This document shows, piece after piece, positions 1 to 36,617 of a DNA stretch of 36,617 nucleotides. The stretch is from positions 1 through 36,617 of the IMG/VR virus record IMGVR_UViG_3300043823_000212; one strand, 5' to 3'. This DNA is from a virus (Duplodnaviria; Caudoviricetes). Under the pieces are notes generated by a model, which worked only from the letters and a program-made list of their open reading frames with translations, was not told the origin of the DNA and made no database searches. Made by a program: the position numbers and the translations under genes. Positions within the stretch are counted from its first letter, which is position 1, and every line of letters begins with the position of its first letter.

Positions 1-2
1 AT

Positions 3-590
3 GAAATCTGGTGGTTCTATGTTAGCGAATCTAGTGGTGGAACCGAAATCGACAAATACATCGTTTATAACTATTTAGACCAATGCTGGTACTATGGAAC
101 GATGAATCGCTCTGCTTGGCTGCAAACTGGTATTAGTCAGTATCCTATTACTGCAGACTACAACAGCCGTCTTTTGTACCACGAAAACGGCAATGATGAC
201 GTATCAACCTCTACTCCACAGCCTATAAATGCATATATTCAATCCTCTGACTTTGATATCGGCGATGGAAACAATTTTGGATTTGTATGGCGTATGTTGC
301 CTGACGTTAACTTTAATACTTCTACTTGTAATAATCCGTCTGTAACAATGCAGCTTTTACCACGATTAAACTCTGGATCAGCCTATAACAATAGCACTGA
401 TGTCACACAAGTTGTTAGTACGCAGAACTTTACAAATGTTCCAGAATATACCGTTAACCAATTTACGGGTCAGGTTTATACCCGTGCACGTGGTCGTCAA
501 ATGGCTATTCTAATTCAATCTACTGGATTGGGTACAGCTTGGCAGGTTGGTGCTCCTCGTATTGATATTCGTCAAGATGGGAGGAGATAA
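3..590 (+). CDS. Tail/DNA-stabilization protein, C-terminal part (P22 gp10 / tail tubular B-like), 5'-truncated
   Basis: Frame is open from position 3 (EIWWFY...YIVYNYLDQCWYYGTMNRSAW) and ends RARGRQMAI...WQVGAPRIDIRQDGRR, typical of podovirus stabilization proteins; lies just before the ejection genes. Confidence 0.7.
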   Translation, partial: EIWWFYVSESSGGTEIDKYIVYNYLDQCWYYGTMNRSAWLQTGISQYPITADYNSRLLYHENGNDDVSTSTPQPINAYIQSSDFDIGDGNNFGFVWRMLPDVNFNTSTCNNPSVTMQLLPRLNSGSAYNNSTDVTQVVSTQNFTNVPEYTVNQFTGQVYTRARGRQMAILIQSTGLGTAWQVGAPRIDIRQDGRR

Positions 591-895
591 TGGCAGATCC
601 AGCATATCAAAAATATAATGGCGCACCGTTAGCTCCAACGCCACCAAACTTGCCTGTTGCAGCGCCAGCAACATACGATACGACCTTTGAGAACCAGATG
701 TTAAACGTCTTGCGCCTCTATTTTAACCAGTTAAATAACTACACTCAGGCGATCGCTACCCCAGAATTTGGTGTTACGGCTGATAGACCGACAACTGGGC
801 TGCAAACTGGTCAGATATTTTTCGATACCACCCTAGATATTCCTATTTGGTGGAATGGAACTAAGTGGGTAAATGCTAGTGGAACGGGCGTTTAA
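590..895 (+). CDS. Small virion/tail-associated protein
   Basis: Coupled to the upstream stop; C-terminal RP-x-G-QIFFDTTL-x-PIWWNG-x-WV motif common in phage tail proteins. Confidence 0.6.
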   Translation: MADPAYQKYNGAPLAPTPPNLPVAAPATYDTTFENQMLNVLRLYFNQLNNYTQAIATPEFGVTADRPTTGLQTGQIFFDTTLDIPIWWNGTKWVNASGTGV

Positions 896-933
896 ATGAT
901 AAACTTACATACAATTGCTAAAAAGGGCATATT

Positions 934-2280
934 ATGAGCGGTGGAAATACAACATCAGAAATCGGACAAGGCCTATTAGGGGCGGGTCTTATTGCATCCA
1001 ACGTTATGACTGGTGGCGCTGATCTACCATTAGATGCAGCCGTTATGCCTGCCGCTGGTGCAGATATGTCTGGAATCATTGCTAGTGGAGCAGCACCTGC
1101 ATATTTGGGAGCTTTATCCGCTGGGACTGGAGCTGATATGTCAGCCATTGCTGCAAGTCCTGAATTATCCGCATCTTATCTAAGCGCATTGGGGAGTGGT
1201 GCTGGAGCTGGTACCGGTAGTTCAGCCCTTAGCGCAGCAAATGCAGCAGATAACTATCTACAAGCTCTTCAGCAAGCAAATCCTAATGGTCCAGACTACT
1301 CTGGCATCATTAATAGCGGTCAATCAGCTCAATATCTACAGTCTTTGAACAATGCTGGCACAGATGTGTATGGCAATATGGGTTCAAGCATGGCTAATTA
1401 TTCCGGTATTGTTAACCCTACTCAAGCTGCTCAAGCAGCGCAAACAACTGCTCAAAATACAGGCACTCCTTGGTATCAACAGTATTGGAATAATCTAACC
1501 CAAACTAATAATCCCGGCGGCGGTATGAATTGGACTCAAAAAGGTACATTGGGTGCTGCGGGTATTGCTACTCTATTAGCCCTTCAAAAATCGGGCGCCA
1601 TGAGGCCGAATTATCTTCCAAACTATAATCCTACAACTGCAGCATCTATGGGATTAAACCGTCAAATGGCATCAAATTATCAGCCTCAAATGGCTAGCCA
1701 ATGGGGATATGCTACTGGCGGTGGCGTTTCTGTAGCTCCCGGTTCTGTATCCTCTCAAGGCGTAGCTCCGTCTGATCTTACACAGACAAGCACGGCATTA
1801 CCATCCCAGCTTCAAGACCTCATGTCTCAATACGGCGTATCCCAACAACAAGCTACGCAGGGCATACAGTCCTTAATGGGAAATACATCCAAATCAGGCT
1901 CCTCATTCGCTTCTGGCGGTGTGCCACATCTAAAAGAGGGTTCTTTTATCGTTCCTGCTGATGTTGTCAGTCACTTTGGTAATGGTTCTACTGATGCTGG
2001 TTTAAGAGCTTTACACGGTCATTTAGGCGCCACTCCAATCATGGGTGATGGAGATGGTATGAGCGATGATATTCATACCAGCATTGATGGAAAACAGCCA
2101 GCTCGTGTAGCGAATGGTGAGGCGCTTGTATCTCCAGATCGTGTTAAAGAATTAGGCAAAGGCTCTACAGATGCCGGTGCTAAGAAGCTATATGCAATGA
2201 TGAATCGTGTCAGGAAAGCCCGTACAGGGACTACGAAACAAGGTAAACAGATTAAAGCGGACAAGTACCTACCAGTATGA
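934..2280 (+). CDS. Internal virion/DNA-ejection protein
   Basis: Ala/Gly/Gln-rich; C-terminal duplicated module (FIVPADVVSHFGNGSTDAG / ALVSPDRVKELGKGSTDAG) around GDGDGMSDDI; virion operon context. Confidence 0.6.
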   Translation: MSGGNTTSEIGQGLLGAGLIASNVMTGGADLPLDAAVMPAAGADMSGIIASGAAPAYLGALSAGTGADMSAIAASPELSASYLSALGSGAGAGTGSSALSAANAADNYLQALQQANPNGPDYSGIINSGQSAQYLQSLNNAGTDVYGNMGSSMANYSGIVNPTQAAQAAQTTAQNTGTPWYQQYWNNLTQTNNPGGGMNWTQKGTLGAAGIATLLALQKSGAMRPNYLPNYNPTTAASMGLNRQMASNYQPQMASQWGYATGGGVSVAPGSVSSQGVAPSDLTQTSTALPSQLQDLMSQYGVSQQQATQGIQSLMGNTSKSGSSFASGGVPHLKEGSFIVPADVVSHFGNGSTDAGLRALHGHLGATPIMGDGDGMSDDIHTSIDGKQPARVANGEALVSPDRVKELGKGSTDAGAKKLYAMMNRVRKARTGTTKQGKQIKADKYLPV

Positions 2281-2684
2281 TCGTTAAATCCGTAGACGTA
2301 GCTTATTGCGCTCAAATATGGCCTAGTATTGAAAAGTACATAGCCGAAGCCAATAAGTACGGCGGTGATGACTATACGTTAGATCAAGTTAAAGCTTATG
2401 TTTGTAGTGGTCAGTGGTTGTTATTAGTAGCAGTAGATGAGCAAGGAGCCATTCACGGCGCGGCAACAGTTAGTTTTCTGAATATGCCGAATGCACGAAT
2501 AGCTTTTATTACCTTTATTGGTGGACGTTTAATATCCAATAAAGATACATATGCTCAGATGGTAAGTATTTTTAAGCAGCTTGGTGCAACAAAAATCCAA
2601 GGTGCTGCTAGAGAGTCTATTGCACGGTTGTGGAGTAGATATGGTTTTGAAGAAAGATACAGAATAGTGGAAGCAAAAATATGA
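2277..2684 (+). CDS. GNAT-fold virion assembly protein (T7 gp13-like position)
   Basis: 135 aa with GNAT-like pattern (WLLLVAVD...FITFIGG...GATKIQGAAR..ARLW.RYGF); ATGA coupling; sits between tail and ejection genes. Confidence 0.55.
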   Translation: MIVKSVDVAYCAQIWPSIEKYIAEANKYGGDDYTLDQVKAYVCSGQWLLLVAVDEQGAIHGAATVSFLNMPNARIAFITFIGGRLISNKDTYAQMVSIFKQLGATKIQGAARESIARLWSRYGFEERYRIVEAKI

Positions 2685-4258
2685 GCATATTTGTATATAA
2701 ACGGAAAGTAATGTCCAATGGTGGCGTAGCCATGGGTGGATCAGGAGGCGGCTCTAGCGGAGGTACCACTACTCAAGCTAATCAATATTCATCCATATCT
2801 CCTTGGGCTCAACCATATGTAAGCTCTATTCTTGGCGGCGCTCAACAGCAAGTATTCCAAACAGATTCTTCTGGAAATATTACTGGTATTAACCCTTATA
2901 CAGCCTATGGACAAAATGGCGCTGGTATGTCTGCTGCAGACCAAGCAGCTGCTCAAGCCTCTGTAGCCGGATTTACTCCACTACAACAGCAAGCATTTAC
3001 TGGAGCATCTAATCTGCAATTGCCCGGACAATATGGCACTGCTACTAATTTAGCATCTACAGCTGGTCAAGGCGCTTTAGGAACTGTAGGACAAGCTGGT
3101 GCATATGGAAGTATGGGTGCTCAAGCTGGAGCACAAAATGCTGGCTTATCCAATATGTATGGCGGTATGGGCGCTCAAATCGGTCAACAGGCAGCTGGTC
3201 AATCAAACATGCTCGGCGGTATGGCTGTAGGACAAGGACAACAAGGTGCTCAGATTGGTCAAAGCCTAGGACAGATGTCGACTAATCCGGGTGCAGTGCA
3301 GTCTTACATGAACCCCTATATTCAGTCGTCTTTAAATCCACAACTGCAATTATTAGCTCAGCAAACAGGCATTAACTCTGCCGCCCAACAAGGAGCAGCT
3401 ACTTCTGCTGGAGCCTTTGGTGGATCACGTTCAGCATTAGCTAATGCATTGAATCAACAAGCCGGTGATTTAGCGGCTCAACAAGCTATTGGATCTGGAT
3501 ATAACACAGCCTATACTAATGCAATGAACCAAATGAATGCTGCCAACCAAGCGGCATTGGCTGGCAATGCTCAGGCTCAATCAGGAATCAATGCAGGACT
3601 TACAGCAGCAAATCAAGCAGGTCAATTAGGTTTAGCTGGAACGCAGCAAGGATTAACTGGCGCTCAACAGGCTGGTCAATTAGGTATCGCTGGTGCACAA
3701 GCAGGGCTCGCTGGTATTGGTGCACAACAAGCTGGTTATGGTTTGGCTAATACAGCTGCAAGTAATCTCGCAAACATTGGTGCTAATCAATTGCAAGCCC
3801 AAGAAGGTATTTATGGATTGCAAAATCAATATGGTACACAACAGCAACAGCAGCAGCAAAATATCATCAATCAAGCAATGCAGAATTATCAAACTGCACA
3901 ACAGTATCCAATGACTGAGTTGCAACAGTTGTCTAGTTTGGGTTCTCCATACATCACAAAAGATGTTACTACAACTCAACAGGCTGCAGCACCTACTCCA
4001 TTCTCTACTTATGCTGGACTTGGTATTGCAGGTTTAGGTGCAGCTGGTGCTGCTTCTAATTCTTCAACATCTGCTGCAAATTCTCAAGCTTTGTTTAATC
4101 AGCAAATGGCGGCTTATCAAGCGCAACAAAATGCTGCTAATGCTGGTGCTGGTGGTGGCGGTAAAAAAGGTGGTTCTGTTAAGAAAAAATCCATTGGCAA
4201 ATATGCTGCTGGCGGTTTAGTTGAATTAAGTCTCTATAATGCATTGAAAGGCGCATAA
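2681..4258 (+). CDS. Internal virion/DNA-transfer (pilot) protein
   Basis: Gly/Ala/Gln-rich 525 aa with YMNPY and AGAFGGSR motifs typical of podovirus ejection proteins. Confidence 0.65.
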   Translation: MSIFVYKRKVMSNGGVAMGGSGGGSSGGTTTQANQYSSISPWAQPYVSSILGGAQQQVFQTDSSGNITGINPYTAYGQNGAGMSAADQAAAQASVAGFTPLQQQAFTGASNLQLPGQYGTATNLASTAGQGALGTVGQAGAYGSMGAQAGAQNAGLSNMYGGMGAQIGQQAAGQSNMLGGMAVGQGQQGAQIGQSLGQMSTNPGAVQSYMNPYIQSSLNPQLQLLAQQTGINSAAQQGAATSAGAFGGSRSALANALNQQAGDLAAQQAIGSGYNTAYTNAMNQMNAANQAALAGNAQAQSGINAGLTAANQAGQLGLAGTQQGLTGAQQAGQLGIAGAQAGLAGIGAQQAGYGLANTAASNLANIGANQLQAQEGIYGLQNQYGTQQQQQQQNIINQAMQNYQTAQQYPMTELQQLSSLGSPYITKDVTTTQQAAAPTPFSTYAGLGIAGLGAAGAASNSSTSAANSQALFNQQMAAYQAQQNAANAGAGGGGKKGGSVKKKSIGKYAAGGLVELSLYNALKGA

Positions 4259-6354
4259 TGATTGGAAGCCTAATGAGCCGCATGGGTACGGCGCAGAACT
4301 TAAGTGTTGCTCAATTAAAACAAGCCGTTCAAGACGGAACTCTTCCTGCATACATTGGCGTTCCAATGATTCAGGATAAGATGAAGCAACAACAAGAAGC
4401 TCAAGCTGGACAACAAGCTCCTAAACAGCCACCAATTGCAGATCAAATTATGCAACAGGCTGGACAGCAAGAAGCTCAACGAGGTATTGATGCTGCACGT
4501 TCTAATCTTCCAGAGATGACTGCTGCTCAAGGCGGTATTATGTCTTATGCTGATGGCGGAGACTTAGATTCTGATCCTGAAAATCAAGAGTACGATGACT
4601 ACATGCAAGAGCAACAAGATCTTCAAGATCTACAGTTTGCTCAAATGGCAGGTCAGAACGCAGAAATGCAAGGAATCGCTAAAGAGCCATCTTATGTTAA
4701 TCAAACTCCTAATGCTGAACAAGGCATTAAGTATTATGGAAAAACAGAATTTGGAATTAAAAAGCCATCAATGGACAAATTGCTTAGCCATGTTCTTCAA
4801 AAAGAAAGCGGCGGCAAAGATTACGATGCTAAGGGTAATCCCTTAACTTCTTCTCGTGGTGCTAAGTATGCTATGCAAGTTATGCCAGAAACTGCAGCAT
4901 CACCCGGATTTGGAATTAAACCAGCTAAGAGCGATAGCCCTGAAGAATACAATCGTGTAGGCCGTGAACTATTGGCTGCTTTAAGCGAAAAATATAAAGA
5001 TCCTGAGCTAGCTGCTGCAGCTTATAACTGGGGATCTGGTAACGTAGATAAGTGGCTTGCTAAAGGTGGCGATAAGTCTAAGATGCCTAAAGAAACTCAG
5101 GCTTATATTGTTGGTGCTAACTTCAAAGAAGGTGGCATTGCCTCAGTTAAACGATTTTATCCGGGTGGTGTTGCAGTAGATGATTTTGGTAATCCAATAT
5201 CAACAAGGGCTGGAACACCAGTAGAAACTCCTGTAGGTGGAGTAGATGAATTTGGAAACCCAATATCCACTAGAACCGCAGCTCCAAAAGTGACTACACC
5301 AAATTGGAATCGTCCAAGCATTCAAGATCTATTGGGTAAAGAAACTCCATCTGGCGTTGAAAGTCCTTGGGGTGCAGCAGAAGCTCCAGCCGCTGAAGAA
5401 GGCATTCTTTCTAGAGGTATTTCAGCACTTCGTCCATATGCTGGCAGAGCATTAGGGGCTCTTGGTCTAGCAACATATAGTCCAGACTTAAATTCTGATG
5501 AAGCTGCAATGCTTAAGAAAATTCATGCTAGTACAGATGAGGCATTAAAACGAGGAATTAAACCCGGAACTCCAATGACTGAGTTTCCAAAAGAAAGCGC
5601 ATCTATTCCTATTGGCACAGGTCCTCTTGGTTTAACTTCAGGAGAATCTGTAGTTGAGCCAACTGCAACAGAAGATAATGTAAAAACAGTAACTCCAGCT
5701 CAATCTGAATGGGACAAGTATTTATCTGGCTTAAATGCTAGCCGTGAAGATTTGAAATCACAAAAAGAAGAGGATAAATATCTCTCCTTGATGGCTGCTG
5801 GATTAGGAATCCTAAAATCAACTGGAGATATTCAGCCCGGTAAAGTTCATACAGCATTTGGTGACATTGCTACTGGCGGTCTGGAAGGTCTTGGCATGTA
5901 CTCTAATCTTGCTAAACAACGCGCTGCTCAAGAAAATGCTCTCAATAAAGAATTGGGTACAGCAATGTACCGTCAGGAAGCGCTTAAGAATGCAGCTCTT
6001 GGTAAAGATATTTCTCAACAAAATAAACAGGCTGAATTGGCGCTTGCTCAAGATCGTATTAATGAAGCCAAAAACCAACATGCACAGCAAAACTTCCAGA
6101 ATGCAGTTAAATTGGTTGGTGCTAATCTGAAAAACAATCTAACAATGACTGATGAGGAAAGAGAAAGAGCAATCTATAGCCATCCAATGGTTGTTGCTGC
6201 TGCTTCCAAAGTACCCGGAATGGACTTATCTCAATTGAATTCTCCGAGCATTCCATCTGGTGCAATTGAAGCATTGAAAAAAGATCCTTCCCTAAGCCAA
6301 CAATTTGATGCAAAATATGGAGCTGGTTCTGCGAGTAAACTATTAGGGCAATAA
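4258..6354 (+). CDS. Internal virion protein with lytic transglycosylase (SLT) domain
   Basis: SLT motifs KESGG, GAKYAMQVMPETA, LAAAAYNWGSGNV, ETQAYI. Confidence 0.85.
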   Translation: MIGSLMSRMGTAQNLSVAQLKQAVQDGTLPAYIGVPMIQDKMKQQQEAQAGQQAPKQPPIADQIMQQAGQQEAQRGIDAARSNLPEMTAAQGGIMSYADGGDLDSDPENQEYDDYMQEQQDLQDLQFAQMAGQNAEMQGIAKEPSYVNQTPNAEQGIKYYGKTEFGIKKPSMDKLLSHVLQKESGGKDYDAKGNPLTSSRGAKYAMQVMPETAASPGFGIKPAKSDSPEEYNRVGRELLAALSEKYKDPELAAAAYNWGSGNVDKWLAKGGDKSKMPKETQAYIVGANFKEGGIASVKRFYPGGVAVDDFGNPISTRAGTPVETPVGGVDEFGNPISTRTAAPKVTTPNWNRPSIQDLLGKETPSGVESPWGAAEAPAAEEGILSRGISALRPYAGRALGALGLATYSPDLNSDEAAMLKKIHASTDEALKRGIKPGTPMTEFPKESASIPIGTGPLGLTSGESVVEPTATEDNVKTVTPAQSEWDKYLSGLNASREDLKSQKEEDKYLSLMAAGLGILKSTGDIQPGKVHTAFGDIATGGLEGLGMYSNLAKQRAAQENALNKELGTAMYRQEALKNAALGKDISQQNKQAELALAQDRINEAKNQHAQQNFQNAVKLVGANLKNNLTMTDEERERAIYSHPMVVAAASKVPGMDLSQLNSPSIPSGAIEALKKDPSLSQQFDAKYGAGSASKLLGQ

Positions 6355-6357
6355 GTA

Positions 6358-9300
6358 ATGGCAAATTATTTTGACCAATTTGACGCTTCACAAGGCGGAA
6401 ATTATTTCGATCAATTCGATGCCTCTAAACAAGAGCAAGAAACCAGCCCACTTACAGGATCCGCTAAAGCTTCTATAGAAAGCATGAAATCGGATATGTA
6501 TGCCCTTGCTGGACGTACTGGCCTTATGGATGTAGAAGAGGCTGAGAAACAGGCTAAAGAGCACGCAGAGAAGTCCAAACAGATTTATAAGCCTACAGAA
6601 CAAGGATGGACAGAAGCGCCTCTAACGAAGGTTAAAGAGCTTTTCGGTGGGTCTATTCCTTACATGGCTCTCCCATTCGTAGCTGGTGCTGCTGCAACCG
6701 TTGCTCCTGAAGCAGCTATTGCTGGTGGTTTATTAACGACTGCTGACCTTGCTGCTGGTGCTATGGGCGTAGCTCAGTTCACAGGCTCTAACTTATCCCG
6801 TCAAATGGATACGGGTAAACACCTAGCCCAGACCAATCTATTAGCCTCTGGTGCTGCTGCTGTTCCTCAAGCCGCATTAGATGTAGTTGGATTCCATATG
6901 ATCCCCGGAGTTCGTAAAATCTTCGGAGAAGCTGGAATGAAGATTACCGAGAAAGAAGCGGAGAACGTTGCTAAGACTGGAATTCAATCTATCGTAGGGA
7001 AAACCCTAGAGTATGGTGGTCAAGCTGCTAAGACTGCAGGTATTGAAGGTCTTAATGAAGCTGGACAACAAGTATTCGAACGATTACAAGCTGGACTTGA
7101 TTTAACTGATGCAGAGGCTCGTCAAGAATATTTTGATAACTTCTTAGGCGGAGCTGTACTTGGATCTGTATTAGCAGTTCCCGGTCATGCTATTGAGAAA
7201 TTAGGACAGCCTAAGCTACAGACTCCAGCACAACCTGCAGAGCAACAGCCTCAAGGAATCGTACAGGCTAATCAGCCTACAGCAGCTCCAGTTACACAAG
7301 CAGGATTAGGTGAAGTTAATCCTATTCCTAAGATCCCAGAGATCACGACTACGCCCACAGGACAGTTGACCCCCGTTGCTACGCCCCCAGCAACTGCTGC
7401 TCCTGTGGCCCCTACACAGGCTCCACAAGCCCAACCAGCACCACAAGCTCAACCAGCTGTTCAACCAATAGCTACACCTGCTCCCAAGCCAGCAGAAGCA
7501 AAAAAAGAATTGGTATATCACGGAAGCAATGCCATTGTTGATGTTCCAGATTTGAATATGTCTGGTAAGGTATCAAAAATACCAGAAGAAGGAAAAGCAT
7601 TTTGGGTTACTCGCAATAAAGAATCTGCAAAAGGATTTGCACAACTAGCAGATGGAAATACTATTAACGAATATCAGATGCAAATCAAAAATCCTTTGAT
7701 GGTTGATGTTCCGGTTAGAGATTATATATCTGGACAATATGCCAAAACCAAAGTTGATATGCTTAATAAAGCAAGATCAGAAGGCTATGATTCTGTCGTG
7801 TTTAAGCAGGCTGGACAAGGAGAAAAATTAGTTCCAGATGAAATTGCTGTTGTTGATCCATCAATACTTTCGTCAACAAGAAATACGTCTACAGAAGCGA
7901 AATCTCCTACTGTTGGTGAGCAAACTCAGGCTGCGTTAAAGGATTTATATAAACAGCAAAGTAAGTTGTCCAATCAAAAGGATGATCTGAATGTCTTCTT
8001 AAGAAAAGTAAAAATCAATACTAAAGATAGAGAAGATATGGGAATACCATCCCATGAGGCTAAGTATTATCCGGGCGTATTCAAAAATGATGCTCAACGT
8101 TTAGATGTATTAATGAATGATGCTATTGGAAAAGGAATTATCAGCGAAGCTGATTTAGCACATGAGCCAGATCCAGTAGAAGCTTTCCGTCAAATGGCTA
8201 AAGATGCTATTAGCGGATCAATTGCTAAGACTCCTCAGAACCTATCTAATGCAGCACAGATTCAGTCTATTCAGGATAAGATTGACCAGTTGGAAAGCAT
8301 TCCTAAAGAACAGTACGGACTTAAAGCTGAGACTGCTGAAGAATCGCAAGCCCGTATTGCACAAGAAGAAGCTGATCGTAGAGCTCAAGAGCATGCTGAT
8401 ATCCAAGCTGAGATGGATGCATTGGCTCAACGTGAGAAAGATGAGATTGCTCAACGTAGCGTTCAACAAGCTGGCACATTCCAGTTAGGGCAAACCCCTA
8501 TGGAGTCATTGACTGGTCAGCAACGATTAGGTCAGGATGATGATATTCCTTTTGAAAGACAGGCAGCTAACCATACACCACAATTTACTGGTGACGCAGA
8601 AGCATTAGGACAAACCCTAAGATCATCATTAAATAAAATGGGATTAGGAAATGTTGGACTTCAACTATCCGATTCATTGAGAGCACGTGTCAATGGTCAG
8701 ATGGAAAACGTCAATGGTGCATATTTAGATAATATGATTGCACTCTCTCTAAACGGAGATGACATCCATAGGACTATGAACCACGAAGCGCTACATGCGA
8801 TGAAGGATCTTGGGTTCTTTAATAATCAGGACTGGCAAACATTGCGAGATAAAGCGGTATCTGATTGGATGAAACAATATAAGATTCAGGATGATTACGG
8901 TCATCTTCCTTTAGATCTTCAGCATGAAGAAGCTATCGCTAAAGCATTCGCAGATTACAAGACTCAGCCTCCAGCAATCAAGTCTATTATGCGCCGTATC
9001 ATTGATGCATTAAAACGTATCGGTAATGTATTGCGTGGTAAAGGATATAGGAACGCAGAAGATATCTTTAAATCAGCGGCAGAAGGTAAATTAAAGCCGA
9101 CCAAAACAGCATCTGCACAAGCTAAATTTGAAAGAACTCCAGCATTCAAAAAATGGTTTGGCAATAGCAAAATTACCAATGAAGATGGTAGCCCTAAAGT
9201 TTTATACCACGCAACAGCTAAAGATTTGTCTATATTAAAGCCCGGTGGTTTTGATGTAACTATGAGTGGCCCAGCGATTTGGATGAGTGACAAAGCTGAC

Positions 9301-12300
9301 ATTCAACCAGCAGCTCATAATATTGGTTCTAGAACTCAAGCATTTAGAGAGGGCGCAAATGTTATGCCTCTCTACGCAAAAATTCAAAATCCATTAGTTT
9401 TAGATGATGATACTATGCTAAATTGGGCAAGAGAATCTTTTGCTAATGGAAGTAAAGAATTTCCAGAAATGATGCCTAAACAATGGGCAGATGCCGTAAA
9501 GAGCGAAGGATATGATGGAATTATTTATTCCACAACAGATCCTAATAATAAGCCATACAATGAAATTATTGCCTTTAATTCTAATCAAGTTAAATCAGCA
9601 ATAGGTAATACTGGGGCATTTAGCCCTGAGAATGCTGATATCCGTTTTGAGATCAATAAGACGACTGAGAATCTTACTAAATTAAAAGAAACTCAGAAAG
9701 CTGGTAAGGTAGTTTCTGATGCTGCTAAAGGCGTATTCAACAACATTCAGAATGATGATTACCGTACAAGTCTTCGTGTAGCTTGGATAGATAAGAACTC
9801 TGGGCTAGCTAAAGACTTGGCAAGCCAACCTACATTTGATATGCATGGTCAGTTACGTGCTGATATGCTGGCTCGTGTACAAGATCAGATGACTAACCTT
9901 ATTAATACAGGATTGCAATCTGGTACTCCTACAGTAAATTCTGACGGAACATTAGGCATTGATCGTTCTGAAAATAACTTGGCTCGTTCACAGATTCTTG
10001 CGGATCAGTTAGATGGTAAGATTTTTAAAGACGGTAAAGCACTATCTGGTCGTCAAGCAATTGCTGAAGTGGCTCGTATCTTGCGTGGAAGAGACATTAT
10101 TACAGAAGATAAAGCTCGTAATGCTCAAGGCGTTCAACAATTAGAACAAGCCAAAGCATTAACAAAAGAGTTAAAGCGCTTACAAAAAGAAGCTGAAGGC
10201 AAGTTATCCGTTAAGAAAACTAAAGAATTCCTCAATGCAATCAAGTATTTGCGTGAAGAAGGGTACAAAAATAGGGATCTTAAACGAGAGCTTCAAGTAA
10301 CTCCTGCTCAGATTAAATGGGCTGAAGAGCAAGTTAAGAATTCTCAAGTCAAAGAAGTATTAGATATCTGGCGCAATGTAAATCATTCCTTAGTAAATCT
10401 ATGGGAAGAGGTTGGTCTATTTACGAAAGATCAAGCGGACGAATATCGTAGCCGTGATACCTATGTTCCATTGTTTAAGTCCATTGAAGACTTAGAGAAC
10501 GGCGTTAATGGTGGCTATGGCGGTAGTGGCGTTAAGAGCGTTAAAGCAGTTAAAGCGCTTAGAGGTTCCGAAGCAGTGCGTAATCTATGGGAAAACATGG
10601 ATAGACATTATGCGTCCATGATTGCTGCCGCTTATCAAAACCAAACTCGTAAAGTTGCTACGAATCAATTAAAAGCTTTAGGCGCTGCTGAAGTGGTTGC
10701 GCATGACAATCCTGATGTAAATCTACGCTACAGAGATCCTACCGATCCTAACGCAGATGCTAAAGGCATCGTGAGTGCGGTTATATTTAACCCAAATACG
10801 CTAGCTGCATTCCAAATGATGCACTATGAGTTAGGCCCAGTTCTCAAGGCTTTCTCTGCTACTACTAAGGTTCTTCGTGCTGGTGCTTTGATTAATCCGA
10901 TGTACTGGATTAAACAGCTTATCCGTGATCCGATTCATGCTACTTTAGTAGCAAATAGCGGCATCGTTACGCCATTCCATGCCATTGGTGATTACGTCAA
11001 TATCCTTCGAAGCGATTCTCCAGAGGCTCGTATTCTTGCAGAGCGTGGAGTTATTGGACAGATTGACTCTACTGTAGATATTCATGACTTCTTGAAGCAT
11101 GTAGGAAAAGAACGTCAAGAAACAGGATTCTTAAGCAAAGCTAAACATAAGATCATGCAGATGCATGAGGCTTCTGATGCTGCTACTCGTGTATCCATCT
11201 ATAAGAAAGCATTTAAAGAAGCAACTGCACAGGGAATGAACAAAGACCAAGCCACTAATTATGCGGTTCATAAGGCTCGTGAATCTATTAACTTTGCCGC
11301 TCGTGGTAACTCTAAAACATTAAATACAATTCGTCATTGCATTCCATTCGTATCTGCACAGCTAACCTCATTAGACTCCGTATATAGAGCTATGTTTGCA
11401 CACCATCTTTCTGGAGCTGAAAGAGAAGAAGCAAAACGTGCATTCAGAAATATGGCTTTGACTATGACGGCGATGTCTCTAGCATATGCTTGGATGTATA
11501 GCGGAGATGATGACTACAATAAAGTTCCAGATACTGTCAAGGATAATAACTGGTTAATGCCGAATCCATTTGATAAGGGTTCTTTTATTCGTATTCCTAT
11601 TCCATTTGAAGTGGGATATATGTTCAAGGTTCTTCCTGAAGCTGGAGCTCGTTTCCTGATGGGTAACAGTACTGGACGTGAAGTTCTTAAATCCTATGCT
11701 ATTGGATTGACAAATAATATCCCCGGATGGAGTGGTGGTGGAACTGGGTTACCTCAAGGTTTAAGACCTATTTGGGAAACGGTTGCTAACTATTCAACCT
11801 TCACAGGTAGACCTATTGAAGGCATGAGCGATCAGGGTAAACCCGTAGAATTCCGTGGAGAAAAAGCTACTGAAACAGCTCGTTTATTAAGTCACTATGG
11901 ATTAAAACATTTAGGACTTTCTCCAGCCAAGATTGATAATCTGATTCAAGGATACTTTGCAGAACTAGGAACTATCTCTAATCAAGTAGCAAGCCGTGCT
12001 ATCTCAGAGGCTGAGGGCAAACCTATGCCTGCAATGAATATCGAAGAGATGCCATTCTTCAGAACCTTTATGACTAACCCTAATTCATCTAAGGCTGTAG
12101 CAGACTTCTATGAGTTAGATCATAACGCTGGACAGCTCTATACTGAGTTCAATGCTTTGAAGAAGGCTGGACAAGGCGCACAAGCTAAAGAGCTATTATC
12201 TGACGAGCAAAACAAGAAGATGATTGCTGCCGCTCCAATATTGCGCAGGATACAGACTCAGATGACTAATATCCACGCCGCTATTAATCAAGTTCAAGCG

Positions 12301-12417
12301 AATCAAAACAAGACTCCAGAACAGCGTAGAGATGAGATTAATAAGCTAGAGAAGCAATTAGATGCTGTAGCTCGTCAAGGGTATCAGGTTGCTAAATCAG
12401 CGGGTATTGAGCGTTAA
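6358..12417 (+). CDS. Large polyvalent ejected protein: two ART-PolyVal-like domains, zincin metallopeptidase, C-terminal LPD38-like region
   Basis: YHGS...IKNPL...GYDSV and FKKWFG...LYHAT...IQNPL...GYDGI...NQVKSAIGNTGAF blocks; HEALH...EEAIA zincin motif; INFAARG...IPF...FIRIPIPFEVG C-terminal pattern. Confidence 0.75.
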   Translation: MANYFDQFDASQGGNYFDQFDASKQEQETSPLTGSAKASIESMKSDMYALAGRTGLMDVEEAEKQAKEHAEKSKQIYKPTEQGWTEAPLTKVKELFGGSIPYMALPFVAGAAATVAPEAAIAGGLLTTADLAAGAMGVAQFTGSNLSRQMDTGKHLAQTNLLASGAAAVPQAALDVVGFHMIPGVRKIFGEAGMKITEKEAENVAKTGIQSIVGKTLEYGGQAAKTAGIEGLNEAGQQVFERLQAGLDLTDAEARQEYFDNFLGGAVLGSVLAVPGHAIEKLGQPKLQTPAQPAEQQPQGIVQANQPTAAPVTQAGLGEVNPIPKIPEITTTPTGQLTPVATPPATAAPVAPTQAPQAQPAPQAQPAVQPIATPAPKPAEAKKELVYHGSNAIVDVPDLNMSGKVSKIPEEGKAFWVTRNKESAKGFAQLADGNTINEYQMQIKNPLMVDVPVRDYISGQYAKTKVDMLNKARSEGYDSVVFKQAGQGEKLVPDEIAVVDPSILSSTRNTSTEAKSPTVGEQTQAALKDLYKQQSKLSNQKDDLNVFLRKVKINTKDREDMGIPSHEAKYYPGVFKNDAQRLDVLMNDAIGKGIISEADLAHEPDPVEAFRQMAKDAISGSIAKTPQNLSNAAQIQSIQDKIDQLESIPKEQYGLKAETAEESQARIAQEEADRRAQEHADIQAEMDALAQREKDEIAQRSVQQAGTFQLGQTPMESLTGQQRLGQDDDIPFERQAANHTPQFTGDAEALGQTLRSSLNKMGLGNVGLQLSDSLRARVNGQMENVNGAYLDNMIALSLNGDDIHRTMNHEALHAMKDLGFFNNQDWQTLRDKAVSDWMKQYKIQDDYGHLPLDLQHEEAIAKAFADYKTQPPAIKSIMRRIIDALKRIGNVLRGKGYRNAEDIFKSAAEGKLKPTKTASAQAKFERTPAFKKWFGNSKITNEDGSPKVLYHATAKDLSILKPGGFDVTMSGPAIWMSDKADIQPAAHNIGSRTQAFREGANVMPLYAKIQNPLVLDDDTMLNWARESFANGSKEFPEMMPKQWADAVKSEGYDGIIYSTTDPNNKPYNEIIAFNSNQVKSAIGNTGAFSPENADIRFEINKTTENLTKLKETQKAGKVVSDAAKGVFNNIQNDDYRTSLRVAWIDKNSGLAKDLASQPTFDMHGQLRADMLARVQDQMTNLINTGLQSGTPTVNSDGTLGIDRSENNLARSQILADQLDGKIFKDGKALSGRQAIAEVARILRGRDIITEDKARNAQGVQQLEQAKALTKELKRLQKEAEGKLSVKKTKEFLNAIKYLREEGYKNRDLKRELQVTPAQIKWAEEQVKNSQVKEVLDIWRNVNHSLVNLWEEVGLFTKDQADEYRSRDTYVPLFKSIEDLENGVNGGYGGSGVKSVKAVKALRGSEAVRNLWENMDRHYASMIAAAYQNQTRKVATNQLKALGAAEVVAHDNPDVNLRYRDPTDPNADAKGIVSAVIFNPNTLAAFQMMHYELGPVLKAFSATTKVLRAGALINPMYWIKQLIRDPIHATLVANSGIVTPFHAIGDYVNILRSDSPEARILAERGVIGQIDSTVDIHDFLKHVGKERQETGFLSKAKHKIMQMHEASDAATRVSIYKKAFKEATAQGMNKDQATNYAVHKARESINFAARGNSKTLNTIRHCIPFVSAQLTSLDSVYRAMFAHHLSGAEREEAKRAFRNMALTMTAMSLAYAWMYSGDDDYNKVPDTVKDNNWLMPNPFDKGSFIRIPIPFEVGYMFKVLPEAGARFLMGNSTGREVLKSYAIGLTNNIPGWSGGGTGLPQGLRPIWETVANYSTFTGRPIEGMSDQGKPVEFRGEKATETARLLSHYGLKHLGLSPAKIDNLIQGYFAELGTISNQVASRAISEAEGKPMPAMNIEEMPFFRTFMTNPNSSKAVADFYELDHNAGQLYTEFNALKKAGQGAQAKELLSDEQNKKMIAAAPILRRIQTQMTNIHAAINQVQANQNKTPEQRRDEINKLEKQLDAVARQGYQVAKSAGIER

Positions 12418-12690
12418 GAGATCATTCTCAAAGAGCCATCCAATAGTCTTACGATGCGCCTCTTCCCAGATCTCTATGCGCTCTTGCTTGGAAAGCTTAT
12501 ATCCTTGGTCAATCTCGAAGTGACAGGCATGGCAAAGCGCCGCAACTCTATAGTCGTGGGCTTTGATTCCCTTTCCTTTTCCATCTCTAAGTTGATTCGA
12601 GTGAGCTGCCACGATTGTGCCGTCAATCCGACCACAGTGCTGGCATGGGGATTTGTGTAAAACATCCAGTAACTTCCTGTTCCTATACAT
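12397..12690 (-). CDS. DUF1364/Ref-like HNH-type Zn-binding nuclease
   Basis: PCQHCG...VAAHSN...GKGIKAHD...LCHACH..ID pattern. Confidence 0.7.
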   Translation of the reverse strand: MYRNRKLLDVLHKSPCQHCGRIDGTIVAAHSNQLRDGKGKGIKAHDYRVAALCHACHFEIDQGYKLSKQERIEIWEEAHRKTIGWLFENDLLTLNTR

Positions 12691-12742
12691 TTATTTTTTT
12701 TAGTGTTATGATCGAGCGCATTATACAACACACGGAGGAAAC

Positions 12743-13705
12743 GTGAGTAATTACTACCTGACAGATGACCAGTTCATCGAAGAGTGGTTGAAGATTGGCA
12801 GCCCAGAATTGTTTTCAAAAAAGCATGGGCTTGGTGTTAGAGCGGTCTATAACAGACGCAGAGCTATTGAAGCACGGCATCGTATTGAACTTCCTACACG
12901 AGTAGATACCAGATTAAATCCTCTTAAGAAACTCCAGCAAACACCGGGCCATGCGAGACGTGGTATTGATATGGAGAAAGGCCGTGTCATCGTATTCTCA
13001 GATGCGCATTTTTGGCCGGGTGATTACACCACAGCATTCAAGGCATTACTCATCATGATTAAAGAGTTCAAGCCTAAAGTAGTCGTAGCAAACGGGGACG
13101 TATTTGATGGCTCACAAGCATCACGCCACGCTCGTATCGGATGGGAGAAGACCCCTACAGTCAAAGAAGAGCTAGAAGCCTGTCAGGAGTTCTTAGCTGA
13201 GATTGAAAGGGTATCTAAAGGGGCAGAGCTTATCTGGACTCTTGGAAACCATGACGCTCGTTTTGAGACCTTCCTATCGGCTCAGACTGGTATGTATGAG
13301 GGAGTATCAGGGTTTACCCTTAAAGATCACTTCCCAATGTGGAAACCTTGTTGGTCATATTGGGTTAATGAAGATACCTGTATTAAACATCGTTGGAAGG
13401 GTGGCTTTGGGGCAGGTCGTGCCAATGCCCTTAATTCGGGCGTAAACATGGTTACAGGCCACACACACAACTTGGCAGTACAACCCCTTACCGATTACAA
13501 CGGAACGCGCTATGGCATCCAAACAGGCACTCTAGCGGATCCTCATGGAGAACAATTCATTGCGTATACTGAGGATTCCCCAAAAGACTGGAGATCAGGG
13601 TTTGTACTAATGTCCTACGAAGAGGGTAGACTTATGCTTCCAGAGCTGATTCAGGTATGCGATGATGAGCGCTTCGAATTTAGAGGGTGTTTAAATAGAG
13701 TATGA
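12743..13705 (+). CDS. Calcineurin-like metallophosphoesterase
   Basis: SDAH, NGDVFD, GNHD and GHTH motifs; GGAGG SD before the GTG start. Confidence 0.85.
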   Translation: MSNYYLTDDQFIEEWLKIGSPELFSKKHGLGVRAVYNRRRAIEARHRIELPTRVDTRLNPLKKLQQTPGHARRGIDMEKGRVIVFSDAHFWPGDYTTAFKALLIMIKEFKPKVVVANGDVFDGSQASRHARIGWEKTPTVKEELEACQEFLAEIERVSKGAELIWTLGNHDARFETFLSAQTGMYEGVSGFTLKDHFPMWKPCWSYWVNEDTCIKHRWKGGFGAGRANALNSGVNMVTGHTHNLAVQPLTDYNGTRYGIQTGTLADPHGEQFIAYTEDSPKDWRSGFVLMSYEEGRLMLPELIQVCDDERFEFRGCLNRV

Positions 13706-14049
13706 AACTTAGTCCAGCCATCTTAAAGAACTTATACAGTGCTATTTACTGTATGAAACCGTTTGATCGCTGGCATATGCCGTTACCTGAAGAGATTAAC
13801 TTTGTAGTAGATCAAGACCCAGAGGTTATGGGTACTTATTACTATGATGATGGAGGCGAATATGAGCACATCATTACTATTTCGTCACTAAAGTGCGGGC
13901 ATCTCTCTACAGTAATTAGAGTACTTTGCCATGAATGCGTCCACATGAGTAGACATAAGACGCACCGCTGGACACATCACGATGCAGAGTTTAGAAGGCG
14001 GACCAAAGTCATCTCCGAAGAGCTGGGCTTCGATCCGCTCGAACTTTAA
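13702..14049 (+). CDS. SprT-like zinc metalloprotease domain protein
   Basis: HECVH followed by H-DAEF; ATGA-coupled to the phosphoesterase. Confidence 0.7.
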   Translation: MKLSPAILKNLYSAIYCMKPFDRWHMPLPEEINFVVDQDPEVMGTYYYDDGGEYEHIITISSLKCGHLSTVIRVLCHECVHMSRHKTHRWTHHDAEFRRRTKVISEELGFDPLEL

Positions 14050-14199
14050 TTACTTAGCTTTAGCTGTTTTAAAGAATTCTTTAGTGCTAGACAAAACTGC
14101 GTTCATCCAGAACTCGTTTACTTCTTTGATGCGCTCGCCTAATTCTTCGAACTTCTCAACTGTTTCTTTGTATTGCTTCTCAAAATTACCGTAGATCAT
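14050..14199 (-). CDS. 49-aa amphipathic helical protein (possible mini-phasin)
   Basis: MIYGNFEKQYKETVEKFEELGERIKEVNEFWMNAVLSSTKEFFKTAKAK; AAAGG SD upstream of ATG at 14199; has its own promoter. Gene is likely, function is inferred. Confidence 0.5.
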   Translation of the reverse strand: MIYGNFEKQYKETVEKFEELGERIKEVNEFWMNAVLSSTKEFFKTAKAK

Positions 14200-14256
14200 A
14201 ATGCGCCTTTCTTTACAATGATGTATCCCAAACTTTACAATTCGGGGCTTTTGTAA

Positions 14257-14287
14257 AGTATACACTACTTTTGCTGCAGTGCAACAA
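14257..14287 (-). promoter_or_regulatory. Sigma70-like promoter (TTGCAC-16-TATACT) overlapped by a 17-bp palindromic operator
   Basis: -35 at 14284-14279, -10 at 14262-14257; TTGCTGCAGTGCAACAA imperfect palindrome at 14271-14287. Confidence 0.6.
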
Positions 14288-14530
14288 TTATTTTTGTATA
14301 ATTACGCCTATCTTAAGCCCGTCATTTATAAACCTAATACCATTGTTTTCAAGCATTTTGATCTGTTCTACTATAGATTCATACTTTGGACTAGCATTAT
14401 GTAATTCTTGCCTTTTAATTGTTGCAACGTGCACGTTACACTCTTGTGCAAAACGCTCTTGATTCCATTTCAGCATTTTTCTAGCGAGCGTAATTTGCTC
14501 AATCGTTGGCAGCAATTCATGCAATTTCAT
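14288..14530 (-). CDS. XRE-family HTH regulator (paralog 3)
   Basis: EQITLARKMLKWNQERFA...VHVATIKRQE...GIRFI. Confidence 0.8.
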   Translation of the reverse strand: MKLHELLPTIEQITLARKMLKWNQERFAQECNVHVATIKRQELHNASPKYESIVEQIKMLENNGIRFINDGLKIGVIIQK

Positions 14531-14775
14531 GATTTAATTTTTAAAGTGATTCCAATTTCTTTATCACCCATAATAAAATGTACTCCGGAATCTTTAAATG
14601 CATGAATAATTTTATCCATTGAATTGACTCGTGGATTTCGTGATCCTTGCTCAATTCTTGCTATAGATGCAGTAGCCATTGAAGTTTTGTTAGCTAAATC
14701 AGCTTGCGACCAATCGAGTAATACTCTTGCAGCTGCAATTTGTTTTCCAGATGGAAAGTAACTAATTTTGTTCAT
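14527..14775 (-). CDS. XRE-family HTH regulator (paralog 2)
   Basis: KQIAAARVLLDWSQADLA...SIARIEQG...GVHFI. Confidence 0.9.
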   Translation of the reverse strand: MNKISYFPSGKQIAAARVLLDWSQADLANKTSMATASIARIEQGSRNPRVNSMDKIIHAFKDSGVHFIMGDKEIGITLKIKS

Positions 14776-15013
14776 TATTTCTCCTTAAAAATACACCTTC
14801 ACCTTTTTTCTTGTTAATTAATTTAATGTTTAATCTTTTAAAGGTTTGGCTAATCTTCTCAATTGTTATAGGCCTTATGTATTTGCAGCTTTCCATCTCC
14901 AGATTCATAATGGTTTGTCTATTTAGGCCACATTCCTCAGCAAAATCCCCTTGAGTAAACCCCAATAAACCCCTTGCAGCAGCGATCTGTTTTCCTGATA
15001 TTGTCTGTTTCAT
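14762..15013 (-). CDS. XRE-family HTH regulator (paralog 1)
   Basis: KQIAAARGLLGFTQGDFA...NRQTIMNLE. Confidence 0.85.
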   Translation of the reverse strand: MKQTISGKQIAAARGLLGFTQGDFAEECGLNRQTIMNLEMESCKYIRPITIEKISQTFKRLNIKLINKKKGEGVFLRRNNEQN

Positions 15014-15156
15014 TTTGCCGCCATCATATAAAGACCCACATTACCAATAGCATAACCAAAGTAGCAAATAGCCATGCCAAGGTTGCCTTTGAGACCCTGC
15101 TCAAGTGATACGTAAACATATGCCACCCCCGTTACCATGATTAACCAGCTGCTCAT
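15010..15156 (-). CDS. 48-aa membrane protein
   Basis: Read by hand: MSSWLIMVTGVAYVYVSLEQGLKGNLGMAICYFGYAIGNVGLYMMAAK; ATGA overlaps at both ends. Confidence 0.65.
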   Translation of the reverse strand: MSSWLIMVTGVAYVYVSLEQGLKGNLGMAICYFGYAIGNVGLYMMAAK

Positions 15157-15341
15157 GCTTTAGCCAGCCTCTTACGCATTTTGACGCCAGCCTTAGCGTT
15201 CTTATCCATTTCGATAGCCTGCTTTAATAATGACAATAATCCCTCTTGAACGAGCATTCCTAGACCTTCCTTGTCAAAAGTGACTGTAGCATCAGCAGAA
15301 CCGTCTTTATTCTCTTTAACTATCTTTACCTCTATCTTCAT
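15153..15341 (-). CDS. Hypothetical protein
   Basis: ATGA-coupled ORF in the leftward operon. Confidence 0.7.
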   Translation of the reverse strand: MKIEVKIVKENKDGSADATVTFDKEGLGMLVQEGLLSLLKQAIEMDKNAKAGVKMRKRLAKA

Positions 15342-15550
15342 ACCTTTTCTCCATTAAAATGCAATACGGGCTTTTCTAGCGCTTCTAGAGCCCATTGCAG
15401 GAACTGTTTGATATCTTCCCTATCCTCGCCGCCCATCGTGGCTATACAGTGGCCTAGAGGCTTTCCTATTTCATTGTAATAAACCTCACGAATTTCTACA
15501 TAGGGAATATCATTTTCCGACAGATCAACTAATCTAAGGTTCCAAGTCAT
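15338..15550 (-). CDS. Hypothetical phage protein
   Basis: MTWNLR...IREVYY...ALEKPVL pattern; coupled to neighbours. Confidence 0.7.
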   Translation of the reverse strand: MTWNLRLVDLSENDIPYVEIREVYYNEIGKPLGHCIATMGGEDREDIKQFLQWALEALEKPVLHFNGEKV

Positions 15551-15729
15551 GGCTTCCTCCTTGTACGCTTCTTAATCGCCACAATCCCTTCTTCCGGTTC
15601 TGGATTCCTGCCTTTTAACATGGCATCAGCTACCATCCATGCCTTAGTGATGTCCAGATCATCACCTCTAATAATTAACCCAACCATCGCTAGCATAGCG
15701 CAGGCATCCCGAAAATCCTCTTCATTCAT
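15547..15729 (-). CDS. Hypothetical phage protein
   Basis: RD..A.LAM.G...AW.VADAML pattern; coupled. Confidence 0.7.
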   Translation of the reverse strand: MNEEDFRDACAMLAMVGLIIRGDDLDITKAWMVADAMLKGRNPEPEEGIVAIKKRTRRKP

Positions 15730-15965
15730 TGTATTGTTACTCCATCTGCTGGTTTAGCATTAATTGATTGTCCATCGTACATATTCTCACAGTTCATCAG
15801 GAACACTTTTTTATCCATCTCCATATCATCGCTTATTCTGACGGCGATAAACAGCGTAGCAATGAGTGCGTCTACATTGCTAGCGCCGATCTCCTCAAGG
15901 ATATCTCCTATTGCATCAACGATGTCATGGACTTTTTCATAGTCCTGTTCCGTAATACTGTACAT
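15726..15965 (-). CDS. Hypothetical acidic protein
   Basis: Coupled ORF. Confidence 0.65.
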   Translation of the reverse strand: MYSITEQDYEKVHDIVDAIGDILEEIGASNVDALIATLFIAVRISDDMEMDKKVFLMNCENMYDGQSINAKPADGVTIQ

Positions 15966-16252
15966 TACATTTCCATTCCCTTAAGCTCATCAGCCACAAT
16001 GGTATCAATATATTTACCTTTATAGGCAATATCTTTGATTCCAGCGATATTGGGTAAGGCTTTAATGATATCCCGAATAGCCTGATTGTAGCCAGACGTA
16101 AACGGGGTTCTGTCCTTATTTAAAGCCATATCAATACCGGATCTAATAATGGAAGATGCTTGACCCTTCTTGGCTGCTTCAACCAACTGTGCATGCTGGT
16201 CTCGTTCCAAGTAAACGCTGTAAGGGATCATGTTTCTTTTTACTTTTTCCAT
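15965..16252 (-). CDS. Hypothetical protein, possible ribbon-helix-helix DNA binder
   Basis: YSVYL strand followed by two helices (ASSIIRSGID). Confidence 0.55.
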   Translation of the reverse strand: MEKVKRNMIPYSVYLERDQHAQLVEAAKKGQASSIIRSGIDMALNKDRTPFTSGYNQAIRDIIKALPNIAGIKDIAYKGKYIDTIVADELKGMEM

Positions 16253-16656
16253 TCATCGAACTCTTCTTTAAATTTTAAGAATGCTTCACGGGCTTTTTCA
16301 TTGCTCTTTAGTTCCGCTCTAGAGTCGATCTCGAAGAAATACTTCAACCACTCAGTACACTCTCCTTCGGTCATTACATTCTCATTGCAACGCATGTCAA
16401 TGTATTCCCAAAACAAACGGTCTCGACACAACATGCCAGCCATTGCTACAGCAGGATGATGTTTCCTAAGTTCTTTACGGTCTAAAGGTTCTTCATTATC
16501 TCCTATACGTACCATGACAACTACGTATCGAGAGCCAACAAAGTCACGCATTAAGTCTTCGCTAAGCTCATCTGGGTGAACAGCTAAAGACAGCATATAG
16601 CCATCTTTAGACTGCTTCAATCCAGTTTTAATCGCTTCAAACTGAATGTTTTCCAT
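16240..16656 (-). CDS. Hypothetical phage protein
   Basis: 138 aa; AGMLCRD..FW...IDSRAEL pattern; operon context. Confidence 0.7.
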   Translation of the reverse strand: MENIQFEAIKTGLKQSKDGYMLSLAVHPDELSEDLMRDFVGSRYVVVMVRIGDNEEPLDRKELRKHHPAVAMAGMLCRDRLFWEYIDMRCNENVMTEGECTEWLKYFFEIDSRAELKSNEKAREAFLKFKEEFDEWKK

Positions 16657-16771
16657 TATTTATTCCTAGTCTAACCTCTAGATAAGTAATTAATACTGTT
16701 AAATGCTCCACTAATTTTTCTAGTGATTCGCATTGCTCCTTATAATATTTAAGGTCTTTCTTTTTAGTCAT
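16637..16771 (-). CDS. 44-aa hypothetical protein
   Basis: Read by hand (MTKKKDLKYY...GKHSV); fills the gap between neighbours. Confidence 0.5.
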   Translation of the reverse strand: MTKKKDLKYYKEQCESLEKLVEHLTVLITYLEVRLGINNGKHSV

Positions 16772-17024
16772 CGAATGGCATCCTTTCTGCTTTCTTGGCC
16801 TCTGGCTTCCAAGTATTTACCTTGATAGATAGATAAGCATTACCTGTTGAACTCTCACGGTTCCATGCATCAATCTTTACGGTCACAAGACCATTAGACT
16901 CATCCAGCATTTGCTGTAAGTAGTCACGCTCAAACTCGATCTTTCCCCACATATCAGGGGCTTTCTCGTGTTTCTTTTCCTTCGTGTTCCAAAGTGCGCC
17001 TGTGTTTGGATATTCGTTGCTCAT
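16764..17024 (-). CDS. Putative ssDNA-binding protein (DUF736-like)
   Basis: TGALW...APDMWG...AW..S.G..YLSIKV with acidic PF-containing tail; adjacent to the annealase. Confidence 0.65.
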   Translation of the reverse strand: MSNEYPNTGALWNTKEKKHEKAPDMWGKIEFERDYLQQMLDESNGLVTVKIDAWNRESSTGNAYLSIKVNTWKPEAKKAERMPFDD

Positions 17025-17710
17025 GCTGTTCCTTTCAGATCATTCTTAGTTGTTTTAAATAAAGCGAAAATCTCATCGTACTTCTTCTCATCTTTTTCTT
17101 TGAGCTCTTCAAATAGCTTCTTGTTTACCTTGTAGATGTTGTTTACATCATCAGGTTTCTTAGCTAACTTGATAAGCATATTGACGGCCTCAACGGTAGC
17201 AGTAACCCAGTCTTCTGACCTTTCTACTTTCATCTGCCAAGGCTCAGAGTCATCAAAGAACTCTTCTGCTGGAGGAGGAGATTTCTTAGCTGGCGCAGTA
17301 ACTTTCGGAGCTTGTTTAGTCTCCACGTTTGCTGTGACATTCTCACCAAGGTCAGGTGGGACGTCTTCGCCGTTGTAGATGTATAACCCGATACCATGCA
17401 AAGCAATCGCTTTAGCCAAGCATCGTTGCATAGCGGTGTTTACCGCAAACGAGTCCGGCTCCGCAATTGGTTTGTTACGGTAATCCATAACCGGTAATTG
17501 TGCAGTCCGAGCGATATCATTTGAGACCACGGTACAAAACACCATGACAGTACCGTTTCCCCATCTCTGGAACTCCGGATAATACCAATGGGCTTTCGGG
17601 TCAGCGAGTAAGAGCTGGTCAACCGCCCACGCCCACGATAAGTACGTAAGTCCATTTTTCTTCTCCGTGTATTTAGATACGTCAATCTTTCTAAGTTCTT
17701 TAAAATCCAT
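17021..17710 (-). CDS. Sak-type single-strand annealing protein (DUF1071)
   Basis: LTYLSWAWA...LPVMDYRN...NTAMQRCLAKAIALHGIGLYIY.GED. Confidence 0.85.
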   Translation of the reverse strand: MDFKELRKIDVSKYTEKKNGLTYLSWAWAVDQLLLADPKAHWYYPEFQRWGNGTVMVFCTVVSNDIARTAQLPVMDYRNKPIAEPDSFAVNTAMQRCLAKAIALHGIGLYIYNGEDVPPDLGENVTANVETKQAPKVTAPAKKSPPPAEEFFDDSEPWQMKVERSEDWVTATVEAVNMLIKLAKKPDDVNNIYKVNKKLFEELKEKDEKKYDEIFALFKTTKNDLKGTA

Positions 17711-17721
17711 ATAATCCTCTT

Positions 17722-18051
17722 TTATTCAGGTACTGCAGTTGCTTTAATGTGAAAGGCGCTTGCTCCCTTATCAGGATCCTTCTTATACGACAGAAGTTTT
17801 AGATAAGAAGATGTTAAGCATTCCTTAGTTTTGCGATCATACAATGAACCAGTAACGATATCCATTAGGTAAACCCTACTGTGTGTTCGAACCTTTACTG
17901 GCGTCATTAATCTGACAGCGCAATTGAGTTGTGCAAGATAGATTGTATTTTTCTTAATCCAATCTTTCTTACGGTCTTTCTTCGCCCCCAATGGAAAGCA
18001 ATCATTGAACTTAGCAAATGTGTTGTAGTCTTCAAGCACTAATAATTTCAT
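17722..18051 (-). CDS. Hypothetical protein
   Basis: Coupled ORF. Confidence 0.6.
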   Translation of the reverse strand: MKLLVLEDYNTFAKFNDCFPLGAKKDRKKDWIKKNTIYLAQLNCAVRLMTPVKVRTHSRVYLMDIVTGSLYDRKTKECLTSSYLKLLSYKKDPDKGASAFHIKATAVPE

Positions 18052-18266
18052 TTTGGTGCCTCGTTCAAAGCAATTTCCATTAGCTTTTCTGCGTAGTGGA
18101 TGACCTTTCTAATGTCTTCGACTCCACCTTTGTCTCTCCAACGGGAGATATATTTGACAATATTACCTTCAAGGTAGCCGAGTCCATTTTGAGTAATGTA
18201 ATCCCATGGCTGGATAGAATGCTTAGCATAGTGCGTTCCTCCTACTTGATTATCATTTGCGCTCAT
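18048..18266 (-). CDS. DUF3310 (SaV-like / T7 gp1.7-like) protein
   Basis: QVGGTHY...IQPWDYI...GNIVKYISRW..KGG.EDI.K..HY. Confidence 0.85.
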   Translation of the reverse strand: MSANDNQVGGTHYAKHSIQPWDYITQNGLGYLEGNIVKYISRWRDKGGVEDIRKVIHYAEKLMEIALNEAPK

Positions 18267-18477
18267 CTAATCTCTCCACTTTATTAGATTTTGCTAGCAC
18301 CCACTTGTCACCCATCGTATCAATGCAGTCCTGAATAGCTTGCTCATTACGGGCTCGCATTGCTTCAAGTTCTGCATCAGATATGCGACCACAATAAACA
18401 GTATCGTTCACTGGATGCCATTCCTTTTGTTGACCGATAAACTCTTGTTCAAATCTCTTCATTAATTTATTTAACAT
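18253..18477 (-). CDS. Hypothetical protein
   Basis: AGGAGG SD before ATG at 18477. Confidence 0.6.
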   Translation of the reverse strand: MLNKLMKRFEQEFIGQQKEWHPVNDTVYCGRISDAELEAMRARNEQAIQDCIDTMGDKWVLAKSNKVERLDERK

Positions 18478-18485
18478 ATATCCTC

Positions 18486-18626
18486 CTAGGCGCAAGAAAT
18501 TGGCCGAATAGTTCCCTCAGAATCAGTATCCCAACAGCAGATACCACCATTACTATCTCTTACACAACGTTCTGCGGCGTAAGAGTTCACTGCAAACAAC
18601 AATCCGATAATCAATAAGTATTTCAT
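18486..18626 (-). CDS. 46-aa secreted Cys-rich peptide
   Basis: Read by hand: MKYLLIIGLLFAVNSYA-AERCVRDSNGGICCWDTDSEGTIRPISCA; GGAGG SD; ATGA overlap with the exonuclease stop. Confidence 0.65.
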   Translation of the reverse strand: MKYLLIIGLLFAVNSYAAERCVRDSNGGICCWDTDSEGTIRPISCA

Positions 18627-19495
18627 ACTTCCTCCTTATATTGTTGATACTGCTTACAAAAATCACGAGCCATACAGAACGACTCGCATCTTGTTCTTTC
18701 TCCGGGACGGACTTCAATCTCATAGTCTTTCCCAAGTTCTGCTTGTTTATCTATAGCATCACCTTCGTGATTGAAAACGCTAGTAGCTCGTTTGTTACCG
18801 ATCTTCTTGACTGCATATTGTGTCGGCTTCTCCCACATCTCTTCGGGAGTACATTGAGCGTAGTCTTCTCCAATTTCGGTCGCTAAAGATGCATTAGAGT
18901 GAAAGTGAATTCGCTTCTTAATAAAGTGCTCTCTATCCTCCATGCTCCATAAGGTAATAGGAATGACTTTAACGGGCGCTTCAGGATATTCAAACTTATG
19001 ATCTGCATCCCTACGGCTCCAATCACGAATGATCGCTACGATCTCTAATGCTTTAACAGGCTTACCCTTGATCTTCTCAACGAGCCACGCATACATATTG
19101 AGTTGCTGTTCCCAGTCAGACTTATCATGCATGACAGCCCATACTCCAACGGTCTTATAGTCGGAGATAATGATAGATCCATCTTCTTCACGTTGAAGGT
19201 CAATAGCGCCTGATATATCCCAGCCATCTACATGAGCATGGATACGCTCTTCAATGGTGTGATGGTCATCCTTACCAAGCTCTAGAACCGCATGGACAGC
19301 AGTTCCAAAGATAGACCAAATCTTATCAGCTACGTCTTCTTCTAATTCGTCCCAATGTTTCTTCCGCAATTGCACTAGCTGAGGCGGCGAGATCAGTTCT
19401 GTTACGGACAGATCTGCTTTCCCCTTCGTATACTTCGATCTCGATAGGACGTTCAGAAACGTCTTCGGTAAGTTGTATTTGTTTGTTATCTTCAT
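18623..19495 (-). CDS. PD-(D/E)XK exonuclease (Cas4/RecB-like)
   Basis: GTAVH, GAIDL, SDYKT, QLNMY motifs and C-terminal RC..FC....FC. Confidence 0.85.
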   Translation of the reverse strand: MKITNKYNLPKTFLNVLSRSKYTKGKADLSVTELISPPQLVQLRKKHWDELEEDVADKIWSIFGTAVHAVLELGKDDHHTIEERIHAHVDGWDISGAIDLQREEDGSIIISDYKTVGVWAVMHDKSDWEQQLNMYAWLVEKIKGKPVKALEIVAIIRDWSRRDADHKFEYPEAPVKVIPITLWSMEDREHFIKKRIHFHSNASLATEIGEDYAQCTPEEMWEKPTQYAVKKIGNKRATSVFNHEGDAIDKQAELGKDYEIEVRPGERTRCESFCMARDFCKQYQQYKEEV

Positions 19496-19653
19496 ATTCT
19501 TTCCTCATTCCATCCGTGAATAGTTTATTTCTATGTGTTATTTGGTAAATCATCCTCTCACTACATACTTTCCAACATTCCCTCCAAATCCGTATTGCTG
19601 TATCGTCCTGCCATACTACGTTCGGAAATGTTTCGTGGAACATATCGTCACAT

Positions 19654-19824
19654 TTACTCACCGAGCACCTCAATCATGTTATCAATGATGCCTTCGAGTT
19701 GTTTGGCCTCTGCGGTGATCTCACCAGCTACATCACGTGCCAGCTTGAAGTTGCGCTTAAGTAATGCCTCGTGAGCTTTCTTTACATAAGCGTTGATGTA
19801 CAGCAATGATTCTGAATAATCCAT
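19654..19824 (-). CDS. Hypothetical protein (first gene of the leftward recombination operon)
   Basis: GAGG SD before ATG at 19824, downstream of a strong promoter. Confidence 0.6.
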   Translation of the reverse strand: MDYSESLLYINAYVKKAHEALLKRNFKLARDVAGEITAEAKQLEGIIDNMIEVLGE

Positions 19825-19859
19825 ATATCCTCTCTTTGTTAAACTGCAATCCGAAGTGT

Positions 19860-19888
19860 AGAATATCAAGGTAAATTTCTAATGTCAA
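19860..19888 (-). promoter_or_regulatory. Strong sigma70 promoter for the leftward operon
   Basis: TTGACA-17-TATTCT with extended -10 TG. Confidence 0.75.
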
Positions 19889-19910
19889 TAGGTCATACCC
19901 ATATAAAATA

Positions 19911-20264
19911 ATGTCAGTAACTTTAGAACTTCCTTACCCTCCTAGCGTGAACGCATATTGGATGGCATCTGGTCACCGGCGCTACATATCTAAGCGCGGT
20001 ACAGAGTTTAAGAAAGCTGTAGCAGAAGCCTGCATAGGGTTGCCAAGCTTTGGGGATCAGCCCGTAGAACTGTCAGTAATCCTCCATCCAAGAGATAAGC
20101 GACTAATGGATATAGATAACTGTGGAAAGGCAATATGCGATTCATTACAAGGGTATCTGTACGAAGACGATCAGCAAGTCTGGAAGCTGACTATTGAACG
20201 TGCCGAAAAGATTAAGGGCGGAGGATGCGTAGTGACCATCAAGGAATATCATAAACATGAATAG
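19911..20264 (+). CDS. rusA: RusA-family Holliday junction resolvase
   Basis: LPYPPSVN.YW, D.R.MDIDN..K...DSL, DDQQV motifs. Confidence 0.9.
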   Translation: MSVTLELPYPPSVNAYWMASGHRRYISKRGTEFKKAVAEACIGLPSFGDQPVELSVILHPRDKRLMDIDNCGKAICDSLQGYLYEDDQQVWKLTIERAEKIKGGGCVVTIKEYHKHE

Positions 20265-20351
20265 ACTGTAGCAAAGTCAATTCATCACTTAAGTCATGAA
20301 TATATTTGTTTAGGTGCGTGATGCACCAATTTGTTGATGGGTGACACAATA

Positions 20352-20392
20352 AAAAACTGAAAAACTAGAAAAACTGAAAAACTGGGAAACTG
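20352..20392. repeat. Tandem degenerate 8-9 bp repeats (AAAAACTG, about 5 units)
   Basis: aaaaactg aaaaactag aaaaactg aaaaactg ggaaactg. Confidence 0.75.
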
Positions 20393-20504
20393 GGGACGAT
20401 GAAAAGTTACCTTAAATCAGCTATTTCAGGGTATTGACAGAACTAGATTTAGTAGGTGAGCAAATAAATTCCCCTAAATGTTGATTTATGTGTATACTTC
20501 ACTT

Positions 20505-20590
20505 GCGGGTTTCTTCATTTCCCGCTCCTCCATGCACACATCCTCCGTGCACTCAAAACTCCGGGCTTAATCCACCCGGAGTTTTTCTTT
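20505..20590 (+). ncRNA. Putative ~86-nt small RNA with three hairpins and CU-rich loops
   Basis: TATACT -10 at 20493-20498; stems GCGGG/CCCGC and TGCAC/GTGCA followed by a terminator hairpin. Confidence 0.5.
20555..20590 (+). terminator. Intrinsic terminator (possibly bidirectional)
   Basis: AAAACTCCGGG-9 nt loop-CCCGGAGTTTT followed by TCTTT. Confidence 0.75.
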
Positions 20591-20594
20591 TGGT

Positions 20595-20659
20595 TGGCAA
20601 CGTTGCCAGATGACTTAAACTACATTAACAATTGTCTATAAGTTATTGATTCTAAAGGA
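20595..20659. repeat. 65-bp element, copy A: TGGCAACGTTGCCA palindrome plus IHF-consensus site
   Basis: Ungapped match to 33475-33539 (50/65 identical by hand count); TAAGTTATTGATT at 20639-20651. Confidence 0.8.
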
Positions 20660-20718
20660 TATTTGGTTAAATTGGCATCATAAAGTACCTAAAAAATCGG
20701 CAATAAGTACAAAATAAA

Positions 20719-20747
20719 TTGCACGGGTACAAATTCTTGTGTATACT
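20719..20747 (+). promoter_or_regulatory. Sigma70 promoter
   Basis: TTGCAC-17-TATACT with A-rich upstream sequence. Confidence 0.7.
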
Positions 20748-20753
20748 TTCCAT

Positions 20754-21137
20754 GCCGATAGGGATATTGGTGTATTATTCTAGGAGCGAAGGCCTTTTAG
20801 GTCTGTTATTTCGCACAACGTAAGTTTTGCCTAGAAGATTTACGCTGTGTTATATCCTAGAAATAGCAGATTTGAGAGGCTTTTTCTTTTTCTATCAGCC
20901 TAGCCCGTTCTCTTCGTGTTGTGACGGTAAAGGTGCAGTAAACCCCCTAGAAGATAAATGGTGGTAAAACACCCTTCCCTATCCGGATTGCTTGGATAGA
21001 GTGGAGAACCGTCCTGTAATGGATAGACCGATGACGTGATAATGACAGACCTAGGCACGACAAAGACATCGAAGCAATTGTGCAATAAACTCAGCAAGAC
21101 TGAAAAAACACCTGTTCCTCATAGTAGGGATAGGTGT
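20754..21137 (+). ncRNA. Putative large structured ncRNA or leader RNA
   Basis: 25-bp and 16-bp nested stems plus further 7-12 bp stems; nearly all departures from perfect inverted repeats are G-U pairs on the + strand; no long + strand ORF. Confidence 0.65.
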
Positions 21138-21166
21138 GTCCAAAATCTAGCAATCCTGAAGGAGAG

Positions 21167-21316
21167 ATGATGAAATGTGAGTGCGGATTAAGTTTTTATA
21201 AAGTTAACTGGATTAAGAACAGGCTAAAAGGTTACTGTTCAGAAAAATGTAGGAGGAAATTTATAGTGGAAAAGTGGGCAAAACGGAAAAGTAACTTAGT
21301 GACATTGTTGGGGTAG
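21167..21316 (+). CDS. Small Cys-rich (Zn-finger-like) protein
   Basis: CEC...YCSEKC; AAGGAG SD. Confidence 0.5.
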   Translation: MMKCECGLSFYKVNWIKNRLKGYCSEKCRRKFIVEKWAKRKSNLVTLLG

Positions 21317-21319
21317 GGT

Positions 21320-21514
21320 ATGACCTATGTACAAAGTTTTTTTAAAGTGGTATTCTTGTCTTTAGTTGTAGTGTTAGTAGTAAACCTGATTAAGGTAGCG
21401 GTGGATTACGCTTTATTACCTAAAGTCTATGCCTGTTCAGAAGTGACGGGCGATGACCCAATCATGGTTCAAATGAAATGTCATAAATGGAGGAAAAATG
21501 AATCTAAGCAATGA
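21320..21514 (+). CDS. Small membrane-anchored protein
   Basis: N-terminal hydrophobic helix and two Cys. Confidence 0.55.
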   Translation: MTYVQSFFKVVFLSLVVVLVVNLIKVAVDYALLPKVYACSEVTGDDPIMVQMKCHKWRKNESKQ

Positions 21515-21713
21515 AAGTTTGGATGATGCCATAAAAAGCATGAGGGATTCGATTGGCAACAGAGCTATCAAAGCCAAGCCGACTACTTTATTGGTGTATC
21601 CACCATATCTAAAAATGGCGCTAAGAATTCTTGGATTGATTAAGCAACCAGTACAAAAGGCATCAGGATTACGTAAACGCAAGAAAGCACTTTATTGGAG
21701 GAAAACAGTATGA
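21498..21713 (+). CDS. Hypothetical protein
   Basis: GGAGG SD. Confidence 0.55.
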   Translation: MNLSNESLDDAIKSMRDSIGNRAIKAKPTTLLVYPPYLKMALRILGLIKQPVQKASGLRKRKKALYWRKTV

Positions 21714-22006
21714 GTTACGATAATTGGTTAATGAGTGGCGCACATTACGGTGAAGATGAGAAAATTTACATCGAGAACCGCATAGATGAATTAATGTATG
21801 AGGAGTTTGATCCATCTGATGCAGGCCATATTGCAGAAGCAATCTCTGAAGCGTCCGAAGACGATCAGCAAACGATCCGTGATTACATAGAACAAAAAGC
21901 GTGGGACAAACTTGGTCTTAAGTTATATGACATAAGCTACGAATACATGGAACGCTTTGCAGAATTAACGGCGCAACGAGAAGTAGAACAGGGAGCTCAT
22001 CTATGA
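21710..22006 (+). CDS. Hypothetical acidic protein
   Basis: GGAGG SD; ATGA coupling. Confidence 0.65.
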   Translation: MSYDNWLMSGAHYGEDEKIYIENRIDELMYEEFDPSDAGHIAEAISEASEDDQQTIRDYIEQKAWDKLGLKLYDISYEYMERFAELTAQREVEQGAHL

Positions 22007-22182
22007 GCAGACAACCAGATGGCGCTGGAAAGGGCGATTTGAGCAGACCTCTAGGAGTTCCTATGGAGACGTTCGATAACAACTGGGATGCTATCTTTAA
22101 GAAGAAGCCCGTAGATCAACCAAGTGTAGAAGAAATCGGAAAGCAATTAGAAGAAAATGATAGAGCTAGACGAACTGATTAG
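22003..22182 (+). CDS. 59-aa phage protein
   Basis: Read by hand: MSRQPDGAGKGDLSRP...FDNNWDAIFKKK; ATGA coupling. Confidence 0.65.
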   Translation: MSRQPDGAGKGDLSRPLGVPMETFDNNWDAIFKKKPVDQPSVEEIGKQLEENDRARRTD

Positions 22183-22226
22183 AGTAGTGTTACCGTTGTT
22201 ACCAAAAACACAGAGGATTAAGGATT

Positions 22227-22394
22227 ATGAACTATGGAACGCAATACCAAATCTTAGACGAACAAGGCGAATTCATGCGTATTGTCAAACGCAAGGAGGA
22301 GGCGCTCGCACTCACCGCACTACGCACAGGCTGGACATTCATACGAGTAACGGTTAAAAGGCCGCAATATCAATTTGAGGAGGCTCCGTTTTGA
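22227..22394 (+). CDS. 55-aa hypothetical protein
   Basis: Read by hand: MNYGTQYQILDEQGE...FEEAPF; SD upstream; overlaps the next start. Confidence 0.55.
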   Translation: MNYGTQYQILDEQGEFMRIVKRKEEALALTALRTGWTFIRVTVKRPQYQFEEAPF

Positions 22395-22702
22395 AATCCC
22401 ACTACTGCCCCGAGGAAAAAGGTGAGGTTCAATATGATGGTCAATGTAACTGGTGTGGAGAGAAAGAAATGAACGTAGACAAACTGATCATCGATTTGGA
22501 ATGCACGGCCAGCGATGTGGAATACGGTGAAGGAGTATGTGATTGGAAGCTACTAAACGACGCCGCCAATATGCTTCGTTCCCAAGCTGCCCAACTGGAA
22601 GAATCCCGAGCAGCAAACCATCGACTTACTGAATTGATTACACTGCAACGTGAGCACATTGAAGAGTTGCGTCAAGAAATATACAAATTGAAAGGACAGT
22701 GA
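22391..22702 (+). CDS. Hypothetical protein with Cys motif and coiled coil
   Basis: GAGGAGG SD; HYCP...CNWCG motif; AANMLRSQA segment. Confidence 0.6.
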   Translation: MKSHYCPEEKGEVQYDGQCNWCGEKEMNVDKLIIDLECTASDVEYGEGVCDWKLLNDAANMLRSQAAQLEESRAANHRLTELITLQREHIEELRQEIYKLKGQ

Positions 22703-22811
22703 TGAAAGAATTTGCCATTTGTTTTATCTTGTTTGTTGCTTCTTTTGGCCTTGGTTTTATGTCAGCAATCGTTAGCATAAATTTGGCATTAACTGCATTG
22801 AGGGATCAGAA

Positions 22812-23357
22812 ATGAACGCTTTTGAAATGGCAGATAATTTATGTGTTTGGGCTGAAGATATTTATGGGGGAAACATATTTTTTAACAATGTAGCCAATAT
22901 GCTTCGCCAACAAGCGGACAGAATAGCGGAGTTGGAGCTAACGGAAAAATCCGCACCAACTCAATCAAATGAACTTTCAAAAGTCCAATCTACATTAGCA
23001 AAATACGCAAAACGAGTTATGGAAGCAGATAAGAGAATAGCAGAGTTGGAAAAGCAACTAGCTTTTATGGAAGGCGAGTACCCCGAGCCAACTATTGTGG
23101 AGAAGATGACCGAGTTTGAAAGCCTAGAACAGGCTTGCAAAAGAATTGCCGAGTTGGAAAAGCAACTTAAACATTGGACAACACCTTGCCAGCCTTTATG
23201 TAAACCAAGCGTCTGTGACTGCATAACACCACAAACAAAGCCATTAAGTGATGAGGAAAGGGTTGACTTCACGGTAAGAATTTATAACTGCCGAACTGGT
23301 GCGGAAGCCCGTGAAATTGTTTTGGCAATAGAAGCTAAAGTAAGGGGAGAGAAATGA
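22812..23357 (+). CDS. Mosaic nin-region-like protein with three RIAELE repeats
   Basis: Internal repeats; KPLSDEE...AIEAKVRG C-terminus. Confidence 0.65.
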   Translation: MNAFEMADNLCVWAEDIYGGNIFFNNVANMLRQQADRIAELELTEKSAPTQSNELSKVQSTLAKYAKRVMEADKRIAELEKQLAFMEGEYPEPTIVEKMTEFESLEQACKRIAELEKQLKHWTTPCQPLCKPSVCDCITPQTKPLSDEERVDFTVRIYNCRTGAEAREIVLAIEAKVRGEK

Positions 23358-23455
23358 AGTTAAAAGATTGTTTCTTTTTTATGTTGGTTTGTTTTCTTAT
23401 GGGTGTTGCTTTTGGCTATTTGTGGTTTGGAATAAAGTAAGGGGAGAGAAATGAA
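23336..23455 (+). repeat. 23-bp exact direct repeats flanking a 28-aa membrane peptide ORF (23354-23440)
   Basis: TAAAGTAAGGGGAGAGAAATGAA at 23336-23358 and 23433-23455. Confidence 0.85.
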
Positions 23456-23621
23456 CCACCAAGAATACACATTTATTACACCACCAAAACCAGTAGGTTA
23501 TTGGATTTTATATCCACAACAAGGTGCTTATAAAACTCAATTTGCTATGTATTACAGGCCAACAGATGAGCAGATTAAAAATACAGAGGAATTACTTGGA
23601 TGGGGATGGATTGATGAATGA
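23451..23621 (+). CDS. 56-aa hypothetical protein
   Basis: Read by hand; strong SD; ATGA overlap with ppk2. Confidence 0.6.
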   Translation: MNHQEYTFITPPKPVGYWILYPQQGAYKTQFAMYYRPTDEQIKNTEELLGWGWIDE

Positions 23622-24373
23622 GCACGATAGATCAAACTGAAGAATCACCACGCAACCTCATCAGCCTAAAAGACTATGAGGCCCGCAAATATCTACTACA
23701 AATCGAACTACTGAAATGGCAAAACCATGTTAAAGAAGCTAATACACAACATATCATTATCTTTGAAGGACGTGACGCTGCCGGTAAGGGTGGCGCTATT
23801 AAACGCTTTATGGAGCACCTTAACCCGAGGACAGCAAGGGTGGTGGCTCTTAACAAACCAACTGATGCGGAGACCAGAGAATGGTACTGGCAAAGATACA
23901 TCGCTCAGTTTCCCCACGCAGGAGAAATCACATTTTGGGACCGGTCTTGGTATAACAGAGCAGGCGTTGAATCAGTTCTTGGATTCGCTAGCGCAACACA
24001 AATTGAACGCTTCTACGTTGAATGCTCTCAACTTGAAAGAATCTGGCAAGAAGCCGGCATCAAAATCATCAAATTCTGGTACTCTGTCAACAAAAAAGAG
24101 CAAGCCCGTCGCTTTAAAGAACGTGAAACCCACCCGCTCAAGCTCGGAAAGCTCAGTGAAATCGACATCCTCAGCCAAGACAAGTGGGAAGACTACACCA
24201 AAGCCAAAGACCGCATGTTCAAAGAAACCGAAAACTGGGTACAAGTCAAAAGCAACTGCAAAAGGAGCGCTAGAATAGCCTCTATGCAATATGTGCTCCT
24301 AAATAATGATTATTGGGGTAAAAACATGGATAATATTGGGGAGATCAATACCGCAATTTTGAAGGAACTATGA
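23618..24373 (+). CDS. ppk2: Polyphosphate kinase 2 (class I-like)
   Basis: FEGRDAAGKGG Walker A, LNPR, WY.QRY, DRSWYNRAGVE and lid EQARRF..R...PLK..KLS motifs. Confidence 0.93.
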   Translation: MSTIDQTEESPRNLISLKDYEARKYLLQIELLKWQNHVKEANTQHIIIFEGRDAAGKGGAIKRFMEHLNPRTARVVALNKPTDAETREWYWQRYIAQFPHAGEITFWDRSWYNRAGVESVLGFASATQIERFYVECSQLERIWQEAGIKIIKFWYSVNKKEQARRFKERETHPLKLGKLSEIDILSQDKWEDYTKAKDRMFKETENWVQVKSNCKRSARIASMQYVLLNNDYWGKNMDNIGEINTAILKEL

Positions 24374-24672
24374 TGGCAACAAAGAAAGAAACAATAAAAG
24401 TACCAGCGATTAAAGAGAAGTCAGGTAAAGTAGTGACTGCTCCGTCTAAAGCGTGGTCTCACGAGGAGCTTATTATCAAGGAGGGTAAGAAAGCGAAGGG
24501 AGCTAAGCATGAATTTGAAACATCTTCTGGTAAAATAGTAGATCGTAAGAAAGCGGCAAAGATCGCAGAGAAAGCTGGAGAAGTTCCTAAGAGCGTAGGT
24601 AAGAAGTTACACTCTCATGATCTCCGTAAAGCAGAGCGCATTAAAAAGTTAAAAGAAAAAAACATTAAGTAA
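24370..24672 (+). CDS. Basic Lys-rich phage protein
   Basis: F.TSSG..VDRKKA..IA..AG...LHS.DL pattern. Confidence 0.6.
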   Translation: MMATKKETIKVPAIKEKSGKVVTAPSKAWSHEELIIKEGKKAKGAKHEFETSSGKIVDRKKAAKIAEKAGEVPKSVGKKLHSHDLRKAERIKKLKEKNIK

Positions 24673-24684
24673 GAGAGGATAAAA

Positions 24685-25440
24685 ATGAAGATTAAGTTAC
24701 AAGACATCACTATTGATGCGGATATGCAAAGCCGTGACTCAGTAGATGAAGCTATCGTTAATCAATACGCAGAATGTATGCAGGAAGGGTCTAAATTCCC
24801 TCCTGTAACGATTCATACAGATGGTGAGACCAACTGGCTTACCGATGGATTTAAACGCTACTACGCCTCATTAAAGAACGGCTATGAGGATATTGAAGTA
24901 GTCATCCATAAAGGTAGCCGTAGAGATGCGGAGAAGTTCTCTTGGGGCGTCAATGATAAGCACGGTCAACCTAGATCATTAGCGACTAAGCGCTTGATTG
25001 TTATGAAGGTTTTAGATGATCCTGAATACGCAGATCAACTTGACCGAGAGATTGCCCGTGTTACCAACCTATCGCATACGTTCATCGCCAATATGCGTAA
25101 GGAATTAAAGAAGCCACATCCAGTAAAGACAGAGAAGCCCGTTAAACTGAATACAGTAGTAGAAGCTCCACTTGAAGAAGATCATGTCCTTAAAGAGTTA
25201 GCGGATCTTAACAAAGAACTTCACGAAGAGAACCAAAAATACCGAGATCAGGAGATGGTTCTTACCGGAGATAAAGCAACAACATTTAGTGAGATTGAAG
25301 ATTTACGTAAGCAAATCAATATCTTAGAGATGGAACTGACTGCTGTTAAGAATACTCGTGACCAATTGCAATCTAAAAATGCAGAGTTGATTAAGTCCGT
25401 CAACTACTGGAAAAAGAAATACGAAAAAATAGCAAGCTAG
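24685..25440 (+). CDS. ParB/Srx-domain protein with HTH and coiled coil
   Basis: Q.R...V.QYA...FPPV....LTDGFKR N-domain; DREIARVTNLSHTFIAN HTH. Confidence 0.75.
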   Translation: MKIKLQDITIDADMQSRDSVDEAIVNQYAECMQEGSKFPPVTIHTDGETNWLTDGFKRYYASLKNGYEDIEVVIHKGSRRDAEKFSWGVNDKHGQPRSLATKRLIVMKVLDDPEYADQLDREIARVTNLSHTFIANMRKELKKPHPVKTEKPVKLNTVVEAPLEEDHVLKELADLNKELHEENQKYRDQEMVLTGDKATTFSEIEDLRKQINILEMELTAVKNTRDQLQSKNAELIKSVNYWKKKYEKIAS

Positions 25441-25465
25441 TAAAAACACTAGCTGTTTAACAATC

Positions 25466-25528
25466 GGGAAGTCTGTATCATTAACTCATGTTTCACGTGC
25501 ATGGGGATACAGCTTCCCAGCCTTTTTT
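25466..25528 (+). promoter_or_regulatory. Bulged long hairpin plus U-tract (attenuator-like) upstream of the helicase
   Basis: GGGAAG(T)CTGTATC/GATACAGCTTCCC outer stem, CTCATGT/GCATGGG inner stem, then CCTTTTTT. Confidence 0.55.
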
Positions 25529-25538
25529 GGAAATAGAG

Positions 25539-27008
25539 ATGCTTCAATTACGCCCCCACCAAAAAGAGGTGGTCGATAAACTATCTGAAGGTTTTGAACA
25601 TCATCGTTGTCAAATACTATACGCACCTACAGGATTCGGTAAGACTGAGGTAGCTATGGCAATCATGCAAGAGGTTGCCCGTAAGTATAAGAGAACGGCG
25701 ATTGTTCTAGACCGTGTTGTATTAGTAGAGCAAACCAGCCTACGTCTAGGAAAATACCATATAGATCATGGAGTTATACAACGAGATCATTGGAGAAGTC
25801 GTCCGCATCTACCAATTCAAGTATGCTCTGCTCAAACTTTAGAGAAGCGTGGAATCATTCCAGATATTGATCTGCTTATCATTGATGAGTGCCACGTTCA
25901 AAGACGCAAGACAGTAGAGTTAATTAAGAATAATCCTCATCTTAAGGTGATTGGATTAACTGCAACTCCGTTCACCGATGGGTTAGCAAACACTTATACC
26001 AATGTCATCGGCGCACTTCCTACTGGCGAGTTGATTGACAATGGCTGGTTAGCTCCATTGAAAGTCTATATCGCTAAAGAAATTGATATGACTGGTGTTA
26101 AGAAGGTAGCTGGTGAGTGGACTGGCGAAGCCGTAGCAGAGCAAGGCATGAAGATCACGGGCGATATCGTAGCTGAATGGGTTAAGAAAACCTATGAGAT
26201 ATTCGAGAAGCCTGAGAAAACTATTGTGTTCTGCTCCGGTGTCGAGCATGGTAGAGACTTAGAGAAAGCATTTAAAGAAGCCGGTCATAACTTTGTGTCT
26301 ATCTCGTATAAGGAAAACGATGACTTTAAAAGAGAAACTATTGAAGAGTTTGCGAAACCTGATTCGACAATCAAAGGACTTATTGCCACAGATATTCTCA
26401 CTAGAGGTTTCGATGTTAGTGATGTCCGTATTGGTGTTAGTGCAAGGCCTTTTAGCAAATCCTTTTCGAGCCACGTTCAGCAGTTAGGGCGTGTTATGCG
26501 TCCGCATGAGGGAAAAGAGTTTGGCGTATGGCTAGATCATTCGGGTAATTACCTACGATTCAGAGATGACTGGGATAAGTTATACGATCACGGCGTAGAA
26601 GAACTCAAGGATGGTTCTGAAAAGACTAAGAAAGAACCTACTCTCAAGGAAAAGAAAGAAGCATGCTGTCCGTCTTGCGGTGGTTTATGGACATCAGGCA
26701 ATACTATCTGCGATGAGTGCGGGTTTGAACGCAAGAAACCTAATCATATTCTTGTAGTTCCGGGCGAGATGCAGGAATTACAGGCTGCCAATCGCAAGCT
26801 CATCATCAATAATCAGAAGTTCTACTCGCAGATCATCTACTACGCTAAGAGTAAAGGTTATAAAGATGGCTGGGCGTTCCACAAATATAAGGAAAAATTC
26901 GGCGTTGAACCAAGAGGGCTACATACAAATCCTGAGCCACCTGAACCAGCTACTATGAACTGGATCAAGTCAAGACTAATCGCCTACGCTAAAGGGAAAG
27001 CAAGATAA
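25539..27008 (+). CDS. SF2 DNA helicase (RadD/YejH-like) with C-terminal Zn finger
   Basis: LRPHQ, APTGFGKT, DECH, GLTATP, QQLGRVMR motifs and CPSCG...CDECG; start placed at the ATG before LQLRPHQ. Confidence 0.9.
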   Translation: MLQLRPHQKEVVDKLSEGFEHHRCQILYAPTGFGKTEVAMAIMQEVARKYKRTAIVLDRVVLVEQTSLRLGKYHIDHGVIQRDHWRSRPHLPIQVCSAQTLEKRGIIPDIDLLIIDECHVQRRKTVELIKNNPHLKVIGLTATPFTDGLANTYTNVIGALPTGELIDNGWLAPLKVYIAKEIDMTGVKKVAGEWTGEAVAEQGMKITGDIVAEWVKKTYEIFEKPEKTIVFCSGVEHGRDLEKAFKEAGHNFVSISYKENDDFKRETIEEFAKPDSTIKGLIATDILTRGFDVSDVRIGVSARPFSKSFSSHVQQLGRVMRPHEGKEFGVWLDHSGNYLRFRDDWDKLYDHGVEELKDGSEKTKKEPTLKEKKEACCPSCGGLWTSGNTICDECGFERKKPNHILVVPGEMQELQAANRKLIINNQKFYSQIIYYAKSKGYKDGWAFHKYKEKFGVEPRGLHTNPEPPEPATMNWIKSRLIAYAKGKAR

Positions 27009-27787
27009 TGGACTTCCAACAATTCGCAGAAATGCACGGACTCATCATTGACCATCTAGTTCACGATCAATGGGTGCGTGTGCCAACGACTGATAAACCT
27101 CGTAAAAAGAATGGTAGCTACATTTGGGATGGTAAGTCAGGTGCAGTAAAGAATTGGGCAGTCCACGATAAAGCGATATCTTATAAGACTAAAGAGTATC
27201 GTCCTGATCCTGAATTTAAAGCAAAGAAAGAGAAGCAAATTAAAGAACGTCAAGCCCGTCAGGAGAAAGCTAAAGAGCGAGCAATCGGAATCCTTAATGC
27301 GTCTGTCATCCAGCGTCATGCTTATCTAGTAAAAAAAGGATTCTCAGAAGGTAATGTATGGAAGGATGCGCTCGTCATCCCAATGATGATTGATAAAAAG
27401 ATTGTAGGATGCCAGCTTATATCCCAAGATGGGACTAAGCGGTTTCTGTCAGGGCAGATTACTAAAGGTGCGTCTTTCACTATTGGTAGTGGTAGAGATA
27501 TATTGACAGAAGGTTATGCCACAGCTCTCAGCGTCCACCGTGCCATTACAGAGTTAGGGATTAAGGCTAAAGTCCATGTCTGTTTCTCTGCTGGGAATAT
27601 GCTGGAGATAGCGCAGAAATGTAAAAATCCCATTGTGATCGCTGATAACGACCCCGTTGGGATTCGAACCGCCAAGAAGATTGGCAAATACTGGGTAAGT
27701 GATGTAGATGGTGAAGACTTTAATGATGCTGAGTTGAGACTTGGCACTAAGTCTGTCTGCCAGAGTCTCTCCCCATTATTTAAGTGA
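27008..27787 (+). CDS. Toprim-domain DNA primase
   Basis: HAYL.KKG, Q.I...G.KRFL.G, TEGYATA, IADND and DFND motifs. Confidence 0.85.
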   Translation: MDFQQFAEMHGLIIDHLVHDQWVRVPTTDKPRKKNGSYIWDGKSGAVKNWAVHDKAISYKTKEYRPDPEFKAKKEKQIKERQARQEKAKERAIGILNASVIQRHAYLVKKGFSEGNVWKDALVIPMMIDKKIVGCQLISQDGTKRFLSGQITKGASFTIGSGRDILTEGYATALSVHRAITELGIKAKVHVCFSAGNMLEIAQKCKNPIVIADNDPVGIRTAKKIGKYWVSDVDGEDFNDAELRLGTKSVCQSLSPLFK

Positions 27788-28054
27788 GTTGAGATAGATC
27801 GTTCCTCGTTGGGCAATAGAGCATATTCTTACCCTATTGTCCCCGTCATCCATCCGTAAATGGATAAAATGATCGTCCGCCAGCGACTTAATTGTCTTGT
27901 GAAGCGTTGCCTGTCTTGCAACATTACTCTCCTCCGCAAGTTTAATTAAGTCCATGACGGCTATCTTTCCCCTAGAGACCATATCTAAAAGGATTTCTCC
28001 GTAGATCGTTAAGCCCATCTGCTCTCTGCGTTTATGTTGATCTAACGGTTTCAT
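27776..28054 (-). CDS. MarR-like winged-helix protein
   Basis: ATLHKTIKSL...D.D.RVR.....G wing motif; ATGA start at 28054. Confidence 0.65.
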   Translation of the reverse strand: MKPLDQHKRREQMGLTIYGEILLDMVSRGKIAVMDLIKLAEESNVARQATLHKTIKSLADDHFIHLRMDDGDNRVRICSIAQRGTIYLNSLK

Positions 28055-28227
28055 GCCGTCTTCCTTACTGGTTGAATGTCCTCTACTGTCCAATCATTAC
28101 AATCTCGCATCATATATTCTGCATCTCCTGATATAGCGATCTCGTGCGCCTCGTCTTCGTTGTCTGCCATTACAAAACATTCAAAGTATTGCAGATAAGA
28201 CCCTTTTACATAGTATTTCTTTTTCAT
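28051..28227 (-). CDS. Small acidic protein (DpnD/PcfM-like V.A...EA motif)
   Basis: FVMADNEDEAHEIA. Confidence 0.55.
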   Translation of the reverse strand: MKKKYYVKGSYLQYFECFVMADNEDEAHEIAISGDAEYMMRDCNDWTVEDIQPVRKTA

Positions 28228-28436
28228 ACTTCCTCCGTTGTGCCACAATGTTTAATAGATTTAAACTCGTCCACCTTAATATCGTGGTCAATGTAATGAT
28301 CTAGTTCCAATGGTTGCTCAAAATAACTATTTCCCAAAATGATATTTTTAGCGTCCTCCATTGTGTAGGCTTCTACTTCATACTGCTTCCATACCTTGCA
28401 GGTCTCAATTGTCTCAACTACATATATGTTTTTCAT
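28224..28436 (-). CDS. Small acidic protein (DpnD/PcfM-like)
   Basis: YEVEAYTMEDAKNII. Confidence 0.55.
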   Translation of the reverse strand: MKNIYVVETIETCKVWKQYEVEAYTMEDAKNIILGNSYFEQPLELDHYIDHDIKVDEFKSIKHCGTTEEV

Positions 28437-28666
28437 ACTAAAACCTCCCATTCCTTTTTTCGTGCTGATATCGTGATGTATTCACTCCATAAAGTCTTTC
28501 CGTCTTTAGCTTTATAGGCGGTAATGCTTTCCCAATCAGGATCAAATACAAAATTAAAAGTCCAATTCTTTAGATTCCAATACCAATCGCCTGATTCCCT
28601 GATTTCATCCTCATGCGTCATCCATAAAATCTCTGCGATCTTTTCTAAATGTTTCTTAGTGCTCAT
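28433..28666 (-). CDS. Hypothetical Trp-rich protein
   Basis: GGAGG SD; ATGA coupling. Confidence 0.65.
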   Translation of the reverse strand: MSTKKHLEKIAEILWMTHEDEIRESGDWYWNLKNWTFNFVFDPDWESITAYKAKDGKTLWSEYITISARKKEWEVLV

Positions 28667-28923
28667 GCTTCCTCCTGTGCTGGTTCAAATTTTGGGCAAG
28701 TGTATTCATCCTCATCAATGCTGGCAATTACAAATCCCTCGCCTACAATCATTCCTACTTCCAACGGTTCGCCGTCCATGTAGTAAAAGATAGATTCGTC
28801 CTCTGCGTCCTCTATCTCATCCCATGATCCTAATGCGATCTTTACATCATAAAAATCCACCGTTTTAGCCGTAGGGCTTTCAGGTGGACAAAACACTCTG
28901 CAATTTCTGTATTCGTATTTCAT
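28663..28923 (-). CDS. Hypothetical acidic protein
   Basis: Start reassigned to ATG at 28923 after GGAGG. Confidence 0.65.
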   Translation of the reverse strand: MKYEYRNCRVFCPPESPTAKTVDFYDVKIALGSWDEIEDAEDESIFYYMDGEPLEVGMIVGEGFVIASIDEDEYTCPKFEPAQEEA

Positions 28924-29075
28924 GCTTCCTCCTTTGTTGCATCTTCCCATCCGCCAATAACTTCGTCGTAGCAGTCTCCTGCTTCTAACTCTGCGGTCTT
29001 TTCCCATGCTTCTTCATAAGAATCAGCTTCTACTTCGTAAAAATAATAGATTGGTTGAACGAATTGAAATTTCAT
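28920..29075 (-). CDS. 51-aa acidic protein (DpnD/PcfM-like)
   Basis: Read by hand: MKFQFVQPIYYFYEVEADSYEEAWEK...; ATGA at both ends. Confidence 0.65.
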   Translation of the reverse strand: MKFQFVQPIYYFYEVEADSYEEAWEKTAELEAGDCYDEVIGGWEDATKEEA

Positions 29076-29347
29076 GCTACCTCCTGTGCTTTGTTATCCC
29101 AAACGGATTTATCCCATATCTTTGTGTTATATGACATATAGCCAAGTAGTTTGCCGTCCTTATATACGGCTGGGCTTCCCCAATTTCCTCCGCCTACATC
29201 ATTCTCGTTCTGCCATTTACGAACCAATAAGCGCAATTCCTTAATATCTTCCGCCGTGATCGTGCGTGGCTTTACTCCGAATGGTGGCTTATTAGGGTCT
29301 TGTCCATAGTCAGGATTACCCCATACAACGGGTTTAATCTGATACAT
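29072..29347 (-). CDS. Hypothetical phage protein
   Basis: GNPDYGQ...GGGNW...G.MSYN pattern. Confidence 0.65.
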   Translation of the reverse strand: MYQIKPVVWGNPDYGQDPNKPPFGVKPRTITAEDIKELRLLVRKWQNENDVGGGNWGSPAVYKDGKLLGYMSYNTKIWDKSVWDNKAQEVA

Positions 29348-29858
29348 TTTCTTCCTCCATGTCCCATGAATCGTCTAAAAATACTCCGTCCTTCTGTCCT
29401 GTAATTCCTGCAAACTGCATCCCTTCTTCATCATATTCATCCGTAAAATTGGCGTCAGGATATTGCTCTGCAAACCATCTAAAGAATTCAACGGGAGGAC
29501 ACCAAGCTGTTTCAAAATAAATATAAACCTCATTAGGGCTGATATATTCATATTCGCAAATATTGGCATCCCATTTAGTCCCCCATTTAGCGATCTGCCA
29601 GTCATACCAATGCGTATAGCCGTATTTTTCCTTATTGGAAGCGTATAGCTTTTGCATTTCTTCGTCCCTCTCTGTGCCACTTCCGAAAAATCCCGCTTCA
29701 ATCTGCAATTCATCAGGGCATGGCATAAGATCGCTAAATGGCTTAGCGTATAAATTGCCGTCGTCATCCTCATATTTAGGTTTAAAAGCATTGGCGAGCA
29801 TCTGCCCGCCTTCTGTTGTGGTATCAATTACCAATCTGTTAATGCACCAATTAGGCAT
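29334..29858 (-). CDS. DUF1281/YubB-like ferredoxin-fold protein
   Basis: MPNWC.N.L, WYDW....WGTKWD, FETAW.PP and Y.EEG..FAG motifs; GGAGG SD. Confidence 0.8.
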   Translation of the reverse strand: MPNWCINRLVIDTTTEGGQMLANAFKPKYEDDDGNLYAKPFSDLMPCPDELQIEAGFFGSGTERDEEMQKLYASNKEKYGYTHWYDWQIAKWGTKWDANICEYEYISPNEVYIYFETAWCPPVEFFRWFAEQYPDANFTDEYDEEGMQFAGITGQKDGVFLDDSWDMEEENVSD

Positions 29859-29861
29859 ATA

Positions 29862-29971
29862 GTCCTCCGTCTGTCTGCCAGCGTCAAAAATGCCCGTCTG
29901 CCAAAGTATCGGCAAACAGTCCACCATGAGATAAATCCCATGCAAAAACCCTCATTTCTAAGGGTTTCTAC
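29862..29971 (-). promoter_or_regulatory. Structured intergenic RNA (three adjacent hairpins)
   Basis: 13-bp stem with GAAA tetraloop, 7-bp stem and 11-bp stem; G-U pairs on the - strand. Confidence 0.55.
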
Positions 29972-29978
29972 CTAGTAT

Positions 29979-30185
29979 CTATTCTGTAAAAAATTCTTCT
30001 TCTTTTCCGTTCATCGTTACGCCATCCAGCCAAGTTAGACCGATGGTGTATTCATTTTGTAAACAAGTAATATTCCAATATTGCTCGCCATCATCATAAA
30101 ACCCTGTGAATACTTCGTATCCCTTATGATGCTGGAAAACTCGCTTACCTTCTGATAATGCATTTTTGATCTCTGTTAATGTCAT
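29979..30185 (-). CDS. Hypothetical protein
   Basis: Coupled ORF in the early operon. Confidence 0.65.
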   Translation of the reverse strand: MTLTEIKNALSEGKRVFQHHKGYEVFTGFYDDGEQYWNITCLQNEYTIGLTWLDGVTMNGKEEEFFTE

Positions 30186-30325
30186 GATGCCCTCGCTTGT
30201 GCGTATTCCTGTTTAAGTTTCTCAATGGCTCTCAATGCTCGCTCCCGTTGCTTCGGGTCTTTGCTCGCCTTAAGGATGTATTCTTGCCAATAGATAGAGT
30301 TAGCGATCACCTTCGGATGGTTCAT
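30182..30325 (-). CDS. 47-aa hypothetical protein
   Basis: Read by hand; ATGA at both ends. Confidence 0.55.
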   Translation of the reverse strand: MNHPKVIANSIYWQEYILKASKDPKQRERALRAIEKLKQEYAQARAS

Positions 30326-30495
30326 AAAACCCCCTGCATATATTCATAAGTCGCTTGTATCTCTTGCCCGTCCATGTCGTATAGCTCCCGTTCGTAAAAG
30401 TGCGCCAGCTCTGTCTTACATTCTTCTAGGCTCATGCCGTCCAGCTCCCTTATGTAGGCTTCATATATTGCCCGTTGCATTTGTGATAGGTTCAT
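30322..30495 (-). CDS. 57-aa acidic hypothetical protein
   Basis: Read by hand (MNLSQMQRAIYEAY...). Confidence 0.55.
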   Translation of the reverse strand: MNLSQMQRAIYEAYIRELDGMSLEECKTELAHFYERELYDMDGQEIQATYEYMQGVL

Positions 30496-30497
30496 TT

Positions 30498-30977
30498 CTA
30501 TGTTCTCCGTCCGTATTCGTCAAATTCGTAGCCATTGGCTTCCATCATCTCGCTGATATATTCTTCTCCGTCTTGCCATTCCATATCGTTAATAATTCCC
30601 CGTTTGCCCGCTTCTATTGCATCCCTAAAAGCACTTAAAGCGCATCCCGTTGCTTTCATAGAATCCGCCATTGTCTCCAGTAGGTCGCAGTCTAAGCAAT
30701 ATCCCGTAAGCTCTAGGCTTCTATTGCTCTCCACTTCTTTAAGAGTTAAACCCCTAAAATGGTGGTTTTCTGCATCCGTTTTAATATATGAATGGGAATA
30801 GGGGCTTAAGGAATAATCTTCCAGCTTAACCCCAAATAGATCGCAAAAAGCCCGTATAGAGTCTATGCCCTCATCTATCCAAACATATCCACCTTGAGAG
30901 AACCATTCTCTAGCGGTTAATTTTGCGCTATCGTCTAATTCTGCATATTTATAGATCGTTTGCTCAATCGTTCTCAT
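30498..30977 (-). CDS. Acidic early protein of the family often labelled 'antitoxin of TA stability system'
   Basis: IY.Y.EL...AK..AR.W N-terminus, LTGYC.D, EAN.YEF...G C-terminus; no cognate toxin seen. Confidence 0.6.
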   Translation of the reverse strand: MRTIEQTIYKYAELDDSAKLTAREWFSQGGYVWIDEGIDSIRAFCDLFGVKLEDYSLSPYSHSYIKTDAENHHFRGLTLKEVESNRSLELTGYCLDCDLLETMADSMKATGCALSAFRDAIEAGKRGIINDMEWQDGEEYISEMMEANGYEFDEYGRRT

Positions 30978-31071
30978 AAAACCCCCTTAATAAAATGAAG
31001 TAAAAACCCGCCTGTAATACTAAAAACATAGATAAGACAAATAAAAAGCAAAGTATTAAAAATGATCTCTT

Positions 31072-31260
31072 TCATAATTCCGCCTTTGTGTGTAGTGCGT
31101 TGAATGTTTTTAAAGCGTATCTATAAACCTCATCCCCATAAGGTATTTCTGTAATTTTGGATTCAATGTCATCTAAGAGCATTCCCGCCTCTTGTGCCGT
31201 TGAATTTCGCATTGCATCCTCAATCTGTGAATAAATCCGTCCTAATGTAAATAAGCTCAT
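31072..31260 (-). CDS. Hypothetical protein
   Basis: Coupled ORF. Confidence 0.55.
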   Translation of the reverse strand: MSLFTLGRIYSQIEDAMRNSTAQEAGMLLDDIESKITEIPYGDEVYRYALKTFNALHTKAEL

Positions 31261-31359
31261 CTCAAACCCCTATAAATTGCGATAAATTCCGCTACTTGTT
31301 GCGCCGTCAAGATTCCCCTAGCGTAAGCGGTGGCAAGTGTTTTGTGTGTCCATTGGTGA

Positions 31360-31545
31360 TTAGTCATGCTTTGCCCCTAGTAAAAAATTGACTAATTGCG
31401 TTGTGGATTTATAGGCTATAACTTGCAAGTGAGGATCAGTAAGCCCGTTTATGAATTGGTCTGCTTCGTCCTCTGTGCTAAAGGCTTGCACAATATCCTT
31501 ATGCGTCCATGAGTTATATCCGTGCGCTAAATATAGTTTTTTCAT
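31360..31545 (-). CDS. Hypothetical protein
   Basis: ATGA-coupled ORF. Confidence 0.6.
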   Translation of the reverse strand: MKKLYLAHGYNSWTHKDIVQAFSTEDEADQFINGLTDPHLQVIAYKSTTQLVNFLLGAKHD

Positions 31546-32033
31546 GCTATCGCTTCCTCTGTAAGTTGTGCCAATGCTTCTCTAGTGCGTTCTTGTTCCC
31601 GTTCTGTGCGGTTTATGATGTTCTCTAAGGTGCTTCTGTAATGCGATACGGTGTCGAAGCCGTCTAATTCCTTCCACATAGCTTTTCGGGCTTGGTCGCT
31701 GGTGCTGAAGGCGTGATTTACATCTAAGCGGGCTACGCACTCGCCAAAAATATCAAATATGGCATAACGAAAACCCCGTTTTGTATTCTGAAAGTCTAGG
31801 AATGATGACTCAATGACATAAAACAAAAGCCCGTTCTCTGTCTCGTGTGCGCTACTGATACGGCATCCAAAGAAGCGCAAGTTCTCATTACTTGCCCAAT
31901 GCGTCCGACCTTCTAGGTTTTGTTGTGCGTTGCTCTTGGCGTTGTATGACTTAGAATCATATAAGCGAGCTATTCCGCTTTTGTTAATAATCTCGGCTAC
32001 TTGTTTGCTATCCATTTTTCTCTCCTTAGTCAT
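31542..32033 (-). CDS. Hypothetical early protein
   Basis: 163-aa ORF in the operon; exact start uncertain. Confidence 0.7.
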   Translation of the reverse strand: MTKERKMDSKQVAEIINKSGIARLYDSKSYNAKSNAQQNLEGRTHWASNENLRFFGCRISSAHETENGLLFYVIESSFLDFQNTKRGFRYAIFDIFGECVARLDVNHAFSTSDQARKAMWKELDGFDTVSHYRSTLENIINRTEREQERTREALAQLTEEAIA

Positions 32034-32169
32034 CTAATCCGATAGAGTTATCATCTAACCAAGCCTGAAAACCCTCGTTTGTTGCTTCGTATATATCGCC
32101 TAATGCGCTTATCTCTCCGTCCTGATAGCGTAATCTTAGGAATATGTCTCTAGCTTCTTGTGTTGTCAT
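32026..32169 (-). CDS. 47-aa acidic protein downstream of the ribozyme
   Basis: GAGGAG SD before ATG at 32169. Confidence 0.55.
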   Translation of the reverse strand: MTTQEARDIFLRLRYQDGEISALGDIYEATNEGFQAWLDDNSIGLDD

Positions 32170-32188
32170 TATCTGCTCCTCGTTGGTT

Positions 32189-32238
32189 GATCTCATCAGT
32201 AAGTGCATGACACTTAGACGGGTTGCCCCGTTTCGATC
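32189..32238 (-). ncRNA. Type II hammerhead ribozyme
   Basis: Minus strand reads GAUC-GAAA-CGGG-GCAA-CCCG-UC^-UAAGUG-UCAUG-CACUUA-CUGAUGA-GAUC; complete catalytic core and all three stems Watson-Crick paired. Confidence 0.9.
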
Positions 32239-32239
32239 T

Positions 32240-32473
32240 TTATTGGATGATCCCGTTCTCATTTGTTGGCACTACTCCATTAGAGAATTTATCTCTTAGA
32301 TGAGCAAGGAATATAGAAATATAGATATCACCTTGTAGAGAATCCCTCTCATATCCGTGTTTATCGCATCCTTGAAAAGCTCCATAGAATTGTGAGCCTT
32401 TAGTAAATCCCTTTACATCTGCTTTAGCGTTATTCATCGCCTCTACTGCTTGGTTAATCTCTAGCTGGTTCAT
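32240..32473 (-). CDS. Hypothetical protein (first gene of the early operon)
   Basis: AAAGGA SD; downstream of a promoter. Confidence 0.65.
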   Translation of the reverse strand: MNQLEINQAVEAMNNAKADVKGFTKGSQFYGAFQGCDKHGYERDSLQGDIYISIFLAHLRDKFSNGVVPTNENGIIQ

Positions 32474-32551
32474 GGTTCAATCCTTTGTCTATATGGTTTA
32501 GCGGTTCGTTTGCTCTGACATTATTACCTTGTTTTGATGTCATTAGGTTAG

Positions 32552-32581
32552 ATACTAAGCCAGTAAATATAAGGCTGTCAA
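32552..32581 (-). promoter_or_regulatory. Sigma70 promoter for the leftward early operon
   Basis: TTGACA-18-TAGTAT with AT-rich upstream region. Confidence 0.6.
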
Positions 32582-32729
32582 TAGGTTTGCTAATCTTTTT
32601 TATAAATATTTATTAGATAGAATAGTTAGGTTTTTATCAAGTCTTTATAACTAAATCACTTACTGTATAGACATACAGTCTTTATGGGGTTATCATGTTC
32701 CCATCTTATACCCTAGTTATAACGAACCA

Positions 32730-33620
32730 ATGACCACAGAGAAACCTAAAAAGCCCGCTATCAAAACCAAGCTCAGTAGATCAGAGATAAGGGAAGGATT
32801 AAAACAAATCCCTATAGAGCAAATACTTACTGGATCAGGTAAGAAAAGCACTCTCACGCATAAGCAAAGGGAATTTGCCCGCAATGTTGCACTAGGGGAA
32901 ACTAAAGCCCAGTCATATAGGAATGCATACAAGAGTAAAGGCAATCCAGCTACAGTAGGGAATAAGGGAAGCACTCTATCAAAAAGGGATGATATACAGG
33001 CAGAGATCGAAGCATTTAGACTAGCAAATGAAGCAATGGAATATCTTAAAGCAGATCGCTTGAAGGCTCTTGTCATCCACCAACTAACCCAACACGCACT
33101 TAATGATGACATTCCACCAGCTTCTCGCATCAGGTCATTGGAGTTATTGGGCAAATCTGCAGAGGTTGGATTGTTTGTAGAAAGGAAAGAGATCACCACA
33201 ATAAACAATAGCAAGGATGCCAAGACCGTTCTCATGGATAAGTTAAGGGAAGCTATGAAGCGCAATGCAATAGATACAGACTATTCAGATGCTCAATCCC
33301 TGCTGGATGAAATCAAGACCCCCAGCCCTATCGAAAATGGCGAATCGGCGACCCACTATACCCCGACCCCCCAAAATGAGCCTGCTGACCGTGGTCCAGA
33401 TATGCATAATATTCCGCACACCCAAAATCCCCAAATTGAGCAAGTCCTTGATTCTAAAGACATTTCTCCTGTAGTGGCAACGTTGCCAGATGATACAAAT
33501 CACTTTAACAATGATGCGCAAGTCGTTGATTTTAAAGGAGATACCCCATCAAATATTTCCCAAGTTGACTGGGTTGAATCTGTAGAAAACACCCCCCCTA
33601 TGAAAAACTCAGAAAATTGA
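32730..33620 (+). CDS. terS: Terminase small subunit
   Basis: LTHKQREFA...A.SYRNAY HTH, RIRSLELLGK..GLF motif; upstream of terL. Confidence 0.75.
   Translation: MTTEKPKKPAIKTKLSRSEIREGLKQIPIEQILTGSGKKSTLTHKQREFARNVALGETKAQSYRNAYKSKGNPATVGNKGSTLSKRDDIQAEIEAFRLANEAMEYLKADRLKALVIHQLTQHALNDDIPPASRIRSLELLGKSAEVGLFVERKEITTINNSKDAKTVLMDKLREAMKRNAIDTDYSDAQSLLDEIKTPSPIENGESATHYTPTPQNEPADRGPDMHNIPHTQNPQIEQVLDSKDISPVVATLPDDTNHFNNDAQVVDFKGDTPSNISQVDWVESVENTPPMKNSEN
33475..33539. repeat. 65-bp element, copy B (palindrome plus IHF-consensus site) inside terS
   Basis: Matches 20595-20659; a further IHF-consensus match lies at 33441-33453. Confidence 0.8.
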
Positions 33621-33631
33621 GAAAAAAATAT

Positions 33632-33778
33632 ATGAAAAATTTTGAGAATAAGATCGCCCTATTGGAGTCTCAGATTATTGTGAAGGAACTAGAACTAAAA
33701 GCGCTACGGGAAATGCTGCAAGCGTATTTGTCTTCACAGCATAAATATGAGGCTGGTATGGAGGATTGCGGTAAATGA
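33632..33778 (+). CDS. 48-aa coiled-coil protein
   Basis: Read by hand; ATGA overlap with the next ORF. Confidence 0.45.
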   Translation: MKNFENKIALLESQIIVKELELKALREMLQAYLSSQHKYEAGMEDCGK

Positions 33779-33930
33779 CTCTAGATGATATAGAGCGTGA
33801 GATTAGTTTGGCGAGATATTACATACGGATGCTAGAACAGCGCCGGGAACTCCTGTTGAAGATCGAAGCGGGCCACAAAGCAAGCGCTAGGATCCAGACG
33901 GAGAAGTTGATTGAAAGATGCAAGAAATGA
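33775..33930 (+). CDS. 51-aa hypothetical protein
   Basis: Read by hand; GGAGG SD; ATGA at both ends. Confidence 0.5.
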   Translation: MTLDDIEREISLARYYIRMLEQRRELLLKIEAGHKASARIQTEKLIERCKK

Positions 33931-34151
33931 CACCAGCACAAAAAGACATATATATCGTGATTGAGGAGTTTTGGACGATGTACGGCTACGGGCCGAGCAT
34001 TAACGAGATCCTAATGTTAAGCAATCGAAAAGGGCGCGGGAATATCCAAAGGATTATTTCTAGACTTGTAGAACTGGGACACTGTAAAAGAATCCCGAAT
34101 CTGGCTAGAACAGTACGTCCTAAACACGTAAGGATCCGTGATGGACTTTGA
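33927..34151 (+). CDS. LexA N-terminal-like DNA-binding protein (no peptidase domain)
   Basis: MTPAQKDIY..I......GYGPS..EI...L...G...R.P..AR pattern. Confidence 0.8.
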   Translation: MTPAQKDIYIVIEEFWTMYGYGPSINEILMLSNRKGRGNIQRIISRLVELGHCKRIPNLARTVRPKHVRIRDGL

Positions 34152-35625
34152 ATCAATCCTAAAACAACTTCCTAAAGAAGAGCAGGATGAGATTTTAAAA
34201 GCCGCAGCAGAGTGGCTAGACTCTGAAAGCATGGAGAATGGTCAGGAGAAGTTTCTTTCTTTTGTCCATACTATGTGGCCCGGATTTGTGGATGGACGCC
34301 ACCATAAGGTCATGGCCGAGAAGTTTGAAGAGATTGCAAGCGGAAAACTCAAGAGACTCATCATTAACATGCCACCTCGACATACGAAGTCGGAATTCGC
34401 TTCCTATATGTTACCAGCATGGTTTCTAGGTAAATTCCCTAATAAAAAGATTATTCAATGTTCTAACACGGCTGAACTCGCCGTTGGCTTTGGACGTAAG
34501 GTTCGTAACTTAGTAGACTCGGAGCAATATGGCAAAATTTTCCCAAACGTTCGCCTTCGGGCAGACTCTAAAGCTGCTGGCCGCTGGAGCACTAATGGCA
34601 ATGGGGAGTATTTTGCTATTGGTGTTGGTGGTACCGTCACTGGTAAAGGTGGAGATCTCGTCATTATTGACGACCCTCACTCGGAACAAGAGGCGGCGCT
34701 AGCAGCATCTGACCCTGCAGTTTTCGATAAGGTCTATGAGTGGTACACCTCTGGTCCACGTCAGCGTCTACAACCGGGAGGGGCGATTGTGATCGTGATG
34801 ACTCGTTGGAGTCTGAGGGATTTAACAGGAAAGATCCTGAAAGCGGCTTTGGAACGAGATGGGGATGACTGGGAAGTAATCGACTTTCCGGCGATTTTGC
34901 CAACCGAAAAACCACTGTGGCCGGAGTTTTGGAGCTACGAGGAACTTTGTGCGTTACGCAAAGAACTTCCACTCAATAAGTGGCAAGCTCAGTACCAACA
35001 ACAACCAACCTCAGAACAGGGAGCGATTGTTAAAAGGGAATGGTGGAACGAATGGGAAGGTGGAACACCACCTCAATGTGAGTTCATTATCCAATCTTGG
35101 GATACGGCATTTACTAAGAATGAGCGTTCAGACTACTCAGCCTGTACGACATGGGGCGTCTTTTATAAGGACGAAAACCCCAATGATCCCAACATTATTC
35201 TGTTAAATGCCTTTAAACGCCGTATGGAATTTCCTGAATTAAAGACTACTGCGTACAACGAATACAAAGAATGGCAACCAGATTCATGCATTGTGGAAGC
35301 AAAAGCATCTGGCGCTCCGCTTGTGTATGAACTACGCCAAATGGGTATACCGGTGCAGGAGTTTACTCCGACACGAGGAAACGATAAAATCATGCGTGTA
35401 AACTCTATATCTGACTTATTTGCCTCTGGAAAAGTATGGGCTCCTAGAACAAGATGGGCGGAAGAAGTGGTAGAAGAGATGGCTGCGTTTCCTAATTCGG
35501 ATCACGATGACTTAGTTGACTCTGCAACCCAAGCATTAATACGGTTTAGAAAAGGTGGATTTATTAGGCTGCAAACGGATGAATGGGACGATTATGTTCC
35601 CAAAAAGAAAACCGCCTACTACTAA
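34138..35625 (+). CDS. terL: Terminase large subunit
   Basis: INMPPRHTKS Walker A, IIDDP Walker B, MTRW, SWDTA nuclease motif, HDDLVDS. Confidence 0.95.
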   Translation: MMDFESILKQLPKEEQDEILKAAAEWLDSESMENGQEKFLSFVHTMWPGFVDGRHHKVMAEKFEEIASGKLKRLIINMPPRHTKSEFASYMLPAWFLGKFPNKKIIQCSNTAELAVGFGRKVRNLVDSEQYGKIFPNVRLRADSKAAGRWSTNGNGEYFAIGVGGTVTGKGGDLVIIDDPHSEQEAALAASDPAVFDKVYEWYTSGPRQRLQPGGAIVIVMTRWSLRDLTGKILKAALERDGDDWEVIDFPAILPTEKPLWPEFWSYEELCALRKELPLNKWQAQYQQQPTSEQGAIVKREWWNEWEGGTPPQCEFIIQSWDTAFTKNERSDYSACTTWGVFYKDENPNDPNIILLNAFKRRMEFPELKTTAYNEYKEWQPDSCIVEAKASGAPLVYELRQMGIPVQEFTPTRGNDKIMRVNSISDLFASGKVWAPRTRWAEEVVEEMAAFPNSDHDDLVDSATQALIRFRKGGFIRLQTDEWDDYVPKKKTAYY

Positions 35626-35662
35626 TCTAAGTTAGAATCAGCATATTCACATAAGGACATAT

Positions 35663-36617
35663 ATGCCAGTTGATAAAGCAATATACGCAGCACCCAAAGG
35701 TATCGAGGAACTCGCCGCAGAAGAGTCCCCTTTGGAAATTGAAATTGTTGACCCTGAAGAAGTCACCATTAGTAAAGATGGTTTAGAAATCGTACTACAA
35801 CCCGAAACTGGAAGTCCAGAAGATTTTGGATCAAATCTTGCTGAATATCTTCCTGAGTCTGTGTTAACGCAAATTGCTGGCGATTTAACAGAGGCTTATG
35901 ACTCTGACGTAGCTGCTCGTAAAGACTGGATTCAAACTTATGTAGATGGTCTTGAGCTTCTCGGACTTAAAATAGAAGAACGTTCTGAGCCATGGGAAGG
36001 CGCATGTGGCGTCTACCATCCTCTCTTGGCTGAAGCGTTAGTGAAGTTCCAAGCTGAGACCATGATGGCGATTTTCCCAGCGCAAGGTCCTGTTCGTACA
36101 CATATCATTGGTAAAGAAACGCCAGAACTGAAAGACTCTGCAAACCGTGTTCAAGACGATATGAACTTTGAACTTACGGAAGAGATGACTGAGTTTCGTC
36201 CTGAAACAGAGCGCATGCTCTGGGGTTTGGGATTAGCAGGTAACGCATTTAAAAAGGTATATGAAGATCCAATCTTAAAGCGTCAGGTATCTTTATATGT
36301 TCCAGCCGAGGACATCGTTGTTCCTTACGGCGCACCAGATCTAGAATCTGCGGAGCGAATTACTCACGTCATGAGAAAGACGGAGCATGAGTTAACTCGC
36401 CTGCAGCTTTCTGGATTCTATCGAGATGTAGATCTTGGTAGTCCAGCTAGTGTACTAGACGAAGTAGAGCAAAAGATCGCTGAAAAGCTTGGCTTTAGAG
36501 CAGTTCAGGACGATCGTTATAAAGTATTAGAGATTCAAACAAACCTAGACTTAGATGGTTTTGAGCATACTGATAAAGACGGCGAAATGACCGGCATGCA
36601 GTTGCCATACGTAGTAA
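35663..36617 (+). CDS. Portal protein (P22-like), 3'-truncated
   Basis: AAGGA SD; open to the window end; NLAE...RKDW...PWEGACGVYHPLLAEA.VKFQAE...GPV motifs; follows terL. Confidence 0.85.
   Translation, partial: MPVDKAIYAAPKGIEELAAEESPLEIEIVDPEEVTISKDGLEIVLQPETGSPEDFGSNLAEYLPESVLTQIAGDLTEAYDSDVAARKDWIQTYVDGLELLGLKIEERSEPWEGACGVYHPLLAEALVKFQAETMMAIFPAQGPVRTHIIGKETPELKDSANRVQDDMNFELTEEMTEFRPETERMLWGLGLAGNAFKKVYEDPILKRQVSLYVPAEDIVVPYGAPDLESAERITHVMRKTEHELTRLQLSGFYRDVDLGSPASVLDEVEQKIAEKLGFRAVQDDRYKVLEIQTNLDLDGFEHTDKDGEMTGMQLPYVV

What the first reader, a model, noticed from the sequence alone, without database searches (positions are those of the whole stretch)
20754..21137. Promoter-driven ~385-nt structured RNA with self-complementary loop and bulge sequences
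Seen: a TTGCAC-17-TATACT promoter puts +1 near G20754. Positions 20788-20812 pair with 20860-20884 over 25 uninterrupted bp, 7 of them G-U. Inside is a 16-bp stem (20813-20828/20835-20850, one mismatch) with loop GCCUAG and a 9-nt bulge UAUAUCCUA, and a U-rich tract follows the outer stem. The 5' end can pair with ~20889-20899, and more stems occur at 20979-20999 and 21108-21137. The wobbles work only on the + strand, which points to selection on RNA rather than a DNA cruciform. The loop (UGCCUAG) is complementary to CUAGGCA at 21051, and the bulge region is complementary to UUCUAGGA at ~20778 and partly to UAGGGAUA at 20759 and 21125. Known: P4 CI and P1 C4 RNAs use loop and bulge sequences to pair with targets up- and downstream in their own transcript. 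Inference: an antisense or attenuation switch gating the nin/replication operon, or an origin-associated RNA. I cannot match it to a known family.
Basis: partly seen in the sequence, partly recalled or inferred. Interest (0 to 1): 0.8.

Follow-up and report, generated by a model that had tools for sequence, protein, structure and literature searches.

The report
Self-coded RNA switch gating phage replication
A freshwater phage carries two structured RNAs in a row: the first has two loops that match two sites at its own start, in a code that differs from phage to phage, and likely works as an on/off switch, while the second sits where sister phages keep their replication-start gene and may help start DNA copying.

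Summary
The stems are real, but the region is two modules, not one RNA. Module A (20754-20893) is a 5' hairpin, a linker, and a long rod with a bulge, an apical loop and a U-tract. Across 49 distinct relatives the bulge pairs with the 5' hairpin loop (48 of 49, against 12% of cross-phage pairs). The apical loop pairs with the linker (31 of 42, against 128 of 1628). Both pairings vary faster than the stems and reassort. This is P4 CI / P1 C4 logic in an RNA Rfam does not recognise; no second, downstream target was found.

Module B (20900-21156) is an EGFOA-like RNA below Rfam's cut-off. Betaproteobacteria-1 RNA or a third family fills the same slot elsewhere. In one sister phage, module A gates a full-length replication initiator instead. 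All 8 near-complete cargo-RNA genomes tested carry either helicase plus primase or an initiator lacking its N-terminal half.

Best reading: a likely sequence-specific attenuator for replication and superinfection control, with B possibly acting at the origin (about 30%). Nothing is shown experimentally.

The parts
20719..20747 (+). predicted sigma70-type promoter (-35 at 20719-24, -10 at 20742-47)
   Evidence: -10 box kept in relatives; not listed by the scanner; activity untested
20754..20771 (+). module A, 5' hairpin P1; its loop side (20760-67) is target site a1
   Evidence: a1 overlaps a hairpin loop in 47 of 49 variants
20778..20784 (+). module A, single-stranded linker, target site b1
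   Evidence: pairs with apical loop, -9.6 kcal/mol; covaries 31 of 42 vs 128 of 1628
20788..20884 (+). module A rod: outer stem 20788-20812/20860-20884, inner stem 20813-28/20835-50
   Evidence: 22 of 33 consensus pairs with double changes, 0 of 500 shuffles as high
20829..20836 (+). apical loop b' (antisense to b1)
20851..20859 (+). bulge a' (antisense to a1)
   Evidence: 48 of 49 variants score 6 or more, against 12% of 2258 cross pairs
20881..20893 (+). U-tract closing module A, predicted intrinsic terminator
   Evidence: U-tracts in relatives were required by the search, so their frequency is not independent evidence
20900..21156 (+). module B, EGFOA-like structured RNA of about 260 nt; hairpins at 20905-27, 20960-73, 20973-21006, 21108-37; predicted pseudoknots 20946-50 with 21051-55 and 21011-17 with 21045-50
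   Evidence: 59 viral loci; 10 of 48 predicted pairs with double changes; EGFOA 15-27 bits vs cut-off 37.7; no conserved reading frame
19911..20264 (+). RusA-like resolvase gene upstream (context)
   Evidence: phrog_34
24685..27787 (+). ParB-like, SF2 helicase and Toprim primase genes at the far end of the same-strand gene run (context; co-transcription with A and B is inferred)

Best explanation
Module A is a structured RNA whose bulge and apical loop pair with two sites in its own leader in a phage-specific code, and it likely works as an antisense-controlled transcription attenuator that limits read-through into module B and the replication genes. Proposed working, all inferred. On a first transcript, a1-a' and b1-b' would form in cis before the 3' strand of the outer stem is made. 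This closes a ring around the 5' strand, so the polymerase-tethered 3' strand cannot wind two turns around it; no terminator forms and transcription reads through. As finished or processed rods build up, their loops would bind a1 and b1 on new transcripts first, the outer stem would zip, and the polymerase would stop at the U-tract. The result would be negative feedback on replication and exclusion of phages with the same code. Module B is an EGFOA-like RNA; my leading guess (about 30%) is that it acts at the replication origin in place of the initiator's N-terminal domain and iterons.
For: Shown: two covarying pairings against cross-phage and shuffled controls, in loci chosen by other features. 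The same pairings recur out of sample in L128/L129 (one compensatory change between two near-identical phages), MW202674, MW202426, MW202545 and MW202520. Among 30 close relatives the loops differ more (0.42 and 0.63 mean pairwise) than five stem windows (0.11-0.30) and give 22 a/b combinations, with 7 b types shared by different a types. That is what a specificity code would show; P1 and P7 differ by 4 nt in such a loop (PMC5320573, passages). The rod ends in a U-tract. In MW202520 the same switch lies 19 nt before a full-length initiator followed by P. For B at the origin: of 50 cargo-RNA records, 26 match initiator family phrog_9327, all 26 only in its C-terminal part; 14 others carry the helicase, 13 of them also the primase; the sets do not overlap and together cover 8 of 8 records at least 90% complete. 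In complete genome G036, 57 of 59 ORFs scanned gave no other initiator, helicase, primase, integrase or large repressor. Betaproteobacteria-1 RNA begins 34 nt after the primase stop in Acidovorax phage AP1, a record picked by primase similarity alone.
Against: No transcript, end or termination is shown. Covariation cannot tell cis from trans: a1 can reach a' in cis in 45 of 49 variants, and a fold-back at the bulge could bring b' near b1 (outer minus inner stem averages 6.5 bp), so a compact cis structure fits too. There is no second downstream target as in P4 and P1 (9 of 36 own vs 56 of 199 cross). 11 of 42 long forms score under 6 for b, and the short forms (L250, L260, L266) have no b pairing. 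The b' window may be shifted by indels, inflating its divergence. The finished RNA carries a1 and b1 itself, so trans action needs processing or loop exchange that is not shown. For B: most of the 26 truncated-initiator records belong to one phage group, so they are few independent events; only one initiator family was tested across the 50; Rhizobium phage RHph_I3_18 has the stand-alone domain with no A or Betaproteobacteria-1 match; true EGFOA RNAs lie before terminase-like, capsid-like, ParA-like or polymerase-like genes by my reading of the ORFs, not always replication genes.
Confidence: 0.5

Rival explanations
1. Module A acts only in cis. The two pairings are tertiary contacts of one compact RNA, or a kinetic fold that sets a fixed read-through fraction, and the loop sequences drift with compensation.
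For: a1 can reach a' in cis in 45 of 49 variants; fold-back geometry is plausible; no downstream target; targets and loops are always in one short transcript.
Against: Loops diverge faster than stems under the same pairing constraint, and a and b types reassort. Known RNAs with this layout act in trans (PMC4825925, PMC5320573, passages).
Confidence: 0.3
2. Module B and its slot-mates are put-like nascent RNAs that bind RNA polymerase and make it resist later terminators in the long early operon.
For: B follows a promoter or Cro-like gene at the head of a same-strand gene run; no N or Q was recognised in G036; HK022 put works this way (PMC9378689, abstract).
Against: It does not explain why the initiator lacks its N-terminal half in 26 of 26 matches. 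Betaproteobacteria-1 can sit directly before a gene that looks like a Q-type antiterminator by my recall (L398; Pfam gave only a weak sigma-70 region 4 hit). B is about 260 nt with predicted pseudoknots.
Confidence: 0.2
3. Module B is a trans-acting small RNA or RNA scaffold with a role unrelated to replication, placed here because the promoter is strong.
For: Rfam types EGFOA and Betaproteobacteria-1 as sRNA; two EGFOA RNAs form a trimer and a dimer in cryo-EM (bioRxiv 10.64898/2026.07.01.735769, passages); some EGFOA loci lie before structural genes.
Against: Three unrelated RNA families fill the same slot next to replication genes. A sister phage has the initiator gene there instead.
Confidence: 0.3
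4. One reading: one long RNA in which module A's loop and bulge pair with sites at 21051 and 21125.
For: In the window the loop does pair with the 21051 site (-11.9 kcal/mol), and an 8-nt word at 20759 recurs at 21125.
Against: Both sites are present in 37 of 37 relatives whose loops differ; pairing in 1 of 37 and 0 of 37. The 21051 site has a partner at 20946 in 33 of 33 distinct B sequences, and the 21125 site lies in a stem.
Confidence: 0.05

Closest known systems
P4 seqA / CI RNA immunity, and IsrK of Gifsy-1 (PMC4825925, PMC3632133; passages)
   Same: Short RNA from a phage early leader, complementary to an upstream site in its own transcript; the known outcome is premature termination before replication genes.
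   Different: No Rfam match. No downstream seqC-like target found within 800 nt. The antisense rod itself ends in the U-tract. It occurs in complete phages with no recognised integrase or repressor (G036). It gates a non-coding RNA in most cases.
P1/P7 C4 antisense RNA (RF01695) and c4-a1b1 motif (PMC5320573, PMC2864571; passages)
   Same: Two antisense loops (a', b') with two upstream targets (a1, b1); variable loops as a likely specificity code.
   Different: C4 is a three-stem RNA that blocks translation at a2/b2; this is a single bulged rod with no a2/b2 and no antirepressor gene recognised. No Rfam score.
EGFOA RNA (RF02955)
   Same: Full-model alignment at 17-27 bits in relatives; shared loop motif; a predicted pseudoknot with two compensatory changes between the families; a similar 3' hairpin beyond the Rfam model; gene-free setting.
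   Different: Below the 37.7-bit cut-off; an extra hairpin and a shortened central part; conserved over about 260 nt against the 108-nt model. A profile built from B did not find the true EGFOA loci.
Betaproteobacteria-1 RNA (RF02932)
   Same: Fills the same slot behind module A (13 of 32 pattern loci, plus L095, L285, L401); shares a short 3' hairpin-and-tail motif by eye.
   Different: No match to the window; different core structure.
Antisense-controlled plasmid replication: pT181/pIP501 attenuation and ColE1 RNA II priming (recalled, not read here)
   Same: An RNA switch upstream of the replication initiator or primer, with loop sequences that define incompatibility.
   Different: Those antisense RNAs come from the opposite strand. 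Here antisense and target lie on one strand; no counter-promoter was listed by the scanner within the element.

Membership tests
C4 antisense RNA (RF01695) / c4-2 | Rfam covariance-model score | tested here: not met
   no hit at E up to 10 in the window or E up to 5 in 40 related loci
C4 antisense RNA (RF01695) / c4-2 | three stem-loop fold | tested here: not met
   single rod with one bulge and one apical loop
C4 antisense RNA (RF01695) / c4-2 | a' and b' loops complementary to upstream a1 and b1 | tested here: met
C4 antisense RNA (RF01695) / c4-2 | second targets a2 and b2 downstream | tested here: not met
   9 of 36 own vs 56 of 199 cross within 800 nt; farther sites not tested
P4 CI / seqA (IsrK-like) | antisense RNA pairs with an upstream leader site | tested here: met
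P4 CI / seqA (IsrK-like) | downstream seqC target | tested here: not met
P4 CI / seqA (IsrK-like) | processing to a short trans-acting RNA (RNase P suggested for CI and C4, PMC5499578 passage) | not testable with these tools
   needs RNA ends
P4 CI / seqA (IsrK-like) | RNA-induced premature termination and immunity | not testable with these tools
   needs transcription and infection assays
EGFOA (RF02955) | gathering score 37.7 bits | tested here: not met
   18.2 bits in the window; 15.3-26.7 bits in 5 of 5 relatives
EGFOA (RF02955) | conserved loop motif and its upstream partner | tested here: met
   4 of 4 EGFOA loci have CUAG with CUAG; 31 of 33 B sequences have CUGU with ACAG; the B loop was the search pattern, so its invariance is by selection
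EGFOA (RF02955) | long intergenic region without genes | tested here: met
   no ORF of 90 aa or more between 20264 and 21695; B lengths spread over all three frames, 16/16/9
Betaproteobacteria-1 (RF02932) | Rfam score | tested here: not met
   no hit in the window
intrinsic terminator | G+C-rich stem base followed by a U-tract, and termination there | tested here: inconclusive
   stem and U-tract present; the simple scanner, limited to loops of 3-8 nt, did not call it; termination untested
iteron-type lambdoid origin | repeated initiator-binding sites | tested here: not met
   no 9-mer three times in A+B of the window or L393; such repeats are present in three full-length initiator genes

The most novel reading that the evidence does not exclude
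A widespread group of phages has replaced the origin-binding half of its replication initiator, and the iterons, with a structured RNA. EGFOA, Betaproteobacteria-1 and a third unnamed family are interchangeable RNA origins. They are licensed by a same-strand antisense switch whose two-part loop code defines incompatibility groups.
Probability: 0.3. Interest if true: 0.9.

Novelty: new variant of a known kind. Interest (0 to 1): 0.72.

Why it matters
It extends RNA-only immunity of the P4/P1 type to abundant freshwater phages, some with no recognised repressor or integrase, and gives a natural library of at least 22 two-loop codes among 30 close relatives. It also ties two Rfam motifs of unknown function (EGFOA, whose cryo-EM structures were posted in 2026, and Betaproteobacteria-1) to phage replication modules. 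That makes their function directly testable with short constructs. If B is an origin RNA, phages would have a ColE1-like, RNA-defined way to start replication, coupled to a truncated initiator.

Tried and rejected
Coding explanation: rejected; B lengths fall in all frames and only 1 of 41 (plus) and 7 of 41 (minus) sequences have an open stretch of 60 codons. DNA cruciform: rejected; 229 G-U pairs vs 25 A-C mismatches in the 49 rods. tRNA/tmRNA: none. Downstream second targets: no enrichment. GC skew: follows the coding strand, flipping at about 14, 20, 28 and 33 kb, so it says nothing about an origin. Expression: no RNA holder was listed; this is no evidence either way, and no reads were laid. 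First 15-mer scan gave 94 loci, none with extended homology. Genome-collection scan gave 22 loci with no convincing module B (best 11.4 bits), so no host was identified. Cultured-phage DNA searches with the element found nothing significant. A long EGFOA-consensus pattern found 0 loci; a shorter one found 24, of which 5 are true EGFOA. Of 114 metagenome matches, 32 passed a fold filter and 19 of those are module A by inspection, adding one new variant. Fold of the truncated initiator (pLDDT 83, 7-row alignment): no match at E 0.001 by Foldseek, best VIA Z 6.0, no PDB sequence match; a DnaT-like reading was considered and is unsupported. My first idea that b1-b' is sterically impossible in cis was dropped after considering fold-back at the bulge. 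Earlier findings of this scan: none shown.

Full report
Setting. The window is a 36.6-kb virus record, about 58% complete. The element lies in a gene-free stretch between a RusA gene (19911-20264) and small nin-like genes; the same-strand run ends in ParB-like, SF2 helicase and Toprim primase genes. The host is unknown.

Observation. All stem coordinates hold. The 25-bp helix is the longest in the window, the plus strand folds 28 kcal/mol better than the minus strand, and z is -4.94. Rfam gave only an 18.2-bit partial EGFOA match at 21035-59 and one other weak hit.

Two modules. Relatives found through RusA and through a downstream 18-mer (59 loci) show two units. Of 94 regions examined (window, 58 module-B loci, 32 loci with a Betaproteobacteria-1 pattern, 3 others), 65 had a long stem with a U-tract: the window, 48 of 58, 13 of 32 and 3 of 3. 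These gave 50 distinct variants; I dropped one near-duplicate (L244), leaving 49. In L148 and its kin, the window's own type of module A is followed by Betaproteobacteria-1 RNA (88 bits), and in L100 by a third family.

Module A. The rod covaries: 22 of 33 pairs have double changes, 96% of cells pair, and 0 of 500 shuffles reach this, though related sequences can beat such shuffles. Two long-range pairings covary as well. Bulge with leader scores 7.6 on average for own pairs, 4.6 for 2258 cross-phage pairs and 4.7 for shuffled leaders; 48 of 49 reach 6, against 12%. The target overlaps the loop of the 5' hairpin in 47 of 49. Apical loop with the 17 nt before the rod reaches 6 in 31 of 42 long forms, against 128 of 1628 cross pairs. 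A structure descriptor fired at one site only in the window and found the element out of sample in MW202426, MW202545, MW202674, MW202520 and L128; it also gave three hits with very large gaps that I take as false. No second target was found within 800 nt downstream (9 of 36 vs 56 of 199). Among 30 close relatives the loops are more variable than the stems and give 22 combinations.

Mechanism of A (inferred). P4 CI RNA causes premature termination by pairing with seqA and seqC (PMC4825925, passages). C4 uses loops a' and b', and 4 nt separate P1 from P7 specificity (PMC5320573, passages). Here the targets precede the rod by 4 and 20 nt. During synthesis, P1, the inner hairpin and the bulge exist before the outer stem can close (nested folds only, pseudoknots not modelled). 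If b1-b' and a1-a' form then, the outer stem's 5' strand is inside a ring, and the tethered 3' strand would not be able to wind around it; the terminator fails and transcription continues. Mature rods binding a1 and b1 in trans would free the stem and stop transcription. A 20-25 bp helix is a plausible RNase III substrate (recalled), which could release the rod from its leader. A cis-only fold remains possible.

Module B. It is conserved over about 260 nt at 86% mean column identity, with 10 of 48 predicted pairs showing double changes, and has no conserved frame. EGFOA scores are 15-27 bits in 5 of 5 relatives, always at B. True EGFOA loci (5 of 24 pattern hits) share a loop and an upstream partner with two compensatory changes: CUAG with CUAG in 4 of 4 distinct loci, CUGU with ACAG in 31 of 33 B sequences. 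They also share a 3' hairpin outside the Rfam model (by eye). A sequence profile of B did not retrieve them. I call B EGFOA-like, not a member.

Where cargo RNAs sit. In the 34-kb group the order is Cro-like gene, A, B, small genes, then a 123-127 aa protein matching only the C-terminal half of replication initiators. A separate group has Cro, Betaproteobacteria-1 and a 143-158 aa protein with the same C-terminal half. In 7 of 32 pattern loci Betaproteobacteria-1 starts within about 20 nt of the end of a primase like the window's. Of three public records chosen by primase similarity only, AP1 has Betaproteobacteria-1 34 nt after the primase, MW202545 has A plus Betaproteobacteria-1 about 1 kb after it, and MW202426 has A about 50 nt after it. 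I gave 50 of the RNA-bearing records to whole-record searches. 26 match phrog_9327, all from profile position 153 onward, in open frames of 123-182 aa. 14 others have the helicase, 13 of them also the primase; 10 fragments have neither; 8 of 8 near-complete records have one or the other. The window has the helicase-primase set and no phrog_9327 match.

Contrasts. MW202520 has the same Cro family and a complete module A, followed directly by a 244-aa initiator with internal repeats and a P gene. Methylophilaceae phage P19250A has the full 221-aa initiator with repeats and no A or Betaproteobacteria-1 match genome-wide. Four Pseudomonas records with 264-279 aa initiators, and one unannotated Paraburkholderia record, show no such RNA within 3 kb. 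MW202674 has the stand-alone domain, module A and the third cargo. Against: Rhizobium phage RHph_I3_18 has the stand-alone domain and no match. My models are family-specific, so absences are weak, and most truncated-initiator records are close kin.

Literature. Searches. 'EGFOA' occurs in one relevant held paper (bioRxiv 10.64898/2026.07.01.735769; abstract, passages and methods read), which gives structures and, in what I read, no function. 'Betaproteobacteria-1' with 'RNA motif' gave 0 papers. I read passages of PMC5737381, PMC2864571 with supplement passages, PMC3632133, PMC5499578, PMC12360218 and bioRxiv 10.64898/2026.09.15.751765, and the abstract of PMC9378689. The supplement of PMC5737381, which should describe both motifs, could not be read; nor could three supplement files of PMC10690425, a screen of phage RNAs, or the supplementary text of PMC2864571. 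Any of these may already list module A or note the replication context. The primary P4 and P1 papers were not read (one was asked for and is not held). ColE1, pT181/pIP501 and lambda O details are recalled.

Verdict. The feature is real and biologically selected. Module A is a new variant of the CI/C4 kind: it likely works like them but fails membership on fold, score and downstream target. Confidence in the trans-attenuator mechanism is about 0.5. Module B is an EGFOA-like RNA with about 0.3 probability of an origin role. Interest 0.72.

Noticed in passing
window 20481-20590 (+): A second predicted promoter (-10 at 20493-98) precedes a roughly 85-nt RNA with three hairpins, two single-stranded UCCUCC (anti-Shine-Dalgarno-like) words and a terminator-like end. 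Similar sequence lies in L100, L116, L132 and L140. No Rfam match.
   Followed up: partly
L100:3740-3950, L128:3700-3950, L426:900-1150: A third cargo RNA family behind module A, sharing a GACTTAAATGGGTACT core; no Rfam match.
   Followed up: partly
L400:6950-7450 (MW202426): Gene-poor stretch after primase and module A with no Rfam match; possibly a fourth cargo family.
   Followed up: no
L240-L271, L399, L402, L420, L424: Betaproteobacteria-1 and EGFOA both extend about 80-140 nt beyond their Rfam models and end in a similar hairpin and tail (by eye).
   Followed up: partly
window 20352-20400: Four copies of AAAAACT at 8-9 nt spacing plus degenerate copies, in the intergenic region upstream; could be protein-binding repeats.
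   Followed up: no
window 20759-20766 and 21125-21132: The same 8-nt word occurs in a1 and in the 3' hairpin of module B, and the loop also matches 21051; both hold only in this phage. Unexplained, probably chance.
   Followed up: partly
window 23618-24373: Phage-encoded polyphosphate kinase 2 (PF03976, E 6.5e-76).
   Followed up: no
L393:4933-5310: The truncated initiator has a further two-helix C-terminal part (residues about 80-125) with weak shape likeness to Rho N-terminal, SAP and LEM domains (Z about 4.5, noise level).
   Followed up: partly
L250:187-244; L400:2402-2469; L439:710-776: A hammerhead type II match just under cut-off, and two int-alpA matches just over cut-off, in related phages.
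   Followed up: no
L159, L175, L194, L197, L204: Module B without module A, behind a promoter and a shorter or different leader, in phages of the helicase-primase group.
   Followed up: partly
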